Shown here: positions 1 through 15,076 of the stretch, in pieces
How positions within the stretch are numbered: the stretch's first letter is position 1
How the letters are laid out: each line of letters starts with the position of its first letter
IMG/VR virus record: IMGVR_UViG_2531839662_000027
Span: 1-15,076 of that record
DNA: 15,076 nucleotides
Source of the DNA: a virus
Taxonomy: Duplodnaviria > Heunggongvirae > Uroviricota > Caudoviricetes
Direction: 5' to 3' (one strand)
Position numbers and translations under genes: made by a program
Notes under the pieces: model-generated
What the model was told of the DNA's origin: nothing
Databases searched by the model: none
What the model saw: only the letters and a program-made list of their open reading frames with translations

Positions 1-952
1 TTATTCAGCCTTAGCAAAAGTGGTCATAGTTGTTCCACTGAAAGTGAATGACCTGTCTGTAAGAGTAACATCCTGAATAGCAAAGTAATCGCCAACACCA
101 GCGCCATTTACATAAAACTCGAATATCTCAGATGTATTTTCCGGAATAATATTATTAGCAATATAACACGTAGATAAAGAACCATTTGTTGATGGTAAAG
201 TTCCAAATAGCGTTGCATCCGATGCAGCATATATCGAACTGCTTAAATAAATATTTATATCAACATTACTCTCATAAGTAACAATTAAGTACACCCGGTC
301 GTTAACCTTCCACCCTCTGTCTTTTATCTTAGTATTAAGTGATAGCTTGTTAGAACTAGGGGTCGTTACGGTATTAATGGTTATTTTTGCTCCTATTGAG
401 TTGTATCTGCTTCTGGTTACTGTATTACCAGTATTGTTCATTGTATAAAGGATTGCTCTGCTTTCTGCAAACGTCCTCATATTAATCTTGCCTAAACAAT
501 CTCCTTCCATAACTTGTGGGCCAGACACAGTTGCACCAATATAACAATTAGTAAATACAGCATGAGCCCTGTTGTCAGTGCTTGATGCAAGTAATGAAAG
601 TTTAAAGTTGCCCTGATCTGCAATCCAGCAACTATCAACCTTAACTACAGCATCATTGTCAAGAACAACAAACCTTCCTCCCTCATTGTAATATCCTACA
701 AAAGCATTTACACCGCTTATTTTTACTACTCCATCTGGAACCGTAAAGATATCGCCTTGTATCGCTTCGCCATAGTACCCGCCAACAATATTGGTCACTC
801 GGGTATTTAAGTACATGCCATGCCCAATGCCGAACTCAAGGTCACATCCAATTAAGCTTAAACCTTCAATAGGGGAAGTACCAGAAGCATAAAAGGCATA
901 TTCACCGACCTTATTTGATGCAAATCCACAGTTATTGAACGTTACGCGGTTG
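1..952 (-). pseudogene. Tailspike gene (P22 gp9-type), C-terminal portion downstream of the IS1 insertion; stop codon at 1-3
   Basis: ORF 1..966 (-) continues in frame from the 1719-2769 fragment once IS1 and one copy of the target duplication are removed; the residues encoded from 966 down to 953 come from the IS1 end. Repetitive Gly/Asn/Val-rich beta-strand-like composition is consistent with a beta-helix receptor-binding domain. Confidence 0.7.
945..952. repeat. Left copy of the 8-bp IS1 target-site duplication (CGCGGTTG)
   Basis: Identical octamer directly flanks both IS1 ends (945-952 and 1719-1726). Confidence 0.7.
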
Positions 953-966
953 GGTAGTGCATCCAA

Positions 967-1362
967 TTAGTAGAACATGTGTTTTTCGATAAACGCTCCG
1001 ATCACTTTTTCGTGGATCTCAACTGAGCGTGAGAAGCAGATTGTTTTACGAGCCAACCGCTTAATGCGGGTGCGTAGCGTCAGATTATTACGCTCAATGC
1101 GTTGGGTGAATATTTTGCCGGTCAGATGCTTATTCTTCGGCACCTCCCGGCCATAGCTGCCCCAGTCATCGCTGGTCAGCATGCCGATGTTGAAGGGTGT
1201 AAGCAGTGCCAGTAGCTCCCGGCACGTTTGATCGGTTCGGGGACCAAAAGTGTAGGCCAGTACACCGCCTGTTTTGGTGTTGTACGCGTACCAGAGCCAG
1301 TGTTGCCGGGCTTTACTGCCAACGTAGCTCCATTGCTCATCAAGCTCGCAGATAAGCGCCAC
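967..1362 (-). CDS. insB: IS1 InsB reading frame (normally expressed as InsAB' transposase by -1 frameshift from insA)
   Basis: Translation aligns by eye with IS1 InsB (motifs ELDEQW.YVG, YTQRIER.NL.LR, SFSKSVE.H.KVIG); lies directly downstream of insA in the -1 frame. Confidence 0.8.
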   Translation of the reverse strand: MALICELDEQWSYVGSKARQHWLWYAYNTKTGGVLAYTFGPRTDQTCRELLALLTPFNIGMLTSDDWGSYGREVPKNKHLTGKIFTQRIERNNLTLRTRIKRLARKTICFSRSVEIHEKVIGAFIEKHMFY

Positions 1363-1388
1363 ATCAGCATGGGCAACAGGCGAAGACG

Positions 1389-1661
1389 TTATTCGCTTTG
1401 GCGCGAGTTTTTTAAAGTCCGGATGACGGTGTTAATACCAATTTTCAGTGTCCTGGCGGTATCGCGAACCCCGGCACCATTAAAGGCCATTTCAGTTATC
1501 AGCTCTTTCATACCCGGCTTACGTGCTTGATAAGTATAAGTGAGCTGAAACACACGGTGGCAGTCACGGCAGCGAAATCTGTCACGGCCTTTAGGGTTCT
1601 GACCATGGCGGTAAACCTGAGCTGACTGACAACGGGGACAATGAATATTAACGCTGGCCAT
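1389..1661 (-). CDS. insA: IS1 InsA (zinc-finger transposition regulator)
   Basis: 90-aa protein with a CPxC...CxxC zinc-finger N-terminus and helix-turn-helix C-terminus, colinear with IS1 InsA (MASV.I.CP.C...); divergent from classical IS1. Confidence 0.85.
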   Translation of the reverse strand: MASVNIHCPRCQSAQVYRHGQNPKGRDRFRCRDCHRVFQLTYTYQARKPGMKELITEMAFNGAGVRDTARTLKIGINTVIRTLKNSRQSE

Positions 1662-1718
1662 GAGATAACCTCAAAAGCCCGTATTATACATCAGATTCAA
1701 CTAATTAGAGGCATCACC

Positions 1719-1726
1719 CGCGGTTG
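1719..1726. repeat. Right copy of the 8-bp IS1 target-site duplication (CGCGGTTG)
   Basis: Identical to 945-952. Confidence 0.7.
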
Positions 1727-2769
1727 TTAGCCCCAGCAAGGTGAACTCCGCGATTTGGCGCAGGAACAAAAGAACAGCAATCATAGGTATTAAGCCAGTC
1801 GTTTATAGTATAGAAGTTCGCCACCACGCCATTGATGAAACGACAATTATGGGTTCTTCCTAGGTGAACATATTGAATTCGGCAAGCATAGTTGGCGATG
1901 TTGTTCCCATCAACTGTAACGTGAGAGATAGATGTGCTACGTCTTATAGAGTCAGTTTCGTAGTACATGTTGACAACTGTCTCTCCAGTGAACCCACTCC
2001 CCGCAATAATGAATGACTTCTCAACGCCATCCCCGAATAGGTCAACAGTGCCTATTGTTAAATCAACTGGTGACTTAACATAGTAAGTTCCTGCAGGGAC
2101 AAACAGCCTCTTTCCTGCCGATAAAGCAACTGCTGCAGCAGCATTAAAGCTAGCTGAGTTATCTGCCGCTGGATCACCAGTAATGGGGAAAAATTGAGCA
2201 ACAGAAATATAATCTGCTACCGTCACTTCGTACCATGGCAAAGCAGGAGATGACGGAAGAGTGCCACTACCACCGGTGTAGATTTTATTATTATACCACC
2301 ACCAGTTATCAACATTAGATAACACCCCCTCCTGCCACACCCCCCCTAACGAGAAATCAAGACCGTAAGAAGTAGCTATCTGACTTAATGATAATGTTGC
2401 TCCTCTGTCAGAAGCTAATTCTTGCCTTAATTGGTCAGGGTCATACTTCAGCACATTAGGAAAATAGAACTGCTGTGCACCATACGCATCATAAACAGCC
2501 ATAGAATGGCCTTGCACAGTTACGAACTTGGCAATCTGTCCGTTATATACCGGATATCCAGCAGCGTTAATGATGATTGGTTGCGAAACAGGAACGTGAG
2601 AGCCGTCTTCGTTCTCCACATAAACCTGAATCTGGTTTTCAGGATTTACAGGGTCAGTGTCAATTTTACCGATATAAATTTTGCCATTGGCTACGGCTTT
2701 AAAAGAACGAGCCATAGTGAAGAGTTGCGAAGGCATGCTTACCACAACATTTGCGGTGATATCTGACAT
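1719..2769 (-). pseudogene. Tailspike gene (P22 gp9-type), N-terminal portion upstream of the IS1 insertion
   Basis: From ATG at 2769-2767 the protein starts [13 protein letters not shown]...[37 protein letters not shown]...[13 protein letters not shown]...NVLKYDPDQ, matching the P22 tailspike head-binding domain as I recall it ([13 protein letters not shown]...). The frame is cut one codon into the IS1 end. The track ORF starts 16 codons earlier at 2817; 2769 is preferred by homology. Confidence 0.8.
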
Positions 2770-2794
2770 TTCATTGCTCCAGACGAATGATATG

Positions 2795-2817
2795 ATGCAA
2801 CCATGATGTGGTTGCAT
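2795..2817. promoter_or_regulatory. Perfect 9-bp inverted repeat (ATGCAACCA-N5-TGGTTGCAT) in the mnt/tailspike divergent intergenic region; candidate repressor operator
   Basis: Arms 2795-2803 and 2809-2817 are exact reverse complements; sits between the divergent start codons of tailspike (2769) and mnt (2891); no T-run on either side, so a terminator is unlikely. Confidence 0.4.
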
Positions 2818-2890
2818 ACCGAAATGGTACTATTGAGTATTTATCCAGTGGGTTACGATGCCATTCCACCCAACTGGTGAGGCATCAAGG

Positions 2891-3151
2891 ATGTACAGCA
2901 AATACGACGATGCGCAGTTTCACTTGAGACTTCCGCATGAACTCCACGCGAAAATTAAACAGCGTGCGAAGATGAATAACAGGTCACTGAACTCAGAGAT
3001 AATTGCAGCGATTGAAGAATCATTGGCTAAACAAAGCTCTGCATCAGTTTACATTGACGATGCAGAGCGTATGGCAGAACAACAATCTGATATGGTTAAG
3101 AAAATTGTCTTTGATACGCTCAAAGAGATATATAAAAAAGACAGCAACTAA
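2891..3151 (+). CDS. mnt: Mnt-like ribbon-helix-helix repressor (Arc/MetJ family)
   Basis: Protein MYSKYDDAQFHLRLPHELHAKIKQRAKMNNRSLNSEIIAAIEESL...DDAERMAEQQSDMVKKIVFDTLKEIYKK resembles P22 Mnt as recalled (..NDAERLADEQSELVKKMVFDTLKDLYKK); P22-like synteny next to the tailspike. Start at 2891 preferred over the track start at 2858 by alignment and a GAGG 9 nt upstream. Confidence 0.7.
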   Translation: MYSKYDDAQFHLRLPHELHAKIKQRAKMNNRSLNSEIIAAIEESLAKQSSASVYIDDAERMAEQQSDMVKKIVFDTLKEIYKKDSN

Positions 3152-3168
3152 CCATCCGTGGCTTTCCG

Positions 3169-5014
3169 TTACTTCTGGTTATCATCACTGTTCATCCAGT
3201 ACATGATGCCTAGCCTTGATATGGTTTTCTTATCTGATTCTGGAAGTGAGTTGTAAAACGAGCGCCAAGCAGAAGAGCGTCTTACAGTTGTATCAACGAT
3301 GCTTTCTGGTGCTTGTTTTACTGCCAGCCTTGCTGCTTTCTGGAATTCTGGTGAGCTAATTAGCTTTTCTGCAGATTCAATTGATTCAGCGCCGCCCATC
3401 GCCCTGATTTTGCTGGCGACTTTTGCCCCAATTTCTGACCCAGCAACAGCACCTACTGCACTGAACGGTCCTGACACAGTTGAACCAACCGCAGTGCCAA
3501 TGCGTTGGGCATGGTTAGCAACAAATTCATTTGCCGCAGTGACGCGATTAAACCGTTTTACGAACTCGTTTAGTCTTCCTGTAGTTATCTCGTAAGATTT
3601 TGCGTCTTTGATAGCCTTTGCGACCTTATATACATCGTTCAGACCTGACATAGTCTCTTTTGGTAAATGTCGGGCAAGATTGCGCATCTGCCCGTTTGCT
3701 AACATGTTTTGATACCAGTCAGCAAACCCTGCAGGATTAAAATCAGCGCCACGTTTTCCGTTCGAAAGCATATCCCGAAGACCTGTTCCCAGTAGCTCGG
3801 TTCTTAGCTTCCTGGACGGCGTGTTTTGCATCAATTCACGAAATCCTTTGGCATCGCCTTTCGACATTGCCTGTAGTGCTGTAGTTGCTTTGCGAGAAAC
3901 ATCACCGTTCAGCGTTCTGCCAGTTAGATTAATCATTTGCTCTTCCATGCTTTTTCGCATCTGAACAAGCCTCTGAGCAACTTCAAAATCACGTAATGCA
4001 TTTGTCTCTGACAGCGCCGCCTTTTGATCATCGGCGAGCGAACCGTAAAGCCTCGATAAAGCAGCGCGATCAGCATCTTTATATGGTCCAGAATTCTTAT
4101 GAAGTGCATCACCAACAAGTCGTCGTTGCTTATTGAGATTTGCATAAGTTAATGCGCCGTTCTTGCCTGGATTAACTGCCCGAAAGACTCTCTTTTCAAT
4201 AGGGTCAAGGTTTTTCATCCCGCCAAGATCTTCTGCCACCTGTTTGAGCATTGACCTTGTTGATGGCGCATCAATTTTTGCACCTGCAGGCATCGCCTTT
4301 TCAACATTGCGATAAAGCTGGTCGCTTCGTTTCATCAGCGCAGACATTCTTCCATTGACCGTATCAATAAACTTGTCGCTCATACCAAGAGCATCTTTTG
4401 CACCGGAAACGCGATCAATTATCTCCCCCGCGCCCTGTGCTAGCTGCCTGATTGCTTCATTTTCCTGCACCTGTAGAGCAGAACCCGCACGGGACTTGAT
4501 TGCTTGCTCAACTGCCTTGTATTGCTCGTTCCCGGAAAAGTGTGAAGGGAGTAATGAATCAACATTAAGCCTTTCAGCAGACTCCAGAACTTCAGCCTGA
4601 GGATTGATATCTAGTTCATCAAGCGATGAAGCGAGATTTGGCCTTTTTTGTGCTGCTACTGTGCGAACGACTTCCTCTGGGTTCCTCGTCGCAGGCGTCA
4701 TTGGTACACCTTGTGCTACTCTTGCCTCTGCGGCATGAACCGCAGGATTTGTTGCTGCAGCGGCATCACCGGAGAATGGTGATGTTTCTGTTGGCGCCGT
4801 GGTCGCTCTCTGTGCAGATGTTTTATTGCCACTAATTATATTTGATGCACCACGAACACCACGGGTAACGCCATTTATCAGGCCATGCGTAGCAATGTTA
4901 AGTCCGGCATTAATAGCGGCATTTTCGGCAAAATCACCCCGTTGATTCGCCGCGTCAGCGAGAGAACCAATGACCATGTTTCCAGCTACACCTGCTCCAG
5001 GAACAAGATAACCG
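3169..5014 (-). pseudogene. Ejection (injection) protein, P22 gp16-like: portion downstream of the IS629 insertion
   Basis: 602-codon frame joins in frame to the 6325-6713 fragment when IS629 plus one CCG copy is removed, giving about 743 codons; last gene of the gp7-gp20-gp16-like series before mnt/tailspike. Confidence 0.55.
5012..5014. repeat. Left copy of the 3-bp IS629 target-site duplication (CCG)
   Basis: CCG immediately flanks both IS ends (5012-5014, 6325-6327); a 3-bp duplication is typical of the IS3 family. Confidence 0.55.
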
Positions 5015-5068
5015 TGAACCGCCCCGGAAATCCTGGAGACTAAACTCCCTGAGAAAGAGGTAAACAGG

Positions 5069-5395
5069 ATGACTAAAAATACTCGTTTTTCCCCCGAAGT
5101 CCGTCAGCGGGCGATTCGTATGGTTCTGGAAAGTCAGGATGAATATGACTCACAGTGGGCGGCAATTTGTTCCATTGCCCCAAAGATTGGCTGTACGCCG
5201 GAGACTCTGCGTGTCTGGGTTCGCCAGCATGAGCGGGATACCGGGGGCGGTGATGGTGGGCTCACCAGCGCTGAACGTCAGCGTCTGAAAGAGCTGGAAC
5301 GTGAAAATCGTGAACTGCGCCGCAGTAACGATATCCTTCGCCAGGCTTCCGCTTATTTTGCGAAGGCGGAGTTCGACCGCCTCTGGAAAAAATGA
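5069..5395 (+). CDS. IS629 OrfA (helix-turn-helix, leucine-zipper transposase N-terminal part)
   Basis: 108-aa ORF, IS3-family OrfA architecture; sequence recognised as IS629 OrfA. Confidence 0.9.
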
Positions 5396-6282
5396 TGCCA
5401 CTGCTGGATAAGCTGCGTGAGCAGTACGGGGTCGGACCGGTATGTAGCGAACTGCATATTGCCCCGTCAACGTATTACCATTGTCAGCAACAGCGACATC
5501 ATCCGGATAAACGCAGTGCCCGTGCGCAGCACGATGACTGGCTGAAGAAAGAGATACAGCGCGTATACGATGAAAATCACCAGGTATACGGTGTGCGTAA
5601 AGTCTGGCGTCAGTTGTTACGGGAAGGTATCAGAGTGGCCAGATGCACTGTGGCACGTCTCATGGCAGTTATGGGACTTGCCGGTGTTCTCCGGGGTAAA
5701 AAGGTCCGCACTACCGTCAGCCGGAAAGCCGTTGCCGCAGGCGACCGCGTAAACCGTCAGTTCGTGGCAGAACGACCTGACCAGCTGTGGGTGGCTGATT
5801 TTACTTACGTCAGCACATGGCAGGGCTTCGTCTATGTGGCGTTTATCATTGATGTGTTTGCCGGATACATCGTGGGGTGGCGGGTCTCATCGTCTATGGA
5901 AACGACATTCGTGCTGGATGCGCTGGAGCAGGCGTTGTGGGCCCGTCGTCCGTCTGGCACCATCCATCACAGCGATAAAGGCTCTCAGTATGTGTCACTG
6001 GCCTATACGGAGCGACTAAAAGAAGCCGGATTACTGGCATCAACAGGGAGTACAGGCGACTCGTATGACAACGCGATGGCTGAGAGCATCAATGGTCTTT
6101 ACAAAGCGGAGGTAATACACCGTAAGAGCTGGAAAAACCGTGCAGAAGTGGAACTGGCCACACTAACGTGGGTGGACTGGTATAACAATCGACGATTGCT
6201 GGGAAGGCTGGGCCATACTCCTCCGGCAGAAGCAGAAAAAGCTTATTATGCTTCCATCGGAAACGATGATCTGGCAGCCTGA
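5392..6282 (+). CDS. IS629 OrfB (DDE catalytic domain; expressed as OrfAB by -1 frameshift)
   Basis: 296-aa ORF overlapping orfA by ATGA; integrase-like DDE region (..[16 protein letters not shown]..). Confidence 0.9.
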
Positions 6283-6324
6283 GTTCACAGATAAAACACT
6301 CTCCAGGAAACCCGGGGCGGTTCA

Positions 6325-6327
6325 CCG
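6325..6327. repeat. Right copy of the 3-bp IS629 target-site duplication (CCG)
   Basis: See 5012-5014. Confidence 0.55.
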
Positions 6328-6713
6328 CCTATTGACTCTCCAGCTTGCGCGTAGGGGTCTGTCGGTCTGTCTACTGGACGATAAACATCATCCAATACTT
6401 TTGGCCCCCCAAGCCCCTGACTGATTGCATTAATCAGACTTGCGCCACCCTGCAATACGTCAAATGGTATGTTTACCAGACCACGACCAGCCTGTTCTGC
6501 AATTTGCCCTGCACTTTGACCACCAGTGAGCCAATCGCCAGCTTGTTGCATCAATGATGGTTCTTCCCGTGTTGGTGCATTATTGGCCTGATTAACTGTT
6601 TGTTGCTGAACAGCCTGACCAGCAAAATACTCATCAATGGCGGTGCCAATATCTTCGGTGCTCGTACCATCAGGGAAGGTAAATGTCTTACCGTTTGCAG
6701 TTACTTTCATCAT
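6325..6713 (-). pseudogene. Ejection protein gp16-like: N-terminal portion upstream of the IS629 insertion
   Basis: Start ATG at 6713-6711 overlaps the stop of the upstream gene (ATGA coupling); native coding runs to 6325, and the last 13 codons of the track ORF (6285-6323) are read from the IS629 end. Confidence 0.55.
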
Positions 6714-8116
6714 TCCACCGTAAATTGAATGCCTGATTTTGAGGTATATGATCCAACCTGATTCCTTGGTTCTCCTGAAGGTGTCGAATCTTGTGCTGGC
6801 GCTGCGTCAGTATTCATTGACATATACCGCTTAACGGCACTCCCCAATGATTCACCTTTTTTAACATCCAACCCCAATATCTGACCGCCATTACGCGATT
6901 GTCCTGGATTGCCATTCGCGCTCATCCACTCGGCTTTAAACTCATTAAACTGCGCGTTTCGTCGCTCAAGGTTTGCCATCGCATCAAGCCATCTTGCGAC
7001 CGTCTCAGGGTTATCCATGTCAGTTGGCGCACCCTGTCGAACGATCTCAACGTCTTTATCCGTTGCTGGGCCGGGAGGTAGGAATTTAAGAACCTGACTG
7101 TTAACAAGGGCATTTTGGCGAATGCGCAAATCACGCAATGTTGTATCGCTTCCGGTAAGTTTTGCGAACATGTTCTGTGCGTTACCGAACAAACCTGTCG
7201 TTGGTTTTTCTGCTCTGAACTGTTGAGCAAGCGCACTCATAGAATTGGCTGAGTTTGATGATGCTGTAGCATTGTTTACAGCCGTCTCGATGCCTTTTTC
7301 CATGTTTACTGACAGCTTAGGTGCTTCGCTAATCAACTGCTGAGCCTTTTCCTGCGCTTGCTGCATCTTAAACCCGAACTCTTGCTGATCCAGAGCCAAG
7401 CGTTGTGCTGCGATATTGTGCCCTGTCATTGCTGACTGATAGGAAAGGTTTTGCCCTCTCGCCTGAAGTGCCTCGCCAGCCTGATTGCTGCGGATTGTCT
7501 CTGCCAGCCTGCCTCGGTCAATCTCACGACCAGCCATCTTGTCCTGAACATTGAAGTAGTCAATCGGACCGAGAGCAGCCATCCCAAGGTGATCAACAAA
7601 CTCACCAAATCCTGAAGGATTCTGCTGATACATCTGAGCAACGCTGTTAGGGTCAACACCGACGCGAGTCAGTTCCTTGGCGTTGTTTTGCAGCCATGAT
7701 TGCATTGCTTCTGGAGACGATGACGCAAGGCGTGCGCCAGCCGCTAAGGTGCCGATAGAATTGCGCTGGTCTTCATCAATGAATCCCATGCCTTTACGAA
7801 CGGATTCAATCTGGTCTGGATATTGAGTAGCCAACTGACGCAAAGCACCGCGATCACCAGACGCATAAGCATTAGCGTACGCCTGCTGAAATTCTTTCTG
7901 CCGCTGAGCCTGCTTTTCCTGCTGAAACACCCCTGCAATGCCTGAAAGGCCTTGCAAAGCAGTAAGCCCAACATTGTTAGCGCCTGAACGCTCAATATCA
8001 TTGTTCTGCCTGATAAGCTGAAGCGTATTGCCGATGTCATTTACGCTCGGAGCGTTTGAGTTGACGCCGCCGATACCAGCTAACAATCCGCCATTTGATC
8101 CTTGCCAAGTAGCCAT
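6710..8116 (-). CDS. Ejection (injection) protein, P22 gp20-like, 468 aa
   Basis: Size nearly identical to P22 gp20 (471 aa as recalled), Gln/Ala-rich helical composition, position between the gp7-like and gp16-like genes, translationally coupled at both ends. Assigned by synteny and size, not by a verified alignment. Confidence 0.6.
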
Positions 8117-8125
8117 GATTACCCC

Positions 8126-8504
8126 TTAAAACAACGAGCCAAGCAATCCGATACCAGCACCAATGCCAGCGCCCCAAGGTGTTGATGTTCCCAAAAGGCT
8201 GGCAAGACCTGCACCGGCAATCGCACCAGACGTTCCGCCACTAATTGCTGTCTGAAGACTTGATGGTTTGTTGGCATTAGCAGCGGCAAGAGCTGCGCTT
8301 TGCTGTGCAATGCTGCTCATGTTGTTGGCGTACGTCTGCCCGGCGTTTGCCTGACCTTGCAGAGCACCAAGCCCAACGTTTGCCAGATTGTTGTAATTGC
8401 TCATCTGGTTTGATAACCAAGACTGACCGAGAGTCGGCGCGATCGTAGCCAGTTGATTGCTTGTGGCTGTCGAACCAAGTCCTCCCGTAACCGCGAGGCA
8501 TCGA
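8126..8504 (-). pseudogene. 3' fragment of a gp7-like ejection protein gene, 5'-truncated at the deletion junction
   Basis: The open frame runs into cro-derived DNA in a frame different from cro; the first 17 codons of track ORF 8126..8554 are cro DNA read out of frame, so no native start or RBS remains. C-terminus is Gly/Ala-rich and hydrophobic. Confidence 0.45.
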
Positions 8505-8582
8505 CTATACGCCGAGATCTTTAGCTGTCTTGGTTTGACCAAAGCGCATTGCATAATCTTTCAGAGTTATGCGTTGTTCCAT
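8505..8582 (-). pseudogene. cro: cro, truncated after codon 25 by a deletion junction
   Basis: Minus strand reads CATGTACTAAGGAGGTTGTATGGAACAACGCATAAC...AAAGATCTCGGCGTATAG: lambda cro RBS and first 25 codons (MEQRITLKDYAMRFGQTKTAKDLGV), then a stop where lambda has TAT CAA AGC; sequence 3' of 8505 is unrelated to cro. Confidence 0.8.
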
Positions 8583-8606
8583 ACAACCTCCTTAGTACAT
8601 GCAATT

Positions 8607-8676
8607 ATTATCACCGCTAGAGGTAAAATAGTCAACACGCACGGTGTTAGATATTTATCCCTTGCGGTGATAGATT
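8607..8676. promoter_or_regulatory. Lambda-type right operator: oR1 (8609-8625), oR2 (8633-8649), oR3 (8656-8672), with pR (minus strand) and pRM (plus strand)
   Basis: 17-bp operators TATCACCGCTAGAGGTA, CAACACGCACGGTGTTA and TATCCCTTGCGGTGATA match lambda oR1/oR2/oR3 with one change in oR1; pRM-like TAGATA (8648-8653) and TAGATT (8671-8676) precede a leaderless cI ATG at 8683; pR -35/-10 read on the minus strand at 8635-8630 and 8612-8607. Confidence 0.85.
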
Positions 8677-8679
8677 TAA

Positions 8680-9396
<717 letters not shown>

Positions 9397-9403
9397 CACG
9401 TAA

Positions 9404-9841
9404 ATGATTAAAGAACGTATTTCTTATATCATTCCGATTGCGATGGATGAAGGCAACCCCGTAACTCCAGTTCTTATCTATGAAATGGATAAAGACTCCC
9501 ATGAAGTGGATCTGTCATTTGGCGCTTTTTTTATCGGCCTTAAGGCTACAAAAAAATATTCCATAGGCATTGAGGTTTTCAATGCTCAAGAAATACCGAT
9601 ACCAATTGACACAAAACTGTACTCCAACCATAAGTTTTTTACGGTAGCAGAAGCCAACGATGGAGAAACCATCGTATCAACTTCTATGAGAATTAACTTC
9701 CCAAGGGTGAAAATTATCAAGCCTGGGATATTCGAAGTTAGAGCATCACTGGTTAATCCTGAGAAAGGCGAAGTAATTGATGTAAAAAGTTCGTTTTTTG
9801 ACGTGAAGATAACAGGATCAGTTCGCGATGAGTTTAGATAA
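9404..9841 (+). CDS. Hypothetical 145-aa protein in the rex position (first gene of the cI-linked module)
   Basis: ATG 7 nt after the cI stop, no terminator between; no transmembrane segment evident; AT-rich; no similarity to RexA that I can recognise. Confidence 0.6.
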   Translation: MIKERISYIIPIAMDEGNPVTPVLIYEMDKDSHEVDLSFGAFFIGLKATKKYSIGIEVFNAQEIPIPIDTKLYSNHKFFTVAEANDGETIVSTSMRINFPRVKIIKPGIFEVRASLVNPEKGEVIDVKSSFFDVKITGSVRDEFR

Positions 9842-10199
9842 CAAGGTTGCTCAGCTTCGTCCAAATCAAAACATATCTCGCCCAATTGGACACTATTCCA
9901 CTGATGATGCATACTCACGGCATGGTGGAGGAAACGGCGGAGGTAACATGCTTGAGGCTAGAGTTGCAAAGCTAGAGTCTGATGTTGAATACATCAAGCG
10001 CGATCTCGCTGAGGTAAAGTCAGATATAAAATCTGTTGATTCTCGTCTGTCAGGTATTGAGACAAGCATTAGCTCAGCAAAAACCACCATTAAGGCATCT
10101 GCGGTCGTTGTCAGTTTCGTGTTCGCATTTTGCGCCTACATTTTTGGAAGTTATGTTTCCAAAATCCTTGATGCCTTAAACGGACTCGTTCTTAAGTAA
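9828..10199 (+). CDS. Hypothetical small membrane protein (123 aa, or 80 aa from the internal start at 9958): Gly-rich linker, coiled coil, C-terminal hydrophobic segment
   Basis: Overlaps the previous ORF by 14 nt; heptad-like LEARVAKLESDVEYIKRDLAEVKSDIKSVDSRL; hydrophobic AVVVSFVFAFCAYIFGSYV; internal ATG at 9958 is preceded by GGAGGTAAC; a strong terminator follows. Confidence 0.6.
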   Translation: MSLDNKVAQLRPNQNISRPIGHYSTDDAYSRHGGGNGGGNMLEARVAKLESDVEYIKRDLAEVKSDIKSVDSRLSGIETSISSAKTTIKASAVVVSFVFAFCAYIFGSYVSKILDALNGLVLK

Positions 10200-10206
10200 C
10201 ACACAA

Positions 10207-10233
10207 CCCGGCCTCAGTGCCGGGTTTTCTTTG
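10207..10233 (+). terminator. Rho-independent terminator ending the cI operon (t-imm equivalent)
   Basis: Perfect 6-bp GC stem CCCGGC/GCCGGG with 6-nt loop followed by TTTTCTTTG, directly after the second rex-slot ORF. Confidence 0.7.
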
Positions 10234-10383
10234 CCTCTCGATCCCCCTTCCCAACAACACATAACCATTTGTATTTATTGGAAAACTAATAGATACAACT
10301 TGCTAAACAGTGCAATTCTGATCCCTCACCTACCTAACAATTCACCCCTGCAAAAAATAAATCCATATAAAAAACATACAGAT

Positions 10384-10446
10384 AACCATCTGCGGTGATA
10401 AATTATCTCTGGCGGTGTTGACACAAATACCACTAGCGGTGATACT
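10384..10446 (+). promoter_or_regulatory. Lambda-type left operator and pL: oL3 (10384-10400), oL2 (10404-10420), oL1 (10428-10444); pL -35 TTGACA (10418-10423), -10 GATACT (10441-10446)
   Basis: AACCATCTGCGGTGATA, TATCTCTGGCGGTGTTG and TACCACTAGCGGTGATA match lambda oL3/oL2/oL1 as recalled; 17-bp spacer between -35 and -10; oriented toward N. Confidence 0.85.
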
Positions 10447-10491
10447 AAACACATCAGCAGGAAGCTGGAAGCCAAACGGAACAGATTGGCA

Positions 10492-10526
10492 TGCTCTTTA
10501 ACTTCGATGGGGCGCTGACAAAGCGC
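10492..10526 (+). promoter_or_regulatory. nutL site: boxA (TGCTCTTTAAC, 10492-10502) and boxB hairpin (GCGCT-GACAA-AGCGC, 10512-10526), P22 type
   Basis: boxA-like motif followed 9 nt later by a 5-bp stem/5-nt loop hairpin whose sequence matches the P22 boxB as I recall it; located between pL and the N-like gene. Confidence 0.7.
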
Positions 10527-10645
10527 AAACAGATACCAAACGAGATGGGTTTGGCGGTGATGTGAATTGCAGCAGTAACGACAGCAACCAGAAGATCAGC
10601 ATCTGGCGCATCACCACCAAAGCTATTTCACATGAGGAAAACATC

Positions 10646-10954
10646 ATGACGGTAATCGTGTACGGAAAATCAACATTTGCAGGAAATGCCAAGACTCGCC
10701 GTCATGAGCGGCGCAGAAAGCTGGCCATCGAGCGTGATTCCATCTGCAACATCATCGATTCGATCTTCGGCGCAGACAGTGAGGAGCCTGTTCAGGAAGC
10801 CCCGAGAAAACGTTTAAGCCTTTCTGAAAAAGCAATATCACTCGGAATCCTTCGCTGCAAGAAGGCAGATGAATGCAGTGGAAGTATTTGCCTGCCAAAC
10901 GTAGCCATTTACGCGGCAGGCTACCGGAAATCAAAACAACTGACGGCGAGGTAA
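10646..10954 (+). CDS. N: N-family transcription antiterminator, P22 gene 24 type
   Basis: Arginine-rich motif GNAKTRRHERRRKLAIERD near the N-terminus matches the P22 N RNA-binding peptide as recalled; ATG at 10646 preceded by GAGGA; first gene after pL/nutL. The track ORF from 10562 is an upstream in-frame extension, judged not used. Confidence 0.8.
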   Translation: MTVIVYGKSTFAGNAKTRRHERRRKLAIERDSICNIIDSIFGADSEEPVQEAPRKRLSLSEKAISLGILRCKKADECSGSICLPNVAIYAAGYRKSKQLTAR

Positions 10955-11182
10955 GTGATGAATCAGACATACATTCCATCATGCTTGAGAAATCTGCCAA
11001 AGCAGAAAGCAAAGCCCCGCAAGCAAGCCATAAAGGACGCTAAGGCAGAGGTTATTGATCAAGCAATACAATTGCTCAGGGAGGAGTTAAGAAGTGGCAA
11101 GCTCGAAGGAATGATGATGCCCTATCAGCGCGGATATCTATCGGCGATTAGTAAGTTGGAAGTACTGAAGAGTGAATTATGA
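10955..11182 (+). CDS. Hypothetical 75-aa basic/helical protein
   Basis: ORF starting GTG-ATG immediately after the N stop (coupled); no recognisable motif. Confidence 0.45.
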   Translation: MMNQTYIPSCLRNLPKQKAKPRKQAIKDAKAEVIDQAIQLLREELRSGKLEGMMMPYQRGYLSAISKLEVLKSEL

Positions 11183-11244
11183 ACTATCTGGAATTTCCGG
11201 ATGGTTCATTGTTTTGGCAGCAAACCACTTATTTGAGGTGATAT

Positions 11245-11331
11245 ATGGAAGAAGAATTTGAAGAGTTCGAAGAGCATCCTCAGGATGTGATGGAACAATA
11301 CCAGGACTATCCTTATGACTACGACTATTGA
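11245..11331 (+). CDS. Possible micro-ORF encoding a 28-aa highly acidic, aromatic peptide (MEEEFEEFEEHPQDVMEQYQDYPYDYDY)
   Basis: ATG preceded by GAGGTGATAT; the 3' end overlaps the ral start by 17 nt; below the ORF-track length cutoff. Confidence 0.3.
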   Translation: MEEEFEEFEEHPQDVMEQYQDYPYDYDY

Positions 11332-11515
11332 TAAAAATCAATGGTGTGGACAATTCAAGCGATGCAATGGATGCAAGCTGCAATCGGAATGCATGGTTAA
11401 ACCTGAAGAAATGTTTCCTGTAATGGAGGATGGGAAATATGTCGATAAATGGGCAATACGAACGACGGCAATGATTGCCAGAGAACTTGGTAAACAGAAT
11501 AACAAGGCTGCCTGA
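11315..11515 (+). CDS. ral: Ral, restriction alleviation protein (66 aa)
   Basis: Translation MTTTIDKNQWCGQFKRCNGCKLQSECMVKPEEMFPVMEDGKYVDKW... matches lambda Ral as I recall it; expected position in the pL operon downstream of N. Confidence 0.8.
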   Translation: MTTTIDKNQWCGQFKRCNGCKLQSECMVKPEEMFPVMEDGKYVDKWAIRTTAMIARELGKQNNKAA

Positions 11516-11574
11516 TGGTGGCCTTTGTTTTTTGGCCGTAAATAATTTCATGCTTATTACAATCAAGGGGATAT

Positions 11575-11820
11575 ATGGAAGAACAAGCAAACAAGATTCT
11601 CGTAGAACTACTGCAAAAAGCCAGTAATGGAATAGACGCGGCTGTTTCATTTAGCCAGGCACAGATTCCTGATGTCATCCATCAGCTTTTGATGTGGCAC
11701 GCCGTATCATCAGCTGGAATTCAGGCTACATGGTCAGACGAAGAATTCATTCGTCAGATGAACAAAATGCTCAATCAGCACAAAGAACAGGAGAAAGATG
11801 ATGATTCTGACTCTGAATGA
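11575..11820 (+). CDS. Hypothetical 81-aa protein with a strongly acidic C-terminal tail (EQEKDDDSDSE)
   Basis: ATG preceded by AAGGGGATAT; overlaps the next ORF. Confidence 0.5.
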   Translation: MEEQANKILVELLQKASNGIDAAVSFSQAQIPDVIHQLLMWHAVSSAGIQATWSDEEFIRQMNKMLNQHKEQEKDDDSDSE

Positions 11821-12109
11821 TAAGCGTGAAATATCGCAAATAATCGCAAGTTTTACTGATGAAGATTACGAGCGAATCAACAGTGAAGTTGATCGTCTCT
11901 GCAAACGTTGCGACCCAATAAGCGAAATGCTTCGCTCATATAAACCAGATGAACACACTAAGGACGCTATCGACTGGCTGGAAGATGATGACTGTAACTA
12001 TCAGGAAAAAGCCGCTGAATGGTTCTGGGATGCAATAACCGAAAGAGTTAAGGCTGAATATGCCTTCGCAATATTCAAACGCAGACACATTTATGGAGAA
12101 GCAGCATGA
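11798..12109 (+). CDS. Hypothetical 103-aa acidic protein
   Basis: ATG preceded by GGAGAAAG; ATGA-coupled to recT downstream. Confidence 0.5.
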   Translation: MMILTLNDKREISQIIASFTDEDYERINSEVDRLCKRCDPISEMLRSYKPDEHTKDAIDWLEDDDCNYQEKAAEWFWDAITERVKAEYAFAIFKRRHIYGEAA

Positions 12110-13017
12110 GCAATATCGTTGAATTCGTTAAACAGCAGGAGCAGTTATTCTGCGGAGCATTGACTGAACAGACGGTGACATGGGCTAAGGAAAGCCAGTT
12201 TGCAATTCAGTATTTCCAGAAAAATGATTACCTGGCTAAAACGGCACTGGCAAATCCAACCAGCGCACAGAACGCCATCATCAATGTTGCGGCGATCGGC
12301 ATCACCTTAAACCCGGCTAGCAAACTGGCTTATCTGGTTCCGCGCGACGGCATGGTGTGCCTTGATATCAGTTATATGGGATTGCTCCATATTGCAATGG
12401 AGTCTGGTGTTATCTCATGGGGTCAGGCAAAACTTGTTCATGCTAACGATACCTATGAGTCAAACGGGCTTGATAAAGCACCAACCCATAAATACAACGC
12501 CTTCGGTGATCGTGGTGATATCGTTGGCGTTTACTGCACAGTTAAGACGCCAGCAGGTGATTATCTAACGGAAGAGATGAGTCTGGCTGAAATTGAGGCT
12601 GTAAGGAAAACAAGCAAGGCGGCATTCAGCGATAAAGGACCATGGGTAAATCACTGGAATGAGATGGCGCGAAAGACGGTCGTAAAGCGTGCAAGCAAGT
12701 ATTGGCCTAAGGCATCACGTCTTGATAGTGCTATTCACGTACTAAACGAAGAAGAAGGTGTGTGGACTGAACCAGTTATGCCGCACAAATCAGAGGAAGA
12801 TATCCGCGAAGATGAACGGAAACGCCAGCAGGAAATAACGGATAAAGCACAACTTCTTTGTGATGAAATGGATCAGGCAGAAAACATGGATGATTTGAAG
12901 CGATATTTTGCAGAAGCATATCGCCTGACATCTGGAATGAAATTGCAGCAGAACGTACAAGCCATTTACATAGAATGCAAAGCGAAACTGGAGGTTGCCA
13001 GTGAGCAAACTGTATGA
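12106..13017 (+). CDS. recT: RecT-family single-strand annealing protein
   Basis: Conserved block GPWVNHWNEMARKTVVKRASKYWP resembles the RecT signature (GPWVTHWEEMAKKTAIRRLFKYLP in Rac RecT as recalled); size and position typical of a phage recombination module. Confidence 0.8.
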   Translation: MSNIVEFVKQQEQLFCGALTEQTVTWAKESQFAIQYFQKNDYLAKTALANPTSAQNAIINVAAIGITLNPASKLAYLVPRDGMVCLDISYMGLLHIAMESGVISWGQAKLVHANDTYESNGLDKAPTHKYNAFGDRGDIVGVYCTVKTPAGDYLTEEMSLAEIEAVRKTSKAAFSDKGPWVNHWNEMARKTVVKRASKYWPKASRLDSAIHVLNEEEGVWTEPVMPHKSEEDIREDERKRQQEITDKAQLLCDEMDQAENMDDLKRYFAEAYRLTSGMKLQQNVQAIYIECKAKLEVASEQTV

Positions 13018-13483
13018 AATTGCCAATGAATACGCAAAATTGATGGATTCAGATTTAGAACCAGAGATGATTGCTGACACAATAGAAGGCATGGAAGGAG
13101 AATTTACCGATAAAATAGAGCAACTTCTTTCCGTCATTAAAAATGAATCTGGTTATGCTGAACGCCTCAAGGAAGAGGCAAAGTCACTGAATGAGCGAGC
13201 CGCAGTAATTCAAAATAAGATTGACAGCATCAAATCATATATAGCGTCATCGCTTGAAATGGTTGGCAAGAAAAATATTCGAGCAGGTATTCACCAGGTA
13301 ACAATCCGCAAACCGTCAGAAATTGTAGAAATCATCGACTCAAGCGCCCTTCCTCCTGAATACGTTGAGTTCGAAACGACAATTAAAGCCGACAAACTGG
13401 CAATCAAACACCAACTAAAAGCAGGAATAAATATCCCCGGTGCTCAACTCAAAGTTGGGAAACCTTCACTTCTTATCAAATAA
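13001..13483 (+). CDS. Sipho_Gp157-like protein (recombination-associated partner of RecT)
   Basis: Pattern LYEI..EY..L...LEPE...DT.EG.EGEF..K.E.........Y.....EEAK.L.ER...IQ.KI...K.Y.....E.VGKK.I......V.IRK.....VEIID...LP.EYV.......KADK.AIK..LKAG..IPGA matches the Gp157 family as I know it. GTG at 13001 with GGAGG 6 nt upstream preferred over the track TTG start at 12995. Confidence 0.65.
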   Translation: MSKLYEIANEYAKLMDSDLEPEMIADTIEGMEGEFTDKIEQLLSVIKNESGYAERLKEEAKSLNERAAVIQNKIDSIKSYIASSLEMVGKKNIRAGIHQVTIRKPSEIVEIIDSSALPPEYVEFETTIKADKLAIKHQLKAGINIPGAQLKVGKPSLLIK

Positions 13484-13494
13484 CGGTATCGCCT

Positions 13495-13809
13495 ATGAAA
13501 AAGACTCCATGGGAGAAATGGGAAGTCGATTTCTTGCGCGAAGTAGCGGCGACAATGCCAGTTGAAGTTATTGCTGAAAAACTGGAAAGGACTGAAAAAG
13601 CAGTAATGGCGAAAGCAACAAGGATTGGCGCTGACATTGTTAGCCGACTTCGTGGAAGACGATGGACAAGAGCCGAAGTATCACTTTTCGGTAAGTTCTC
13701 CGCAGAAGAAATAGCAATTGCAACCTGCCGCTCAATTTATTCAGTAAGGGCTATGCGATACAAGCTAAAAAAACTCGATGAAGAAAGAGCAGGCATACGA
13801 ATAAATTAA
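13495..13809 (+). CDS. Hypothetical 104-aa protein with two internally repeated helix-rich halves
   Basis: Halves [39 protein letters not shown] and [39 protein letters not shown] share a W-x2-EV-x-F ... A/S-V-x-A-x-x-R spacing. Confidence 0.5.
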
Positions 13810-13825
13810 CAAAGAGGAATTTACC

Positions 13826-13993
13826 ATGAGAGGACTTGCATACAATCCCGGCATTCTTCCGGCAGAAATGATTATTCGCCAACGCGTAAAGCCAATGCCA
13901 TCGAGAGAGGAATTGCTAAAGAGAAAGAGTTTCGGTTCTGTTAATGACAACAAATATCTGAATGCGATGTGGCGTAAAGGAGGCAAGCAGTGA
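13826..13993 (+). CDS. Possible small ORF (55 aa, basic)
   Basis: ATG preceded by AAAGAGGAA at good spacing; below the ORF-track cutoff. Confidence 0.3.
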
Positions 13994-14295
13994 GTAATTC
14001 CGCACGACTACAGCTTGGTTTTTCACCGCTATCAAAAACTATCATGCTGGCAAAAATGCGCGATGTTGAAGGTGGACGTATGCGCGTTGGCAATGATCCA
14101 GGTCGTGATGCACGAAGAAAAGACAATAACAATCCTCGCACTCGCGGGGATTTCTTTTATCTGAACTCGCTACGGCGGGTTTTGTTTTATGTAGATGATA
14201 AATGCACTTCAGAGTCACAGGTGAATGGAATGGAGAGCCATTCAACAGAGTTATCGAAGCAGAGAACATCAACGACTGCTATGACCACTGGATAA
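13990..14295 (+). CDS. Doubtful ORF (GTG start, 101 aa, low-complexity Arg/Asp/Asn-rich)
   Basis: Open frame only; competing antisense ORFs; composition not protein-like in places. Confidence 0.2.
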
Positions 14296-14357
14296 TATGG
14301 GCGCAGATAGCACATGCAGACATAACCAATATTCGAATTGAAGAACTGAAAGAACAC

Positions 14358-14383
14358 CAAGCCGCCTGATGGCGGTTTTTTTA
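14358..14383 (+). terminator. Rho-independent terminator
   Basis: AAGCCGCC-TGAT-GGCGG stem-loop followed by TTTTTTT (14376-14382). Confidence 0.65.
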
Positions 14384-14396
14384 TTGGAGACAAGAA

Positions 14397-14741
14397 ATGT
14401 CAGATTTGGCTATGAAGGTTTTGAAATGGCAATCGACTGGCGATGTTGGCATCAGTAGCGCAACTCTTGCCTCAATCGCATGTGGACTGAAAAAGAATAT
14501 CTATGGTCATAGCTTCGGTGCTCCACATGACGCAGCCGATTTCCGACGATGCGTTGCGCTTGTCGAGCAGATTCCAGAAATCAGAGATTCATTCGACAAG
14601 GTTGCAAAGCGCGTTCCGGCATTCAAAGGCATCCTCAACGAATGGGATTCTCTCGTTGCTCTGTTGAAGTCTGAAATGAAGATACACGGAAACAAAGCGC
14701 CAGAGACTTACAGAAGAATCAGCGAGCTACGCAAGGACTAA
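14397..14741 (+). CDS. Hypothetical 114-aa protein
   Basis: ORF beginning 14 nt after the terminator T-run; no recognisable motif. Confidence 0.5.
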   Translation: MSDLAMKVLKWQSTGDVGISSATLASIACGLKKNIYGHSFGAPHDAADFRRCVALVEQIPEIRDSFDKVAKRVPAFKGILNEWDSLVALLKSEMKIHGNKAPETYRRISELRKD

Positions 14742-14743
14742 CT

Positions 14744-14839
14744 ATGGAATCACACGGCCTCACACTCGATGAGGCCTGTCAGTTTCTCAAGATATCCAGA
14801 CCTACCATCGCCGCATCAATGCGGTTTTTTATTACCTGA
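14744..14839 (+). other. 31-codon ORF whose first 24 codons look like the helix-turn-helix start of an excisionase/AlpA-type protein, ending in a terminator hairpin; possible gene remnant
   Basis: MESHGLTLDEACQFLKISRPTIAA resembles the N-terminus of AlpA/Xis-type proteins and the core of the ORF at 14876; the remaining codons run into a hairpin plus T-run. Confidence 0.3.
14811..14833 (+). terminator. Rho-independent terminator-like hairpin
   Basis: CCGCA-TCAA-TGCGG followed by TTTTTTATT. Confidence 0.5.
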
Positions 14840-14875
14840 TTTGCAGGTTCGATTCCCTATTCGGAGATAGCACTC

Positions 14876-15076
14876 ATGCAACACGAACTACAGCCTGATT
14901 CCCTGGTTGATTTGAAATTCATCATGGCTGATACTGGCTTTGGTAAAACCTTCATCTACGACCGGATTAAGTCCGGCGACCTGCCAAAAGCCAAAGTTAT
15001 CCACGGACGAGCAAGATGGTTATATCGTGACCATTGTGAATTCAAAAATAAGCTCTTAAGCCGCGCCAATGGGTAA
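14876..15076 (+). CDS. Excisionase/AlpA-family small DNA-binding protein (putative Xis), 66 aa
   Basis: Core L.FIMADTGFGKTFIYDRIKSGDLPKAKVIHGRARWLYRD..EF fits the AlpA/Xis winged-helix pattern; position at the distal end of the pL operon, where int would follow beyond the window. Confidence 0.55.
   Translation: MQHELQPDSLVDLKFIMADTGFGKTFIYDRIKSGDLPKAKVIHGRARWLYRDHCEFKNKLLSRANG

Follow-up and report, generated by a model that had tools for sequence, protein, structure and literature searches.

In the stretch of viral DNA analysed here (the window; 15,076 nucleotides), a widespread IS1-family element has, with a probability of about 95%, transposed into a tailspike gene that belongs to a P22-like prophage remnant; the event would be recent and most likely neutral. 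The inserted sequence would be a copy of an element of 766 bp that is widespread in E. coli and belongs to the ISEc30/IS1N subgroup, and it would have entered the tailspike gene at codons 349–351. Following the established mechanism of IS1, staggered cuts made by the transposase 8 bp apart at CGCGGTTG, and their subsequent repair, would have generated the direct repeat that flanks the element. The insertion would have truncated the tailspike to an N-terminal fragment of 351 amino acids and orphaned the C-terminal 315 codons. The site appears to have remained unchanged since then, with both repeats intact and no flanking deletion or inversion, and because the head, lysis, and replication modules would have been lost earlier, the event most likely represents neutral decay. 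It is an event of an ordinary, well-understood kind that is already known, with nothing novel in it; its significance extends little beyond annotation, and no biological question is opened or closed by it. The coordinates of the features are given in Table 1.

Table 1. Features of the disrupted tailspike locus and of the second insertion sequence in the window.
Feature	Position	Strand	Remarks
Tailspike 3' part, codon 349/350 to stop TAA at 1-3	1..952	minus	without native start
Target-site duplication CGCGGTTG, copy at IRR end	945..952		abuts element directly
IS1-family element, ISEc30/IS1N type	953..1718	minus	766 bp; transposase co-directional with tailspike gene
IRR GGTAGTGCATCCAATTAGTAGAA	953..975	plus	element's other terminus
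InsAB' transposase, 231 aa after -1 frameshift	967..1661	minus	stop TAA 967-969; Pfam and NCBIfam matches
insA, 90 aa, zinc ribbon and HTH	1389..1661	minus	Pfam Zn_ribbon_InsA, HTH_Tnp_IS1
Predicted programmed -1 frameshift site TTTAAAAAAC	1407..1416	minus	register TTA AAA AAC in insA frame, as in IS1
IRL GGTGATGCCTCTAATTAGTTGAA (read on minus strand from 1718)	1696..1718	minus	upstream of insA; 18/23 match to IRR
Target-site duplication CGCGGTTG, copy at IRL end	1719..1726		abuts element directly
Tailspike 5' part, codons 1-350	1719..2769	minus	Pfam Head_binding 1-113, Pect-lyase_RHGA_epim 194-311
Second IS, 1310 bp	5015-6324	plus	100% identical to copies annotated IS1203/IS629

Structure of the Inserted Element

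All the defining features of the IS1 family that were examined are present in the region 953–1718: its size, terminal inverted repeats of ∼23 bp that start with GGT, an insA/insB' frameshift arrangement, three Pfam domains, and a short target duplication. On these features, we assign the region to the IS1 family. Both terminal inverted repeats begin with GGT and agree at 18 of 23 positions. When a -1 shift at TTTAAAAAAC was introduced in the conceptual translation, an open InsAB' frame of 231 amino acids was obtained, and identical copies of the element carry the PGAP label “programmed frameshift.” The InsAB' protein matched the Pfam families Zn_ribbon_InsA (PF03811, E = 2.8e-21), HTH_Tnp_IS1 (PF12759, E = 3.5e-27), and DDE_Tnp_IS1 (PF03400, E = 1.4e-75), as well as the NCBIfam model transpos_IS1 (NF033558), for which the score was 261 bits against a cut-off of 100. 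These results agree with the first-pass annotation of the window, in which a 766-bp element with IS1-like ends, insA and insB, and an A-run frameshift motif had been described.

Target-Site Duplication

The same annotation had placed identical octamers at 945–952 and 1719–1726, and this was also the case: CGCGGTTG occurs at these two positions only, when both strands of the whole window are considered. When the whole window was shuffled, 9 of 200 shuffles contained at least two copies of CGCGGTTG, but this is a weak and uninformative null for an octamer, and a position-specific null was used instead. The probability that the 8 bases just outside both IS termini are identical is 4^-8 = 1.5e-5. 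At the other independent sites occupied by identical copies of the element, the duplication was 8 bp long at four of five sites and 9 bp long at the remaining one (1/5), and no target duplication was found at the flanks of the pMAR2 copy of ISEc30. Judging from these sites, an 8-bp duplication appears to be usual for this element and no peculiarity, and the present insertion provides one more example of 8-bp duplications for the ISEc30/IS1N subgroup.

Read with IRR on the left, the duplications of the identical copies are CGCGGTTG, CGCGATTT, CGGAAGAT, CCGGACTTG, AGATTTTT, and AATATTTC. Several of them are G/C-rich at the start and T-rich at the end, which may reflect a target preference, in a sample too small to judge.

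In silico Excision and Natural Empty Sites

The first-pass annotation had predicted that removal of the element and one repeat copy would join the two tailspike ORFs in frame over about 664 codons, from the ATG at 2769 to the stop at 1–3. Excision of 766 + 8 bp produced exactly this, a 1995-nt ORF of 664 codons plus the stop codon, with no frameshift or premature stop. The reading frame also stays open when +2, +5, +8, or +11 bases are removed. In-frame restoration alone has a 1-in-3 chance of occurring and is therefore not decisive, whereas natural empty sites are. The excised sequence of 2126 bp was 100% identical, without gaps, to the genome of E. coli UMNF18 (NZ_AGTD01000001.1, 2882519–2884644). 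A BLAST comparison of the window with the UMNF18 locus gave three blocks, each with 100% identity, and the tailspike flanks overlapped by exactly 8 bp on this reference (locus positions 13945–13952). Furthermore, the 52-bp junction was identical at 52/52 positions, with a single CGCGGTTG, in five genomes: UMNF18, O141:H4 P13-6, ST12468, VG48B2, and ETEC4090. The restored protein of 664 amino acids was identical to the UMNF18 protein WP_001280408.1 at 664/664 residues, and the corresponding values were 662/664 for P13-6, 654/664 for ST12468, 655/664 for VG48B2, and 562/664 for ETEC4090; the protein alignments with these five empty-site genomes contained no gaps in the 60 residues that flank the junction on each side.

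The identity of the natural empty sites rules out a later IS-mediated deletion or a rearrangement at the ends of the element, in line with what the first-pass annotation had claimed, as well as any further duplication, and we interpret the insertion as a simple transposition whose 8-bp duplication has stayed intact. Deletions and inversions are common consequences of IS1-family elements, and the region that contains the window is rearranged and rich in IS copies, so that recombination between two IS copies or a deletion adjacent to one of them might be considered as the origin of the present arrangement, with the octamers matching by chance. However, the chance of such a match is the 1.5e-5 given above, and the flanks are exactly contiguous in the five natural alleles, with nothing added or missing. 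This explanation is refuted by the empty-site identity, and the probability that we assign to it is negligible.

The window derives from a draft whole-genome shotgun contig, in which a copy of the IS could have been put into the tailspike gene by the mis-joining of contigs that end in repeats. In this contig, moreover, the tailspike end is connected to att-lambda and ybhB-bio, which is not the case in UMNF18. A mis-join would not, however, create a perfect 8-bp duplication, of the length typical of the element, at both termini, and we regard an assembly artefact as highly improbable. Simple transposition into the tailspike gene remains our reading of the site.

One of the genomes with an empty site differs in the organization of its tailspike. 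Its receptor-binding part is that of the window tailspike (98.9% over 1633 nt, with an identical junction region), but lies within a protein of 763 amino acids (NZ_CP122620.1, 1501–3792) that has a different N-terminus and is annotated as glycosyl hydrolase family 28-related. This protein illustrates how tailspike modules are exchanged among phages of different types.

The Disrupted Tailspike Gene and Its Products

In the restored protein, residues 1–113 matched the Head_binding family over the full length of the profile (PF09008, E = 2.8e-67), and residues 194–311 matched a pectate-lyase-like family (PF12708, 37.1 bits against a cut-off of 27), in a predicted beta-helix. No NCBIfam model matched the tailspike, and in a sequence search of the PDB only the head-binding domain was matched, by N-termini of the Sf6, P22, and HK620 types. 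The genomic context corresponds to the late/immI region of a P22-like genome, with Arc/Mnt repressor, gp16, gp20 (Inj_translocase), and gp7-like genes adjacent. By its domains and neighbors, the disrupted gene is classified here as a P22-type tailspike.

The first-pass annotation had suggested a comparison with the intact tailspike genes of related P22-like phages. This was possible only in part. When the restored tailspike protein was searched against 50,697 phage records, none of them matched it over its full length; the matches were confined to the N-terminal 120–290 residues, and the best of them was Sf6 (49.5% over residues 1–293). The full-length type was found in E. coli chromosomes only, in six complete genomes in these searches. 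E. coli chromosomes, which carry intact alleles, were therefore used as the empty-site witnesses.

The insertion point lies at codons 349–351, between …GANN and RV…. The 5' ORF continues into the IS, where it gains one extra Gly before it ends at a TGA (1714–1716) inside IRL. The resulting 351-aa product consists of the head-binding domain plus approximately the first third of the predicted beta-helix. It retains the native start, the upstream region, and the full head-binding domain. On the other side, the insB' stop TAA (967–969, minus strand) is in frame with the orphaned 3' fragment and immediately precedes it (…HMFY, stop, LDALPNRVTF…). The TTG-started ORF of 321 amino acids reported by gene callers exists because this stop is in frame, which is a 1-in-3 coincidence. 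The ORFs at 1–966 and 1714–2769 would be better annotated as one IS-disrupted tailspike pseudogene.

Prophage Remnant and Effect of the Insertion

In the annotation of UMNF18, the host element is a remnant of ∼13 kb, in which the gene order is intS (frameshifted), tailspike, an arc-family gene, gp16-like (frameshifted), gp20-like, a truncated gp7-like gene fused to a truncated cro, C2-type repressor … recT … torI. This annotation of the remnant includes no head, lysis, or replication genes, so the tailspike had lost its use in making particles before the element inserted. The insertion probably cost this already defective prophage nothing and most likely represents the neutral decay of a pseudogene.

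The truncated gp7-like gene, a “DNA transfer protein” gene, and the truncated cro to which it is fused lie at about 8126–8680 of the window, according to the annotation of the identical UMNF18 locus. This fusion marks one large deletion, in which the head, lysis, nin, and replication modules were lost and ∼13 kb was left.

The disruption might instead have a function, either as a reversible IS-based switch or as a selected truncation that yields a head-binding fragment with a role of its own. The features retained by the 351-aa fragment would suit such a role, and precise excision would restore the gene; but a prophage without head genes offers no cognate particle to which the fragment could bind, and an insertion found on one contig only gives no sign of selection or recurrence. 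We consider a functional disruption scarcely credible. The broader proposal that the split tailspike is not inert, because an expressed 351-aa decoy interferes with the assembly of superinfecting P22-like phages or because the IS-excision enhancer IEE makes the element a reversible switch by promoting its precise excision, is very doubtful. If the decoy existed, it would exclude superinfecting P22-like phages with the same conserved N-terminal domain; if the switch existed, an intact 664-aa tailspike would be regenerated and could be captured by recombination with incoming phages. Neutral decay remains the preferred interpretation.

A Second Insertion Sequence and the Corresponding Site in UMNF18

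The second IS of the window is flanked by a 3-bp duplication, CCG, at 5012–5014 and 6325–6327. It splits a P22 gp16-like ejection-protein gene on the minus strand into two fragments (3169–4977 and 6285–6713), and removal of the IS together with one CCG restores an ORF of 743 codons.

At this IS1203/IS629 site in UMNF18 (L001, about 17241–17252, corresponding to 5015–6334 of the window), the IS is absent but its first six bases, TGAACC, are kept. UMNF18 also lacks 10 bp of the right flank, and the gene is hence annotated as frameshifted. Imprecise excision of an IEE-like kind could have left this scar, or a repeat could have been collapsed in the assembly.

Age and Distribution of the Insertion

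Outside the two IS insertions, the window aligned with 12,988 bases of the UMNF18 reference at 100% identity; the aligned blocks are 952, 3302, and 8742 bases long and have the 8-bp repeat in common. In 0 of 5,426 complete E. coli genomes was the IS-containing query covered at ≥ 80%. When the exact 351-aa and 321-aa split products were looked up in a large protein-position index, both were found on one contig only (GCA_000194535.2, AFAB02000119.1, the draft assembly from which the window derives), in look-ups by exact sequence that would miss a copy differing by one residue. The first-pass annotation had called the insertion relatively recent, and the zero differences in ∼13 kb of flank relative to UMNF18, together with the absence of the insertion from the 5,426 complete genomes, support this description. 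We infer that the event was recent on the scale of strain divergence, and the data fit a strain-private insertion. The host belongs to the pig-ETEC UMNF18 lineage of E. coli, an IS-rich lineage of the pig-ETEC type, and the insertion site provides a clean, datable strain marker within this UMNF18-like porcine lineage.

UMNF18 is the only empty-site witness with 100% identity, and its scar at the second IS site is suspicious: IS copies may have been collapsed in its assembly or excised from its genome. The four other genomes make the empty site independent of UMNF18, whereas the dating still depends on it. The insertion could be older than proposed, if the element was already present in the common ancestor with UMNF18 and was later excised precisely in UMNF18, for example with the help of IEE, which would regenerate a single CGCGGTTG. 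In a report that cites Kusumoto et al. (2011), IEE is mentioned as occurring in ETEC and EHEC and as promoting the excision of IS1-, IS30-, and IS3-family elements (10.1101/2023.06.07.543989). The second IS site of UMNF18, with its 6 remaining IS bases and 10 missing flanking bases, resembles an imprecise excision scar, although it may equally be an assembly artefact. On the other hand, the site is also empty in the four more diverged genomes, so the empty state is ancestral for the gene, and the exact look-ups place both split products on one contig only. We therefore consider the older insertion unlikely, and favor a recent insertion in the lineage of the source strain.

Comparison With Known Prophages, Tailspikes, and IS1-Family Elements

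The remnant shares its location with the KplE1/CPS-53-type remnant at argW (intS … torI, next to dsdC), since the identical UMNF18 remnant is flanked by argW-intS and torI-dsdC. Of this arrangement, the torI-dsdC-dsdX side is retained in the source contig. Unlike the KplE1/CPS-53 type, the content of the remnant is P22-like (tailspike, arc, ejection proteins, C2-type repressor, and recT), and the tailspike side in the source contig abuts a lambda-type attR and ybhB-bio rather than intS-argW.

To the left of window position 1, the source contig (L011, 5770–7056; L022, 10967–20966) continues past the tailspike stop with 101 bp from the 3' end of intS, beyond which lie a lambda-type sib/P-arm/core GCTTTTTTATACTAA and then ybhB-bioABFCD-uvrB. 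The tailspike end of UMNF18 abuts the full intS-argW. This difference in the left flank may stem from an inversion that involved the prophages at argW and att-lambda and would be roughly symmetric about the terminus, or from a difference in assembly.

With the tailspikes of the P22/Sf6/HK620 type (PDB 7sg7, 8tvr, 2xc1, and others), the window tailspike shares the N-terminal head-binding domain (residues 1 to ∼120, E = 1e-45 to 1e-70), which is followed by a predicted beta-helix. As in the P22 type, it adjoins arc/mnt and the gp16/gp20/gp7 ejection-protein genes. Its receptor-binding part, in contrast, has no close relative among the 50,697 phage records.

The first-pass annotation had described the element as a divergent iso-IS1 rather than classical IS1. 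The second half of this description holds, because the nucleotide identity between the element and IS1A of E. coli K-12 was 56.9% in a global alignment, but at this identity “iso-IS1” appears to be a loose label. The element was closer to the pMAR2 copy annotated as ISEc30 (98.6% nucleotide and 96.5% InsAB' amino-acid identity) and to a copy annotated as IS1N (92.6 and 95.7%, respectively), where both names rest on the PGAP annotation of the matched copies and not on ISfinder reference sequences. In ISfinder practice, isoforms have > 90% nucleotide/> 95% amino-acid identity, and both the ISEc30-labelled and the IS1N-labelled copies exceed these values. By this comparison, the element would be a distinct member of the IS1 family, nearest to the ISEc30- and IS1N-annotated copies and not a classical IS1, and it is better labelled an ISEc30/IS1N-type IS1-family member than IS1. 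Full-length copies with 100% identity are present on many E. coli chromosomes and plasmids; the best match had ≥ 99% identity in 269 records, and 1301 of the 5426 genomes contained some match. A search of the literature on IS1N and iso-IS1 yielded passing mentions only and no fuller descriptions.

The ISEc30 copy of plasmid pMAR2 of E. coli O127:H6 E2348/69 (PGAP label; NC_011603.1, 85990–86755) shares with the window copy its length of 766 bp, the frameshift site, the first 40 bases at the IRL end, and the last 60 bases at the IRR end. The two copies differ by 11 nucleotides and 8 amino acids. Unlike the pMAR2 copy, the window copy is 100% identical to the more abundant variant WP_085949012.1, for which the PGAP label is only “IS1 family transposase.” IS1N is a divergent IS1-family element known from Shigella. 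The copies named IS1N by PGAP (on pEc1675 and a K. oxytoca plasmid) have the length and organization of the window element, but diverge from it by ∼7% at the nucleotide level, and the IRR ends are …GGAAGCATCACC versus …GGATGCACTACC. Classical IS1, represented by IS1A, shares with the window element the ∼23-bp inverted repeats starting with GGT, the order insA then insB', a -1 frameshift (at TTAAAAAAC), the Zn-ribbon, HTH, and DDE_Tnp_IS1 domains, and short duplications of 8–9 bp. Apart from the low nucleotide identity, the two differ slightly in length, 768 bp for IS1A versus 766 bp for the window element, and in the target duplication, which is mostly 8 bp for the window-type element versus the textbook value of 9 bp for classical IS1.

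Follow-up and report, generated by a model that had tools for sequence, protein, structure and literature searches.

The window, by which we mean the whole stretch of 15,076 nucleotides that was analysed, begins with a minus-strand gene that is almost certainly a P22-type tailspike gene broken by an insertion sequence (Table 1). It runs from an ATG at 2769, with GGAG upstream at 2780-2777, to a TAA at 3..1. As it stands, the reading frame of the 5' piece enters IS1 and stops, giving a 351-aa product that ends in ANNRG and is deposited for E. coli 2.3916 as EII46793.1. The 3' piece holds the second half of a beta-helix and a C-terminal beta-sandwich (aa ~518-660, window ~15-444); the GC content of window 1-500 is 35%. 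When IS1 and one copy of the target duplication were excised in silico, the two pieces joined in frame to an ORF of 664 aa, which has 100.000% DNA identity with its unbroken counterpart in E. coli UMNF18. The intact allele is WP_001280408.1.

Table 1. Coordinates of the features in and around the tailspike gene (window positions).
Feature	Position	Strand	Basis or remark
Tailspike gene, 3' piece (remainder of codon 351 to codon 664, and stop)	1..944	-	In-frame join, AF2 model
Candidate catalytic carboxylates D385 (843-841), E387 (837-835), E410 (768-766)	766..843	-	Conservation and model
Target-site duplication CAACCGCG, 8 bp	945-952 and 1719-1726		Two UMNF18 alignment blocks overlap by 8 bp (UMNF18 locus 14275-14282)
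IS1-family insertion sequence, 766 bp	953..1718	-	Exact alignment break against UMNF18; same orientation as tailspike gene
InsB frame	967-1362		Within IS1
InsA	1389-1661		Within IS1
Tailspike gene, 5' piece (codons 1-350 and base 1 of codon 351)	1719..2769	-	ORF list, sequence, reconstruction
Conserved neck module, aa 114-182	2224..2430	-	Tailspike alignment
Head-binding (virion-docking) domain, aa 1-113	2431..2769	-	PF09008; PDB matches 7sg7, 2xc1, 1lkt
Arc/Mnt-family repressor gene (immI-like region)	2891..3151	+	Pfam Arc/Repressor_Mnt; RefSeq annotation in UMNF18; divergent from tailspike
P22 gp16-like ejection protein gene, two pieces	3169-5020 and 6335-6710	-	Pfam Phage_P22_gp16, Inj_translocase
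IS3-family element, 1,314 bp, splitting the gp16-like gene	5021-6334		Pfam HTH_Tnp_1, rve; junctions from UMNF18 alignment
gp20-like ejection protein gene	6710-8116	-	

The interrupting element has the size (~768 bp expected, 766 bp found), the terminal inverted repeats (GGTGATGC.../GGTAGTGC...), the InsA and InsB domains and the target duplication (8-9 bp expected, 8 bp found) of the IS1 family. Pfam placed Zn_ribbon_InsA, HTH_Tnp_IS1 and DDE_Tnp_IS1 on the called IS1 gene, and the copy has 99.5-100% identity with elements annotated as IS1 in many E. coli genomes. Its insertion at codon 350/351 inactivated the tailspike of a P22-like (Lederbergvirus-type) prophage. The tailspike is non-functional in E. 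coli 2.3916 because IS1 parts the docking half of the protein from its catalytic and C-terminal half; this copy is a pseudogene and cannot work.

As expected of a P22-like tailspike, the gene closes the late region and is preceded by the ejection-protein genes and immI. The order gp20, gp16, Arc and tailspike is that of P22-like phages, and fuller prophages carry gp7, gp20, gp16, Arc, Mnt and Ant ahead of the tailspike. In the 2.3916 prophage, everything between cro and gene 7 is gone and a second insertion sequence lies in the gp16-like gene; the prophage is a remnant.

Modules of the reconstructed tailspike

The first-pass annotation had proposed a P22-type head-binding N-terminus of ~110 residues, followed by divergence from P22 into a Gly/Asn/Val/Thr-rich right-handed beta-helix, and the reconstructed protein bears out each of these points. 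PF09008 (Head_binding) matches aa 1-113 over its entire length (profile 1-113 of 113, E 2.8e-67), with 86/113 residues (76%) identical to P22 gp9. Similarity to gp9 ends near residue 120: the full-length P22 tailspike chains 2xc1 and 8tvr are matched over residues 1-120 only, and the IS1-excised protein does not align end-to-end with gp9. Comparison with the tailspikes of HK620, Sf6 and CUS-3, which had also been suggested, placed the head-binding domain nearer to this E. coli-Shigella group (85-95% identity) than to P22. Identity reaches 104/113 (92%) with Sf6 gp14, and the N-terminal anchor is 85-93% identical to those of HK620, CUS-3, IME10 and Sf101. This domain would dock the spike onto the tail hub.

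The head-binding domain is followed by a conserved neck, predicted in the AlphaFold2 (AF2) model as two short helices and small strands. Among the tailspike proteins collected, this neck is common to tailspikes with other anchors and to one other body type. An alternative tailspike type of 695 aa matches only from aa 1 to ~180, and six genomes match the body query with 94% DNA identity over its first 182 nt. The point of exchange with other E. coli tailspikes is located near residue 180, past the neck, and not at residue 110. Recurring behind several unrelated virion anchors, the neck is probably the recombination joint.

The body is very probably of the depolymerase type and unrelated to that of P22. 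It consists of 35% Gly, Asn, Val and Thr and matches PF12708, a pectate-lyase-like beta-helix family, with 37.1 bits against a curated cut-off of 27; the Pfam family of the P22 tailspike body gave no match in the protein, nor did any Pfam family besides these two. The AF2 monomer (pLDDT 90.8, pTM 0.86) was predicted as a right-handed parallel beta-helix (aa ~205-497) with a C-terminal beta-sandwich (aa ~518-660). This model was computed from a body-only alignment of 84 sequences; with full-length input, N-termini of unrelated kinds had been matched up with the head-binding domain and the pLDDT was 62. The relatives were gathered by an exhaustive search of representatives, since a word-indexed profile search yielded fewer proteins than a single-sequence query. 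The top Foldseek matches are tailspike depolymerases, namely CBA120 TSP4, the Klebsiella K2-2 TSP, Depo32 and the Sf6 TSP, and the solved structures nearest in fold are phage depolymerases that act on O-antigen or capsule, with 10-16% identity. The family profile found the Sf6 TSP (E 5e-22) and Geobacillus E2 ORF18 (E 1e-22), and the protein aligns over its whole length with PHROG 7173, annotated as 'tail spike protein' (E 1e-190).

Conservation and the model point to D385, E387 and E410 as likely candidates for the catalytic residues of a glycoside hydrolase. D385 and E387 belong to a C-D-x-E motif and E410 to a Y-x-G-E motif; all three are kept in 85-99% of the 84 family members, are placed by the model on strands of successive helix rungs, and lie downstream of the IS1 break. 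Uronic-acid substrates can be cleaved by lyases. The gene ugd adjoins both the O141 and the O147 loci, which we counted against a firm assignment as a hydrolase, and the enzyme could be a lyase. By analogy with solved tailspikes, the spike would be a trimer that binds and cleaves surface polysaccharide, and this cleavage would open a path for the virion to the outer membrane.

Host distribution and the candidate receptor

The body was seen in E. coli prophages only. A tblastn search with the body against 50,697 phage records found no cultured phage that carries it, and the IMG/VR scan gave no close relatives, only distant ones with 24-26% identity. Among 5,426 complete E. coli genomes, seven contain the body and 14 contain the O141 wzx-wzy genes, and five of these 14 also hold the body (Fisher p ~1e-12, or 3e-10 with identical alleles collapsed). 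In the O141 hosts the body occurs in four prophage contexts: a composite prophage at ybhC-ybhB; two P22-like prophages, apparently complete, one at argW (VG48B2) and the other beside dacD (ST12468); and a different podovirus-type prophage in which it stands behind a T7-fibre-like N-terminus, the protein being ~99% identical from the neck on. Roughly 90 draft genomes carry the body, and in at least four further genomes among the drafts the tailspike pairs with O141 Wzy or Wzx by neighbouring accession numbers. An Acyl_transf_3 gene, which we take to belong to the Pfam family of the Sf6 O-antigen acetylase, adjoins the tailspike in the P13-6 prophage.

The two other carriers are UMNF18 (O147) and ET245, which has another O cluster, flanked by IS1. 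The lineage of the source strain is apparently O147 as well, as accession numbers link IS1-broken partial proteins to O147 genes. O147 was considered as the main association and rejected, the body being present in only one of seven O147 genomes. In six other O141 records the neck is followed by a different body, and this body is therefore not the only one that serves O141 strains.

Because O141 strains make up five of the seven carriers and hold the body in four independent contexts, one of them with a different anchor, we lean, by a modest preference, towards the E. coli O141 O-antigen rather than the Salmonella O-antigen as the receptor. The association gives good support to the earlier suggestion that the spike targeted a polysaccharide other than the Salmonella O-antigen cut by P22.

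The same host distribution could have arisen in other ways. The body might recognise another surface polysaccharide that co-occurs with O141, such as a porcine K-type capsule, colanic acid, or an O-antigen that O141 and O147 have in common or that cross-reacts between them. We regard this as unlikely, even though the O147 strain UMNF18 holds two intact copies, dTDP-L-rhamnose synthesis is encoded in both the O141 and the O147 clusters, both of which adjoin ugd, and capsule depolymerases are among the structural neighbours. Against this reading, the body is missing from six of the seven O147 genomes. Residues 2-563 match PHROG 8280, which is annotated 'tail spike protein with colanic acid degradation activity', but this label is unspecific because the Sf6 TSP, an O-antigen endorhamnosidase, is matched just as well. 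Colanic acid occurs in almost all E. coli, and as a receptor it would not account for a distribution of 7/5,426 centred on O141. The association could also stem from the shared ecology of porcine ETEC or from a linked surface antigen, for example a K antigen; however, the O141 carriers were isolated in four countries, from pigs, from human blood and from a farm environment, making a shared porcine K antigen less likely.

The link to O141 might instead be hitch-hiking by descent, with the prophage inherited among related strains and the receptor unreadable from the hosts. In favour of this, P13-6 and ETEC1716 carry one and the same allele in a shared site, the alleles of ST12468 and ET245 are nearly identical and lie at parallel coordinates although the O loci differ, and many of the prophages are degraded and hence old residents. 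Nevertheless, such an origin seems very improbable, given that the O141 hosts show four different sites of insertion or types of prophage, that one of these has a different N-terminal anchor, which calls for independent acquisition, and that the alleles differ by 0-1.7%.

With the O141 O-antigen as the slightly favoured receptor, we are fairly confident of the account as a whole, in which the locus holds an IS1-inactivated P22-like tailspike of four modules, whose substrate is most likely the O141 O-antigen. A wider proposal is more tentative. The body might represent an uncharacterised family of depolymerases, marked by the signature C-D-x-E ... Y-x-G-E and comprising ~90 diverged members behind many different phage anchors, of which the E. 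coli member could be the first O141-specific tailspike. The second, unrelated body behind the same neck in other O141 strains might then be an alternative enzyme for the same O-antigen, the two being swapped at the neck as a recombination cassette. The literature searched contained no O141-specific tailspike and no usable published structure of the O141 or O147 repeat unit.

O141 is a classic serogroup of E. coli causing porcine oedema disease and post-weaning diarrhoea. Tailspike bodies set which O-serogroup a podovirus infects, and they find use both in serotyping and as the modules that give engineered pyocins and phages their specificity; if the O141 specificity is true, the intact allele WP_001280408.1 would be a ready candidate reagent. 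The locus is also instructive for genome annotation, as an example of the erosion and rearrangement of tailspike genes by IS elements and by recombination between prophages.

Comparison with known tailspikes

The locus is an ordinary instance of the well-known swapping of tailspike modules. With P22 gp9 the tailspike has in common the head-binding domain, the genomic position, the role in the virion and a beta-helix body, whereas the sequence of the body and its predicted substrate differ, and no homology to gp9 ~125-666 was found.

Sf6 gp14, an endorhamnosidase (PDB 2vbk, 7sg7), has the same plan of docking domain, neck, beta-helix and C-terminal beta-sandwich, and its gene likewise follows the ejection-protein genes. 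The first half of the beta-helix is homologous (aa 148-371 against Sf6 134-355, hhalign probability 98.4%), but homology does not extend over the whole body: nothing is alignable past aa ~372, a part that takes in the C-terminal domain and the region where the catalytic residues of Sf6 lie. These Sf6 residues are E366 and D399; we equate no residues of the present protein with them, as the homologous stretch ends before they are reached. The two proteins also fall into different PHROGs (28781 for Sf6, 7173 for the tailspike studied here), the Foldseek TM-score is only 0.32, the necks are unrelated (4/27 residues identical), and the host is S. flexneri for Sf6 and E. coli O141 and O147 for the present body.

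CBA120 TSP4, the Klebsiella K2-2 TSP and Depo32, the best structural neighbours, likewise combine a depolymerase-type right-handed beta-helix and a C-terminal beta-sandwich (Foldseek E 1e-12 to 1e-10, TM ~0.5), yet they differ in their anchors and substrates and are 11-14% identical. These matches reflect a common fold class, not family membership.

The modular tailspikes of the HK620/CUS-3 type offer a further parallel, in that the same body stands behind different anchors in hosts of one serogroup. E. coli O-antigen tailspikes are modular and exchanged between phage genera, and the occurrence of one body behind different anchors within one serogroup has served as the criterion for assigning serogroup specificity (Pas et al. 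2023, PMC10408124). O141 is absent from the serogroups assigned in that study, and the tailspike described here, with its body behind different anchors in O141 hosts, follows the same modular pattern.

The tailspike gene and its interruption

Excision of the IS1-family element together with one copy of its flanking 8-bp duplication restores an in-frame protein of 664 residues, whose numbering is used here. The window aligns with Escherichia coli UMNF18 in three blocks, each at 100.000% identity, and the only breaks are the IS1 element and the IS3-family element. The reconstruction is therefore a real intact gene elsewhere, annotated in UMNF18 as 'phage tailspike protein' (RefSeq WP_001280408.1). 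The window copy belongs to E. coli 2.3916 (GCA_000194535.2), in which the IS1 interruption at codon 350/351 precedes both the conserved carboxylates and the C-terminal domain. Its truncated product of 351 residues (EII46793.1) could dock at most and could not cut. Partial proteins at contig ends bunch at residues 342–350 and 349–356, which shows the same IS1 break in several sequenced isolates. The contig-end fragments breaking at this site have three different 5' allele types (P0029, P0032, and P0033), so that either the IS1-bearing segment moved among alleles via recombination between copies, or IS1 inserted repeatedly at one spot. The last 500 nt of the gene (window 1–500), encoding the C-terminal beta-sandwich, have a G+C content of only 35% compared with 42–52% elsewhere in the gene and in IS1, which suggests a separate low-GC origin for this domain.

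Features of the tailspike gene, its product, and its genomic settings
Feature	Position	Strand	Remark
Tailspike gene start (ATG)	2769	minus	GGAG at 2780–2777 ahead of it
Tailspike frame, first piece	2769 to 1719, then into IS1	minus	ORF and sequence
Tailspike frame, last piece	from 944; TAA at 3..1	minus	TAA at the exact window edge
IS1-family element, 766 bp	953–1718		inverted ends GGTGATGC.../GGTAGTGC...; InsA and InsB frames
8-bp duplication CAACCGCG	both sides of the IS1-family element		
IS3-family element, 1,314 bp	5021–6334		108-aa HTH_Tnp_1 ORF and 296-aa rve ORF; splits the P22 gp16-like gene in 2.3916; IS629-like in size
Neck, two short helices and small strands	aa 115–182		AlphaFold2 model
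Capping helix	aa 205–217		AlphaFold2 model
Right-handed beta-helix	aa about 221–497		AlphaFold2 model
C-terminal beta-sandwich	aa about 518–660		AlphaFold2 model
Setting 1 of the body	between ybhC and ybhB		P13-6; degraded composite prophage, Acyl_transf_3 gene alongside
Setting 2	argW		apparently complete P22-like prophage
Setting 3	adjoins dacD		another P22-like prophage
Setting 4			ETEC4090; different podovirus-type prophage, 763-aa protein
wzzB, UMNF18	L012 12431–13408		internal stop
wzzB, P13-6	L015 30636–31614		frameshift
wzzB, ET245	L016 26215–27969		IS1 insertion

The prophage in the window is what deletion has left of a larger one. Its cro is truncated and runs directly into a likewise truncated gene 7-like 'DNA transfer protein' gene (window about 8120–8680; 8733–9189 in the aligned UMNF18 locus, L001); the whole stretch from the immunity region to the ejection genes has gone, and with it the genes for replication, lysis, terminase, portal, coat/head, and tail hub. 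The gp16-like ejection-protein gene is frameshifted, also in the annotation of UMNF18, where the IS3-family element is absent. UMNF18 carries a second tailspike copy in a fuller prophage beside ybhB-bio, inverted and about 2 Mb away from the copy in the argW remnant; the two differ at 34 nt, 33 of which fall within the first 504 nt. Accession EII44901.1 suggests that 2.3916 also has a second copy. Outward from window position 1, the argW-type remnant of 2.3916 continues into the ybhB-bioA flank (99.975% over 8 kb; locus L002 12770–21056 against loci L005 and L001). The arrangement points to a large inversion, which would have occurred through recombination inside the 3' 1.5 kb, where the two tailspike genes are identical.

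Docking domain, neck, and exchange of the body

Residues 1–113 match Pfam Head_binding over the full profile length (E 2.8e-67) with 76% identity to the P22 tailspike gp9, which confirms the P22-type head-binding N-terminus noticed in the first-pass annotation, and with 92% identity to gp14 of the Shigella phage Sf6. By tblastn against phage genomes, the first 120–135 residues are 85–95% identical to HK620, CUS-3, IME10, and Sf101, beyond which no match to these four was detected. Judged by these identities, the docking domain belongs to an E. coli/Shigella subgroup, not to P22 proper. The body does differ from that of P22 as proposed: alignments to full-length P22 tailspike chains end at residue 120, and no end-to-end alignment with gp9 was seen.

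The neck (residues 114–182) is nearly invariant among enterobacterial relatives with P22 head-binding, TSP1/Gp66-type, or T7-fibre-type N-termini. It is also common, at 94% DNA identity, to a 695-residue P22-type tailspike with an unrelated body (P0018). Set against other E. coli tailspikes, the exchange point therefore falls behind the neck, near residue 180 and not at residue 110. The neck has the appearance of a cassette at which recombination swaps bodies. This stretch of about 69 residues (window 2224–2430) has no Pfam family and precedes at least two unrelated bodies. No homologue of the body was detected in any cultured phage among 50,697 records; its known occurrences are in prophages and uncultured viral contigs only.

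Association of the body with the O141 gene cluster

DNA of the body is present in seven of 5,426 complete E. coli genomes, whose O-antigen loci were typed from the RefSeq annotation. P13-6 has the O141 cluster, the wzx-wzy segment of which occurs in 14 genomes, including five of the seven carriers (P13-6, ETEC1716, VG48B2, ETEC4090, and ST12468). The association has a Fisher's exact p of 1e-12, or 3e-10 with identical alleles collapsed. In a further carrier, ET245, an unnamed O cluster lies between IS1 elements, and the genome has coordinates parallel to ST12468, an O141 strain, suggesting that the O locus has been replaced. In at least four further draft genomes, neighbouring accession numbers link the tailspike to Wzy or Wzx of O141. 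The remaining carrier, UMNF18, is O147; neighbouring accession numbers in draft genomes likewise pair the IS1-broken fragments with O147 genes, and the body is absent from the six other O147 genomes. We regard the E. coli O141 O-antigen as the most likely receptor, with a confidence slightly above even; the main rival is a co-occurring glycan or cross-reactivity between O141 and O147. The suggestion that the target is other than the Salmonella O-antigen is supported by the O141 association.

Among the O141 carriers the body occupies four distinct settings. In ETEC4090 the N-terminus is T7-fibre-like, and identity in the body, from the neck on, is about 99%. Serogroup specificity has been assigned when one body recurs behind different anchors within the hosts of one serogroup, and the serogroups so assigned do not include O141 (Pas et al., PMC10408124). 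Our literature search found no paper tying O141 to a tailspike. All six complete-genome records sharing the neck only, with the P0018-type tailspike, also carry the O141 gene cluster; in total, the neck is followed by one or the other of the two bodies in 11 of the 14 O141 records. In three hosts that carry the tailspike, wzzB, which encodes the O-antigen chain-length regulator, is present as a pseudogene. The 'colanic acid degradation' label of PHROG 8280 was discarded as a substrate clue, since the Sf6 tailspike matches this family equally well.

In P13-6 (O141:H4), an intS pseudogene and an Acyl_transf_3 gene come after the tailspike (locus L032 21674–24861), even though the prophage lies at the lambda attachment region. 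The O-antigen acetylase of Sf6, annotated beside the Sf6 tailspike, probably belongs to the Pfam family Acyl_transf_3. The P13-6 prophage is composite and may encode O-antigen acetylation.

Fold of the body and its relation to Sf6

An exhaustive profile search returned 91 cluster representatives covering the whole body at E < 1e-30, with N-termini of widely differing lengths ahead of it. An alignment of 84 of them served as input for AlphaFold2, which modeled the body with a pLDDT of 90.8 and a pTM of 0.86. The Gly/Asn/Val/Thr-rich beta-helix anticipated in the first-pass annotation is borne out by the composition (35% for the four residues), by a Pfam match above the curated cut-off to the pectate-lyase-like family PF12708, and by the modeled right-handed helix. 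The structure prediction and domain search it proposed for the IS1-excised protein yielded a beta-helix and a beta-sandwich, with Head_binding and PF12708. Phage polysaccharide depolymerases lead the structural comparison (CBA120 TSP4, Klebsiella K2-2 TSP, Depo32, Geobacillus E2 ORF18, and Sf6 TSP), all with 10–16% identity and TM of at most 0.52; they establish the fold class, with no close solved relative. D385 and E387 (C-D-x-E) and E410 (Y-x-G-E), 85–99% conserved among the 84 relatives, are placed on strands of successive rungs and probably serve as the acidic catalytic residues of a glycoside hydrolase.

Sequence-profile homology to known structures is confined to the first half of the helix, where the body-family profile detects Sf6 TSP (E 5e-22) and E2 ORF18 (E 1e-22); hhalign pairs residues 148–371 with Sf6 134–355 at a probability of 98.4%. 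In the proposed comparison with HK620, Sf6, and CUS-3, the docking domain proved close (85–95%), whereas the body is related to Sf6 in the first half of its helix only. The present analysis contributes an architecture of four modules, a distant relationship to Sf6, a candidate catalytic motif, and a statistically strong association that makes serogroup O141 the candidate target. The protein falls end-to-end within PHROG 7173 ('tail spike protein', E 1e-190), whereas the Sf6 tailspike belongs to PHROG 28781. The tailspike in the window is an ordinary IS-inactivated case of tailspike module exchange.

Follow-up and report, generated by a model that had tools for sequence, protein, structure and literature searches.

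A candidate Mnt operator and a putative tailspike-leader RNA hairpin in the mnt–tailspike spacer of a defective P22-like prophage

The 121-bp spacer (positions 2770–2890) between the divergent tailspike and mnt genes of this P22-like prophage carries an inverted repeat at 2795–2817, and the original prediction was that the Mnt-like repressor may control transcription reading into the tailspike gene through this palindrome. Our analysis leads us to favor, with fair confidence, an arrangement in which two abutting elements divide the spacer between them. The Mnt operator is probably a 17-bp element at 2815–2831, identified by its homology to the operator Omnt of phage P22, and the palindrome is most likely, judging from sequence comparisons, a small hairpin in the 5′ leader of the tailspike RNA. 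The coordinates of these and the neighboring features are collected in Table 1; throughout, the window means the whole 15,076-nucleotide stretch of DNA that was analyzed.

Table 1. Features of the mnt–tailspike region and its flanks, in window coordinates
Feature	Position	Strand	Description
Tailspike gene, 5′ part	1719–2769	minus	Head-binding domain and start of receptor-binding domain; remainder of the gene at 1–952
IS1-family element	953–1718		InsA ORF 1661–1389 on the minus strand; splits the tailspike gene; 8-bp target duplication
Tailspike Shine-Dalgarno	2777–2780	minus	GGAG, 7 nt upstream of the start codon (2769)
Putative stem-loop in the tailspike 5′ leader (palindrome as RNA)	2795–2817	minus	5′-AUGCAACCA-CAUCA-UGGUUGCAU-3′; ends 25 nt before the AUG
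Candidate Mnt operator, P22 Omnt homologue	2815–2831	none	CATACCGAAATGGTACT (plus strand), AGTACCATTTCGGTATG (tailspike sense)
Pmnt homologue	2833–2859	plus	-35 TTGAGT 2833–2838, -10 TACGAT 2854–2859, by homology to P22
Pant homologue, degenerate	2836–2864	minus	Predicted only; faces the tailspike; -35 ATGGCA 2864–2859, two options for the -10 (see text)
mnt	2891–3151	plus	86-aa ribbon-helix-helix (RHH) repressor with the Mnt C-terminal tetramerization helix
Ejection-protein gene, 3′ part	3169–5020	minus	At the gp16 position, convergent with mnt
IS3-family element	5021–6334		1,314 bp, IS629-sized; OrfA 5069–5395, OrfB 5392–6282; splits the ejection-protein gene

The mnt–tailspike module and its prophage

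The window spans the whole of a defective prophage, running from the tailspike stop to torI, that occupies the argW tRNA-Arg site, which is the CPS-53 site of K-12. Apart from the two IS insertions, both of which are missing from UMNF18, the window is identical to the defective P22-like prophage that E. coli UMNF18 carries at its tRNA-Arg site. Head and terminase genes have been lost, and what is left of a DNA-transfer gene directly adjoins a cro fragment and a LexA-family repressor. With its tailspike gene disrupted by an IS and the virion genes deleted, the mnt–tailspike module is a relic in this genome, and the function of the spacer, whatever its nature, belongs to intact relatives such as Sf101 and IME10. 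At least 80% of positions 2700–3160 is present in 254 of 5,426 complete E. coli genomes.

The tailspike reading frame opens with a Pfam Head_binding domain (E 3.6e-68), and its product is 74% identical to the N-terminus of P22 gp9. On the other side of mnt, 17 bp separate the mnt stop from the end of a convergent 602-aa ORF, as had been noted from the ORF ends at 3151 and 3169. The convergent gene had been described as gp16-like, which is apt for its position and not for its sequence, as the C-terminus of P22 gp16 finds no match. The absence of sieA, arc and ant was borne out by tblastn searches of the window with the P22 proteins, which found none of the three (best E 0.07, for Arc at an unrelated position; the best for Ant was 5.2). 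A search with P22 Mnt additionally returned a weak in-frame match on the minus strand at 7364–7558 (37% identity over 65 aa, E 5e-4 in a small search); it falls inside a gp20-like ejection-protein ORF and may be a compositional effect.

The assignment of mnt is borne out by matches to Pfam and PDB entries. The protein matches Pfam Arc, the N-terminal RHH DNA-binding domain (E 3.4e-15), and Pfam Repressor_Mnt (E 2e-13), as well as PDB entries 1mnt (E 1e-19, residues 6–79 aligned) and 1qey (E 3.1e-8). It is 49% identical to P22 Mnt, and its recognition strand reads Q-F-H-L-R where that of P22 reads H-F-N-F-R. Database labels for this gene can mislead: in Sf101 (locus L001, 3259–3552) the annotated mnt begins 33 nt too far upstream and is labeled either 'partition protein ATPase' or 'chromosome segregation ATPase', and RefSeq attaches the partition/chromosome-segregation ATPase label to mnt of P22, epsilon34 and ST64T as well.

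A prophage module in which mnt stands without its usual partners is already known and not new. The variable region before the tailspike has been named the 'ant moron', and in ST64T, ST104 and Para1 it consists of mnt and one unknown gene only (PMC2629481). The same mnt-only layout was described for phage L, where it was asked if mnt on its own is a remnant or has taken on a new job (PMC8022706). Comparison with the immI regions of other P22-like phages, which had been proposed as a check, shows this layout recurring in ST64T, ST104, Para1, L, Sf101 and IME10, and mnt also lies beside the tailspike in L, Gally, JEP4 and VSe13. Genes of the QFHLR class are divergent from the tailspike and 120–139 bp from its start in 105 of about 120 loci. 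A crude dN/dS of about 0.25, estimated over 48 alleles among which a single internal stop occurs, places mnt under purifying selection. This selection and the fixed position beside the tailspike indicate that the lone mnt is kept for some function.

The adjacency of mnt and tailspike is also found in CUS-3-like contigs that have a separate RHH–arc–ant module upstream. Five such contigs (L218, at 7300–10420, L294, L265, L207 and L283) carry two further RHH genes and an arc-like gene upstream, with ant there in two of the five; all five keep a QFHLR-class mnt and its operator directly beside the tailspike.

A candidate Mnt operator and the flanking promoter homologues

When the 110 bp preceding mnt in eleven phages and prophages are aligned with MAFFT, P22 Omnt pairs with window positions 2815–2831 and not with 2795–2817. 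Window CATACCGAAATGGTACTATTGAG falls on P22 AGGTCCACCGTGGACCTATTGAG and phage L AAGACCACGGTGGTCTTATTGTG, the CC-N5-GG and ATTG columns being invariant, and the candidate operator CATACCGAAATGGTACT is matched column for column to P22 AGGTCCACCGTGGACCT. The annotated P22 operator, CTCAATAGGTCCACGGTGGACCT, follows closely on the Pant -10 and borders directly on the Pmnt -35 (TTGAGA); if that annotated span is carried over to the window, the equivalent site would end at 2837. At the Omnt position, phage L has TAAGACCACGGTGGTCTTA followed by ATTGTGG, and Gally has AGACCACTGTGGTCT followed by ATTGAGG. Read in the tailspike sense, the match extends upstream of the operator, with TATATT-CTCAAT-AGGTCC in P22 and TAAATA-CTCAAT-AGTACC in the window. 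The distance from the operator center to the mnt ATG is 66–71 bp over all classes (66 bp in P22, 68 bp in the window, where the center is at 2823, and 71 bp in L).

The type of operator tracks the recognition strand of the repressor. Proteins with the N-terminus MARDDPHFNFR are accompanied by GGTCCAC-N-GTGGACC, those with MGRDDPQFNLR by AGACCAC-N-GTGGTCT, and those with MYSKYDEAQFHLR, as in the QFHLR class, by TACC-N5-GGTA, while the Arg residue and the CC/GG core are constant in all three. The TACC-N5-GGTA motif occurs a single time in the window, where the candidate operator is a weak dyad, symmetric only in TACC/GGTA; among 79 distinct QFHLR-class loci it is kept in 75, at 68–71 bp from the mnt ATG. 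A scan of viral contigs with the operator pattern gave 120 matches, 65 of them with no mnt nearby; 64 of these 65 are clearly unrelated chance matches, and the rest of the 120 show the CUS-3-like arrangement.

A scan of the genome collection with the Mnt protein yielded five loci only, which are the most divergent and hence the most useful. Loci from Buttiauxella, Serratia and Citrobacter have the operator homologue and lack the palindrome. The Buttiauxella locus (L010) has a perfect dyad, GTACCAAAATGGTAC, at the operator position, the Serratia locus has a typical QFHLR-class operator, and in the Citrobacter locus a mutated operator is found next to an mnt pseudogene. In this last case (L012, approximately 2900–3015) mnt is interrupted by TAG at codon 5 and the operator reads AGTAC instead of GGTAC, so that gene and site are apparently decaying together. 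The features by which Omnt can be recognized, namely its position, the spacing of its core and its co-variation with the recognition strand, are all present at 2815–2831, and none of them is found at the palindrome.

The promoters that flank the P22 operator have recognizable, partly eroded counterparts in the spacer. A consensus promoter scan of the window called neither the Pmnt nor the Pant homologue, the latter scoring below threshold, so both are assigned by homology only. The Pmnt homologue has a spacer of 15 bp, compared with 17 bp in JEP4-type relatives and P22. For the Pant homologue, the -10 could be TAAATA at 2843–2838, which is the homologous hexamer and leaves a 15-bp spacer, or AATACT at 2841–2836 with a 17-bp spacer. 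A 2-bp deletion in the lineage of the window shortens the homologous spacers of both promoters, and the Pant-like hexamers, with 8 of 12 consensus matches, are poorly kept in relatives of the JEP4 and Gally types. Transcription from the Pant homologue is predicted to start inside the candidate operator, which itself lies approximately 44 bp upstream of the predicted Pmnt start. The candidate operator also contains TGgTACTAT (2825–2833), a possible extended -10 in the mnt sense, where JEP4-type relatives have CGgTACGAT. This element could offset the 15-bp spacer of Pmnt, in which case Mnt would be a direct autorepressor.

The palindrome as a probable hairpin in the tailspike leader

The palindrome has the sequence ATGCAACCA-TGATG-TGGTTGCAT, with 9-nt arms (2795–2803 and 2809–2817) that are 100% complementary around a 5-nt spacer, exactly as originally reported. 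No other perfect inverted repeat of at least 9 bp with a 3–10-nt loop occurs in the 15-kb window, against a chance expectation from dinucleotide shuffles of 0.47 per window; shuffling of the 121-bp spacer produced a perfect repeat of at least 9 bp in 25 of 5000 cases. The description of the repeat as perfect applies to the window and a few relatives, while the common allele has one mismatch as DNA. Among the 79 distinct QFHLR-class loci, other genera included, the palindrome is perfect in two, present in some form in 54 and absent from 25. Its usual form has an A·C mismatch in DNA that corresponds to a U·G wobble in the RNA of the tailspike sense.

The variation among alleles is better accommodated by a tailspike-sense RNA than by DNA. 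The commonest allele, AUGCAAUCA...UGGUUGCAU, contains the U·G pair (A·C on the other strand), and in several loci, which read AUGCAAUCA...UGAUUGCAU, the pair is restored as U-A by a compensatory change. Three further independent transitions each result in a G·U pair in the tailspike sense. Over 11 distinct alleles, 98.0% of the cells are paired in the tailspike sense, compared with 85.9% on the plus strand. An Escherichia sp. locus (L008) has AUUCAAU-N9-AUUGAAU at the same place, with a G-C to U-A exchange. Two singletons (L114 and L143) each break a pair, and the hairpin is lost in one relative (L090). The compensatory and wobble changes (among them L008 and the double changes of the L045 type) consistently point to one strand, though in sequences too close for shuffle controls to discriminate: because the alleles are nearly identical and their diversity is low, such controls on pairing are uninformative.

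Leaders of other types contain hairpins, mostly unrelated in sequence, at or near the same position, and the palindrome would be the local version of a stem-loop present in almost every P22-like phage. The stem-loop is CCGUAGC-CAU-GCUGCGG in P22, epsilon34, HK620, CUS-3, L and JEP4, CCGCAG-CUUGC-CUGUGG in the Buttiauxella and Citrobacter loci, and AUGCAAU...GUUGCAU in Sf6 and L070, whose outer stem is the same as that of the window. Hairpins lie 25–28 nt before the AUG in most leader types and approximately 34–37 nt before it in the Sf6 type, and almost every tailspike leader retains CTGGAGCA at the Shine-Dalgarno site. Among 18 distinct alleles of the P22-type stem, which include U·G, G·U and G-C replacements, pairing amounts to 96.8%. 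In P22 this hairpin lies approximately 1.4 kb from mnt and therefore cannot be a Mnt site in that phage. The folding z-score is -2.3 in the window and -1.0 in Sf101, and single-sequence scores are modest and variable across leaders. The argument for a hairpin thus comes from comparative sequence data, namely its recurrence across leader types and the strand asymmetry of the changes. A search of Rfam at permissive thresholds returned only two chance-level matches to eukaryotic/archaeal families, far below gathering scores. No description of a tailspike-leader stem-loop was found in the literature searched, and the CUS-3 annotation of the region is just 'boundary sequence'.

Two variants of the leader are worth recording. 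In the leaders of Sf6 (L173, 1365–1430) and L070, either of two hairpins that exclude one another could fold, GUGCAAU/GUUGCAU or CCGGACAG/CUUGUCCGG, and all differences between these two leaders keep both hairpins through wobble or A-U pairs, so this could be an RNA switch. In L009 (2330–2869), as in L101, L152, L158 and L161, a 179-aa ORF in the mnt sense, judged by eye to be HNH/AP2-type homing endonuclease-like, is found after the first ∼13 nt of the tailspike ORF; the displaced tailspike has a new leader with a hairpin of its own, GCUAGCAAU...AUUGCUUGC. Three other readings of the spacer were considered and rejected: an RNase III site at the hairpin, which has too short a stem; a tailspike start in frame at AUG 2817, farther upstream, which has no ribosome-binding site and is not used by homologues, all of which start at the conserved MSDIT/MTDIT; and a 25-codon ORF on the plus strand (2804–2881), which is unsupported.

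Could the palindrome nonetheless serve this Mnt variant as its operator, whether as the sole site or as one of two, next to 2815–2831, and could Mnt bound there block tailspike transcription? It is the sole perfect dyad of its kind in the window and is situated in a divergent spacer, its arms contain CCA...TGG like the operators of P22 and L, and a new operator is to be expected for a repressor whose recognition residues differ from those of P22. We consider this unlikely, however, given that the palindrome is not at the Omnt-homologous position, its center being 17 bp farther from mnt than the aligned site, and that its core is CC-N7-GG whereas the aligned Mnt operators are all CC-N5-GG. It is unlike the P22 operator, as the original prediction had noted. 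Its absence from 25 of the 79 loci with the same recognition strand and its perfect form in two also speak against an operator, as do polymorphisms whose strand asymmetry is not predicted for a DNA dyad. Some weak binding of Mnt to the palindrome may still occur through the CCA/TGG sequences, which resemble Mnt half-sites.

Little more credence is due to the view that the palindrome is functionless, a by-product of recombination that joined an Sf6-type leader (...GTTGCAT), through an ATGCAA microhomology, to the end of the mnt module (...GGTATGCAAC, a sequence that JEP4-type loci have as well). Sequences of both kinds occur: ATGCAAC follows the operator in JEP4-type loci that have no right arm, and the Sf6 and L070 leaders carry AUGCAAU...GUUGCAU. 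The modest folding z-scores would also suit such an origin. A scar does not explain why pairing is maintained through wobble and compensatory changes, or why non-homologous hairpins recur at an equal distance from the AUG in independent leader types. Improbable to a greater degree is an attenuator or terminator that would stop unmodified RNA polymerase arriving from the Pant-like promoter or from moron genes and be passed by antiterminated late transcription. The hairpin does lie between the promoter region and the tailspike, and L169 has another, terminator-like hairpin at or near the leader position that is followed by a U-tract. There is also a precedent in P22, where Berget, Poteete and Sauer are reported to have found in 1983 that tail protein expression is controlled by termination at t_ant. 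On the other hand, the stem in the window has 3 G-C among its 9 pairs and is followed by CAUAUCAUUCG and not by a U-tract, and a terminator scan called nothing at 2795–2817. In epsilon34, HK620 and CUS-3, moreover, the leader hairpin is just downstream of a separate, strong t_ant and is hence a different element from it.

Possible roles and comparison with known systems

Under the preferred reading of an operator at 2815–2831 beside a leader hairpin, Mnt made by the prophage would bind the 17-bp element as a tetramer, directly upstream of the Pmnt -35 and over the start of the tailspike-facing Pant homologue, in the manner of Omnt in P22. Once bound, Mnt would prevent initiation toward the tailspike and sustain or regulate the mnt promoter, and it may also impede transcription reading through from upstream. 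Since the Pant homologue is weak and poorly kept and the spacers are shortened, repression of a strong tailspike promoter is only one option, and hindering read-through and regulating mnt are equally possible. The palindrome would act in the mRNA and not as a protein-binding DNA dyad; our guess is that the hairpin might stabilize the 5′ boundary of the tailspike cistron or serve to mark it, with a presumed effect on stability, a processing boundary or translation.

Control of the tailspike by Mnt, as originally suggested, is therefore plausible in that mnt is conserved and fixed beside the tailspike, but probably not by way of the palindrome, because Omnt aligns with 2815–2831 and the palindrome is perfect in so few loci. 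Such gating has already been suggested in print for P22 (PMC2629481), which makes the idea reasonable but not new. A farther-reaching interpretation, which we regard as possible and rather doubtful, is that QFHLR-class Mnt is a dedicated repressor of tailspike-directed transcription and not a leftover of a decayed immI, that TACC-N5-GGTA is a new operator specificity, and that tailspike dosage in P22-like phages at large is set by the stem-loop, as a conserved cis-acting RNA not described before.

For annotation, these results correct a likely mis-assignment between operator and leader hairpin, and they offer an operator candidate for a common class of Mnt whose member in Sf101 has been mis-annotated as a partition ATPase. 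With respect to the question posed for phage L, purifying selection and a fixed place favor a kept function over a remnant. The recurrent leader hairpin is a candidate regulator of tailspike dosage in a well-studied group of phages. The known picture of immI is unchanged.

The closest parallel to the arrangement in the window is the immI region of P22, which likewise has a divergent mnt with RHH and tetramerization domains, a 17-bp operator with a CC-N5-GG core that abuts the ATTGAG of the Pmnt -35, CTCAAT between the Pant -10 and the operator, and an about equal distance from operator to mnt ATG. The window differs in having no arc, ant, sar or Oarc, so that the homologue of the arc–ant promoter faces the tailspike directly. 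Its recognition strand has Q/H/R in place of H/N/R and its half-site is TACC in place of GGTCCAC. In addition, the window has the weaker dyad, and its counterparts of Pmnt and Pant are both degenerate, with spacers of 15 bp.

The ant morons of ST64T, ST104, Para1 and L resemble the window in that mnt is alone between the ejection-protein gene and the tailspike and is divergent from the latter (PMC2629481, PMC8022706), with an Omnt-like dyad approximately 70 bp before mnt and a hairpin approximately 27 nt before the tailspike AUG. They differ in their QFNLR Mnt class, with the operator AAGACCACGGTGGTCTT, and in the P22-type leader hairpin CCGUAGC...GCUGCGG; phage L additionally retains orf62. 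The gp14–gp15 region of Sf101 and the corresponding region of IME10 contain the same module, with the same Mnt, operator and leader (97.6% identity over window 2600–3300 for Sf101). In Sf101 the repeat has a G-to-A change (TGATTGCAT), the tailspike is intact, and mnt is mis-annotated. Finally, the gene 9 leaders of P22, epsilon34, HK620, CUS-3 and Sf6 have hairpins that are unrelated in sequence to that of the window, except for the outer stem AUGCAA/UUGCAU of the Sf6 type, yet all share with it a tailspike-sense stem-loop, a pyrimidine-rich single strand and then CUGGAGCA.

Follow-up and report, generated by a model that had tools for sequence, protein, structure and literature searches.

How did one gene of a P22-like prophage remnant come to lie in two pieces on either side of an insertion sequence (IS), and what did the split cost the phage or its host? 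In the window analysed here, i.e. the whole stretch of 15,076 nucleotides, the first-pass annotation had read two minus-strand open reading frames and the DNA between them as a gp16-like ejection gene interrupted by IS629. Our best explanation, to which we assign a probability of roughly 0.93, is a transposition in which an intact element of the IS629 group (IS1203 isoform) entered a gp16-type gene at codon 130, the gene belonging to a Lederbergvirus Sf101-like prophage remnant in Escherichia coli 2.3916. Nothing that we found contradicts the insertion itself. The features at the site are as follows:

3169..5014, minus strand: gp16-type ejection gene, 3′ part, codons 130-743 (ORF list and translation)
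5012..5014, no strand: target-site duplication, left copy, CCG (sequence; empty alleles have one CCG)
5015..6324, plus strand: complete IS3-family element of the IS629 group (IS1203 isoform), 1310 bp (length, ends and identity to copies)
5015..5039, no strand: IRL, left terminal inverted repeat, TGAACCGCCCCGGAAATCCTGGAGA (repeat search)
5069..5395, plus strand: orfA, 108 aa, HTH_Tnp_1 (domain E = 2.4e-12)
5350..5466, plus strand: ALIL pseudoknot, Rfam RF01497, predicted -1 frameshift signal (119.2 bits; gathering score 50)
5392..6282, plus strand: orfB, 296 aa, HTH_21 and rve DDE integrase core (rve E = 1.1e-27)
6300..6324, no strand: IRR, right terminal inverted repeat, ...TCTCCAGGAAACCCGGGGCGGTTCA (repeat search)
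6325..6327, no strand: target-site duplication, right copy, CCG (sequence)
6325..6713, minus strand: gp16-type ejection gene, 5′ part, codons 1-130 (ORF list and translation)

The window sequence fixes the order CCG (5012-5014), element (5015-6324, 1310 bp) and CCG (6325-6327) to the base, with the left junction reading CCAGGAACAAGATAACCGTGAACC as a 24-mer and the transposase on the plus strand, antiparallel to the interrupted gene. The element ends, TGAACCGCCCCGG...CCGGGGCGGTTCA, are perfectly inverted over 13 of 13 positions and match at 22 of the first 25; a repeat search returned 26-nt arms of 88% complementarity, the arm length of 26 nt arising because the flanking G and C pair by chance. 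These termini follow the IS3 pattern of 5′-TG...CA-3′ and imperfect inverted repeats of ~25 bp bounding ~1310 bp. Its coding content is likewise that of an IS3-family element: orfA, whose exact sequence is present on at least 1000 contigs, partially matches the NCBIfam IS3 family transposase, and orfB, which overlaps it by ATGA, matches rve_3 and the NCBIfam IS3 family transposase model NF033516 (316.9 bits; cut-off 160). The ALIL match covers the full model (1-117) and spans both the orfA/orfB overlap (ATGA) and an A6 run. Since PGAP annotates related IS copies with a 'programmed frameshift' and a pseudoknot, we read this structure as the predicted signal for a programmed -1 frameshift by which the OrfAB transposase would be made.

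As to kinship, a second chromosomal copy in E. coli UMNF18, named 'IS3-like element IS1203 family transposase' by PGAP, matches the element at 100% identity over 1310 bp, and O157:H7 copies bearing the same label match it at 99.0%. Both values lie at or above the 90-95% nucleotide identity to a named copy that is asked of an isoform assignment. One submitter gave the name 'putative transposase for IS629' to a protein identical to OrfB. The isoform name IS1203 thus follows PGAP labels and this one submitter's label rather than the ISfinder type sequences (IS629 of S. sonnei, X51586; IS1203 of O111), the two elements being regarded as isoforms (PMC3271280). Judged by anatomy and by its copies of 99.0-100% identity, the 1310-bp element with inverted ends and orfA/orfB belongs, as first annotated, to the IS629 group of the IS3 family, its nearest named isoform being, by PGAP label, IS1203 rather than the IS629 type copy. 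With the IS629/IS1203/IS3411 group of E. coli and Shigella it shares a length of 1310 bp, the TGAACCGCCCCGG termini, an orfA of 108 aa and an orfB of 296 aa overlapping by ATGA, the ALIL frameshift pseudoknot, a 3-bp duplication and a preference for prophage DNA. It differs from them in no point of structure; the one thing specific to the strain is where it inserted.

Removing positions 5015-6327 in silico yields a minus-strand ORF of 2232 nt, comprising 743 codons and a stop, with 0 internal stops, so that the proposed in-frame joining of 6713-6325 to 5011-3169 stands. The restored protein equals an intact allele elsewhere, with 742 of 743 residues identical to E. coli LS45 WP_312019125.1, a 743-aa protein that it matches over the full length and that is intact in LS45, whereas the window allele is interrupted. 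The frame is also open when both CCG copies are retained and, because the duplication is 3 bp, the frame test by itself cannot prove it; a 3-nt repeat is expected by chance with a frequency of 1/64. Decisive evidence for the 3-bp CCG duplication comes from alleles that lack the element. The predicted 40-mer empty site CTCCAGGAACAAGATAACCG|CCTATTGACTCTCCAGCTTG, with one CCG, occurs with 0 mismatches in E. coli PigCaeca_1 and LS45, an answer to the check for empty-site alleles that the earlier annotation had proposed, and the same empty junction is found in five metagenome/run contigs. More broadly, in 48 of 5,426 complete genomes one match alone covers 80% or more of the 600-nt site as reconstructed without the IS. 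Flanking CCG copies that are single in empty alleles conform to the 3-4 bp target duplications of IS629 (PMC3271280). The duplication is formally readable as 4 bp (ACCG), the last IS base being A; it is 3 bp with a canonical 1310-bp element.

These observations fit what is established for the IS3 family, by analogy with which the event would have run as follows. Frameshifting by -1 at the A6 run, assisted by the ALIL pseudoknot, would produce OrfAB; this transposase would drive copy-out/paste-in transposition via a circular intermediate; and target cuts staggered by 3 bp, followed by fill-in, would leave the CCG duplication.

Which gene was hit? Its position is that of P22 gene 16: it follows homologues of gp7 and gp20 and precedes arc and the tailspike gene, as in the P22 order 7-20-16-...-arc-...-9. 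Restored residues 2-185 align with P22 gp16 residues 1-189 at 75% identity (BLASTP, E = 2e-89), and for residues 186-743 pairwise BLASTP found nothing significant in the rest of P22 gp16 (residues 190-609). At the profile level, phrog_770 matches restored residues 1-696 (E = 4.6e-162) and is also hit by P22 gp16 (5e-265), such that both proteins match it over nearly their full length despite their different sizes (743 aa against 609 aa in P22). The precomputed Pfam assignment PF26808 (Phage_P22_gp16) matches both gene fragments. Scanned against local copies of Pfam and NCBIfam, the restored protein found no match, which is uninformative, P22 gp16 itself finding none in the local Pfam, from which PF26808 is absent. 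The remainder of the protein resembles gp13 of Shigella phage Sf101 ('transglycosylase', 911 aa): the 3′ part is 99% identical to gp13 residues 199-911, the exact figure being 99.0% for restored residues 31-743. Sf101 gp13 has an additional N-terminal lytic transglycosylase module of ~170 aa, which the target protein lacks. The reconstructed-protein comparison that had been proposed therefore matches the N-terminal part of P22 gp16, Sf101 gp13 and the LS45 protein, and the label 'gp16-like' holds for position, for residues 2-185 at 75% and for phrog_770, while pairwise the remainder is of the Sf101 gp13 type. Taken by position and sequence together, we consider the target to be the P22 gene 16 homologue with a C-terminal part of the Sf101 gp13 type. 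Its putative role, by analogy with gp16, is to travel inside the virion and, once ejected, to build a conduit for DNA across the cell envelope.

The insertion splits the 743-codon gene into a 130-aa stub with a 12-aa IS-encoded tail and a 602-aa ORF. On the 5′ side, ORF 6285-6713 runs 12 codons past the junction into the IS end, giving a chimeric 142-aa product recorded only once, on a contig of E. coli 2.3916 (EII47548.1). On the 3′ side, inspection of the sequence found no ATG between the IS stop and Met142, which at position 4977 is the first ATG past the junction and opens the 602-aa ORF (3169-4977). The gene is thus predicted to be a null allele, because what is left is a 130-aa stub and a 602-aa ORF without a start context of its own. 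The insertion appears to be recent, since the IS is 100% identical to the sister-strain copy and the restored gene differs from the intact allele at 1 of 743 residues. Other calls of a 602-aa gene (cluster 4) were considered as instances of a shared insertion and rejected, as the site is empty in the metagenome contigs with exactly this 602-aa ORF, and an unrelated frameshift lies upstream there.

The surroundings of the gene were compared with complete relatives; the neighbouring features are:

953..1718, minus strand: second IS, IS1 family, 766 bp, inside the tailspike gene (domains and identity)
6710..8116, minus strand: gp20-type ejection protein, intact, 468 aa (Pfam Inj_translocase, E = 1.1e-77)
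8126..8554, minus strand: gp7-type ejection gene, 3′ fragment, profile positions 110-230 of 230 (P22_gp7 profile)

The second element is flanked by an 8-bp duplication (CGCGGTTG at 945-952 and 1719-1726), its product carries the domains Zn_ribbon_InsA, HTH_Tnp_IS1 and DDE_Tnp_IS1, and its copies of 99.5-99.9% identity are annotated 'IS1 family transposase'; positions 953-1718 thereby agree with the IS1 family layout of ~768 bp, insA/insB′ with frameshift and an 8-9 bp duplication. UMNF18 has a clean empty site there and an intact 664-aa tailspike. Two IS families have each inactivated one virion gene, then, as the first-pass annotation had it: the IS629 group the gp16-type gene and the IS1 family the tailspike gene. 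Its further claim that the immunity and pL genes are intact applies to most of the left operon (repressor, N-like protein, Ral and RecT), but not to cro or to one DUF7446 gene, both of which are truncated.

Of the gp7 homologue, 121 codons at the 3′ end are left, fused to the cro fragment at about 8508-8582; the annotation of UMNF18 records 'missing N-terminus' for the gp7-type gene and 'Cro/CI ... missing C-terminus', and the alignment to Sf101 ends at window position 8488. A deletion of ~20 kb sets in within cro, takes out the lysis and head genes and reaches the start of gp7; in complete relatives such as Sf101 this region holds replication, nin, Q, lysis, terminase, portal, coat and head-completion genes. 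The earlier annotation does not mention this deletion. We regard it as the main cause of the prophage's decay, the surviving late genes having lost their late-transcription region with it. The insertion itself probably has no phenotype, because no virion would be possible with or without the IS once the ~20-kb region with Q, lysis and head genes was lost, and both IS insertions may have struck already useless DNA and hence be neutral. The end of the source contig is odd in that a lambda-type attR adjoins bio, which suggests inter-prophage recombination; the junction might reflect an argW<->att-lambda inversion.

Throughout the 12,996 flanking bases that can be aligned, UMNF18 is 100% identical to the window. 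At the IS629 site it reads ...GATAACCG-TGAACC-ACTCTCC..., i.e. it keeps 6 nt at the start of IRL and lacks 10 nt of flank, the right CCG among them, a net deletion of 1314 bp. This 6-nt remnant points to the IS having been at the site in the UMNF18 lineage too. The IS-excision enhancer IEE, reportedly common in ETEC, promotes such excision scars, and it is conceivable, if doubtful, that the 2.3916/UMNF18 pair is a natural before/after record of imprecise IS629 excision; if true, the insertion would be older than the split between the two strains. We judge it more likely that the scar arose when the 2011 assembly joined contigs broken at the repeat. Microhomology, which a product of microhomology-mediated end-joining would show, is absent from the scar. 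The iee-like locus of strain 272 is itself split by IS1203.

Could the insertion in 2.3916 be an artefact of assembly as well, with a multicopy IS placed by the assembler at a locus where it is physically absent? AFAB02000119.1, the source of the window, belongs to a draft genome, the only assembly from which the occupied site is known; the near-identical UMNF18 record lacks the IS; and the occupied junction was found in 0 of 5,426 complete E. coli genomes and on 0 JGI metagenome contigs. Still, a misplaced repeat would not give base-perfect IS termini together with a duplication fitting the single CCG of the empty alleles, and the independent UMNF18 assembly has 6 nt of the left IS end at this very place with 10 nt of true flank missing. 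We hold this explanation to be highly improbable. That same absence of an occupied site among the complete genomes and JGI metagenomes deprives of a donor the idea that the allele was imported already interrupted, whether it came along with the prophage or was recombined in from a different strain. P22-like prophages are strongly mosaic and the lambda-type attR/bio end speaks for exchange between prophages, but resident IS copies of this clone have the identical sequence, and import, an improbable course in our estimation, would alter only the place of transposition and not the nature of the feature.

The possibility that the split is functional, with the stub or the 602-aa ORF expressed and kept for host benefit and the IS giving regulatory signals, we consider nearly negligible. 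A PR-like promoter (8635-8607, minus strand) does now face cro′-gp7′-gp20 and the stub, and the 602-aa ORF has acquired no further mutations. Recency, with flanks 100% identical to UMNF18, nonetheless accounts for the absent decay, and no ATG lies between the IS stop and Met142. Moreover, promoter and terminator scans around the junction did no better than shuffled sequence (6 promoter-like matches against 6.7 expected), and no other strain shares the arrangement. Transposition of the IS629-group element into the gp16-type gene hence remains our reading.

Comparable cases are prophage genes of E. coli O157:H7 inactivated by IS629 (Ooka 2009; Rump 2011, PMC3271280), which share with ours the IS group, the 3-4 bp duplication and the bias to prophage or prophage-like DNA; in O157 genomes, 62% of the IS629 copies sit in prophages (PMC3271280). 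They differ in host, which here is a porcine-ETEC-like lineage identical to UMNF18 in the region, and in target, which there is a lambdoid Stx or Sp prophage and here a P22-like remnant. A common, well-known E. coli IS in a probably already crippled P22-like prophage is routine prophage decay without new biology, and the value of the finding beyond bookkeeping is small, the possible natural IS-excision scar being a minor exception. As bookkeeping, the 'hypothetical protein' calls EII47548.1 and EII47509.1 can be merged into one IS-disrupted gp16-type pseudogene, and the gene that the RefSeq record of UMNF18 carries as 'frameshifted' is tied to the same IS site. For the organism, the strain-specific IS629/IS1203 site could be used as a clonal marker of the 2.3916/UMNF18 porcine lineage.

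The insertion at window positions 5012-6327 is real, recent and sharply bounded: a well-known IS has entered the gp16-type ejection gene in a P22-like prophage that is itself defective. The junctions read ...GATAACCG/TGAACCGCCCCGG...CCGGGGCGGTTCA/CCGCCTATTG..., and the element and gene pieces are arranged as follows:

5015-6324: IS element, 1310 bp
5012-5014 and 6325-6327: flanking CCG copies
5069-5395: orfA, 108 aa, HTH_Tnp_1
5392-6282: orfB, 296 aa, HTH_21 and rve, with an ATGA overlap with orfA
6285-6713: ORF of the 5′ stub of the interrupted gene, 130 aa plus 12 IS-encoded residues
3′ remainder of the gene: 602-aa ORF starting at Met142

Deleting 5015-6327 in silico left 743 codons open on the minus strand, a 2232-nt ORF with zero internal stops, bearing out the in-frame restoration proposed in the first-pass annotation. 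By itself this frame test is weak, as the frame is also open with both CCG copies kept, the duplication being 3 bp long, and a 3-nt repeat has a chance expectation of 1/64. Decisive evidence for insertion comes from empty-site alleles, a comparison the annotation had pointed to: the predicted 40-mer with a single CCG, in line with the claimed 3-bp duplication, has a zero-mismatch match in E. coli PigCaeca_1 and LS45, and the empty junction is also present in five metagenome or run contigs. The reconstructed site, 600 nt long, was covered to 80% or more by a single match in 48 of 5,426 complete genomes. The reconstruction differs from the intact 743-aa LS45 protein (WP_312019125.1) by one residue, P203A; the insertion point lies after nucleotide 389 of the gene (codon 130).

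The window itself is contained at 15,076/15,076 identity in contig AFAB02000119.1 of the E. coli 2.3916 draft (GCA_000194535.2). The occupied left junction was detected in none of the 5,426 complete E. coli genomes and in no JGI metagenome contig, and records of the chimeric stub protein come from a single contig. In E. coli PK5074 (NZ_CP072802.1, 3472-5400), an independent IS629-like element, 96.5% identical, lies in the same gene at window-equivalent 4801/4802. There, the upstream gene part, gp20 and gp7 are replaced by early-left genes (tolA-like, cIII, kil), an IS-adjacent deletion, and IS1 also adjoins the tailspike fragment. Metagenome contigs L007-L011 (ENA ERZ272355xx, Logan SRR7533037) carry an identical 602-aa C-terminal ORF with an empty IS site; in these contigs the split has another cause, a frameshift in a divergent N-terminal module within their first ~400 nt.

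The inverted-repeat termini of the element are perfect over their first 13 nt and match at 22 of the first 25 nt. OrfB scores 316.9 bits against the NCBIfam IS3-family model, and a complete ALIL pseudoknot, which stimulates -1 frameshifting in this IS3 subgroup, lies at 5350-5466 (Rfam, 119 bits). Judged from its sequence, the element looks intact and transposition-competent. Copies in other porcine strains, like a second chromosomal copy in the sister strain UMNF18, match its 1310 bp at 100% identity, and O157:H7 copies do so at 99.0%; PGAP labels all of these “IS3-like element IS1203 family transposase” and marks an AL1L pseudoknot, while one submitter called the exact OrfB sequence “putative transposase for IS629”. 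Rump et al. 2011 (PMC3271280) class IS1203 as an isoform of IS629, and for IS629 they give sub-types 4-5% apart, duplications measuring 3-4 bp and a share of 62% of copies residing in prophages or prophage-like DNA. Given these database labels, the submitter's OrfB name and the isoform literature, the initial designation IS629 appears valid at the isoform-group level, with IS1203 as the nearest label.

The chromosome of UMNF18 (porcine ETEC) is 100% identical to the window without its two IS over all 12,996 alignable bases. At the insertion site it reads ...GATAACCG TGAACC ACTCTCC..., which is not a clean empty site:

NZ_AGTD01000001.1, 7221-7271: UMNF18 scar, equivalent to window 5012-6334

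The scar keeps the first 6 nt of the left terminal inverted repeat (TGAACC) and lacks 10 nt of right flank, CCGCCTATTG; the net difference from the window is 1314 bp, hence the RefSeq label “frameshifted” on the UMNF18 gene. This allele indicates an IS at this exact position in the UMNF18 lineage as well. It stems either from the 2011 assembly, in which contigs broken at the repeat were joined, or from imprecise, IEE-type excision of the IS. IEE-promoted IS629 excision yields precise as well as more extensive deletion products, and IEE has been reported from ETEC; no microhomology was found at the UMNF18 scar, and we favour the assembly explanation. In E. coli strain 272 (NZ_CP018239.1, 2035-5708), an IS1203-family copy interrupts a gene of the PrimPol type whose annotation reads 'TOTE conflict system archaeo-eukaryotic primase domain-containing protein'; from domain type and context, we take this gene to be a likely IS-excision enhancer gene.

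On the minus strand, a gp7 fragment (Pfam P22_gp7), a gp20 homologue (Inj_translocase) and the interrupted gene are followed by arc and tailspike, matching P22's own 7-20-16...arc...9. Residues 2-185 of the restored protein are 75% identical to residues 1-189 of P22 gp16; beyond residue 185 it has no pairwise match to P22 gp16, and this C-terminal remainder is instead 99% identical to residues 199-911 of gp13 of Shigella phage Sf101. At the profile level, phrog_770 (“DNA transfer protein”) matches residues 1-696 (E = 4.6e-162) and P22 gp16 itself at 5e-265, and a precomputed Pfam record places PF26808 (Phage_P22_gp16) on both gene fragments. Gene order, N-terminal identity and these two families thus support the original “gp16-like” description, the C-terminal part being of a different, Sf101-type sequence.

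On sequence grounds the prophage is a remnant, carrying a large deletion and a second IS:

8489-8582: deletion junction, cro fragment joined to the gp7 homologue's final 121 codons
953-1718: second IS, IS1 family, splitting the tailspike; 8-bp duplication CGCGGTTG at 945-952 and 1719-1726

The UMNF18 annotation and Sf101 alignment show that only profile positions 110-230 of 230 remain of the gp7 gene, which is fused to the cro fragment. Absent are ~20 kb of Sf101-equivalent sequence, which in Sf101 holds cII, replication, nin, Q, lysis, terminase, portal, scaffold, coat, head-completion and 5′ gp7; the surviving late genes thereby lack the region of the late antiterminator in complete relatives, and the remnant could form no virion, IS present or absent. 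A PR-like promoter (8635-8607, minus strand) is now directed into cro′-gp7′-gp20 and the gp16 stub.

Two IS families have indeed each struck one virion gene, as first noted. The IS1-family element has GGTAGTGCATCCAATTAG... ends, which we take to differ from classical E. coli K-12 IS1 ends, and occurs in many copies in bovine and porcine strains, where one genome can hold up to 40 or more matching pieces. At its site UMNF18 has a clean empty site and an intact 664-aa tailspike; the IS1 therefore came in later than the IS629-group element or was gained in the 2.3916 line alone.

Past window position 1, the 2.3916 source contig (16714-17126) continues from the remnant's tailspike end into ~100 bp of the intS 3′ end, then a lambda/434-type attP P-arm with core and ybhB-bioA-bioB-bioF, that is, attR at att-lambda; this att arm is shared by the P22-like phages Huey and JEP4. 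UMNF18 instead has intS-argW-yfdC at that end, and the two strains agree at the other, torI-dsdC. This suggests inter-prophage recombination or an argW/att-lambda inversion, or else a mis-join.

The immunity and pL-operon genes had been described as intact, which holds for the repressor (LexA family, 237 aa), N-like protein, Ral, RecT and others but not for cro and one DUF7446 gene. The latter, in the left operon at 13990-14109, is missing its C-terminus according to the UMNF18 annotation, so some early-left genes are not intact. The initial view, decaying structural functions alongside retained lysogeny genes, is right, but the main lesion is the deletion, not the IS. Both IS insertions may have struck dead DNA and so be neutral; the insertion is ordinary biology, a case that existing knowledge already covers.

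Follow-up and report, generated by a model that had tools for sequence, protein, structure and literature searches.

The stretch of DNA analysed here (15,076 nt, referred to below as the window) is the prophage lying between argW and dsdC in the porcine ETEC E. coli strain UMNF18 (NZ_AGTD01000001.1, positions 2882519-2895506). Outside two IS insertions, which only the window has, the identity between the two is 100%. The gene order in the RefSeq record of UMNF18 is tRNA-argW, intS, tailspike, an Arc/Mnt-type gene, a gp16-like gene, a gp20-like gene, gp7′ and cro′, continuing with cI, two hypothetical genes, N, ral, recT and others, torI and dsdC. In the window, the tailspike and gp16-like genes are each interrupted by an IS element. 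The features on either side of the cro′–gp7′ junction, in window coordinates, are as follows.

3169..6713, minus strand: gp16-type ejection gene, IS-interrupted (sequence comparison with UMNF18 RefSeq)
5015-6324: IS3-family (IS1203/IS629-like) element of 1,310 bp inside the gp16-type gene, with a target duplication CCG
5350-5466: ALIL frameshift pseudoknot of the IS3 element (Rfam)
6710..8116, minus strand: gp20-type ejection gene, intact, 468 aa (Pfam Inj_translocase, E = 1e-77; annotation)
8126..8489, minus strand: 3′ 53% of a P22 gp7 / Sf6 gene 11-type ejection gene (megablast, Pfam, PGAP)
8126..8554, minus strand: chimeric ORF of 142 aa made by the junction, also called as a gene in a Logan assembly
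8488..8507, minus strand: relic of a DnaB-like replicative helicase gene, the 20-mer TAGTCGATGCCTCGCGGTTA (exact matches in helicase genes)
8505..8582, minus strand: truncated lambda-type cro, codons 1-25 (8582-8508) being MEQRITLKDYAMRFGQTKTAKDLGV, then TAG at 8507-8505
8672-8656, 8649-8633 and 8625-8609, minus strand: OR3, OR2 and OR1, respectively (alignment to lambda J02459 and FHI_NMBU_03)
8635-8630 and 8612-8607, minus strand: -35 (TTGACT) and -10 (GATAAT) hexamers of pR (alignment, promoter scan)
8683..9396, plus strand: cI repressor gene, intact, 237 aa, 95% identity to lambda CI over its full length
9404..10199, plus strand: two overlapping ORFs in the rex slot, 145 aa and 123 aa (phrog_5893, phrog_6136)
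10205-10226: terminator-like hairpin after the rex-slot ORFs
10383..10954, plus strand: OL3-OL1, pL, leader and N (alignment to lambda, promoter scan, Pfam)

An Rfam scan of the window returned nothing besides the pseudoknot of the IS3-family element.

The two flanks of the junction were placed by megablast searches of 5,426 complete E. coli genomes and 50,697 phage records, and each is 97-100% identical to hundreds of phage or prophage sequences. On the cro side, positions 8506-9100 show 97-99.7% identity to the cro/cI region of lambda-immunity phages and prophages (lambda, HK97, mEp234, FHI_NMBU_03), and the identity to cro stops at 8506. Reading along the minus strand, 8700-8583 contains the divergent lambda-type control region, whose operators and promoter are followed by a Shine-Dalgarno sequence (TAAGGAGG) and the cro ATG at 8582, and the TAG at 8507-8505, created by the junction, replaces the TAT (Tyr26) of lambda and of the intact relatives. 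An earlier sequence-only reading had described just this arrangement, a lambda cro ribosome binding site and codons 1-25 running into TAG in place of TAT, and it is borne out by translation and alignment over 8582-8505. The 66 aa of a functional Cro are here reduced to 25 codons before the stop, and PGAP annotates the piece as a partial pseudogene (‘Cro/CI family, missing C-terminus’).

On the other side, positions 7900-8492 show 99.2% identity (megablast) to Sf6, a Shigella phage, over its genes 11/12, which are homologous to P22 genes 7 and 20. The gp7-type homology begins at 8492/8489 and ends at its natural stop at 8126, matching Pfam P22_gp7 over profile positions 110-230 of 230 (E = 9e-62). 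The remnant lacks a native start and ∼109 codons of the full-length gene, and is likewise annotated by PGAP as a partial pseudogene (‘DNA transfer protein, missing N-terminus’). The chimeric 142-aa ORF starts at an ATG within cro, in another frame, and encodes 21 junk residues and then the C-terminal 121 aa of gp7. No convincing Shine-Dalgarno sequence precedes it, and the ORF is probably a by-product rather than a functional gene.

The ends of the element are well defined. The 16-nt att core of the KplE1 prophage, CTGCAGGGGACACCAT (sequence taken from PMC2951348), is present in exactly two copies, one at the 3′ end of argW and one just past torI, where none would be expected by chance. The left end of the element is therefore marked by argW and intS and the right end by torI and dsdC, so that att repeats and the intS/torI pair flank an element of 14.4 kb in RefSeq, or ∼16.5 kb when the two IS elements are counted. 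The intS gene is annotated as frameshifted in the UMNF18 RefSeq record, which is a 454-era assembly.

None of the cII, replication, nin or Q genes is annotated between the two att cores, nor is any gene for lysis, terminase, portal, scaffold, coat or head completion. Every lytic gene that is missing from the UMNF18 element is carried by intact relatives that are likewise integrated at argW: the prophage of UMNK88 (∼42 kb) has a CI protein identical to that of UMNF18, and the prophage of FHI_NMBU_03 (∼39 kb) has identical CI and rex-slot proteins, a complete cro and a gp7-like gene with 96.9% identity across the part retained in UMNF18. The predicted loss of cII, replication, Q, lysis and head genes thus holds across the whole att-bounded element, and at the novel joint itself two truncated genes meet, cro cut after codon 25 and gp7 without its first ∼109 codons, with the helicase relic between them.

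The immunity region and the recT-containing left operon are retained. OR2, OR3, OL2 and OL3 are identical to those of lambda and the promoter hexamers are intact, with pRM on the strand opposite pR and the OR/pR region spanning 8607..8672. In OR1, and likewise in OL1, there is a single G>A change relative to lambda; that in OR1 is also present in intact FHI_NMBU_03 and is probably natural variation. The pL promoter has its -35 at 10418 and a -10 ending at 10446, the leader that follows diverges from the nutL region of lambda, and the N antiterminator gene occupies 10646-10954 (Pfam N_peptide, E = 2e-40). The CI protein (WP_001274764.1) is identical in the intact prophages of UMNK88 and FHI_NMBU_03, and the Logan Pfam records for it show HTH_3 and Peptidase_S24 domains. 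Its Ala-Gly self-cleavage site and Ser/Lys catalytic residues are conserved, as we read the alignment against the known positions in lambda CI. The element thus has an S24 repressor of lambda specificity together with tripartite OR and OL and the promoters pR, pRM and pL. Annotation, alignment, Pfam and the promoter scan all agree that cI, the rex-slot module and the pL operon are in place, as had been proposed. The first complete gene downstream of pR is the gp20-like gene, and a scan of the minus strand found no terminator-like site between the two; the intact pR would be expected to read into the ejection-gene remnants, as also suggested earlier.

The behaviour of the element can be predicted by analogy with lambda. 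CI expressed from pRM would keep pR and pL off, making the cell immune to lambda-immunity phages, and the 25-residue Cro stub, without a recognition helix, should be inactive, leaving a switch with neither a lytic nor an anti-immune state. As there is no Cro, and no replication genes, nutR, Q, lysis or packaging genes, there is no lytic programme, and the element cannot replicate, lyse the cell or be packaged. Once CI had been cleaved in a RecA-mediated SOS response, pL would drive N, RecT and TorI with no Cro to shut it off, and derepressed pR would yield only the cro stub, possibly the gp7 remnant, gp20 and a 5′ fragment of the IS-broken gp16; repression could then re-form. Because cI, OR1-3, pR/pRM, OL/pL and N are all intact, the inference of immunity without a lytic exit is sound, and immunity itself is likely. 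An engineered lambda in which Cro Tyr26 is changed from TAT to TAG gives no plaques without a suppressor, and expression from its pL operon is increased (PMC1885671).

Our preferred reading, to which we assign a probability of roughly 0.9, is that the scar marks an internal deletion in an Sf6/HK620-type (P22-like) prophage of lambda immunity at tRNA-argW, and that it reflects ordinary decay and not a demonstrably selected device. Taken at face value, the IS insertions and the possible frameshift in intS show that this decay is continuing. The sequence-only reading had gone further, seeing a domesticated remnant kept for immunity and defence. A fuller form of this idea is a cassette maintained by selection for lambda-type superinfection immunity, possibly for defence by the rex-slot genes, and for an SOS-inducible RecT, with no risk of lysis. 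It is true that IS insertions lie in structural genes, with the immunity region and left operon still intact, that loss of cro removes the lytic state in lambda genetics, and that cryptic prophages can benefit their hosts (PMC3105296). However, the junction is found in only one of the 5,426 complete E. coli genomes, and a 38-mer specific to it is present in no JGI metagenome contig and, in IMG/VR, in the UMNF18-derived contig only. This distribution indicates that the junction is recent and strain-specific, too recent to show selection, and because the retained genes do not differ from their counterparts in intact prophages they carry no signal of purifying selection.

Nor do the rex-slot ORFs match a known defence family. 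Searches against PADLOC (E ≤ 0.01) gave no credible match, the only one being weak and CorA-like (E 0.0046, second ORF); in PHROGs the two proteins fall in families of unknown function only, and in Pfam all matches, including a weak one to XhlA, are below threshold. Loss of full cro is also rare: among 621 lambda-type cro-OR-cI records, 612 reach a query coverage of 80% or more and were taken to have full cro, leaving nine without. Finally, in K_EC180, a P22-like remnant that was deleted independently, it is the immunity region that has been lost. The claim of domestication is therefore unsupported, in view of the single occurrence of the junction, the erosion by IS elements and the lack of a defence-family match, and we regard selective maintenance as unlikely. 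More doubtful still is the composite proposal that one complex deletion of the MMBIR or alternative end-joining type produced the scar and that the cro-less CI cassette is a selected, monostable immunity module with SOS-inducible N-RecT, in which case it would be the natural counterpart of an engineered recombineering prophage.

Returning to the decay of an ordinary prophage, the junction itself preserves a trace of the lost interval. Both megablast searches left 13 bases (8493-8505) unassigned, and 16 bases (8505-8490) belong neither to cro nor to gp7. These 16 bases are unique to a helicase gene, and they are bordered by a TA at 8507-8506 in common with cro and a TA at 8489-8488 in common with gp7. 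The joint therefore reads cro ...CTCGGCG TA / TAGTCGATGCCTCGCGGTTA (helicase) / TACGGGAGGACTTGG... gp7, with TA shared at each crossover. The relic translates to VVDASRL, which corresponds to helicase residues 282-288.

Several observations identify this source. The intact argW prophage of FHI_NMBU_03 has the exact 20-mer, spanning both TA dinucleotides, in its helicase gene, and so do at least 118 IMG/VR phage contigs besides that of the UMNF18 remnant itself. The context of the 20-mer in the IMG/VR contigs is constant (...GATTTGGATGTATGGG, the 20-mer, then TCGGTCGAAGAAAT...), as is its frame within a long ORF. In contigs whose locus reaches that far, the 20-mer sits 2.46-2.72 kb downstream of the start of a lambda-type cro. 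Some 890 E. coli genomes match the 20-mer, and among the matches listed the annotation is replicative or DnaB-like helicase and the alignment starts precisely at the first T of the 20-mer. The helicase ORF has DnaB and DnaB_C domains (Pfam). In the UMNK88 prophage, GTCGATGCaTCGC was located in the replicative helicase gene, on the same strand, and with its flanks it matches window positions 8507-8488 at 19 of 20 bases. In the intact relatives, the helicase gene lies between cro and gp7, on their strand. By our estimate ∼5e-6 exact matches to a 16-mer would be expected by chance on one strand of ∼20 kb, and there is no second copy of the 16 nt inside the window.

The junction is thus tripartite, consisting of cro, a 16-nt helicase relic and gp7. 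Alignment of the breakpoint puts the end of cro at 8506 and the beginning of gp7 at 8492/8489, with TA microhomology at both joints. What stands of the earlier description is that a deletion within cro joins the immunity region to ejection genes, and that the ejection gene survives as a 3′ part without its native start (P22_gp7 110-230 of 230); what does not stand is a direct cro-gp7 fusion with gp7 beginning right after 8505, where the helicase relic lies instead.

A simple two-ended deletion would require the 13-16 unmatched bases to be either untemplated filler or part of a divergent gp7 allele with GTCGATGCCTCGC at the position of the joint. This would agree with the 13 bases left unassigned by megablast, and G8492 and G8491 are indeed compatible with the gp7 register as well. 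T8490, however, mismatches the gp7 alleles of Sf6 and B7A, which is accounted for by the helicase origin of this base. A gp7 allele running through the unmatched bases was rejected, as none of the 349 other genomes matching the gp7 segment covers 80% or more of the query, and in each of the 11 matches listed from these genomes the match ends at 8492, with one mismatch. Untemplated filler, for its part, has to contend with an exact, in-order, same-strand 20-mer match in the helicase gene of intact relatives. We therefore consider a two-ended deletion very improbable.

With the helicase relic as an internal marker, the missing DNA can be divided into two intervals. Measured on FHI_NMBU_03, these are 2,383 nt between cro and the helicase position and 16,645 nt between the helicase position and gp7, or 19.0 kb in all; on UMNK88 the first of them measures 2,617 nt, with a total estimated at ∼22 kb, IS included. 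The losses comprise the 3′ two-thirds of cro, nutR/cII, the replication initiator, nearly the whole of the DnaB-type helicase gene, the nin region, Q, the lysis, terminase, portal, scaffold, coat and head-completion genes, and the 5′ half of gp7.

The 2-nt TA microhomologies at both joints point to RecA-independent illegitimate recombination, which could have produced the scar in two ways. Either one template-switching or end-joining event copied a few helicase bases en route, or two successive deletions had end points that fell by chance 16-20 nt apart. Since it would be a coincidence for two independent deletions to end within 20 nt of each other, we slightly favour a single event (two template switches, or end-joining with a short templated insertion), two sequential deletions being possible. 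Intermediates with a single half-joint, either cro-helicase or helicase-gp7, occur in none of the 5,426 complete genomes; as the junction is strain-specific, this result is uninformative with regard to one event or two.

Two further features of the DNA around the joint were recorded. An 11-nt imperfect inverted repeat (8469-8479 / 8529-8539) surrounds it and was judged to be at chance level, with an estimated ∼0.65 such pairs expected per 400 nt. A promoter-like sequence across the joint, AAGACA-16-TATAGT, was also judged to be at chance level.

A second P22-like prophage, of ∼45 kb, adjoins ybhC in UMNF18, where it occupies the lambda attB site. Its repressor/cro pair is a different one, and it has a full set of morphogenesis and lysis genes, with IS insertions in sieB and in the helicase gene. 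The possibility that the lytic genes found elsewhere in UMNF18 belong to the argW element was rejected, as they are those of this separate, heteroimmune prophage with its own att context, and the suggestion that the argW element lacks a lytic set therefore survives. The helicase gene of the ybhC prophage carries the same 20-mer as the scar, and the 16 nt could have been copied from there instead.

The junction is also present in an independent data set. In the Logan assembly of SRR10970593, the chimeric ORF (8126-8554) is found on one further contig, of 8,491 bp, which does not differ from the window in a 201-nt comparison across the joint and which spans 6.2 kb on one side of the junction and 2.2 kb on the other. 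The contig terminates in the terminal inverted repeat of the IS3-family element that interrupts gp16. At the gp16 IS site, RefSeq UMNF18 has kept 6 nt of the IS end (TGAACC) and is missing 10 nt of flank; from these sequences, the IS seems to have been collapsed in the 2011 RefSeq assembly, a probable reason for the ‘frameshifted’ annotation of the gp16-like gene.

Given such defects, and the frameshift in intS nearby, and given that the ybhC prophage has both a gp7 gene and the same helicase allele, one might suppose that the old assembly had made a chimeric join, such as one linking the argW and ybhC prophages, but this is the least credible of the explanations, being contradicted by the identical junction in the independent short-read assembly (Logan, SRR10970593, 8.5-kb contig), by the two IS differences that mark the window as a sequence record separate from RefSeq, by the correct flanking of the element by both att cores and chromosomal genes, and by the ybhC prophage having its own complete cro-to-gp7 interval. 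On the sequences compared, the joint is backed by at least two independent data sets and is not an assembly artefact, the explanation that the sequence-only reading had itself named as a danger.

Rac, DLP12 and Qin are lambdoid cryptic prophages that were formed by deletion, having lost morphogenesis and lysis modules and kept fragments of early operons. The UMNF18 element is a further instance of a deletion-derived cryptic lambdoid/P22-like prophage, in which only the exact anatomy of the scar is new. A literature search on UMNF18 prophages and on SRR10970593 turned up no description of it. A comparable arrangement is seen in the K_EC180 / ETEC4067 remnant at ybhB-ybhC, where N′ is followed by ∼0.7 kb including a DnaB C-terminal fragment and then by gp7′. 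Both elements have a small DnaB-type helicase island between two deletion joints, but K_EC180 has lost cI and cro altogether, and its joints are ∼0.7 kb apart rather than 16 nt.

By site and recombination module, the nearest natural relative is KplE1/CPS-53 of E. coli K-12, which has the same argW site and 16-nt att core, with intS at attL and torI at attR (PMC2951348). The IntS/TorI recombination module of KplE1 is shared with HK620, Sf6 and CUS-3, and KplE1 and the UMNF18 element are both defective P22-like remnants formed by internal loss. KplE1, at 10.2 kb, has lost the CI regulatory module (PMC2951348), whereas the UMNF18 element keeps cI, OR, OL, N, the recT left operon and tailspike and ejection genes, and has the precise scar of cro, helicase and gp7.

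The nearest functional analogue is the laboratory cro-minus defective lambda prophage used for recombineering. Engineered defective lambda prophages and phages (the EL350-type with a cro-deleted cI857, and cI857 with Cro-Tyr26-amber and P-amber) keep the repressor and the recombination genes under pL, and removal of Cro and of replication and lytic functions allows strong expression from pL without killing by replication or lysis. The engineered Cro amber and the UMNF18 stop even affect the same codon, codon 26, by the same change of TAT to TAG (PMC1885671). This coincidence is accidental, because in UMNF18 the G comes from the helicase relic. The UMNF18 element also differs from the engineered prophages in being natural, in having a wild-type, SOS-cleavable CI rather than cI857, in its RecT-type recombinase and P22-like backbone, and in that its right end joins ejection genes as opposed to host DNA.

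The element thus provides a clean example of a lambdoid/P22-like prophage turning cryptic, with ∼19-22 kb lost at 2-nt microhomologies. The 16-nt relic dates or orders the deletion event, and illustrates how a short ‘filler’ at a deletion joint can be traced to the interval that was lost. In passing, the architecture of the laboratory cro-minus defective lambda has been reproduced in nature, by happenstance. By the same analogy, UMNF18 is predicted to be immune to lambda-immunity phages and unable to release a phage from argW. Beyond annotation the importance of the element is little, although the comparison does flag the defects of the RefSeq UMNF18 assembly around IS elements.

The stop at codon 26 of the truncated cro gene (TAT to TAG, window 8505-8507) is made by the junction itself. 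The window thereby carries a change identical to that of lambda Cro-Tyr26-amber, an engineered allele used in recombineering phages (PMC1885671), but the match is a coincidence, because the G is supplied by the helicase relic, the scrap of a DnaB-type helicase gene lying between cro and the gp7 remnant. The operators of the immunity region also differ from those of lambda, with the same single G to A change in OR1 (8609-8625; TACCTCTAGCGGTGATA) and OL1 (10429-10445; TACCACTAGCGGTGATA). Since FHI_NMBU_03, an intact related prophage at argW with an identical CI, has the OR1 change too, the difference probably reflects natural variation in the operators of this immunity type.

Among 5,426 complete E. 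coli genomes, 620 (∼11%) have an immunity region of the lambda type (cro-OR-cI), and these include many O157:H7 strains. The cro-OR-cI query was covered over at least 80% of its length in 612 of 621 records from these genomes, which we took to mean that cro is full length in those records.

Another P22-like prophage, ∼45 kb long, occupies the lambda attB site of UMNF18 at ybhC (L127, NZ_AGTD01000001.1 793585-837204). Its repressor/cro pair is unlike that of the window, its head, lysis and ejection gene set is complete, and it also carries the helicase 20-mer of the relic. With its helicase gene interrupted by IS1203 and its sieB by ISVsa5, this prophage may be replication-defective too.

An independent P22-like remnant with an internal deletion lies between ybhB and ybhC in swine strains, as in K_EC180 (NZ_CP062203.1, L007 14471-15696), and the same type is present in ETEC4067/4070/4071. 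Its order is a truncated N gene, a DnaB C-terminal fragment, a small ORF and a gp7 fragment. The scar has two joints with an island of ∼0.7 kb between them, and both cI and cro are gone.

Three further loci of the argW element contain the following ORFs:

2858-3151, 97-aa protein with an Arc-like domain and an Mnt C-terminal domain, flanked by the tailspike gene and the gp16-like gene
9404-10199, two overlapping ORFs (145 and 123 aa) in the rexAB position after cI
11177-11650, minus strand, 157-aa ORF, antisense within the pL operon

The rex-slot ORFs match phrog_5893 and phrog_6136, both of unknown function, and proteins identical to both are encoded by FHI_NMBU_03. The second ORF has a weak, sub-threshold XhlA-like match; neither has a credible match in PADLOC. 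The Arc/Mnt-type gene has no adjoining ant gene, and the Arc-family gene at the same position in FHI_NMBU_03 likewise lacks one, whereas UMNK88, another intact relative at argW, has a full arc-ant module. The antisense ORF, which has no match in Pfam, PHROG or PADLOC and no PGAP annotation, is probably spurious.

Two IS copies in the window are absent from RefSeq UMNF18:

953-1718, IS1-family copy, 766 bp, interrupting the tailspike gene, with a target duplication of 8 bp, CGCGGTTG
5015-6324, IS1203/IS629-like copy, 1,310 bp, in the gp16-like gene, target duplication CCG

At the gp16-like site (L001 18430-18436, the RefSeq copy of the element), all that is left of the IS is 6 nt from its end (TGAACC), and 10 nt of flank are missing. 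This looks like an assembly collapse, which probably accounts for the 'frameshifted' gp16-like annotation in RefSeq.

What the first reader, a model, noticed from the sequence alone, without database searches (positions are those of the whole stretch)
9404..10233. Uncharacterised two-gene module in the rexA-rexB slot, co-transcribed with cI: candidate lysogen-expressed phage-exclusion system
Seen in sequence: the immunity region (oR, cI, oL, pL) is almost lambda-like, but between the cI stop (9396) and the t-imm-like terminator (10207-10233) lie two small overlapping ORFs instead of rexA/rexB. The first (145 aa) starts 7 nt after cI and looks soluble. The second (123 aa) has a Gly-rich linker, a heptad-repeat coiled coil and a C-terminal hydrophobic helix. 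The segment is visibly more AT-rich than cI (not computed). Established knowledge: lambda RexA/RexB occupy this position, are made from the cI transcript in lysogens and cause abortive infection through a membrane effector. Inference: a cytoplasmic partner plus a small coiled-coil membrane protein here is a plausible sensor/effector exclusion system with a new architecture. I could not match either protein to a family from memory.
Basis: partly seen in the sequence, partly recalled or inferred. Interest (0 to 1): 0.85.

Follow-up and report, generated by a model that had tools for sequence, protein, structure and literature searches.

The report
Unknown two-gene cassette replacing rexAB
In a decayed lambda-immunity prophage of E. 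coli, the slot that holds the rexA-rexB phage-exclusion genes in lambda is filled by a conserved, uncharacterised gene pair (a small cytoplasmic beta-sandwich protein and a tail-anchored coiled-coil membrane protein), which is a good but untested candidate for a prophage-encoded defence system.

Summary
ORF-A (9404-9841, 145 aa) and ORF-B (9828-10199, 123 aa) are real genes under purifying selection. They lie between the stop codon of a lambda-type cI and a t-imm terminator, and they replace lambda's rexA-rexB exactly. A is a confident beta-sandwich, distantly related to Pfam DUF6941. B has a disordered N-terminal peptide, a GGGNGGG linker, seven heptads and one C-terminal transmembrane helix. 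It resembles XhlA in layout but scores below Pfam's threshold.

Across about 90 related loci the pair travels as a translationally coupled cassette, almost always directly downstream of a prophage repressor of varied type. Partner genes fall into at least three unrelated classes. B's N-terminal peptide always changes with the partner, while its coiled-coil and membrane end is swapped independently. A homologue of A, again paired with a tail-anchored coiled-coil protein, sits in the lysogeny module of a Firmicutes phage.

The same slot elsewhere holds RexAB, BstA, HicAB and PIN or NYN genes. A lysogen-expressed exclusion system with a sensor and a membrane effector is therefore the best reading. 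It rests on position and architecture only; nothing here tests function. The gene pair and its rex-like position were noted for phage epsilon34 in 2008. Interest is moderate to high.

The parts
8609..8676 (+). oR1 (8609-8625), oR2 (8633-8649), oR3 (8656-8672) and pRM (-35 at 8648-8653, -10 at 8671-8676). pR is on the opposite strand (8635-8607).
   Evidence: String matches to the lambda operators: oR2 and oR3 are identical and oR1 has one mismatch. The block is 92% identical to lambda 38117-37231. Feature positions were transferred from the HK244 annotation.
8683..9396 (+). cI repressor of lambda immunity type, 237 aa; first gene of the operon
   Evidence: Pfam HTH_3 plus Peptidase_S24. 92% nucleotide identity to lambda cI.
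9393..10204 (+). The inserted cassette: the 812 bp with no similarity to lambda, which replace lambda 37230-35827 (the cI-rexA spacer, rexA and rexB)
   Evidence: blastn of the window against lambda: homology covers 8506-9392 and 10205-10465 only.
9404..9841 (+). ORF-A, 145 aa: acidic cytoplasmic beta-sandwich protein; proposed specificity or sensor subunit
   Evidence: phrog_5893 at E 3e-64. AlphaFold2 pLDDT 87, eight strands. Generic Ig-like or CBM-like fold matches. No transmembrane segment, pI 5.4. dN/dS 0.115. Remote DUF6941 link.
9828..10199 (+). ORF-B, 123 aa: tail-anchored membrane protein. Residues 1-32 are a variable peptide, 33-40 the GGGNGGGN linker, 41-90 the coiled coil, 92-110 the transmembrane helix and 111-123 a conserved tail. 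Proposed effector.
   Evidence: phrog_6136 at E 3e-46. XhlA PF10779 scores 21.6 bits, below the cutoff of 34.7. AlphaFold2: residues 1-39 disordered, 40-122 one helix. Heptad and hydropathy analysis. Family alignment.
9924..9947 (+). DNA encoding the Gly-rich linker of B, which is a recombination joint inside the gene
   Evidence: Homology to epsilon34 (75%) runs 8988-9944 and stops here. B relatives share the N-terminus and linker but carry different C-terminal halves.
10205..10233 (+). Intrinsic terminator (t-imm equivalent) that ends the cI-A-B operon
   Evidence: Stem of 8 pairs (6 G-C) followed by a T run. It is the first base of the block 90% identical to lambda 35826-35570. HK244 annotates the equivalent site as Timm.
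10385..10446 (+). oL3 (10385-10400), oL2 (10404-10420), oL1 (10428-10444) and pL (10418-10446); downstream boundary of the slot
   Evidence: Promoter scan gives TTGACA-17-GATACT, 10 of 12 matches. Operator strings located. Lambda homology.

Best explanation
A and B form an autonomous, translationally coupled two-gene cassette. It is carried as cargo in the repressor operon and made in lysogens from pRM, and from pRE during establishment.

B is inserted tail-first into the inner membrane and oligomerises through its coiled coil. Its N-terminal peptide of about 35 residues hangs on a flexible GGGNGGG tether in the cytoplasm, where it docks the cognate partner, A.

The proposed function is exclusion of other phages, of the abortive-infection type. 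A, or in other cassettes a zinc-ribbon-like protein or a protein of about 90 residues, is the specificity subunit that recognises a component of an infecting phage. That event releases or re-arranges B. B's conserved coiled-coil and transmembrane end, with small-xxx-small packing motifs, then perturbs or permeabilises the membrane as holin-like and XhlA-like proteins do. The infection is stopped.

What is shown: gene reality, operon anatomy, folds and topology, the cassette's portability, its linkage to repressors, and the strict co-inheritance of partner and B N-terminus.

What is inferred: expression in lysogens, physical docking of A on B, and above all the anti-phage function and the membrane mechanism.
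For: 1. Position. The cassette replaces rexAB exactly, between the cI stop and t-imm. pRM is intact and there is no internal terminator.

2. The same slot in other lambda-immunity phages and E. coli genomes holds RexAB, HicAB, a BstA homologue (PADLOC BstA E 2.5e-20, phrog_6287) and PIN, NYN and ParA genes. The interval is described in the literature as a mosaic hotspot for accessory loci (PMC8585504, PMC7067206).

3. In the roughly 90 loci that carry B relatives, the gene upstream of the pair is nearly always a repressor, of several unrelated types. Of 37 distinct upstream proteins, 25 match HTH_3, 15 Peptidase_S24, 11 Phage_CI_repr and 4 Arc/Mnt.

4. The cassette is portable. There are 13 locus pairs with near-identical partners next to unrelated repressors, and 9 with the reverse pattern. 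One variant sits as a pair inside a myovirus baseplate gene cluster.

5. The design is modular, as in many defence systems. There are at least three unrelated partner classes and several alternative transmembrane ends on B. Among 21 locus pairs whose partners are more than 50% identical, none has a diverged B N-terminus, 11 have unrelated B C-termini and 14 have unrelated repressors.

6. A and B start and stop codons overlap or abut in every annotated case, with overlaps of 4-14 nt or a 1-nt gap.

7. A homologue of A occurs in Anoxybacillus phage A403 (hhalign probability 96.7%). It is again followed, with a 1-nt overlap, by a tail-anchored coiled-coil protein, in the lysogeny module.

8. Distribution is patchy: 16 of 5426 complete E. 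coli genomes hold at least 70% of the region (14 hold at least 80%), and 8 of 50,697 phage records match B.

9. cI, A and B remain intact in a prophage that has lost cro through gene 7 and carries two IS insertions.
Against: There is no functional evidence of any kind.
- No hit to any PADLOC model was found for A or for any partner class. No paper was found on either protein family.
- Evidence from position is weak. The slot also holds genes of unknown role, and lambda's own lysogen-expressed genes include non-defence cargo (lom, bor).
- The co-inheritance of partner and B N-terminus could partly reflect physical adjacency on the DNA. Partner identity also correlates weakly with repressor identity (rho 0.19).
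- B's match to XhlA is below threshold and may only reflect coiled-coil composition.
- A's fold is generic and gives no hint of a ligand.
Confidence: 0.45

Rival explanations
1. Toxin-antitoxin or addiction module. B is a small membrane toxin and A, or another partner class, is its cognate neutraliser. The pair stabilises the prophage or the immunity region in the chromosome, with or without a role in phage defence.
For: Tight translational coupling. Strict partner to N-terminal-peptide specificity. HicAB occupies the same slot in mEp234 and HK106. cI-A-B is retained intact in a heavily decayed prophage.
Against: Neither protein matches any toxin-antitoxin family in Pfam, NCBIfam or PADLOC. 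The gene order and sizes fit other explanations equally well. Retention could simply reflect the recent origin of the deletion. This reading overlaps with the best explanation, because many toxin-antitoxin systems act as abortive-infection systems.
Confidence: 0.15
2. Superinfection exclusion at the entry step. The membrane-tethered complex sits at the cytoplasmic face of the inner membrane and blocks genome delivery by incoming phages, as P22 SieA or HK97 gp15 do, without killing the cell.
For: Inner-membrane location with a cytoplasmic binding module. Presence in the lysogenic operon. Carriage by P22-like and lambda-like phages, whose entry needs inner-membrane steps.
Against: No similarity to SieA, SieB, gp15, Cor, Imm or Sim families; all PHROG hits are to families of unknown function. 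The strongly conserved coiled coil, transmembrane helix and tail paired with interchangeable partners fit an effector better than a passive plug. Known entry blockers are mostly single proteins.
Confidence: 0.15
3. A function that is not defence: lysogenic conversion of host physiology, or modulation of the prophage's own lysis-lysogeny switch or lysis timing. Precedents are the effect of RexA on the lambda switch and the role of XhlA in PBSX lysis.
For: XhlA-like layout of B. In Bacillus PBSX and SPbeta, beta-sandwich proteins (XepA, YomS) belong to the same lytic cassettes as the XhlA/BhlA holin-like proteins (PMC6834076). RexA has a regulatory role independent of RexB (abstract of PMC11077077, listed). 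Genes in this operon are also transcribed from pRE during establishment (established lambda biology).
Against: The cassette is found with many unrelated repressors and even outside immunity regions. This argues against a role tied to one particular switch. It lies in the lysogeny operon, not in a lysis cassette, in both Enterobacterales and Anoxybacillus phages. XepA and YomS were not among the best fold matches of A.
Confidence: 0.2
4. The ORFs are not functional genes: either chance reading frames or decaying remnants within a defective prophage.
For: The surrounding prophage is defective, with a deletion from cro to gene 7 and IS1 and IS3-family insertions.
Against: dN/dS is 0.115 at dS 1.4. 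There are full-length homologues in functional phages (epsilon34, g341c, HK244/HK542) and in intact immunity regions such as that of E2348/69. The fold prediction is confident. The pairing is conserved across phyla.
Confidence: 0.01

Closest known systems
Lambda RexA/RexB abortive-infection system
   Same: Identical genomic slot between the cI stop and t-imm, in the pRM operon. Two genes, one cytoplasmic protein followed by one membrane protein. By analogy, a sensor that activates a membrane effector.
   Different: No sequence similarity. RexA is 279 aa and RexB 144 aa by the lambda CDS coordinates. [quoted passage not shown] RexB is reported to be an ion channel (PMC8585504) and, from established knowledge, has four transmembrane helices. 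Here A is a 145-aa beta-sandwich and B has a single C-terminal transmembrane helix and a long coiled coil. The genes overlap, and no pLIT-like arrangement is evident.
Phage epsilon34 genes 45/44 (also g341c 40/39 and NM-3), and HK244/HK542 orfs 05/04
   Same: True homologues. Epsilon34 gp45 is 73% identical to A, and gp44 shares B's N-terminus and linker. HK244_05 belongs to phrog_5893 at E 2e-50. All lie directly downstream of the repressor. The epsilon34 authors noted the likeness to rexA/rexB (PMC2629481).
   Different: The C-terminal halves of the B partners differ. Epsilon34 gp44 has a shorter coiled coil and another transmembrane helix. HK244_04 is a 206-aa protein of phrog_5820. None has been studied functionally.
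XhlA of Bacillus prophage PBSX (Pfam PF10779), with XepA and YomS of the same lytic cassettes
   Same: A small protein with a coiled coil and a C-terminal membrane anchor. In PBSX and SPbeta, beta-sandwich proteins (XepA, YomS) belong to the same lytic cassettes as the XhlA/BhlA holin-like proteins (PMC6834076). This parallels the A-B pairing. NCBI names B-family proteins 'hemolysin XhlA'.
   Different: B scores 21.6 bits against a Pfam cutoff of 34.7. XhlA lies in a late lysis cassette with a holin and an endolysin, whereas B lies in the repressor operon. XepA and YomS are not among A's best fold matches.
BstA (Salmonella prophage BTP1) and other cargos of the cI-to-N hotspot (HicAB, PIN and NYN proteins)
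   Same: Same hotspot and the same presumed transcription from the repressor promoter. A BstA homologue occupies this slot next to a lambda-type cI, about 92% identical in DNA, in phage PhiR5_2 (PMC8585504).
   Different: BstA is a single KilA-N protein that acts at phage replication sites. There is no homology to A or B.
Pfam DUF6941 and the pair at 35864-36822 of Anoxybacillus phage A403
   Same: A's family aligns to the A403 134-aa protein (hhalign probability 96.7%, E 3e-10). That protein passes the DUF6941 threshold with 29.3 bits against 27. It too is followed, with a 1-nt overlap, by a tail-anchored coiled-coil protein in the lysogeny module.
   Different: The window's A does not itself reach DUF6941; only 4 of 26 relatives give sub-threshold hits. 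The A403 membrane partner shows no sequence similarity to B. DUF6941 has no known function and no literature.

Membership tests
RexA/RexB (lambda exclusion system) | Sequence homology to RexA and RexB | tested here: not met
   Pfam, NCBIfam, PHROG and PADLOC scans of A and B gave no Rex family at E up to 1. There is no DNA similarity to lambda between 9393 and 10204.
RexA/RexB (lambda exclusion system) | Location between cI and t-imm, in the pRM operon | tested here: met
   The homology breakpoints with lambda fall at the cI stop and at the terminator stem. There is no terminator between cI and 10205.
RexA/RexB (lambda exclusion system) | Polytopic (four-helix) membrane channel protein as the second gene | tested here: not met
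   B has a single hydrophobic helix at residues 92-110 and is modelled as one long helix.
RexA/RexB (lambda exclusion system) | Excludes T4 rII and other phages through loss of membrane potential | not testable with these tools
   Needs plating and membrane-potential assays.
XhlA (Pfam PF10779) | Score at or above the Pfam gathering threshold | tested here: not met
   21.6 bits against a cutoff of 34.7, E 2.4e-4. None of eight other B-type variants reached it. One variant (L065) instead passes CCDC90-like PF07798, with 43.6 bits against 33.5.
XhlA (Pfam PF10779) | Short protein with a coiled coil followed by a C-terminal transmembrane anchor | tested here: met
   Heptad and hydropathy analysis. 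AlphaFold2 model.
XhlA (Pfam PF10779) | Encoded in a lysis cassette beside a holin and an endolysin | tested here: not met
   B lies in the repressor operon in the window and in about 90 related loci.
PHROG phrog_5893 (A) and phrog_6136 (B), both of unknown function | Full-length significant match to the family profile | tested here: met
   A: E 3.4e-64 over 1-140 of 140. B: E 2.9e-46 over 1-120 of 120.
Pfam DUF6941 | Score at or above the gathering threshold (27 bits) | tested here: not met
   The window's A gives no hit at E up to 1. Four of 26 relatives hit below threshold (best E 0.002). The link is indirect, through the A403 protein.
Known anti-phage defence systems (PADLOC-DB 2.0.0) | Match to any model of a known or candidate defence protein | tested here: not met
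   A: no hits. B: only weak coiled-coil matches (CorA-like at E 0.005, LmuB). Partner classes: no hits.
XepA/YomS beta-sandwich lysis-cassette proteins | Specific fold similarity to XepA or YomS beyond a generic beta-sandwich | tested here: inconclusive

The most novel reading that the evidence does not exclude
A and B would be one example of a widespread, previously unrecognised class of modular defence cassettes encoded by prophages. In this class, interchangeable cytoplasmic sensor proteins (DUF6941-like beta-sandwich, zinc-ribbon-like, or a small protein of about 90 residues) are each docked on a matching N-terminal peptide. That peptide is tethered by a Gly-rich linker to an interchangeable, holin-like or XhlA-like, tail-anchored coiled-coil effector that kills or arrests the infected cell through the membrane. 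The pairing would be ancient, shared by phages of Proteobacteria and Firmicutes, and would link XhlA-type lysis proteins to anti-phage immunity.
Probability: 0.3. Interest if true: 0.8.

Novelty: new variant of a known kind. Interest (0 to 1): 0.6.

Why it matters
The interval from cI to N in lambdoid prophages is one of the best-known sites of lysogen-expressed accessory genes. RexAB has resisted mechanistic explanation for more than 60 years (PMC8585504).

A second two-gene cassette with a soluble and a membrane component in the same slot would give a simpler and more tractable model. It is built from different and much smaller parts, and natural swaps of its 'sensor' and 'effector' halves already exist. 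It could show how a cytoplasmic recognition event is passed to a membrane effector.

If the cassette is anti-phage, it adds a new family to the prophage defence repertoire of E. coli, Salmonella, Klebsiella, Enterobacter, Yersinia and related genera. That bears on phage therapy and on typing phages. It would also give a function to two PHROG families, a DUF, and proteins now mis-labelled 'hemolysin XhlA'.

If it is not anti-phage, it is still a conserved function of the lysogeny module that nobody has assigned.

Tried and rejected
- Homology of A to any solved structure by sequence gave nothing.
- B against solved structures matched only generic, mostly trimeric, coiled coils such as Lpp, gp26 and sigma-1.
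- An exhaustive HMM search with the narrow A profile found only about a dozen small-protein clusters. The few large repeat proteins it also hit were treated as spurious Ig-repeat matches.
- Literature searches by accession number, by phage name, by XhlA plus defence, by repressor-operon coiled-coil proteins and by DUF6941 found no functional study.
- HepS (PMC13043305) and TerI (bioRxiv 2025.02.27.640495) are unrelated systems.
- The two uncharacterised genes downstream of cI in Salmonella prophage ST64B, which are highly expressed according to PMC7067206, are not relatives of A or B.
- An internal promoter for B, analogous to lambda's pLIT, has no support. The only + strand promoter-like hits inside the cassette region are weak (9 of 12 matches), and the total count is within the shuffle expectation of 7 against 4.4 +/- 1.9.
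- A signal peptide or periplasmic location for A was rejected because it has no hydrophobic N-terminus.
Full report
**Context**

The window is a decayed P22-like prophage at the argW/KplE1 site of E. coli. The 861 bp tested (9380-10240) is 100% identical to E. coli UMNF18, where it lies between intS and torI.

On the minus strand lie several P22-type genes:
- a tailspike split by IS1;
- an Mnt/Arc repressor gene;
- a gp16-like ejection gene split by an IS3-family element;
- gp20;
- the C-terminal part of gp7.

The gp7 fragment is fused to a 75-nt remnant of cro. Everything from cro to the 5' half of gene 7 has therefore been deleted.

On the plus strand the early-left arm is intact. It carries oR/pRM, cI, the two ORFs of the finding, a terminator, oL/pL, an N gene, ral, recT and further genes down to torI/xis.

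**Checking the observation**

All the coordinates are correct:
- cI is 8683-9396.
- ORF-A is 9404-9841, after a 7-nt gap.
- ORF-B is 9828-10199, with a 14-nt overlap on A.
- The only terminator-like site on the plus strand before pL is at 10205-10233.

blastn against lambda shows 92% identity over 8506-9392 and 90% over 10205-10465, with nothing in between. The 812-bp cassette therefore replaces lambda 37230-35827 exactly. That stretch holds the cI-rexA spacer, rexA and rexB. The left joint lies 4 nt before the cI stop and the right joint at the first base of the t-imm stem.

oR2 and oR3 are identical to lambda's and oR1 differs by one base. The pRM and pL hexamers are present.

The composition claim is half right. 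A has 37.9% GC, cI 43.7% and B 43.0%.

The ORFs are genuine genes:
- They give full-length matches to phrog_5893 and phrog_6136.
- Homologues occur in functional phages, namely epsilon34, g341c, NM-3 and HK244/HK542.
- The same pair sits in the intact immunity region of EPEC E2348/69.
- dN/dS against epsilon34 is 0.115 for A and 0.29 for B, at a saturating dS of about 1.4-1.7.

**What the proteins are**

A is modelled with confidence (pLDDT 87, pTM 0.81) as an eight-stranded beta-sandwich. It is acidic (pI 5.4) and has no hydrophobic segment, so it is cytoplasmic.

The closest viral models are two uncharacterised phage proteins of about 140 aa. I traced one of them to Anoxybacillus phage A403:
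- Its 134-aa ORF (35864-36268) matches my broad A profile (42 bits; hhalign probability 96.7%, E 3e-10).
- It passes the Pfam DUF6941 threshold.
- Four of 26 A relatives hit DUF6941 below threshold.

A is thus a remote member of an uncharacterised superfamily.

B has five parts:
- a disordered N-terminal peptide, residues 1-32;
- a strikingly conserved GGGNGGG(N/D) linker;
- the motif MLEARVAKLESDVEYIKRD, which opens about seven heptads in which 13 of 15 a/d positions are hydrophobic;
- one transmembrane helix, residues 92-110, containing the small-residue motifs A92xxxS96xxxA100 and A103xxxG107xxxS111;
- a nearly invariant tail, SKILDALNGLVLK.

With no signal sequence and a C-terminal anchor, B must be a tail-anchored protein whose bulk lies in the cytoplasm. 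This topology is inferred.

B's best Pfam match is XhlA, but at 21.6 bits against a cutoff of 34.7. NCBI nevertheless labels the family 'hemolysin XhlA'. One variant passes CCDC90-like instead. I therefore treat B as XhlA-like in architecture, not as a proven member.

**The family picture**

This is the main new result. I collected about 90 loci that carry B relatives and analysed them with my own profiles.

First, B is almost always preceded by a small gene that abuts or overlaps it. In most loci that gene is A-like. In others it is a protein of about 110-132 aa with CxxC...CxxC motifs, which looks like a zinc ribbon (phrog_4293). In others again it is a protein of about 90 aa (phrog_4231). 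All three classes have unknown function and none hits PADLOC.

Second, the gene upstream of the pair is nearly always a repressor, of varied type. Of 37 distinct upstream proteins, 25 match HTH_3, 15 Peptidase_S24, 11 Phage_CI_repr and 4 Arc/Mnt.

Third, the cassette is portable:
- Near-identical partners sit beside unrelated repressors in 13 locus pairs, and the reverse holds in 9.
- In Photorhabdus, an A-like plus B pair sits inside a myovirus baseplate gene cluster.

Fourth, B itself is a mosaic. At least four unrelated C-terminal membrane ends are joined to the same linker and first heptads. The window-to-epsilon34 homology stops exactly at the linker.

Fifth, the partner and B's N-terminal peptide are never separated:
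- Among 21 locus pairs with partners more than 50% identical, none has a B N-terminus below 40% identity, 11 have unrelated C-termini and 14 have unrelated repressors.
- Among 19 pairs with similar N-termini, none has an unrelated partner.
- A Mantel test gives rho 0.26 (p 0.0005) for partner against N-terminus, and no correlation with the core or the C-terminus.

Adjacency on the DNA could contribute to this pattern. However, the equally adjacent repressor-to-partner junction is broken often. I therefore infer that the partner binds the N-terminal peptide of B.

Sixth, the A403 phage of a Firmicutes host repeats the arrangement. Its DUF6941 protein is followed, with a 1-nt overlap, by a 184-aa coiled-coil protein with a C-terminal transmembrane helix. 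The two genes lie between the repressor/ImmA genes and the integrase gene, on the same strand. That membrane protein shows no sequence similarity to B.

**What it most likely does**

The slot is a documented hotspot for accessory genes that are expressed in lysogens (PMC8585504 and PMC7067206, both citing Degnan et al. 2007). With the same lambda-type cI and t-imm flanks, I found the following cargos:
- rexAB in lambda and SfI;
- hicAB in mEp234 and HK106;
- a BstA homologue in PhiR5_2;
- an A-like protein plus a 206-aa coiled-coil membrane protein in HK244 and HK542;
- PIN, NYN and ParA genes, and genes for hypothetical proteins, in E. coli genomes.

Several features point to a lysogen-expressed exclusion system in which A is the specificity subunit and B the membrane effector. 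These are the slot's other cargos, the patchy distribution, and the 'variable recognition half, conserved effector half' design. I give this reading a confidence of about 0.45, and less for the specific membrane-permeabilisation step.

Nothing here tests function. The rivals remain open:
- an addiction or toxin-antitoxin module;
- a block to phage entry;
- a regulatory or lysis-related role, suggested by the XepA/YomS and XhlA/BhlA lytic cassettes of Bacillus prophages (PMC6834076).

**Comparison with what is known**

The cassette works like RexAB in position and in logic, but it fails the Rex membership tests for homology and for a four-helix channel. It resembles XhlA in layout but fails the score threshold and the lysis-cassette context. 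It matches no PADLOC model.

The pair and its rex-like position were already pointed out for epsilon34 in 2008 (PMC2629481). A related pair is annotated in HK244. The bare observation is therefore not new. The modular family structure, the partner-to-peptide coupling and the link to DUF6941 and Firmicutes phages are, as far as my searches show, undescribed.

**Verdict**

This is a real, conserved and uncharacterised two-gene cassette, and a reasonable candidate for a new variant of a prophage exclusion system. It is directly testable by simple cloning and plating.

Noticed in passing
window 8126-8582: A deletion joins a 75-nt cro remnant (about 8508-8582, minus strand) to the C-terminal part of a P22 gp7-type ejection protein (8126-8554, matching Pfam P22_gp7 positions 110-230 of 230). 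The prophage has therefore lost everything from cro to the 5' half of gene 7, yet oR, pRM and cI remain intact.
   Followed up: partly
window 967-1661: An IS1 element (InsA and the IS1 transposase) splits a P22-type tailspike gene. The head-binding N-terminal part is at 1714-2817 and the C-terminal part at 1-966. UMNF18 has the same tailspike uninterrupted.
   Followed up: partly
window 5069-6282: An IS3-family element (HTH_Tnp_1 plus rve) appears to interrupt the gp16-like ejection protein gene (3169-4977 and 6285-6713). The equivalent gene in UMNF18 is annotated as frameshifted.
   Followed up: partly
window 10466-10954: Homology to lambda stops just after pL, at 10465. The nutL-like boxA/boxB region (about 10490-10530) and the N gene (10646-10954, Pfam N_peptide E 2e-40) are not of lambda type. 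The immunity region is thus a mosaic: lambda cI and operators combined with a different antitermination specificity.
   Followed up: partly
window 2858-3151: An Mnt/Arc-type ribbon-helix-helix repressor gene (an immI remnant) lies between the tailspike and gp16-like genes. No ant gene is evident.
   Followed up: no
L032-L037, L055-L058, L065 (partner genes about 3540-3970); L052, L083-L089 (about 3564-3860): B-family effectors are also paired with two other partner classes. One is CxxC...CxxC zinc-ribbon-like proteins (phrog_4293). The other is proteins of about 90 aa (phrog_4231), which follow small Arc-like (80-85 aa) repressors rather than CI-type ones.
   Followed up: partly
L096/L097 3001-3751 (Photorhabdus): An A-like gene (143 aa) plus a B-type gene (108 aa) are inserted as a pair among myovirus baseplate and tail genes. 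The cassette is therefore not strictly tied to immunity regions.
   Followed up: partly
L100 (Anoxybacillus phage A403, MG969427) 33486-36822: The lysogeny module of this Firmicutes phage holds a coiled-coil protein annotated, apparently wrongly, as 'tape measure'. It also holds a membrane-anchored protein annotated as a DNase/RNase endonuclease. Next come the DUF6941 homologue of A and a tail-anchored coiled-coil protein. All are co-directional with the repressor and integrase genes. This could be a small defence island.
   Followed up: partly
L091 1379-2140 (phage PhiR5_2) and E. coli hits H65, H77, H78, H82: With the same lambda-type cI, the slot holds a BstA homologue in PhiR5_2. In various E. 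coli genomes, including O157:H7, it holds ParA, PIN and NYN-domain genes. A systematic catalogue of this slot would probably yield more candidate defence genes.
   Followed up: partly
window 9924-9947 and B-family alignment A3: The GGGNGGG linker is conserved far more strictly than a flexible spacer needs to be. It coincides with the recombination joint between the halves of B. Whether the conservation is at the protein level or reflects use of the DNA as a recombination site is unexplained.
   Followed up: no

Follow-up and report, generated by a model that had tools for sequence, protein, structure and literature searches.

In phage lambda, the phage-exclusion genes rexA and rexB, whose phenotype is abortive infection with depolarisation of the membrane, lie directly downstream of cI and upstream of Timm, OL, PL and N, and the second gene encodes a membrane protein, RexB, which has four transmembrane segments. 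According to a report on these genes, the promoter PLIT, embedded in rexA, transcribes rexB alone, Timm is located directly after rexB, and RexA and RexB aid the transition from lysogeny to lytic growth (bioRxiv 10.1101/2021.04.19.439022). The region between cI and N is a known mosaic hotspot and houses bstA as well as rexAB (PMC8585504). BstA, a single protein, is found at phage DNA replication sites, and its antidote, aba, is apparently DNA-based (PMC8585504). In P22, esc is annotated as an in-frame gene nested in sieB, and by this annotation the short product, Esc, guards the phage against self-exclusion. Ranade and Poteete reportedly described this role of Esc in 1993, and the sieB switch is said to involve an antisense RNA. 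The lambda S gene produces two membrane isoforms, S105 and S107, in one frame with different N-termini; its starts are 1–3 codons apart, two codons in the case of S105 and S107, and holins sit in lysis cassettes. XhlA of PBSX is small, with a coiled coil in its N-terminal part and a transmembrane segment in its C-terminal part, and XhlA genes sit in a lysis cassette beside those for the holin and the endolysin (xhlA-xhlB-xlyA).

Position of the cassette in the immunity region

The window, that is, the whole stretch of DNA analysed (15,076 nucleotides), contains a short membrane-protein gene in the immunity region of a prophage. As shown in Table 1, the gene order is cI (S24 and HTH domains), a partner gene, the membrane ORF, a terminator, OL/PL and N. 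The repressor gene cI is the first gene of the cassette-bearing operon; it shares about 93% nucleotide identity with cI of HK97, mEp234 and HK106, and operators of the lambda type can be read in the DNA near it. Timm, OL and PL of the window align with the lambda-immunity records mEp234 and CL707 from the cargo stop codon onward. The order is identical to that of gp46-gp45-gp44 in epsilon34, whose genome authors remarked on the rexA/rexB-like position and noted nothing beyond position (PMC2629481). In most of 41 diverse loci, a CI/LexA-type repressor was found two genes upstream of the membrane gene. Moreover, other E. coli prophages carry different cargo in the same slot with the same flanks.

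Like rexAB, the two genes run in the direction of cI and fill the space between it and Timm, upstream of OL/PL, and the second encodes a membrane protein. The partner and membrane genes are very probably a two-gene cargo, co-transcribed with cI, that occupies the slot of lambda rexA-rexB. RexB is multi-spanning (bioRxiv 10.1101/2021.04.19.439022), whereas the cassette protein combines a coiled coil with a single transmembrane segment. Neither cassette protein gave a credible match in PADLOC, nor was homology to RexA or RexB found there, assuming that it includes Rex models, or through PHROGs, in which both proteins match families of unknown function. The prophage is defective, its entire lysis and head region having been deleted while the cassette is still intact, so that the current function of the cassette in this strain is uncertain.

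Table 1. Features of the cassette and its flanks, in window coordinates.
Feature	Position	Strand	Remarks
PR promoter inside OR	8607..8635	-	faces truncated cro remnant; PGAP: partial Cro
cI-type prophage repressor, 237 aa	8683..9396	+	Pfam HTH_3 and Peptidase_S24
Partner gene, 145 aa	9404..9841	+	homologous to epsilon34 gp45; predicted as a cytoplasmic beta-sandwich of 8 strands
Long ORF, 123 aa	9828..10199	+	phrog_6136 matches full length; PGAP annotates start 9828
N-terminal extension, codons 1-40	9828..9947	+	pLDDT about 42, predicted disordered; holds predicted promoter and SD
Predicted -35, TGGACA	9887..9892	+	invariant in 9/9 type-A relatives, spacer scrambled
Predicted -10, CATACT	9910..9915	+	17-nt spacer; 32 nt from its end to ATG 9948; transcript predicted to start at about 9921-9924
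Gly-rich motif GGGNGGGN	9924..9947	+	GGAGG at 9927-9931 and 9939-9943; the second is the SD of the internal start
Nested short ORF, 83 aa	9948..10199	+	coiled coil (RVAKLESDVEYIKRD motif), transmembrane segment, conserved 13-aa tail
Predicted transmembrane segment ASAVVVSFVFAFCAYIFGSYV, residues 90-110	10095..10157	+	from translation; within AF2 helix; F106, G107 and Y109 invariant
Timm-homologous intrinsic terminator	10205..10236	+	immediately follows the cargo stop codon; aligned to the Timm annotated in mEp234 and CL707
PL promoter with OL operators	10418..10446	+	upstream of N-like gene
N-like gene	10562-10954		Pfam N_peptide match

The internal start and its upstream signals

A preliminary description of this DNA had proposed a membrane ORF with two starts, the first coupled to the upstream gene and the second internal. 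The 123-aa plus-strand ORF was confirmed. Its ATG at 9828 and the end of the upstream ORF overlap by 14 nt, and an AGGA at 9814-9817 stands 10 nt upstream of this ATG; in about 50 loci the frame opened by the upstream ATG abuts or overlaps a partner gene. The internal ATG had been placed at 9958, which is wrong: no ATG stands at this position, and it is out of frame (9958-9828 = 130). The real one occupies 9948-9950 (codon 41). The 40-aa extension given in the same description agrees with ATG 9948. No in-frame ATG, GTG or TTG was read in the sequence between the starts at 9828 and 9948. Two minus-strand ORFs (9893-10090 and 9586-9918) overlap the membrane gene and were treated as spurious.

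The strong ribosome-binding site noticed earlier is GGAGGTAAC at 9939-9947, with the in-frame ATG immediately after it, and it does double as coding sequence of the Gly linker, since GGAGGTAAC encodes part of H32-GGGNGGGN-M41. The spacer from GGAGG to ATG is only 4 nt in the window, which is short, the modal spacer being 7 nt among relatives. The calculated anti-SD duplex energy was -10.9 kcal/mol for the internal start compared to -4.1 kcal/mol at ATG 9828. Across 54 loci, the mean was -11.2 for the internal and -5.0 for the long start, and typical gene starts there gave -4.7 ± 3.2 kcal/mol. These energies indicate that the internal site is the strongest of the region, as had been stated. GGAGG followed by ATG after 3–10 nt occurs 4 times in the window against 2.9 expected, so that, taken from this one sequence, the observation is within what chance would give, and it becomes significant only through the relatives.

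About 55 distinct relatives were compared. The codon at the internal position was mostly ATG; where it encodes Val it was always GTG (5/5), and where it encodes Leu always TTG (9/9). Four of the nine Leu cases were retrieved later as a prospective test of this start-codon rule, and all were TTG. The exceptions were two relatives with ATT or ATC. GGAGG was present 4–10 nt upstream of the internal start in 38 of 50 sequences, while a synonymous-codon null gave 15.4 ± 3.0 with a maximum of 28. Moreover, the Gly codon at -4 was GGA in 34/48 (71%), compared with 16% in the background and 10–25% at other Gly positions. Counted per cluster, with extension DNA that cannot be aligned, GGA stood at -4 in 25 of 36 clusters. 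Recombination or mosaic junctions lie within about 5 nt of ATG 9948, and recombination between linkers with a common sequence could have exaggerated the conservation around the internal start.

A candidate promoter was also found upstream of the internal start. It is of the sigma70 type (TGGACA-17-CATACT, 9887-9915) and scores 9/12, with a non-consensus -10 element, and GCATACT is kept in 8/9 type-A sequences amid the scrambled spacer. A promoter-like site 25–45 nt upstream of the internal start was present in 24 of 53 sequences (45%) against 3.8% at random anchors. The sites of these 24 sequences represented 17 distinct combinations of hexamers and distance, and the distances, as we read them, place the hexamers in differing codon phases; the spacer was 17 nt in 22 of the 24 listed sites having at least 4/6 matches in both hexamers. 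In our own reading of the loci, a good promoter is missing where the partner belongs to the zinc-ribbon or the about-90-aa family, which indicates that the predicted embedded promoter is a feature of one sub-family and not of the whole family. As with PLIT, this candidate second promoter lies within upstream coding sequence and would express the membrane component alone. In contrast to PLIT, it sits in the membrane gene's own 5' extension, and what it would express is thus not the complete second gene but an isoform truncated at the N-terminus.

The extension itself is under selection. In type-A sequences, pN was lower than pS in 36/36 pairs, which represents purifying selection; this test superseded a single comparison of the window with epsilon34 over codons 6-32, where the differences were too few to inform. 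Furthermore, the type of extension follows the partner family, with three unrelated partner families found. The partner encoded in the window has a predicted fold of the generic Ig-like/CBM sandwich kind without a functional signature, its viral structure matches are uncharacterised, and it had no match in PADLOC. An exhaustive profile search for fusions of partner and effector returned proteins of 85–190 aa and long repetitive coiled-coil noise, with no clear fusion.

It may be that a single product is relevant. In one version, the short form would be functional and the extension no more than a translated leader for coupling; in the other, the long form would be functional, with the Gly motif as a flexible linker and the internal signals as relics of an old fusion that recombination at module boundaries has kept. 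Consistent with this, there are stand-alone short versions (L091 and L021), two gene calls (P0055 and P0076) begin at the internal Met, the junction is a recombination boundary, and two relatives have ATT or ATC instead of a start codon. In addition, runs of Gly codons are intrinsically SD-like, as the synonymous null already reaches about -9.5 kcal/mol. However, a relic would not retain GGA at codon -4 next to randomised Gly codons, nor confine Val to GTG and Leu to TTG, nor preserve hexamers with a near-constant 17-nt spacer across codon phases. A mere leader would give neither pN below pS in every pair nor an extension co-varying with the partner family. We consider a single relevant product unlikely.

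Two isoforms from one frame, as the preliminary description had suggested, are strongly supported by the comparison of relatives with respect to start codon, SD, embedded promoter and selection on the extension. Two nested products are likely, given the conserved internal start, SD and promoter, the selected extension and the predicted helix that begins at Met41. This arrangement would resemble sieB/esc of P22, an exclusion gene near the immunity region with a full-length and an N-truncated protein from an internal in-frame start. In contrast to the cassette, sieB stands outside the cI operon, past gene 24 on the strand opposite c2, and has its own promoter. A BLASTP comparison with SieB gave no alignment at E <= 100. 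No counterpart of the antisense RNA of sieB was found in the cassette: no sas-like minus-strand promoter was detected near 9948-10000, and folds of 9800-10010 and 9922-10010 (z-scores of 0.59 and -0.36) revealed no significant structure that could hide the internal SD. An Rfam scan of the window returned an IS3 frameshift pseudoknot elsewhere only.

The membrane protein and its likeness to XhlA

The AF2 model contains a single helix spanning residues 41-122, comprising the coiled coil and the transmembrane segment. This helix starts at M41, so that the short form corresponds to the structured part. The expectation that a short product of about 80 aa would be little besides coiled coil and transmembrane helix thus agrees with the 83 aa found, to which the long form adds 40 aa. 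Sequence matches to solved structures were generic coiled coils only, many of them trimeric fibres; these hint, at best, at the oligomeric state. In PADLOC, the membrane protein had a weak CorA-like match only (E 0.0046), which is not credible; an NCBIfam search gave nothing meaningful, and no paper was found that assigns this family a part in defence or lysis.

As modelled, only the short form has the layout of a small protein in which an N-terminal coiled coil is followed by a C-terminal transmembrane helix. The likeness to XhlA proposed in the preliminary description covers this layout but is weak, the Pfam match being below the threshold. Against the XhlA model (PF10779) the scores were 21.6 bits (long form) and 22.4 bits (short form), compared to a cut-off of 34.7 bits, with the short form aligning to model positions 9-62 of 67. 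A match at E <= 0.01 was obtained for 18 of 25 relatives (best E-value, 8.3e-6), and NCBI labels relatives 'hemolysin XhlA'. The genomic context differs from that of XhlA, the neighbours being cI, the partner, Timm and OL/PL-N, and the cassette protein bears a Gly motif in an N-terminal extension, a feature not known from the XhlA family.

The sub-threshold match across the coiled coil and transmembrane region, the NCBI label and the likely nested pair of products would suit a role in lysis, in which an XhlA-type, holin-like disruptor times host lysis with the long and short forms as antiholin and holin. The cassette shares with S105/S107 the possession of two membrane isoforms in one frame with different N-termini. 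However, its starts are 40 codons apart rather than a few, the short form has a predicted promoter of its own, and the locus is the immunity region. The gene is co-oriented with the repressor as cargo between cI and Timm, and the element after it is this terminator instead of an endolysin gene; no lysis genes are nearby. The lysis region is gone from this prophage and the cassette is retained. The window protein falls below the Pfam cut-off, and even the best relative reaches only the modest E-value given above. The earlier holin/antiholin analogy was thus not upheld, and a role in lysis is very improbable. Lambda rexA-rexB with PLIT and P22 sieB with esc are nearer precedents than the holins.

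Proposed function and meaning of the cassette

The best reading overall, to which we give an even chance, is a lysogen-expressed two-gene module of the exclusion type with a nested short isoform. In the lysogen, the cassette would be co-transcribed with cI from PRM, and this transcript would give a low level of the long form through translational coupling to the partner. The embedded unit of -35, -10, second GGAGG and ATG 9948 (Table 1) would yield the short form. The extension may act as a partner-specific adaptor and the short form as an exchangeable membrane core; the partner would sense or regulate, and the membrane protein would be the effector. By analogy with the excess of RexB from PLIT and with Esc in sieB, the ratio of short to long form might set the activity or provide self-immunity. 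BstA of BTP1 offers a further parallel as a lysogen-expressed defence gene downstream of the repressor, with a self-immunity element at its own 5' end. An exclusion or abortive-infection function as such is put forward tentatively, at slightly short of even.

The positional evidence is identical for a lysogen-expressed role that is not abortive, for example in blocking DNA entry as SieA does, in modulating the lysis-lysogeny decision or induction, or as a host-fitness (lysogenic conversion) factor, with the isoforms serving stoichiometry and not self-immunity. The role in the lysogeny-to-lytic transition reported for RexA and RexB (bioRxiv 10.1101/2021.04.19.439022) and the lack of a credible PADLOC match are consistent with such a role. 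We consider it rather improbable, only because the modular swapping of partner and core and the precedents of nested antidotes fit a sensor-effector defence better than they fit this alternative.

Beyond this locus, relatives occur in Enterobacterales, Vibrio, Shewanella, Pseudoalteromonas, Pseudomonas and Alphaproteobacteria. It is possible, if doubtful, that they represent a widespread, modular and unrecognised prophage defence family in repressor operons. In such a family, a swappable sensor would dock on the matching disordered adaptor of a tail-anchored coiled-coil effector. The adaptor-less core, made from the nested promoter, SD and start, would tune the effector or serve as its antidote, and tightly constrained regulatory DNA would imprint conserved amino-acid motifs on proteins without other relationship. 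The sensor types here would be a beta-sandwich, a zinc-ribbon and another small protein, and the imprinted motifs GG (GGAGG), H-N (CATAAT) and H-T (CATACT).

In the slot between cI and N, rexAB and bstA were already known; what is new is an uncharacterised cassette family whose layout is common to many prophages. Against a background of lambda immunity, the cassette described here directly replaces rexAB as an allele. Should the nested design prove real, this would be a second cassette of the rex slot with an embedded promoter for the membrane component, unrelated in sequence to rexAB, and would bear on how prophage exclusion systems spare their own host or phage. It would also offer a clean, mutable test case, in which SD, -10 and internal start can be removed separately by synonymous changes. 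Furthermore, gene-internal regulatory DNA would then be readable from protein alignments, and gene callers and annotators, with labels such as 'hypothetical' or 'hemolysin XhlA', would be overlooking nested products.

Two candidate start codons in the membrane ORF

The membrane ORF begins at an ATG that shares 14 nt with the 3' end of the upstream partner ORF, and its codon 41 is a second in-frame ATG, immediately 3' of GGAGGTAAC, which codes for part of H-GGGNGGG-N. Between these starts the frame contains no further ATG, GTG or TTG. Both had been proposed in the preliminary description; the overlap of the first with the upstream ORF held, and the second, which had been placed at 9958, was 10 bases off and belongs at 9948. 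With this coordinate corrected, the two-start feature is real and reproducible. In an AlphaFold2 prediction, residues 1-40 were disordered (pLDDT about 42) and one continuous helix ran exactly from M41 to residue 122. RNA folding gave no evidence of an RNA switch at this gene. The window contains four instances of GGAGG-N3-10-ATG where 2.9 would be expected, so that its internal start alone is no proof. The 4-nt spacer between GGAGG and ATG 9948 is, moreover, short and suboptimal.

Coordinates of the features in the window
Feature	Position	Strand	Remarks
Tailspike gene, two halves	1-966, 1714-2817	-	phrog_7173
IS1 transposase fragment	967-1362	-	
P22 gp16-like ejection-protein gene, two halves	3169-4977, 6285-6713	-	
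IS3-family orfA	5069-5395		
IS3-family orfB	5392-6282		
ALIL frameshift pseudoknot	5350-5466		Rfam
Truncated cro joined to truncated P22 gp7-like ejection gene	8126-8682		
cI-type repressor	8683-9396	+	HTH_3 + Peptidase_S24, domain matches
Partner ORF	9404-9841	+	145 aa, predicted beta-sandwich
AGGA upstream of ATG 9828	9814-9817		
Membrane ORF	9828-10199	+	123 aa
Predicted embedded promoter	9887-9915	+	TGGACA-17-CATACT, consensus scan
GGAGGTAAC	9939-9947		
Internal ATG	9948-9950	+	codon 41
Intrinsic terminator	10205-10226		followed by T run; downstream of membrane ORF
OL/PL	10418-10446		downstream of terminator
ORF without family match	11177-11650	-	157 aa
Ral-family antirestriction protein	11315-11515	+	UMNF18 annotation

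Through homology searches and locus retrieval, DNA was obtained for about 55 distinct relatives, which come from Enterobacterales, Vibrio, Shewanella, Pseudoalteromonas, Pseudomonas and Alphaproteobacteria. An exhaustive profile search of the membrane-protein family found 104 representatives at E <= 1e-10; the best 150 listed were mostly small proteins (~85-190 aa), the remainder being long and repetitive. A single architecture was common to all relatives: a hypervariable N-terminal extension of 10-60 aa that falls into at least ten unrelated types, then a Gly-rich motif, a single residue that is Met in nearly all, a strongly conserved coiled-coil start R[VI]AKLESDVEYIKRD, a variable coiled coil and a transmembrane segment at the C-terminus. 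Two relatives, at loci L165 (protein P0098) and L164 (P0105), adjoin Mnt/Arc/antirepressor-type genes in the immI-like region of P22-like phages, which indicates that the core also travels outside the cI operon; one of them has an extension of just 13 aa and ATT at the internal-start position.

Where the residue at the internal-start position was not Met, its codon could still serve as a bacterial start: Val was encoded by GTG (5/5) and Leu by TTG (9/9), four of the nine Leu relatives having been retrieved later as a prospective test. The exceptions were two relatives with ATC or ATT, one of which has a 13-aa extension and a different context. An exact GGAGG 4-10 nt 5' of the internal start was present in 38 of 50 distinct sequences (modal distance 7 nt), compared with 15.4 ± 3.0 (maximum 28) in 1000 trials in which synonymous codons were resampled with local usage. 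The Gly codon at -4 was GGA in 34/48 sequences. Over these loci as a whole GGA accounts for 16% of Gly codons, and elsewhere in the motif its share per Gly position is 10-25%; the GGA enrichment is tied to position -4. When each cluster of unalignable extension DNA was counted once, GGA at -4 was found in 25/36 and GGAGG in 27/36. Mean anti-SD pairing was -11.2 kcal/mol for the internal SD, -5.0 for the long start and -4.7 ± 3.2 for ordinary gene starts in these loci. The sequences are phylogenetically related, although synonymous sites near the conserved elements are saturated; recombination may aid conservation at the internal-start junction. The conservation of the internal SD indicates that the Gly motif is more than a linker, part of it being an SD kept at the nucleotide level. 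The earlier proposal that the Gly-rich linker doubles as a ribosome-binding site is thus borne out by position-specific GGA and GGAGG in the relatives, and not by the window taken singly, where it does not exceed chance.

Extensions, partners and a predicted embedded promoter

At about 50 loci, the frame was open upstream to an ATG adjoining or overlapping a small upstream gene (-56 to +8 nt). These partners belong to three unrelated families: the beta-sandwich family of the window (126-160 aa, 28 loci), a Cys4 zinc-ribbon family (~100-130 aa, 11 loci, including L045, L071, L072, L075, L006, L009, L019, L081 and L085) and a family of ~90 aa with the motif CVDAYSDSFGYSSFG (6 loci, including L066, L077, L090 and L097). 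The last two are uncharacterised, and the embedded promoter that accompanies beta-sandwich partners is missing in both. Across the relatives' loci, the extension type follows the partner family. Among nine sequences with the window's extension type (type A), non-synonymous divergence of the extension was below synonymous divergence in 36/36 pairs (ratio 0.2-0.6, close to that of the partner gene), which indicates that the extension is translated and under protein-level selection. One partner and extension type was found fused to no fewer than six unrelated coiled-coil/TM cores (L102, L132, L133, L144, L145 and others). DNA similarity between mosaics ends within ~5 nt of ATG 9948. The cores give the impression of effector cassettes that replace one another, with the exchange at the internal start.

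The predicted promoter lies inside the extension and ends 32 nt 5' of ATG 9948. By simple consensus matching (at least 4/6 + 4/6 hexamer matches, -10 ending 25-45 nt before the internal start), a promoter-like site was present in 24 of 53 distinct relatives (45%) and at 3.8% of random anchors in the same loci (binomial ~3e-20, treating as independent sequences that are not fully so). The sites comprised 17 distinct hexamer/distance combinations, and the spacer was 17 nt in 22/24. From the distances, the hexamers appear in differing codon phases across relatives, which argues for constraint at the DNA rather than the protein level. In the nine type-A relatives, whose partner proteins go down to 34-49% identity, TGGACA was kept in 9/9 and GCATACT in 8/9, with the intervening 17 nt scrambled. 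The in-frame -10 is frequently CAT-AAT or CAT-ACT, and this accounts for an H-N or H-T that recurs ~10 residues N-terminal to the Gly motif in extensions that are otherwise unlike one another. As read from the site lists, the promoter occurs mainly with beta-sandwich partners and is poor or absent with the others. Between the window and Salmonella phage epsilon34, pS over extension codons 6-32 was 0.13, far below the 0.64 of the adjacent partner gene; this fits either extra nucleotide-level constraint from the promoter or more recent recombination of the segment.

Position in the immunity region

The cI gene of the window has ~93% DNA identity to that of HK97, mEp234 and HK106; lambda-type OR and OL operators are present, and an N-like antiterminator gene lies 3' of OL/PL. 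The window matches Timm, oL and pL of the annotated mEp234 and CL707 immunity regions, beginning just 3' of the stop codon of the cargo. The flanking order and this alignment identify ORFs 9404-10199 as the variable cargo of the cI-Timm interval, where lambda has rexA-rexB, and place the cassette in the repressor operon, ending at Timm. In epsilon34, the order of the homologues is identical (gp46, the repressor, then gp45 and gp44); its authors commented that the location resembles that of rex and reported no matches in databases (PMC2629481). Mosaicism is known to be concentrated in the cI-N interval, which houses rexAB and bstA (PMC8585504). Of 5,426 complete E. coli genomes, only 16 carried the cassette. 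E. coli prophages matching window 8400-10600, as well as mEp234 and CL707, share its cI and N flanks but carried many other cargos in between: an SDH-family Clp-fold protease, proteins of the ParA family, P63C-domain and DUF1828 proteins, hicAB together with a hypothetical protein, and a hypothetical protein of 301 aa. The cI-Timm slot is a rich, mostly unannotated hotspot.

The prophage is defective, since one deletion took the entire early-right, lysis and head region, replication genes included; cI and the cassette are intact, and the PL operon is retained. The cro gene is cut after ~25 codons. The IS3-family insertion splits the gp16-like gene and is absent from UMNF18, the closest E. coli genome; the IS1 fragment interrupts the tailspike gene. 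In UMNF18 the prophage adjoins tRNA-Arg and intS, with torI and dsdC at the far side. The minus-strand ORF overlapping plus-strand early-left genes, including the Ral-family gene, is probably spurious.

The preliminary description had likened the two starts to a holin/antiholin pair and the protein to XhlA. The two-isoform logic of the former survives; its biology does not, and a lysis role is very unlikely, because the locus is an immunity region, not a lysis cassette, the starts are 40 codons apart, and the cassette is whole in a prophage that has lost its lysis genes. The XhlA scores (21.6-22.4 bits) fell below the Pfam threshold of 34.7; the best E-value among 25 relatives was 8.3e-6, and the match was confined to the window's core type, the other five core types giving none. 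No similarity to SieB was found, and a PADLOC search of the cassette proteins gave no credible match.

Proposed expression and function

From these sequence comparisons, two nested products of the membrane ORF are strongly inferred. The long form would be made from the PRM transcript with a weak SD, coupled to translation of the partner, and the short form from the strong internal SD on the same transcript; in the beta-sandwich sub-family, the short form would additionally come from its own embedded promoter. There is precedent in lambda, where PLIT, a promoter inside rexA, transcribes rexB alone and transcripts terminate at Timm (bioRxiv 10.1101/2021.04.19.439022). According to the discussion in PMC8585504, RexB activity is suppressed when rexB is overexpressed in relation to rexA, and this has been speculated to permit lytic lambda replication despite RexAB. 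In P22, a second gene, esc, is nested in frame within sieB, and its annotation is that it guards P22 against self-exclusion. By analogy, the partner may be a sensor or regulator that works via the extension, as an adaptor, on the membrane effector, and the adaptor-less short form may be an antidote or threshold setter. The most likely reading of the membrane ORF is a gene with two nested products that forms part of an uncharacterised cassette in the rex slot.

What the first reader, a model, noticed from the sequence alone, without database searches (positions are those of the whole stretch)
11179..11331. Chain of coupled micro-ORFs ending in a 28-aa hyper-acidic aromatic peptide directly upstream of ral
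Seen in sequence: the stop of the 75-aa ORF overlaps an ATG (ATGA at 11179-11182) opening a 20-codon ORF (MNYLEFPDGSLFWQQTTYLR). Three nt later GAGGTGATAT-ATG opens a 28-codon ORF encoding MEEEFEEFEEHPQDVMEQYQDYPYDYDY, which overlaps the ral start. Inference: a peptide this acidic and aromatic is the composition expected of a DNA-mimic, and its position next to ral (restriction alleviation) suggests an anti-restriction or anti-defence role. It could equally be a translational-coupling leader for ral.
Basis: partly seen in the sequence, partly recalled or inferred. Interest (0 to 1): 0.45.

Follow-up and report, generated by a model that had tools for sequence, protein, structure and literature searches.

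The report
Lambda orf28 acidic micro-protein beside ral
The 28-residue acidic peptide ORF is phage lambda's long-annotated but never-characterised gene orf28, which is as strongly conserved as its anti-restriction neighbour ral, while the 20-codon ORF before it is better read as a terminator hairpin plus a module junction.

Summary
The 28-codon ORF (11245-11331) encodes a peptide 100% identical to lambda orf28 (lambdap47, phrog_16060), annotated as a hypothetical protein, so it is not new.

It is a real gene:
- In 47 distinct alleles from about 10 enterobacterial genera it never has an in-frame stop.
- Every indel is a whole number of codons, and ATG/GTG starts interchange behind a strong SD.
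- Changes at codon positions 1/2/3 number 12/10/39.
- In loci found through Ral alone, pN/pS is 0.22, against 0.24 for ral.

It is not merely a ral leader. One clade lost ral by a clean deletion and kept the peptide under purifying selection (changes 2/3/16), now overlapping a Lar-family restriction-alleviation gene. In two phages the motif is the C-terminal tail of a larger protein.

The 20-codon ORF is not supported. Its first 31 nt form a strong terminator-like hairpin (z = -5.8), its 3' end lies in a mosaic junction, and a 5-nt deletion shifts its frame in relatives.

Function is untested. An accessory anti-restriction role is the best guess. DNA mimicry is speculative.

The parts
10646..10954 (+). 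N antitermination gene (P22/HK620 type). It is the first gene of the leftward early (pL) operon that carries the finding.
   Evidence: Pfam PF25694 N_peptide, E 9e-41. RefSeq CDS in E. coli UMNF18 at the equivalent position.
10955..11182 (+). 75-aa ORF of unknown function (phrog_5305). Its stop overlaps ATG 11179.
   Evidence: Annotated as a hypothetical protein in phi296, mEp213 and UMNF18.
11179..11217 (+). Terminator-like element: a 14-bp stem with a 3-nt loop (11179-11209) followed by TGTTTTGG. It is the first such element downstream of N, so it is the tL1-equivalent by position (inferred).
   Evidence: Scan hit. Fold -20.8 kcal/mol, z = -5.79, 0 of 200 shuffles as stable. Invariant in APC_JM3.2, mEp213 and L036. 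Terminator activity not tested.
11179..11241 (+). 20-codon ORF (MNYLEFPDGSLFWQQTTYLR). Probably not a gene.
   Evidence: Its ATG and first 10 codons lie in the hairpin stem. Its last 7 or so codons lie in the shared junction, which in phage 21 is the 3' end of N read in another frame. A 5-nt deletion in L036, L117, L178 and L092 changes its C-terminus. It matches only positions 1-20 of the 106-position phrog_37429.
11216..11250 (+). Conserved module junction (GCAGCAAACCACTTATTTGAGGTGATATATGGAAG). It supplies the SD and ATG to whichever cassette follows.
   Evidence: Found on its own in many phages that lack ral (H67-H90). In mEp213 and VT2-Sakai it precedes different genes.
11235..11242 (+). 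Shine-Dalgarno GAGGTGAT for orf28, 6 nt from GAGG to the ATG.
   Evidence: Read from the sequence. An SD-like purine run is kept 5-9 nt upstream of the start in diverged homologues despite different surrounding sequence.
11245..11331 (+). orf28: 28-aa acidic, aromatic micro-protein gene, identical in product to lambda orf28.
   Evidence: 100% identical to NP_040623.1. phrog_16060, E 7e-19. Coding tests.
11303..11306 (+). AGGA, the probable SD of ral, inside orf28 codons Q20-D21 and 8 nt before the ral ATG.
   Evidence: Read from the sequence. CAGGA is kept in 46 of 47 alleles. Phage 21 annotates an RBS here.
11315..11515 (+). ral, the restriction alleviation gene (66 aa, identical to lambda Ral).
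   Evidence: Pfam PF11058, E 1.6e-48. phrog_1055. Alignment A3.
11504..11535 (+). Terminator-like hairpin (AAGGCTGCCTGATGGTGGCCTT) plus a T-run. It overlaps the ral stop and forms the 3' boundary of the cassette.
   Evidence: The same ...KAA* plus hairpin ends the alternative cassettes in mEp213 and VT2-Sakai, and it directly follows orf28 in the ral-deleted clade.

Best explanation
Window 11245-11331 is the lambda gene orf28. It is a genuine protein-coding gene for a 28-residue peptide with net charge about -12. It has its own strong ribosome-binding site and lies in the N-dependent leftward early (pL) operon.

Shown here:
- It is under purifying selection as strong as that on ral.
- It is inherited with ral as one two-gene cassette, bracketed by a conserved 5' junction and a 3' terminator hairpin.
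- It is an autonomous peptide module. It persists under selection where ral has been deleted, it then overlaps a Lar-family restriction-alleviation gene, and it occurs as a C-terminal tail on other small phage proteins.

Inferred:
- The peptide is an accessory early anti-restriction or anti-defence factor. It probably has no fold of its own: two short acidic helices around the invariant His-Pro, then a Tyr-rich tail. It would act by folding onto a basic or nucleic-acid-binding surface. The target could be the type I restriction-modification complex that Ral and Lar act on, or the small Cys4 alleviation proteins themselves.
- Ribosomes finishing orf28 pass over ral's SD and ATG, so orf28 translation probably also tunes ral translation. 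That is a secondary effect, not the reason the peptide is conserved.

The upstream 20-codon ORF is not part of a coding chain. Its 5' half is a terminator-like hairpin after the 75-aa ORF, and its 3' half is the module junction.
For: Identity:
- Product 100% identical to lambda orf28, with the same 17-nt overlap with ral. phrog_16060, E 7e-19.

Coding:
- 47 distinct alleles with 0 in-frame stops, against 46 and 67 in the other two frames.
- Codon-position changes 12/10/39. Pooled pN/pS 0.18, against 3.24 and 1.38 in the other frames.
- E7, F8, H11, P12 (all four Pro codons), D14, Y19 and Y22 are invariant as amino acids but vary synonymously.
- All indels are in-frame, and ATG and GTG starts interchange.
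- In 15 loci found through Ral alone, excluding the search-motif and overlap codons, changes are 9/6/23 and pN/pS is 0.22. For ral in the same loci it is 0.24.

Breadth:
- Escherichia, Salmonella, Shigella, Kluyvera, Cronobacter, Erwinia, Pantoea, Providencia and Proteus.

Cassette:
- The same 5' junction and the same ...KAA* plus terminator flank alternative genes in mEp213 and VT2-Sakai.

Autonomy:
- A ral-deleted clade of 9 contigs keeps the peptide, with changes 2/3/16. More stand-alone copies appear in metagenomes.
- C-terminal-tail fusions occur in Klebsiella phage XY3 and Brenneria phage BREN6.

Anti-restriction neighbourhood:
- Ral lies downstream in 124 distinct sequences. A Lar-family gene (PF14354, 36.2 bits against a cutoff of 28.6) overlaps the start in 6 of 6 ral-less sequences with enough flank.

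No competing RNA explanation:
- No conserved RNA structure in orf28 and no relevant Rfam hit.

The 20-codon ORF:
-.
Against: - I could obtain no direct evidence of translation. The lambda ribosome-profiling paper is not held.
- No functional data exist in the held literature. Lambda orf28 is listed only as a non-essential hypothetical protein.
- The anti-restriction role rests on gene neighbourhood alone.
- The Lar association is not independent of the ral association, because that clade carries a remnant of ral's 3' end. Its ancestor therefore had Lar, orf28 and ral together.
- Two Ral lineages (Citrobacter-type P0021, and P0035) lack orf28. They have an unrelated 66-aa gene overlapping the ral start instead, so Ral does not need it.
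- In lambda-type contigs with a broken ral, peptide variants are enriched: 6 of 10, against 14 of 110 when ral is intact. That hints at some dependence on ral and conflicts with full autonomy. The sequences are not phylogenetically independent.
- Part of the conservation of YQDYPY may come from ral's SD and ATG, which are embedded there.
- The AF2 model of a natural fusion was uninformative.
Confidence: 0.55

Rival explanations
1. Pure translational-coupling leader. orf28 exists only so that ribosomes translating it open or deliver to the ral start, and the peptide itself has no function.
For: There is a 17-nt overlap, with ral's SD (AGGA) and ATG inside orf28. Even where orf28 is absent, another ORF overlaps the ral ATG as ATGA. 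That suggests ral is generally translated in a coupled arrangement.
Against: The amino-acid sequence is constrained upstream of the overlap, with pN/pS 0.22, the same as ral. E/D swaps preserve the charge. The gene is maintained under purifying selection in a clade with no ral. It also occurs as a tail on other proteins.
Confidence: 0.08
2. Obligate partner of Ral. The acidic peptide would be a stoichiometric subunit, chaperone or neutraliser of the slightly basic, Cys4 Ral protein, and would have no role without it.
For: The two are almost always adjacent and overlapping (124 distinct sequences) and move as one cassette. Peptide variants are enriched when ral is broken: 6 of 10 against 14 of 110, Fisher p = 0.0014, though the sequences are not independent. 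Ral cloned alone had 'little to no effect' in one study (PMC9410887). Klebsiella phage XY3 fuses a Cys-rich mini-domain to the acidic module.
Against: The ral-deleted clade keeps the peptide under selection. Two Ral lineages lack it. The natural orf28-Ral fusions are singletons. AF2 on one such fusion gave no confident contact.
Confidence: 0.17
3. An autonomous effector unrelated to restriction. One example would be an acidic, aromatic decoy resembling the SSB C-terminal tail (own knowledge) or an acidic activation motif, binding a host replication, repair or transcription protein during early infection.
For: The gene is autonomous and portable. The composition is acidic plus aromatic. The location is the early pL accessory region, which also holds kil, gam and cIII-type host-modulating genes.
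Against: The extreme C-terminus is variable (...DYDY...DH...YD...YEN), unlike tail motifs that are read from the free C-terminus. The only consistent neighbours with a known function are restriction-alleviation genes.
Confidence: 0.17
4. Not a gene. The stretch would be conserved at the DNA or RNA level, as a recombination boundary, an RNA structure, or the ral 5' UTR.
For: The 5' junction is a recombination boundary. The window RNA has a modest fold z-score of -2.2.
Against: Third-position variability dominates, there are no in-frame stops, and indels are in-frame. No conserved structure is found (-0.77 kcal/mol). There is no Rfam hit.
Confidence: 0.03
5. The 20-codon ORF would be translated by coupling to the 75-aa ORF and would hand ribosomes on to orf28.
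For: There is an ATGA overlap. The 20-codon ORF is in the same frame as orf28 and ends 3 nt before its ATG. A terminating ribosome would melt the hairpin.
Against: There is no SD. The ATG is buried in a -20.8 kcal/mol stem. A frame-shifting 5-nt deletion is tolerated in four contigs. The arrangement is absent from lambda, P22, Sf6, phage 21 and all distant lineages, where orf28 has other upstream neighbours.
Confidence: 0.08

Closest known systems
Bacteriophage lambda orf28 (lambdap47, NP_040623.1; PHROG phrog_16060)
   Same: The 28-aa product is identical. The SD and the 17-nt overlap with ral are the same, and so is the place in the pL operon.
   Different: Nothing of substance. Only the upstream neighbour differs: here a 75-aa ORF plus a hairpin, in lambda the sieB region.
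DNA-mimic anti-restriction proteins Ocr (T7 gp0.3) and ArdA
   Same: They are very acidic and are early anti-type-I-restriction factors. They are discussed alongside Ral in PMC9410887.
   Different: Those are folded proteins of more than 100 residues that display carboxylates on a rigid DNA-shaped surface (own knowledge). orf28 has 28 residues, no predicted stable fold, and no Pfam or PDB similarity. It may work like a polyanionic decoy, but it is not a member of these families.
T4 Stp, a roughly 26-residue peptide that acts on the type IC enzyme EcoprrI (own knowledge, not checked here)
   Same: It is a precedent for a phage-encoded peptide of under 30 residues that targets a type I restriction-modification enzyme.
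   Different: There is no sequence resemblance and Stp is not acidic. Its genomic context and phage group are different.
Ral (PF11058) and Lar (PF14354) restriction-alleviation proteins
   Same: They are the immediate, overlapping gene neighbours of orf28-like genes. They act on type IA enzymes through the HsdM N-terminal domain (PMC12707154).
   Different: orf28 is not homologous to either. Both are small Cys4 proteins, and orf28 has no Cys and is highly acidic.
Leader or upstream ORFs that act by translational coupling
   Same: The ORF is short and overlaps the start of the downstream gene.
   Different: The peptide sequence is under selection as strong as that on ral, and the ORF survives without the downstream gene.

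Membership tests
lambda orf28 / phrog_16060 | Sequence match to the 28-position family profile and to lambda NP_040623.1 | tested here: met
   phrog_16060 E 7.1e-19 over positions 1-28 of 28. Translations identical.
lambda orf28 / phrog_16060 | Position: own SD, directly upstream of ral, overlapping ral by 17 nt | tested here: met
   Window 11245-11331 against ral 11315-11515. Lambda 34271-34357 against 34087-34287.
DNA-mimic anti-restriction proteins (Ocr/ArdA type) | Strong net negative charge | tested here: met
   12 D/E and 0 K/R in 28 residues. Net charge ranges from -7 to -13 across alleles.
DNA-mimic anti-restriction proteins (Ocr/ArdA type) | Homology to a known mimic family | tested here: not met
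   No Pfam, NCBIfam or PDB sequence match.
DNA-mimic anti-restriction proteins (Ocr/ArdA type) | A stable fold that presents carboxylates with B-DNA-like spacing | tested here: inconclusive
   The only model I could submit was a natural orf28-Ral fusion. It gave pLDDT of 51 or less over the peptide and pTM 0.36. At 28 residues the peptide is below the tool's 30-residue limit for a stand-alone prediction.
DNA-mimic anti-restriction proteins (Ocr/ArdA type) | Binds and inhibits a DNA-binding defence enzyme | not testable with these tools
   This needs biochemistry or plating assays.
Translational-coupling leader ORF | Stop/start overlap with the downstream gene | tested here: met
   17-nt overlap, with ral's SD inside orf28.
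Translational-coupling leader ORF | Peptide sequence itself free to vary | tested here: not met
   pN/pS 0.18-0.22, the same as ral at 0.24.
Translational-coupling leader ORF | Exists only together with the regulated downstream gene | tested here: not met
   Stand-alone copies remain under selection without ral. The motif is also fused as a tail on other proteins.
Protein-coding micro-ORF (claim for the 20-codon ORF 11179-11241) | Reading frame and peptide conserved in relatives | tested here: not met
   A 5-nt deletion shifts the frame in L036, L117, L178 and L092. The ORF is absent from all phages that lack the 75-aa-ORF module.
Intrinsic (Rho-independent) terminator (claim for 11179-11217) | Stable stem-loop directly followed by a T-run | tested here: met
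   A 14-bp stem and then TGTTTTGG. Fold -20.8 kcal/mol, z = -5.79.
Intrinsic (Rho-independent) terminator (claim for 11179-11217) | Terminates transcription and is overridden by N | not testable with these tools
   This needs in vitro transcription or reporter assays. There is no covariation to count because the hairpin is invariant.

The most novel reading that the evidence does not exclude
The orf28 family would be a new class of anti-restriction or anti-defence effector. It is a portable acidic peptide of about 25 residues (consensus [ED]x[FI][ED]EF[ED][ED]HPxD[DV]MxQYQDYPY). It would act as a minimal polyanionic decoy that folds on binding to the type I R-M machinery, or would potentiate the small Cys4 alleviation proteins Ral and Lar. 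That would explain why it is kept next to either of them and is sometimes fused to other small proteins. It would mean that lambda's classical 'ral' function is really a two-component module.
Probability: 0.3. Interest if true: 0.7.

Novelty: already known. Interest (0 to 1): 0.4.

Why it matters
Lambda is the best-studied temperate phage, yet orf28 has stayed a 'hypothetical protein' for four decades. Most gene callers and RefSeq skip it. At 87 nt it falls below a common minimum gene length, and it has no Lys or Arg, so tryptic proteomics would not detect it (both points are my own inference).

The evidence here has three parts:
- The gene is as constrained as ral.
- It is present in roughly 15% of complete E. 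coli genomes (786 of 5,426 carry at least 80% of the segment).
- It is tied to two unrelated restriction-alleviation families.

Together these make a concrete question cheap to test. Does Ral or Lar alleviation involve an acidic peptide cofactor, or is this an independent mini anti-defence factor? Either answer would refine a textbook system and add to the short list of functional phage peptides under 30 residues.

Tried and rejected
I used degenerate DNA motif scans instead.
- PDB, Pfam and NCBIfam searches with the peptide found nothing. Ral also has no solved relative.
- AF2 on the natural in-frame fusion P0011, used as a proxy for a peptide-Ral complex, gave mean pLDDT 58.5 and pTM 0.36. 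It is uninformative and I drew no conclusion from it.
- 'Rosetta-stone' support from the orf28-Ral fusion proteins P0001, P0005 and P0011 was rejected. The P0001 cluster is mostly ordinary Ral and the fusion sits on one 1.2-kb contig.
- A conserved RNA structure inside orf28 was rejected. No relevant Rfam family was found.
- The lambda ribosome-profiling paper and the Casjens-Hendrix review could not be read. The peptide string appears in no held paper.
- A translated search of phage genomes with the peptide is mostly blinded by the low-complexity filter, but it did yield the two tail fusions.
- Covariation support for the hairpin was not obtainable because it is invariant in all 15 phage records that carry this module.
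- The relaxed-constraint test in ral-broken lambda-type contigs is kept only as a weak, non-independent hint. It conflicts with the ral-less clade.
- My first version of that script had an off-by-3 error, which I corrected.

Full report
**1. Checking the observation**

The sequence is as described.
- A 75-aa ORF (10955-11182) ends in TGA, overlapping ATG 11179.
- That ATG opens a 20-codon ORF (11179-11241).
- Its stop lies inside GAGGTGAT (11235-11242). Three nt later ATG 11245 opens a 28-codon ORF (11245-11331) encoding MEEEFEEFEEHPQDVMEQYQDYPYDYDY.
- This ORF overlaps ral (11315-11515, Pfam PF11058, E 1.6e-48) by 17 nt.
- The peptide has 12 D/E, no K/R and 7 F/Y.

**2. Identity**

The window is a lambdoid or P22-like prophage early-left region. 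It holds a P22/HK620-type N gene (10646-10954, PF25694), then the 75-aa ORF, then the finding, then ral, then RecT and further genes. It matches the E. coli UMNF18 chromosome at 100%.

Lambda's reference genome annotates orf28 (lambdap47, NP_040623.1) at 34271-34357, overlapping ral (34087-34287) by 17 nt. Its translation is identical to the window's peptide. The peptide also has its own PHROG, phrog_16060, of unknown function (E 7e-19). The main object of the finding is therefore already catalogued.

In the held literature orf28 appears only as a non-essential hypothetical protein (PMC10695390) and in delta-orf28-ral strain names (PMC2327257). RefSeq does not annotate it in UMNF18.

**3. Is orf28 a real gene?**

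I collected copies in three ways:
- through Ral;
- through annotated phages;
- through degenerate motif scans.

Across 47 distinct nucleotide alleles:
- The ORF never has an in-frame stop. The other two frames have 46 and 67.
- All length differences are whole codons.
- ATG and GTG starts interchange behind an SD-like purine run.
- Minimum changes at codon positions 1/2/3 before the ral overlap are 12/10/39.
- Pooled pN/pS is 0.18, against 3.24 and 1.38 in the shifted frames.
- E7, F8, H11, P12 (all four Pro codons), D14, Y19 and Y22 are invariant as amino acids but vary synonymously. Acidic positions swap E and D.

Some of those sequences were found through a YQDY motif, so I repeated the test without that bias. 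I used only the 15 loci found through Ral, and excluded the motif codons and the overlap. Changes are 9/6/23 and pN/pS is 0.22. For ral in the same loci pN/pS is 0.24.

Hosts include Escherichia, Salmonella, Shigella, Kluyvera, Cronobacter, Erwinia, Pantoea, Providencia and Proteus.

There is no conserved RNA structure and no relevant Rfam family. I could not obtain direct translation data.

**4. Relationship to ral**

The shared module begins about 25 nt before the orf28 ATG. That junction, GCAGCAAACCACTTATTTGAGGTGATATATGGAA, occurs on its own in many phages. There it provides the SD and ATG for unrelated genes: mEp213_045 and VT2-Sakai orf20. Those genes end with the same ...KAA* plus terminator hairpin as ral. 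So orf28 and ral form one exchangeable two-gene cassette.

The link is not absolute, however.
- Two Ral lineages (P0021, Citrobacter type, and P0035) have an unrelated 66-aa gene overlapping the ral ATG instead.
- A clade of 9 viral contigs, plus metagenome copies, has lost ral by a clean internal deletion. The orf28 stop there is followed directly by ral's last codons and the terminator. The clade still keeps the peptide, with changes of 2/3/16 at codon positions 1/2/3.
- In Klebsiella phage XY3 and Brenneria phage BREN6 the motif ...[FI]xxHPxDxMSQYQDY... is the C-terminal tail of 56-aa and 81-aa proteins, with no ral nearby.

These observations argue against both a mere leader peptide and an obligate Ral subunit.

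One weak counter-signal exists. Among lambda-type contigs with a frame-shifting ral deletion, 6 of 10 distinct sequences carry a peptide variant, against 14 of 110 when ral is intact. These sequences are not independent, and the ORF is intact in all of them.

**5. Functional clue**

In the ral-less clade, the gene that overlaps the start of the orf28-like gene is a Lar-family restriction-alleviation protein (PF14354, 36.2 bits against a cutoff of 28.6). This holds in all 6 distinct sequences with enough flank.

Ral and Lar are unrelated small Cys4 proteins. Ral acts on type IA enzymes through the HsdM N-terminal domain (PMC12707154). That Lar does the same is my own knowledge.

The acidic peptide thus stays embedded in a restriction-alleviation neighbourhood whichever alleviation gene is present. 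This is guilt by association, and the two associations are not independent, because that clade's ancestor had Lar, orf28 and ral together.

Ral cloned alone had little effect in one recombineering study (PMC9410887). That fits a helper role but proves nothing.

DNA mimicry in the Ocr/ArdA sense is not supported by any fold or homology evidence. A peptide that folds on binding is the more plausible physical picture.

**6. The 20-codon ORF**

- Its first 31 nt are a 14-bp hairpin followed by TGTTTTGG. The fold is -20.8 kcal/mol with z = -5.8.
- This is the first terminator-like element after N and the 75-aa ORF.
- A second terminator-like hairpin overlaps the ral stop (11504-11525). The cassette therefore sits between two terminators and should depend on N read-through (inferred).
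- The ORF's last codons lie in the junction. In phage 21 that junction is the 3' end of N, read in another frame.
- Four contigs carry a 5-nt deletion that changes its C-terminus and runs it across the orf28 start, with orf28 untouched.
- The ORF exists only in the 15 or so phage records that carry the 75-aa-ORF module.

I conclude it is a by-product and not a link in a coding chain.

**7. Verdict**

- The feature is already known as lambda orf28, so novelty is low.
- It is a well-supported, uncharacterised micro-protein gene in a model phage, with a testable link to restriction alleviation. Interest is moderate (0.4).
- The most novel reading the evidence allows is a portable acidic peptide that is itself an anti-restriction effector or a cofactor for Ral or Lar. 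I give it a probability of about 0.3.

Noticed in passing
window 11504-11535: A terminator-like hairpin plus a T-run overlaps the ral stop codon. The same ...KAA* plus hairpin ends unrelated cassettes in mEp213 and VT2-Sakai, so it acts as a 3' recombination boundary.
   Followed up: partly
window 11575-11820: The 81-aa ORF starts in a context (GGGGATATATGGAAGAAC, giving MEEQ...) that resembles the orf28 junction. It ends in an acidic tail (KDDDSDSE). Its two halves hit different PHROGs (phrog_3054 for residues 1-53, phrog_17766 for 52-78), so it looks like a mosaic gene.
   Followed up: no
window about 8126-8582 (from the UMNF18 annotation): A cro remnant abuts truncated DNA-transfer and ejection protein genes. 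The prophage seems to have lost its replication, lysis and head regions and is probably defective. In UMNF18 it lies next to torI and dsdC.
   Followed up: no
window 10418-10446 and 10205-10226: A good sigma-70 match (TTGACA, 17 nt, GATACT) sits where pL should be, upstream of N. A terminator-like hairpin follows the 123-aa ORF 9828-10199.
   Followed up: no
L126, L125, L123/L129, L169, L173, L191, L218, L225, L227: The same frame-shifting internal deletion of ral (product MTTTIDKNQWCGQYERRQ) recurs in prophage contigs with different upstream modules. It is either a spreading allele or a deletion hot-spot between short AATGG repeats.
   Followed up: partly
L242/L243 404-604 and L245 404-604: In Citrobacter-type phages an unrelated 66-aa gene (MAKITFGFCSAEKAHAVQKG...) with no PHROG or Pfam hit takes the orf28 slot. 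It overlaps the ral ATG by 4 nt.
   Followed up: partly
L265 5452-5532 and equivalents in L250, L257, L255, L266: A conserved hydrophobic ORF of about 26 aa (MISTGNYIFGWLVIGVLMGLGFIAGG), with its own GGAGG, follows the stand-alone orf28-like gene and terminator. It may be a small membrane peptide.
   Followed up: no
L010-L030: Ral/orf28 sequence 100% identical to lambda turns up on short or low-coverage contigs of unrelated genome assemblies (Nocardioides, Paenibacillus, Bradyrhizobium, Vibrio and others). This is almost certainly lambda DNA contamination in public genomes.
   Followed up: no
P0001, P0005, P0011: Rare predicted orf28-Ral fusion proteins arise from a 1-nt deletion or an in-frame deletion. 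They are singletons and possibly assembly errors.
   Followed up: yes
L046, L154: A TGA-to-TTA change in the SD region (GAGGTTAGAT) removes the stop that separates the upstream frame from orf28. This creates a longer open frame and weakens the SD.
   Followed up: no
L031 about 2640-2660: The Kluyvera ral homologue appears frame-shifted (MTIDTN...AIRPRQ*, then continuing in another frame), while its orf28-like ORF is intact.
   Followed up: no

Follow-up and report, generated by a model that had tools for sequence, protein, structure and literature searches.

Three small open reading frames around ral in a lambdoid pL operon: a conserved gene after N, a deletion chimera and a predicted Gam-like RecBCD inhibitor

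What are the three small open reading frames, here called ORF A, ORF B and ORF C, that flank ral in a stretch of 15,076 nucleotides of phage DNA (hereafter the window)? A sequence-only reading of this DNA had taken them to be real, translationally coupled genes of a lambdoid pL operon, had matched none of them to a known pL gene, and had proposed all three as candidate anti-defence or host-modulating factors. That they are real and coupled is borne out: all three are present on the + strand, coupled in the way described. As for what they are, we favour, with a probability of roughly 0.6, the reading that they are three unrelated things, namely a conserved gene following N, a deletion chimera, and a Gam-like protein whose binding and inhibition of RecBCD are predicted.

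The window comes from a defective P22-like prophage in E. coli UMNF18 (100% identity) and represents its pL operon; the prophage is flanked by argW/intS and dsdC and carries a truncated Cro joined to ejection-protein genes. The lambdoid setting claimed for it is confirmed by the gene order, which runs N, ORF A, an orf28-like ORF, ral, ORF B, ORF C, RecT and Gp157, with the three ORFs flanking ral as described. The features of the region are as follows.

10418..10446, + strand: pL-like sigma-70 promoter match (TTGACA-17-GATACT) upstream of the N-like gene; consensus scan only, 10/12 matches
10646..10954, + strand: N-like antiterminator, 102 aa per RefSeq (Pfam N_peptide, E 2e-40; phrog_271)
10958..11182, + strand: ORF A, a 74-aa basic protein directly after N (phrog_5305, E 4.8e-38)
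11179..11209, + strand: perfect 14-bp hairpin, a candidate tL1-like terminator or other conserved element (dG -21 kcal/mol, z -5.45; terminator scan)
11245..11331, + strand: 28-aa very acidic ORF (MEEEFEEFEEHPQDVMEQYQDYPYDYDY) overlapping the ral start (phrog_16060, E 7e-19)
11315..11515, + strand: ral, for restriction alleviation; 66 aa; lies between ORFs A and B (Pfam Ral, E 1.6e-48)
11504..11525, + strand: terminator-like hairpin and U-run at the ral end (dG -15.2, z -2.6; terminator scan)
11575..11728, + strand: left part of ORF B: 154 nt, or 51 codons, from the 5' end of a phrog_3054 gene (DNA identity, PHROG match)
11731..11820, + strand: right part of ORF B: the gene for a 35-aa peptide (MSFTDNWSDEEFIRQMNKMLNQHKEQEKDDDSDSE) from codon 7 to codon 35, with its stop (DNA identity)
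11801..12109, + strand: ORF C, acidic, 102 aa, five helices; a predicted RecBCD inhibitor of Gam fold, encoded at the start of the RecT module
12106..13017, + strand: RecT-family single-strand annealing protein (Pfam RecT, E 2.7e-32)
13001..13483, + strand: Sipho_Gp157 family protein (Pfam PF05565, E 2.4e-37; phrog_253)
13495..13809, + strand: 104-aa basic protein of the 'D5-like regulator' family, last conserved gene of the module (phrog_11492, phrog_323)

The RecT protein is 68% identical to HK639 RecT and 59% to phi80 Rec, the Gp157 protein 62.5% identical to its HK639 homologue, and the regulator-family protein 91% identical to SEN22_30. The counterpart of the 28-aa acidic ORF in mEp506 is the tail of an annotated 50-aa ORF; in the window an in-frame TGA at 11239 lies upstream of it. 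An Rfam scan found no RNA family in the region. PHROGs labels the Gp157 protein 'Mu Gam-like end protection', and an anti-RecBCD role of ORF C could be redundant in a module that already has this 'MuGam-like' protein; HK639 carries GamL and Gp157 both.

Of the start positions first proposed (10955, 11575 and 11798), that of ORF B stands, while RefSeq and the families use 10958 for ORF A and 11801 for ORF C, giving 74 and 102 aa. The description of two of the proteins as strongly acidic is correct: ORF B has a pI of 4.52 and ORF C of 4.65, each with a net charge of -9, and ORF A is basic (pI 9.72, net +6). All three are unnamed in every library and record checked, scans against Pfam, PHROGs and NCBIfam returned only function-less PHROG families, literature searches by protein accession returned nothing for them, and searches of the mEp phage literature found no functional data on these genes. 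When the P22 pL set (Arf, Kil, C3, gp17, orf78, orf87, Abc1, Abc2) was compared by BLASTP, only ral was matched, ruling out P22 orf78 for ORF A and, despite its equal length, gp17 for ORF C. The exact sequences of ORF A, ORF C and the intact 35-aa peptide each occur on at least 1000 contigs.

ORF B (11575-11820, 81 aa) is preceded by a GGGG Shine-Dalgarno-like run and has the C-terminus EQEKDDDSDSE, as reported. Judged by its sequence, it is an in-frame deletion chimera of two genes and no conserved gene of its own. The left part shows 98.8% DNA identity to codons 1-51 of SPN9CC_0015, with residues 1-51 identical by eye, and the phrog_3054 homologues of N7 and HK633 are 100% identical to ORF B over the same residues. 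The full product of phrog_3054 is a 121-149-aa two-TM protein whose TM helices follow residue 51 and are hence deleted in ORF B; the match spans residues 1-53 and only positions 1-53 of the 137 in the profile, and homology to the two-TM proteins (Sf6 gene 34, SPN9CC_0015, Gally GALLYPH_30) stops before the first TM helix, so that ORF B is not a full-length member of that family. The right part begins exactly at 11731 and is 98.8-99.1% identical at the DNA level to HK140 and Gally, in which the 35-aa peptide ORF is intact and precedes ORF C; the profile matches here are to phrog_17766 for residues 52-78 (E 1.1e-10) and to phrog_2123 for residues 52-66 (E 4.7e-4). The DNA breakpoint lies at 11728/11731. 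Both parent genes are intact in SPN9CC, Gally and HK140, and the two halves lie ~855 bp apart in Salmonella P22-like phages. A deletion of ~0.6-0.8 kb has joined codon 51 of the two-TM gene to codon 7 of the peptide gene, removing cIII along with both TM helices and the first six peptide residues, and the acidic tail of ORF B is no more than that of the 35-aa peptide found ahead of ORF C in intact phages.

The 35-aa peptide resembles the gp33/Arf-type peptides, which are small and lie between kil/cIII and the annealing-protein gene. HK446/HK75 gp33 occupies the same position, and 16 of the first 21 residues of the peptide are shared with HK446 gp33 (MSFTDNWSDEEFIRQM...), whereas their C-terminal halves are unrelated. 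In ORF B this gp33-type N-terminal module is internal, lacks MSFTDN and comes after 51 foreign residues. P22 Arf, again in the same position, has FSDEEFI near its N-terminus, and SDEEFI is the sole motif that it has in common with the peptide; the Phage_Arf model PF17585, which recovers P22 Arf at E 1.9e-35, matched neither the 35-aa peptide nor HK446 gp33 at E<=1.

Could ORF B nevertheless be a functional new chimera kept by selection, for example one retaining a gp33-like peptide activity? The fusion is in frame behind a good Shine-Dalgarno sequence and keeps most of the WSDEEFIRQM motif common to HK446 gp33, which is a P2 Old trigger and a proposed RecBCD manipulator (bioRxiv 10.64898/2026.07.10.737580). 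The same fusion turns up at two sites of integration and in no fewer than three prophage backgrounds. It has thus lasted and spread, and so may be tolerated or even of use. We nonetheless consider a selected chimera improbable. The exact sequence occurs on 61 contigs, its 90% cluster holds two near-identical sequences, one of 5426 complete E. coli genomes has this arrangement, and the hosts examined are all defective prophages; one parent's two TM helices and the other's first six residues are missing. Its in-frame state is explicable by translational coupling, as we infer that the fusion keeps ribosomes running into the overlapping ORF C start. ORF B is probably not a functional protein in its own right, and it warns that a small acidic ORF that looks inviting can turn out to be the scar of a deletion. 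Lack of conservation, which the sequence-only reading had named, beside homology to proteins of unrelated function, as grounds for abandoning its proposal, was found for ORF B only.

ORF C is open from 11798 to 12109; RefSeq and the family take the second ATG, 11801, as its start. Its 5' end lies over the end of ORF B for ~20 nt, and at its 3' end the stop codon and the RecT start share the sequence ATGA. It matches phrog_3486 over its full length (residues 2-103 to profile positions 1-102 of 102, E 1.7e-59) and belongs to a family of 48 representative clusters at E<=1e-3. In an alignment of 33 members of 97-107 aa, with identities down to 27%, every member is acidic (pI 4.4-5.5, median net charge -9; the median of the GamL family is -7). 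In each of the 13 informative contexts an ORF C homologue stands directly ahead of the recombination module; it overlaps or abuts the gene that follows, except in one context with a 5-nt gap, and cIII is usually found just upstream. What follows varies: RecT and Gp157 in the window, HK140, Gally and two further contexts (L011, L034); RecT and YqaJ/exonuclease, in gam-bet-exo order, in L008, L009, L028, L030, ENT47670 and Midgardsormr38; DUF3799 and then RecT in L006; RecE in SEN22; and, in L032, a 281-aa gene without a Pfam match in the place of RecT. ORF C thus holds the position of gam, at the head of a recombination module, after cIII/kil and before the annealing-protein gene, and none of its neighbours with precomputed Pfam matches has a match to Gam.

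Lambda Gam, a homodimer that occupies the DNA-end site of RecBCD, blocks this host DNA-end nuclease. The remote-homology and structure checks that had been suggested gave divided results: a predicted GamS-like fold for ORF C, no significant sequence link of ORF C to Gam or GamL, and no noteworthy match for ORF A. Among 48,164 PDB chains, GamS was the single best structural match to the ORF C model, which has a GamS-type helical fold, with 15% identity in the structural alignment to lambda Gam (GamS; PF06064; PDB 2UUZ). The longest helix of the ORF C model is C-terminal and its N-terminal helix is broken, whereas the DNA-mimicking helix in the published GamS structure is reportedly N-terminal; the mimicry surface of ORF C may therefore differ from that of Gam. 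Their partners differ as well, Bet for lambda Gam and RecT for ORF C. At the sequence level, PF06064 matched neither ORF C nor any of the 33 members at E<=1 (lambda Gam itself, E 9.5e-65), a Pfam scan of all 33 members gave scattered noise only, and hhalign of the family against lambda Gam gave a probability of 3% over just 19 columns. The phi80_GamL model NF033500 did not match ORF C (phi80 GamL itself, E 4e-44), and hhalign gave 0.2% against a 23-sequence GamL profile and was likewise not significant against a single GamL sequence. Neither the ORF C nor the ORF A family had a match below E 0.05 in sequence-profile searches of the PDB; S15, MntR, eIF2B and RelA were set aside as chance matches. 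In a Foldseek search of BFVD with the ORF C model, none of the best 50 of 73 matches at E<=10 was named Gam, many entries being nameless; the matches listed include one probable family member and a weak match to Edno5, a phage that was not hit by tblastn when the most divergent ORF C homologue served as query.

The closest parallel to ORF C is GamL of phi80 and HK639 (NF033500, PF28165), for which a predicted fold like that of Gam has been reported although the two sequences are unrelated (PMC12315714). GamL is acidic like ORF C, at 93-94 aa, and fills the same slot immediately upstream of an orthologous RecT gene (59-68% identity), the RecT gene behind ORF C being of the SAP-4 type with which GamL is associated; its N-terminal MNAYLTYDRIE and C-terminal CPF are absent from ORF C. 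The gene order is kil-GamL-RecT-Gp157-regulator in HK639, with the same Gp157 and regulator genes downstream as in the window, and gamL-rec-exo in phi80. Given these orthologous HK639 genes, and DNA homology between HK639 and the window that begins 18 nt inside recT, ORF C and GamL are alternative cassettes for one slot. Because it combines a Gam-like fold with the gene position of gam and gamL, ORF C is most likely the functional counterpart of gam, and we infer that it binds and inhibits RecBCD. The earlier failure to match the three ORFs to known pL genes thus holds as far as names go, and gives way for ORF C once fold and position are considered. ORF C opens the RecT recombination module and is translationally coupled to it; through the predicted inhibition of RecBCD it would shield recombination intermediates and linear phage DNA and reserve DNA ends for the phage RecT pathway. 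The odds seem about even that its family is a third, previously unrecognised sequence lineage of Gam-fold RecBCD inhibitors, widespread at the heads of RecT/RecE modules in phages of Enterobacterales.

Two other roles for ORF C have to be weighed against this. It might instead serve the phage recombinase or exonuclease as an Arf-like accessory factor, aiding the loading or action of RecT/RecE, and not inhibit RecBCD. Such a role would suit a gene that is always translationally coupled to the first recombination gene, in a module whose Gp157 protein may already provide end protection, and P22 has the small accessory gene arf in the same relative place. The partners of ORF C are diverse, however, comprising RecT proteins of 45-68% identity, a DUF3799 nuclease, a RecE without a recognised annealing protein, and the Pfam-less 281-aa gene, a pattern easier to reconcile with a target in the host than with one particular phage partner. 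Together with GamS, and no recombinase cofactor, as its best structural match, and with its exchange for GamL in an otherwise orthologous module, this makes the cofactor role unlikely. We give still less weight to the idea that ORF C is an acidic DNA mimic or decoy directed at another host system, such as restriction, SbcCD or a defence nuclease, its resemblance to Gam reflecting a shared small helical architecture. The uniform acidity of the family, its failure in sequence tests of membership in Gam and GamL, and a pL region rich in anti-defence genes such as ral would agree with a decoy, but ORF C is strictly linked to recombination modules and not to ral or other anti-defence genes, and it is GamS that tops the PDB chains. 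The proposal of three equivalent anti-defence or host-modulating candidates thus finds no support: ORF C remains one through its predicted function, and ORF B is a chimera that is not conserved.

A Gam analogue at this position would bear on how these phages are classified. RecBCD inhibition decides the survival of linear phage DNA and the phage's recombination pathway, and it is sensed by bacterial 'guard' defences such as retron Ec48 and P2 Old. In a 2025 survey of 325 lambdoid phages, four anti-RecBCD types were distinguished (Gam, GamL, Abc2 and MuGam), HK140 was scored as MuGam-only and SEN22 as having none, and Table 1 gives no Chi sites for SEN22 (PMC12315714). If ORF C is a Gam analogue, the classifications of HK140 and SEN22 need revision, as does the reported link between the abundance of Chi sites and the absence of anti-RecBCD functions (PMC12315714); a SEN22 without Chi sites would fit such an analogue. 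Combined with RecT, a short RecBCD inhibitor of distinct sequence could be of use in recombineering as well.

ORF A, to judge from its conservation, is a genuine and widespread phage gene. It is open from a GTG at 10955 to 11182; the start used in RefSeq and in each of 17 aligned homologues is the ATG at 10958 (74 aa), which lies 3 nt past the N stop codon with GAGG 7 nt upstream. The phrog_5305 match is full-length (residues 2-75 to profile positions 1-71 of 71), homologues (n = 40, 61-100% identity) were found in E. coli, Enterobacter, Citrobacter, Leclercia and Shigella, and the gene is present in 44 phage records that include virulent siphophages and Vibrio and Pseudomonas phages. Its model (AF2, pLDDT 85) has an N-terminal Lys/Arg/Pro tail followed by a helical hairpin (helices 21-45 and 54-73), for which Foldseek against the PDB returned generic helical hairpins only, at E>1.

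The RNA hairpin at 11179..11209 begins at the ORF A stop codon, and UUGUUUUGG comes next. Lying 3 nt after N and ahead of this strong hairpin, ORF A is probably made together with N at the very start of infection. The hairpin core GGAATTTCCGGATGGTTC is also found 3' of the ORF A homologue in Erwinia phage Midgardsormr38; because no U-run follows the core there, 'immediate-early' is to be read as our interpretation of ORF A. Our best guess, held with low confidence, is that ORF A would be a small adaptor whose basic arm binds nucleic acid or an acidic host protein.

It is possible, if doubtful, that ORF A acts immediately early against host defences or in host takeover, for example by blocking a nuclease or an RNA-targeting defence once pL becomes active, and does not regulate the phage's own expression. 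Its location between N and the first strong hairpin, its place as the first pL gene in HK225, its occurrence as a small, movable gene in both temperate and virulent phages from several genera, and its strong conservation (27 invariant columns among 18 sequences) all speak for such a role. Searches of PHROGs, NCBIfam and the PDB, on the other hand, showed no similarity to any known anti-defence protein or fold, and anti-restriction DNA mimics such as Ocr and ArdA are acidic, in contrast to the basic ORF A. More speculatively, ORF A and its stop-codon hairpin may form a new immediate-early module, either working with or on early expression that depends on N or countering a defence that acts early. 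ORF A is in any case a widespread gene at the earliest position of the operon to which the searches run here assigned no function. The N-like ORF just ahead of it is open from 10562, upstream of its RefSeq start, and on the minus strand a 157-aa ORF at 11177-11650, probably spurious, covers ral completely.

The chromosome of porcine E. coli UMNF18 matches positions 10900-12150 of the window at 100% identity, and RefSeq annotates in it a defective P22-like prophage at the site between argW/intS and dsdC, carrying a tailspike gene and ejection-protein genes, one of the latter frameshifted with an IS. A truncated Cro/CI-family gene abuts a truncated DNA-transfer protein gene at about 8119-8680 (9227-9683 in the compared locus L004), and we therefore conclude that a large deletion took the replication, lysis and head genes and that the prophage is a remnant. 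After this junction, RefSeq annotation gives a LexA-family repressor and then the leftward early operon, ordered on the + strand as N-like gene, ORF A, a 28-aa acidic ORF, ral, ORF B, ORF C, RecT, Sipho_Gp157 and a 104-aa basic protein. The DNA surrounding the three ORFs (1.7 kb) is a mosaic: its segments are 96-99% identical to various lambdoid and P22-like phages, and any one record among the phage genomes searched covers at most 54% of it. The whole arrangement of 10900-12150 occurs in one of 5426 complete E. coli genomes, and pieces of it in 1875.

Three small ORFs of the early operon
10958-11182, + strand: ORF A, 74 aa, directly after the N-like gene
11575-11820, + strand: ORF B, 81 aa
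11801-12109, + strand: ORF C, 102 aa, directly before the RecT gene

The sequence-only reading had described these as small proteins of 75, 81 and 103 aa, two of them strongly acidic, and as candidate anti-defence or host-modulating factors. Its observation on the three ORFs is confirmed: all are present, tightly coupled and preceded by plausible ribosome-binding sites, the last residues of ORF B are EQEKDDDSDSE, and two are acidic (ORF B, pI 4.5; ORF C, pI 4.65; net charge -9 each), ORF A being basic (pI 9.7). Two lengths were revised by one residue, as the likelier start of ORF A is the ATG at 10958, in agreement with RefSeq and all homologues, and that of ORF C is 11801. The anti-defence interpretation is partly supported: ORF C is a probable Gam analogue, ORF B a deletion scar and ORF A a conserved early gene.

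ORF C, labelled hypothetical in all records examined, aligns end to end with phrog_3486 (E 1.7e-59), a PHROG to which no function is attached. When 1.84 billion cluster representatives were searched exhaustively with HMMER, 48 proteins were recovered at E<=1e-3; the 33 aligned members are 97-107 aa long, with identity down to 27%, and all are acidic (pI 4.4-5.5, median net charge -9). The family has a conserved C-terminal E-A/V-A, the codons of which in the window hold the recT Shine-Dalgarno sequence and start. Gene context was surveyed for ten diverged members of the family and for three more phages. Wherever the context was informative, the homologue stands immediately before a recombination module, overlapping or abutting its first gene (the sole exception is a 5-nt gap), and the gene just upstream is usually cIII.

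Genes following ORF C or its homologue (L handles denote compared loci)
RecT-Gp157: this window, HK140, Gally, L011, L034
281-aa gene without a Pfam match in the place of RecT: L032
RecT-YqaJ/exonuclease: L008, L009, L028, L030/L031, Cronobacter phage ENT47670, Erwinia phage Midgardsormr38
DUF3799 nuclease-RecT: L006
RecE: SEN22

The X-RecT-Exo order of the YqaJ/exonuclease loci is that of lambda gam-bet-exo, and from this came, ahead of the fold result, the hypothesis that ORF C occupies the Gam position and should be tested for a Gam or GamL fold. HK639 has the order kil-GamL-RecT-Gp157-regulator, with RecT 68% and Gp157 62.5% identical to those of the window and DNA homology starting 18 nt inside recT, and in phi80 gamL directly precedes a rec gene whose product is 59% identical to the window RecT. 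ORF C and GamL thus serve as alternative cassettes at a single position.

From its structural model, ORF C quite likely has a Gam-like fold. Sequence tests do not place it in the Gam or GamL families: no member of the ORF C family matched Pfam Gam and ORF C did not match NCBIfam GamL (the positive control matched each time), hhalign gave a probability of 0.2% against a GamL profile, and its sole local match to lambda Gam spans 19 columns, DDDxxFQE..AE, where the last helix begins. No protein named Gam was among the top Foldseek matches listed for ORF C in the BFVD viral structure library, and the long helix is C-terminal in the ORF C model, whereas the DNA-mimicking helix of Gam is N-terminal in the GamS structure. 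Because of this counter-evidence we keep ORF C outside both families, and put the probability that it works as they do, by inhibiting RecBCD, at about 0.55-0.6. The main rival, an accessory factor for the recombinase, is made less likely by the varied downstream partners, which include the RecE module of SEN22, without a recognised annealing protein.

A 2025 survey of recombination modules in 325 lambdoid phages sorts their anti-RecBCD functions into four types, Gam, GamL, Abc2 and MuGam, with a predicted fold common to Gam and GamL despite unrelated sequences; there HK140 has MuGam only and SEN22 falls in a class without anti-RecBCD (PMC12315714). Its main text does not recognise the ORF C family. 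The SEN22 ORF C is 96% identical to that of the window, and in Table 1 of the survey SEN22 has zero Chi sites (PMC12315714), which would fit a phage that inhibits RecBCD.

ORF B is a deletion chimera, in our view a scar. PHROGs divides it in two, with residues 1-53 aligned to positions 1-53 of the 137 in phrog_3054 and residues 52-78 to phrog_17766 and phrog_2123, and in Salmonella P22-like phages the two halves lie about 855 bp apart (tblastn). At the DNA level, 11565-11728 shares 98.8% identity with the 5' end of SPN9CC_0015, and from 11731 on the window shares 98.8-99.1% with the stretch that immediately precedes ORF C in HK140 and Gally; the junction has a microhomology of a few bases at most. 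The left parent is a 121-aa protein with two transmembrane helices starting right after residue 51, and the right parent is a small ORF, MSFTDNWSDEEFIRQMNKMLNQHKEQEKDDDSDSE, unannotated in Gally and HK140, whose stop overlaps the ORF C start. Relative to Gally, the remainder of the membrane-protein gene and a cIII homologue were lost. The exact protein occurs in 61 contigs, in a 90% cluster with 2 members and with no diversification seen; ORF A, ORF C and the intact 35-aa donor peptide each occur in at least 1000. The fusion is not private to UMNF18, since it is found in at least three defective prophage backgrounds at two integration sites. Being in frame, ORF B would let ribosomes go on to the overlapping ORF C start. 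In two other defective prophages (L023, L026) the ral-ORF B-ORF C-RecT block accompanies a different repressor/Cro/CII region, and the replication O gene is fused directly to gene-14/7/20/16-like ejection genes; one of the two has a different integration site and its own integrase.

The donor peptide matches HK446 gp33 at 16 of 21 N-terminal residues, and the first six residues of this gp33-like module are absent from ORF B. HK75 gp33, a gene also in HK446, is reported to suffice alone to trigger the P2 Old defence and has been proposed to manipulate RecBCD (bioRxiv 10.64898/2026.07.10.737580, 2026 preprint). P22 Arf has the same gene position as the donor peptide and only an SDEEFI motif in common with it, and the peptide did not match the Pfam Arf model. 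Between cIII/kil and the recombination genes, many lambdoid phages carry a small gene whose product begins with a conserved MSFTDNWSDEEFI(R)QM and varies in its tail (35, 56 or 60 aa; compared loci L003 2400-2537, L001 3001-3138, L005 3243-3455). It is gp33 in HK446 and has no annotation in Gally and HK140; SPN9CC annotates an ORF in a different frame instead.

ORF A aligns along its whole length with phrog_5305 (E 4.8e-38) and has homologues at 61-100% identity in E. coli, Shigella, Enterobacter, Citrobacter and Leclercia. By tblastn it was found in 44 phage records, always as 'hypothetical protein', among them the temperate lambdoids mEp506, mEpX2, mEp213 and HK225, the virulent siphophages Sasha, swi2 and Bas81/82, and Vibrio and Pseudomonas phages. 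Across an alignment of 18 sequences 27 columns are invariant, and the second helix carries one such conserved stretch, YxRGYxSAIS. The model (pLDDT 85) predicts a basic, probably flexible tail and then a helical hairpin; fold and profile searches returned nothing specific. With low confidence, the likeliest general mechanism is binding of the basic arm to nucleic acid or to an acidic host protein. ORF A starts 3 nt past the N stop, a perfect 14-bp hairpin followed by a U-rich run lies at its stop codon (dG -21 kcal/mol, z -5.45), and in HK225 it is the first gene past the annotated pL promoter, which together suggest expression with N at the onset of infection.

This hairpin, ATGAACTATCTGGAATTTCCGGATGGTTCAT (within 11179-11241), begins at the ORF A stop codon and recurs, its 18-nt core unchanged, right after the ORF A homologue of Midgardsormr38 (compared locus L022, 1302-1330), itself only 55% identical to ORF A; it has no U-run after it there. 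The hairpin also codes for the start of a short ORF, MNYLEFPDGS.... Candidate roles are those of a terminator, a processing site, a palindrome bound by a protein, or a peptide. In mEp506 a single 50-aa ORF is annotated over the stretch equivalent to 11179-11331, with a very acidic 28-aa peptide (phrog_16060) as its end; an in-frame TGA at 11239 divides the window version into a 20-aa and a 28-aa ORF, the latter overlapping the ral start.

Elsewhere in the window, 5069-6282 is an IS element, IS3-family by our reading, within a P22 gp16-like ejection-protein gene; its two overlapping ORFs have transposase and rve integrase domains, and Rfam places an ALIL pseudoknot between them (RF01497, 119 bits, 5350-5466). 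Two ORFs of 145 and 123 aa, with function unannotated, lie at 9404-10199 between the repressor gene and a pL-like promoter, the position of lambda rexA/rexB; the second has a hydrophobic C-terminal segment, and a terminator-like hairpin (10205-10226) closes the pair. The 104-aa protein (13495-13809) has a homologue in Gally that carries the label 'Anti-RecBCD protein 1, similar to P22 Abc1'; BLASTP found no similarity of the 104-aa protein to P22 Abc1, and PHROGs groups it with D5-like regulators.

Follow-up and report, generated by a model that had tools for sequence, protein, structure and literature searches.

Our analysis showed that the 104-aa protein studied here, encoded in the window (the whole 15,076-nt stretch of Caudoviricetes DNA that was analysed), contains a real internal repeat that only profile methods detect, and that the repeated unit is a Myb/SANT/GcrA-like helix-turn-helix (HTH). 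As judged from profile comparisons and structural models, the protein appears to be a remote, collinear homologue of Abc1 of phage P22, at the equivalent genome position. The reading that we favour, with a probability of a little over one half (about 0.55), is that it is an Abc1-related, two-repeat Myb-like HTH protein that binds DNA as a monomer and has an accessory or host-takeover role beside recombination modules. The gene and the parts of its product are laid out as follows.

13495..13809, + strand: coding sequence of the 104-aa protein, pI 10.0 (ORF list and translation)
13504..13629, + strand: repeat 1, residues 4-45 (unit HMM 45.0 bits, E 5e-16; predicted helices)
13630..13656, + strand: inter-repeat linker, residues 46-54, ADIVSRLRG (predicted coil, pLDDT ~70-78)
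13657..13770, + strand: repeat 2, residues 55-92 (unit HMM 31.4 bits, E 9e-12; hhalign)
13771..13806, + strand: C-terminal tail, residues 93-104 (last block pLDDT 52; alignment with 152-aa relatives)

The open reading frame, which begins with the ATG at 13495 and ends with a TAA stop at 13807-13809, has exactly the limits and length given in the original prediction (ORF list and translation). It is a real gene and is strongly constrained by purifying selection, its dN/dS against the orthologue in phage SEN22 being 0.063 (dS 0.92). The protein is 100% identical across phages Gally, mEpX1 and Louie, the tblastn search of isolated phages returned 16 records only, each at least 91% identical to it, and, among 5426 complete E. 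coli genomes, 299 (~5.5%) contain the gene, with 'hypothetical protein' as its sole annotation there. Its best profile matches are phrog_11492 (4.6e-23, residues 4-93) and phrog_323 (2.8e-20), making it an ordinary member of the widespread phage family PHROG 11492, itself part of the wider PHROG 323. No Pfam model matched above threshold (the best, HTH_12, scored 20.7 bits where the cut-off is 21.4), and NCBIfam gave no match.

The original prediction had described two tandem copies of a helix-rich unit with shared motifs at a shared spacing. The first motif, given as W-x2-EV, is present in both halves at a true spacing of W-x3-EV (W6..E10V11 and W57..E61V62), and the two others were correctly recognised, with EV-IA at residues 24-27 and EE-IA at 71-74, and A/S-V-x-A at 36-39 and 83-86. 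The common spacing did not hold, since a deletion has removed 4 residues between helices 1 and 2 of the second half. The self-alignment put forward as a check also failed in its plain pairwise form: BLOSUM62 local alignment of one half with the other, under several gap penalties, gave a score of 21 against a shuffle mean of 21.4, i.e. chance, and the repeat would not have survived a naive dot plot. We dropped plain self-alignment as a test because the repeats, at only ~25% identity, also differ by an indel.

Profile methods gave a very different result. An HMM of the single unit, derived from the tandem copies in multi-repeat relatives, matches the protein twice, at HMM positions 10-51 both times, with scores far above the shuffle maxima of 12.1 and 10.4 bits (2000 shuffles per half). 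Comparison of repeat 1 with repeat 2 by hhalign, drawing on a 15-sequence family alignment, gave a probability of 91% and a P of 9.7e-7 over 36 columns, including the 4-residue gap. The relatives behind the unit HMM were collected with the family's own profile, so the independent support lies in the common register and the varying repeat number. In 152-aa relatives, an extra unit is inserted right before the C-terminal tail, and this third copy matches repeat 2 at E 4e-11 (hhalign), while in one relative (P0187) repeat 1 is followed by a copy of the repeat-3 type. The claim of an internal duplication is thus upheld; that the two halves are unrelated helical segments or separately acquired HTH domains, alike by chance as the pairwise score would have it, is highly improbable given that both exceed 30 bits on one unit model in the same register, that their profiles agree at P 1e-6, that the copy number within the family is two or three and that thousands of relatives contain tandem arrays of the unit.

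AlphaFold2 models the protein as two three-helix bundles (mean pLDDT 82), with predicted helices at residues 8-17, 23-30 and 34-43 in repeat 1 and 59-66, 70-77 and 81-98 in repeat 2; each half is thus predicted to form a three-helix HTH unit, in line with the two HTH-like units first proposed. The last two helices of each unit form the HTH in this model, as in the Myb/SANT layout. The model leaves undefined how the two domains are oriented to each other (pTM 0.46), which probably limited a Foldseek search of the PDB with the full model: no match was found at E <= 0.001, and the top matches (E 0.09-0.8) are two-part HTH proteins such as the Pax6 paired domain, Cbp2 and the Tc3 and Mos1 transposases.

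The unit itself, of ~45 residues, is widespread. Proteins matching at E <= 1e-3 number 3282, many with 4-10 matched stretches, and the unit occurs as 3-17 tandem copies across thousands of phage and bacterial proteins. A nine-copy relative (P0053) matches Pfam Myb_DNA-binding at 2e-41 over 7 stretches and Sigma70_r4_2 at 2e-27, and among 94 single repeat units (alignment A4 for the GcrA count), 13 match PF00249 and 8 match Pfam GcrA. The 104-aa protein gives no PF00249 match even at E <= 10 whereas its relatives do, so that its membership of the Myb/SANT group (PF00249/PF13921) is by transitive homology only. In searches of the PDB, the unit profile matched Cbp2 (2LVS) at 2e-7, c-Myb R2R3 at 7e-5, RcsB at 3e-4 and the GcrA DNA-binding domain at 3.7e-4, which bears out the suggested resemblance to small two-repeat DNA-binding proteins. 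The unit consensus, WT..E...L....G.s..eIA..LgR...aV..ka.kLGL, shares with Myb/SANT domains the signature W-T-x-E-E-x-x-L...I-A-x-x-L-x-R-(T/S)...V-x-x-R. The c-Myb R2R3 repeats are three-helical, of ~50 aa, and bind DNA in tandem as a monomer. The 104-aa protein differs from Myb in keeping only the first of its three tryptophans (W6, W57), with isoleucine at the second position (I26, I73) and a non-aromatic residue at the third, and in the shorter helix 1-helix 2 loop of its repeat 2. A literature search for prokaryotic or phage Myb/SANT proteins found nothing relevant.

Two other systems deserve comparison. The unit consensus closely resembles the DNA-binding domain of GcrA (PF07750; PDB 5YIU), an alphaproteobacterial cell-cycle regulator, which the 104-aa protein is not; GcrA has one unit and a C-terminal sigma-70-binding domain, whereas the phage protein has two units and lacks that domain. 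Cbp2, whose structure has been solved, is a DNA-binding protein of ~105 aa in which a basic linker joins two imperfect HTH repeats, and the Cbp family has two-repeat (Cbp2) and three-repeat (Cbp1) versions (PMC3597662). Cbp2 is the best PDB match of the unit profile and ranks second among the Foldseek PDB matches, but compared with the family's own profile it reaches only E 0.14, and E 0.15 by Foldseek. Cbp1 and Cbp2 are archaeal, chromosomal and bind CRISPR repeats, while the 104-aa protein is the product of a prophage gene; Cbp2 is therefore an architectural analogue or a very remote relative rather than a family member.

Several other assignments were considered. The family profile gave marginal matches in PDB sequences to RcsB and to the C-terminal HTH of NarL (E 0.0023-0.012, aligned to repeat 1; E 0.002-0.01 in the LuxR/NarL comparison), but the 104-aa protein lacks a receiver or ligand-binding domain and has no match to Pfam GerE; neuraminidase matches in the same search were spurious. 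With regard to sigma-70 region 4, relatives fall just under the Sigma70_r4_2 cut-off and the 104-aa protein has no Sigma70_r4 Pfam match; the LuxR/NarL and sigma-70 matches all lie below curated thresholds. Homologues of Abc1 carry the NCBI name 'sigma-70 family RNA polymerase sigma factor', and we rejected this identity for the 104-aa protein, which has no region 2 and is just 104 aa long. A DNA-binding module left over from a homing endonuclease was considered since fusions to HNH or Vsr nucleases occur among the structural neighbours. We rejected it: the gene is intact and under purifying selection, and at its position it always stands alone.

Abc1 was originally named anti-RecBCD protein 1, and Abc2 is a RecC-binding anti-RecBCD protein. 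The relationship with P22 Abc1 (gp35; 94 aa compared with 104 aa here) escaped the original prediction and is remote: BLASTP of the 104-aa protein against Abc1 produced no alignment. The two proteins nevertheless share PHROG 323, which Abc1 matches at 1.3e-23, and hhalign of the family against Abc1 gave a collinear alignment over 77 columns with a probability of 89% and E 2e-6. An Abc1 homologue, when modelled, shows the same 3+3 topology with almost the same helix limits (8-14, 20-26 and 31-40, then 54-65, 70-77 and 81-93) and shares 27 of the top 50 BFVD structural neighbours of the 104-aa protein, including all of the top 11. The C-terminal unit of Abc1 matches the same unit HMM at E 2.8e-12; its N-terminal unit has no unit-HMM match and, unlike that of the 104-aa protein, lacks the W-x3-E motif.

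The genomic setting of the two genes is also alike. The features that flank the 104-aa protein gene in the window are given below.

11798..12109, + strand: phrog_3486 gene, flanking the recombination module on its other side (PHROG 3486, 1.7e-59)
12106..13017, + strand: RecT-family single-strand annealing protein, first gene of the recombination module (Pfam RecT 2.7e-32; PHROG 148, 4e-92)
12995..13483, + strand: Sipho_Gp157/Mu Gam-like protein, last gene of the module (PF05565 2.4e-37; PHROG 253, 5e-54)
13826..13993, + strand: DUF2737 gene, homologue of P22 orf56 (Pfam DUF2737 1.7e-29; 73% identical to orf56)

The Gp157 gene, annotated in phage Gally with a shorter start that corresponds to window position 13043, stops 11 nt ahead of the ATG of the 104-aa protein. 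The gene order in P22 is erf-abc1-abc2-orf56 and that in the window is recT-gp157-104-aa gene-orf56 homologue, so that abc1 and the 104-aa protein gene share the slot between the recombination genes and orf56/DUF2737 in the PL operon. Abc1 is paired with abc2 after erf, whereas the gene studied here neighbours RecT and Gp157/Mu Gam-like genes without abc2: tblastn of P22 Abc2 against the window gave no match, and no annotated or recognisable abc2 was present in the orthologue loci examined. The original prediction had placed the gene immediately after the recombination genes, and this location proved not to be incidental. In all of the ~16 contexts examined, orthologues lie directly after the last gene of one of five non-homologous module types: RecT+Gp157, Bet+YqaJ exonuclease, Gam+phrog_21613+YqaJ, exonuclease VIII+phrog_11517, or a Sak4-like type. 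The scan of viral contigs added no diversity, since its best 80 loci are all 99-100% identical alleles in the RecT-Gp157 context; the scan of genome contigs with an 11-sequence alignment gave 6 loci. In the variants with a third-type repeat, a DNA methyltransferase gene is next downstream in L003, L091, L092, L094, L095 and L101, i.e. in every examined locus of this kind with a readable downstream gene.

Comparison with SEN22 DNA shows where this region has been exchanged. The window is 97% identical to SEN22 up to 12109, has no similarity from there until 13495, and is similar again from 13495 to 13974. The phrog_3486 gene is the conserved left border of a swappable recombination cassette, and its family is also found upstream of the exonuclease VIII module in locus L004. 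On the right, the mosaic breakpoint falls exactly at the start codon of the 104-aa protein, indicating that the gene and DUF2737 are co-inherited as one mosaic block, separately from the recombination genes. A conserved slot in lambdoid genomes can reflect common genome architecture rather than common function.

The two repeats differ markedly in charge. Repeat 1 is neutral to slightly acidic (net charge ~0, pI 6.2) and rich in conserved Glu, with a near-invariant I26-A-E-K-L-E-R32 motif and an invariant charged patch, E28-K29-L30-E31-R32-x-E34. Repeat 2 has a net charge of +9 over residues 51-93 (pI 10.9 for residues 51-104) and a conserved T77-x-R-S-I-x-S-V-R85 in the turn and third helix. 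The linker end plus R55 and R56 make up a basic stretch, SRLRGRR. Myb repeats bind DNA and SANT repeats bind histone tails and other proteins, and the charges hint only indirectly at what is bound here. We infer DNA binding, its monomeric two-part mode and any role in recombination. According to this model, the 104-aa protein would be made early alongside the recombination genes, with which its gene is presumably transcribed since it lies directly behind them in the early-left (PL) operon. It would bind double-stranded DNA as a monomer, with the third helix of each unit contacting adjacent major grooves and most of the affinity coming from the basic linker and the very basic repeat 2, as in c-Myb R2R3 and Cbp2; the near-neutral repeat 1, which has the invariant IAEKLER patch, may contribute to specificity or make contact with a partner protein. 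The protein would serve an accessory or host-takeover function, of the kind reported for Abc1, that goes with recombination modules whatever their type; it would not be the partner of one particular recombinase.

A transcription factor that reprograms host, prophage or satellite promoters, has no recombination mechanism and owes its position to lambdoid gene order is a possible but clearly less probable explanation. It would account for the HTH-based architecture, for the position of the mosaic breakpoint and for the RefSeq name 'transcriptional regulator, D5-like', which the protein receives through PHROG 323. Abc1 has a predicted HTH and, expressed alone, causes P4-dependent cell death, which the authors suggested reflects interference with P4 transcriptional regulation; this killing through a P4 satellite prophage also speaks for a transcription factor (bioRxiv 10.1101/2023.04.06.535777). 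Against it, the gene follows a recombination module of one of five types in all ~16 contexts, P22 genetics tie abc1 to recombination efficiency (PMC9836394; PMC12315714), and no target promoter or operator is known.

Somewhat less likely still is a protein-binding adaptor whose SANT-like unit or units dock on host RecBCD, SSB, RNA polymerase or a phage recombination protein. SANT domains with the sequence signature of repeat 1 often bind proteins, a property that would favour such an adaptor, and the neutral, Glu-rich repeat 1 with its invariant patch is more typical of protein-binding SANT than of DNA-binding Myb domains. The conservation of the gene beside recombination genes and the report that the P22 recombination system is fully active only with Abc1 (PMC9836394) point the same way. 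However, both repeat 2 and the linker have a strongly basic character, each of the unit's closest sequence relatives of solved structure binds DNA, and a specific recombinase could not be the partner since the neighbouring modules are of five unrelated types. No clear host partner emerged from affinity purification-mass spectrometry (AP-MS) of Abc1 (PMC12373910), a point that weighs against the adaptor, although this result neither supports nor excludes the existence of a protein target.

Finally, the family including Abc1 might form a general 'cap' of recombination modules, a two-part Myb/GcrA-like reader that serves at least five unrelated recombinase systems because it recognises some feature of DNA and no single recombinase; we consider this speculative and improbable. 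Candidates for that feature would be a sequence, an end or a junction, or N6-methyladenine if GcrA is taken as the model, the last being suggested by the methyltransferase genes that follow the third-type-repeat variants.

The sequence of the abc genes dates from 1987 (Murphy et al., as cited in PMC12315714). Abc1 aids recombination and is non-essential for it, its molecular function is not known (PMC12315714; PMC9836394), and it is still uncharacterised and without a known mechanism in current reviews (PMC9836394; PMC12315714). The comparison with Abc1 therefore carries over little functional information, and our result is an incremental one that reveals no new kind of system. [quoted passage not shown] The occurrence of the same slot behind five unrelated modules, without abc2, makes it unlikely that the function depends on Abc2 or on a particular recombinase, and a DNA-directed activity becomes the first candidate function for the family.

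Our analysis showed that the gene at 13495-13809 (plus strand; ATG at 13495, TAA at 13807-13809) encodes, with a probability of roughly 90%, a protein of two-repeat Myb-like helix-turn-helix (HTH) architecture; start, stop and 104-aa product are as originally predicted. It is under strong purifying selection (dS 0.92, dN 0.058, dN/dS 0.063 against the orthologue of Salmonella phage SEN22) and occurs in phages mEpX1, HK140, Gally, Kapi1 and others and in 299 of 5426 complete E. coli genomes, in all of which it is annotated 'hypothetical protein'. Its RefSeq name is 'transcriptional regulator, D5-like', and the identical gene of phage Gally is labelled 'Anti-RecBCD protein 1, similar to P22gp35_Abc1'. 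No Pfam or NCBIfam model reaches threshold on this protein alone.

An internal duplication of a helix-rich unit had been proposed from motifs shared between the halves. These motifs are present, but the spacing given as W-x2-EV is W-x3-EV in both halves, and repeat 2 (residues 55-92) is four residues shorter than repeat 1 (residues 4-45) between helix 1 and helix 2. The self-alignment proposed as a check, taken literally, goes against a repeat: a BLOSUM62 local alignment of the halves scores at chance (21, versus a shuffle mean of 21.4, with 2557 of 5000 shuffles scoring at least as high), as it still does with relaxed gap penalties. The duplication is borne out by a unit HMM, profile-profile comparison and variable copy number. 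A family-profile search of 1.84 billion representative proteins found 3282 at E <= 1e-3, many with 4-10 separate matched stretches, and these multi-stretch relatives are tandem arrays of one ~47-residue unit (nine copies after a helicase in P0053, six in P0075, about 17 in P0067). An HMM built from 841 units of the tandem-array relatives matches the protein twice, each time over HMM positions 10-51, with 45.0 bits for residues 4-45 (E 5e-16) and 31.4 bits for residues 55-92 (E 9e-12), against maxima of 12.1 and 10.4 bits among 2000 shuffles per half; HMMs each derived from a single protein's units leave the register unchanged, with a weaker signal for repeat 2. Compared as profiles of 15 orthologues (32-90% identity), the repeats align over 36 columns with 91% probability (P 9.7e-7) and show the four-residue gap that was expected. 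Relatives of 151-155 aa have a third copy, similar to repeat 2 (hhalign E 4e-11), ahead of a C-terminal tail, and the 107-aa relative P0187 consists of repeat 1 and a repeat-3-type copy; repeat number thus varies within the family. The multi-repeat proteins came from the family's own profile; independent of that retrieval are the shared register and the differing copy numbers. On these sequence comparisons the repeat is real, and the alternative that the halves are not homologous is rejected on the unit-HMM register, the shuffles, the profile-profile comparison and the variation in copy number.

The units are also HTH-like, as had been suggested. The AlphaFold2 model (11-sequence alignment; mean pLDDT 82) predicts two three-helix bundles (H8-17, H23-30, H34-43 and H59-66, H70-77, H81-98) joined by a coil holding the basic stretch SRLRGRR, their relative orientation being undefined at a pTM of 0.46. 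Among PDB sequences the best match of the unit profile is Cbp2 (2LVS, 2e-7), with c-Myb R1R2R3 at 7e-5, RcsB at 3e-4, and the GcrA DNA-binding domain and DnaJC1 SANT domain both at 4e-4. Multi-copy relatives match Pfam Myb_DNA-binding (2e-41, 7 stretches), Myb_DNA-bind_6 (1e-39) and Sigma70_r4_2 (2e-27), and single units match Myb_DNA-binding (13/94), Sigma70_r4_2 (11/94) and GcrA (8/94). Matches of the family profile to solved structures are marginal (NarL C-terminal HTH, E 0.002-0.01; 2LVS, 0.14). A Foldseek search of the PDB with the whole model gave nothing below E 0.09, its top matches all being two-part HTH DNA binders; a BFVD search gave 17 matches at E <= 1e-3, mostly uncharacterised ~100-aa phage proteins, some being endonuclease fusions or annotated GcrA-, Myb- or AsnC-like. 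The closest solved architectural analogue is Cbp2, an archaeal 105-aa protein with two imperfect HTH repeats and a basic linker between them, which binds CRISPR repeat DNA and whose relative Cbp1 has three repeats (PMC3597662).

By analogy with c-Myb R2R3 and Cbp2, a monomer would bind duplex DNA through its two units, and we consider DNA binding somewhat more probable than its absence. The protein has a pI of 10.0, with charge unevenly spread: repeat 1 has net charge 0 (pI 6.2), while residues 51-93, around repeat 2, carry +9 (residues 51-104, pI 10.9), an asymmetry kept in most orthologues, though not all. A protein-binding SANT-like adaptor would fit the neutral, Glu-rich repeat 1 with its invariant IAEKLER patch, but repeat 2 is basic and relatives of the unit bind DNA.

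BLASTP found no similarity between the protein and P22 Abc1 (anti-RecBCD protein 1). Both match PHROG 323 (2.8e-20 and 1.3e-23, respectively), and hhalign aligns the family with Abc1 collinearly over 77 columns (residues 15-93 with Abc1 12-93; probability 89%, E 2e-6). The C-terminal half of Abc1 matches the unit HMM (E 2.8e-12), AlphaFold2 predicts a matching 3+3 helix arrangement (H8-14/20-26/31-40 and H54-65/70-77/81-93) for an Abc1 homologue that is 97% identical, and the top-50 BFVD neighbours share 27 entries, including all of our protein's top 11. We conclude that it is distantly homologous to Abc1 and has the same architecture, but is not a close family member. The P22 order is erf-abc1-abc2-orf56, whereas here RecT and Gp157 precede the gene and an orf56 homologue follows; erf, arf and abc2 are absent from the window.

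Features of the window (plus strand)
8683-9396, cI-like repressor
9404-9841 and 9828-10199, two genes of unknown function
to 10954, N-like antiterminator
11315-11515, ral
11798-12109, phrog_3486 gene
12106-13017, RecT
to 13483, Gp157 / Mu Gam-like
13826-13993, DUF2737 gene, 73% identical to P22 orf56
from 14876, xis-like gene

Two IS insertions and an apparent cro-to-head deletion mark the window as a defective P22-like/lambdoid prophage. A minus-strand P22-like tailspike gene (1-2817) is split into C-terminal (1-966) and N-terminal (1714-2817) parts by a ~750-bp insertion with two small transposase ORFs (967-1362, phrog_720; 1389-1661, phrog_1191); the insertion resembles an IS1-type element, and a search with the default seed detected no terminal inverted repeat. 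A gp16-like ejection/DNA-transfer gene (3169-6713; C-terminal part 3169-4977, N-terminal 6285-6713) is interrupted by an IS3-family element at 5014-6325 (orfA 5069-5395, orfB 5392-6282), whose 26-nt terminal inverted repeats show 88% complementarity. A gp7-like ejection-protein fragment (8126-8700), limited to profile positions 109-232 of 240, lies immediately beside the cI gene on the opposite strand, so the whole cro-replication-nin-lysis-head region appears to be deleted. The PL-operon genes, ours included, are intact. The slot between cI and N is that of rexAB in lambda and of sieB in P22; the genes found there (9404-10199) encode 145 aa (phrog_5893) and 123 aa (phrog_6136; glycine-rich N-terminus, coiled-coil-like middle, hydrophobic C-terminus) and are candidates for an exclusion or defence function encoded by the prophage.

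The position noted after the recombination genes holds: the gene lies directly 3' of Gp157, and in every other context examined its orthologue is the next gene after the recombination module.

Genes upstream of orthologues
RecT and Gp157: L091, L092, L094, L096, L100
RecT, Dam and Gp157, before two tandem paralogues of our gene's family: L099
Bet and YqaJ exonuclease: L095
lambda Gam, phrog_21613 and YqaJ: L003, L101
Exonuclease VIII and phrog_11517: L004-L010, SEN22
Sak4-like AAA_24 and a 104-aa protein: L098

The L099 paralogues (3702-4279) are 99 and 92 aa long. In a small sample of six loci (L003, L091, L092, L094, L095, L101), the gene right after each relative with a third-type repeat and an ERNGWD tail encodes a DNA methyltransferase (Dam-like, N6/N4 or C5), stop and start codons often overlapping; after two-repeat orthologues, DUF2737 or phrog_614 comes next instead. 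The uncharacterised phrog_11517 (~190 aa; L004 4432-5001, L009 4414-4998, L007 513-1112), after the exonuclease VIII-like gene, and phrog_21613 (167 aa; L003 3881-4384, L101 2881-3384), between lambda-type Gam and YqaJ, occupy the slot expected for a single-strand annealing protein and could be annealing or SSB proteins that have gone unrecognised. The 3.4-kb contig L093, binned with a Parachlamydiaceae MAG, carries an enterobacterial-type 152-aa orthologue and a C5 methyltransferase; both closely resemble the Citrobacter loci, and the contig is thus probably a binning contaminant.

Against SEN22 DNA (11731-13974), the window shows 97% identity as far as 12109, where phrog_3486 ends, has no similarity over 12110-13494, where RecT and Gp157 face exonuclease VIII and phrog_11517, and is again similar (80% identity, 13495-13974) from exactly the ATG of our gene; the recombination genes thus behave as an exchangeable cassette, flanked by phrog_3486 on one side and the block of our gene and DUF2737 on the other.

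The protein would be made early from PL along with the recombination functions. Abc1 helps P22 recombination without being essential for it (PMC12315714); full activity requires it, its binding to RecBCD being untested (PMC9836394). It has a predicted HTH and, expressed alone, causes cell death via a P4 satellite prophage; it also sensitises cells broadly to phages, and AP-MS gave no clear partner for it (bioRxiv 10.1101/2023.04.06.535777; PMC12373910). The P4 result and the mosaic breakpoint at the start codon would suit a transcription factor unconnected with recombination, against which stands the unvarying association with recombination modules. We rate a direct role in recombination as less likely than not; the five unrelated module types and the lack of abc2 suggest that a recombination-related function would be independent of any specific recombinase or of Abc2.

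The protein thus joins the known tandem Myb/SANT-like HTH phage proteins (PHROG 11492/323) and is Abc1-like, which offers a better annotation of a common gene and, for the long-unexplained Abc1 family, a more pointed hypothesis that can be tested.
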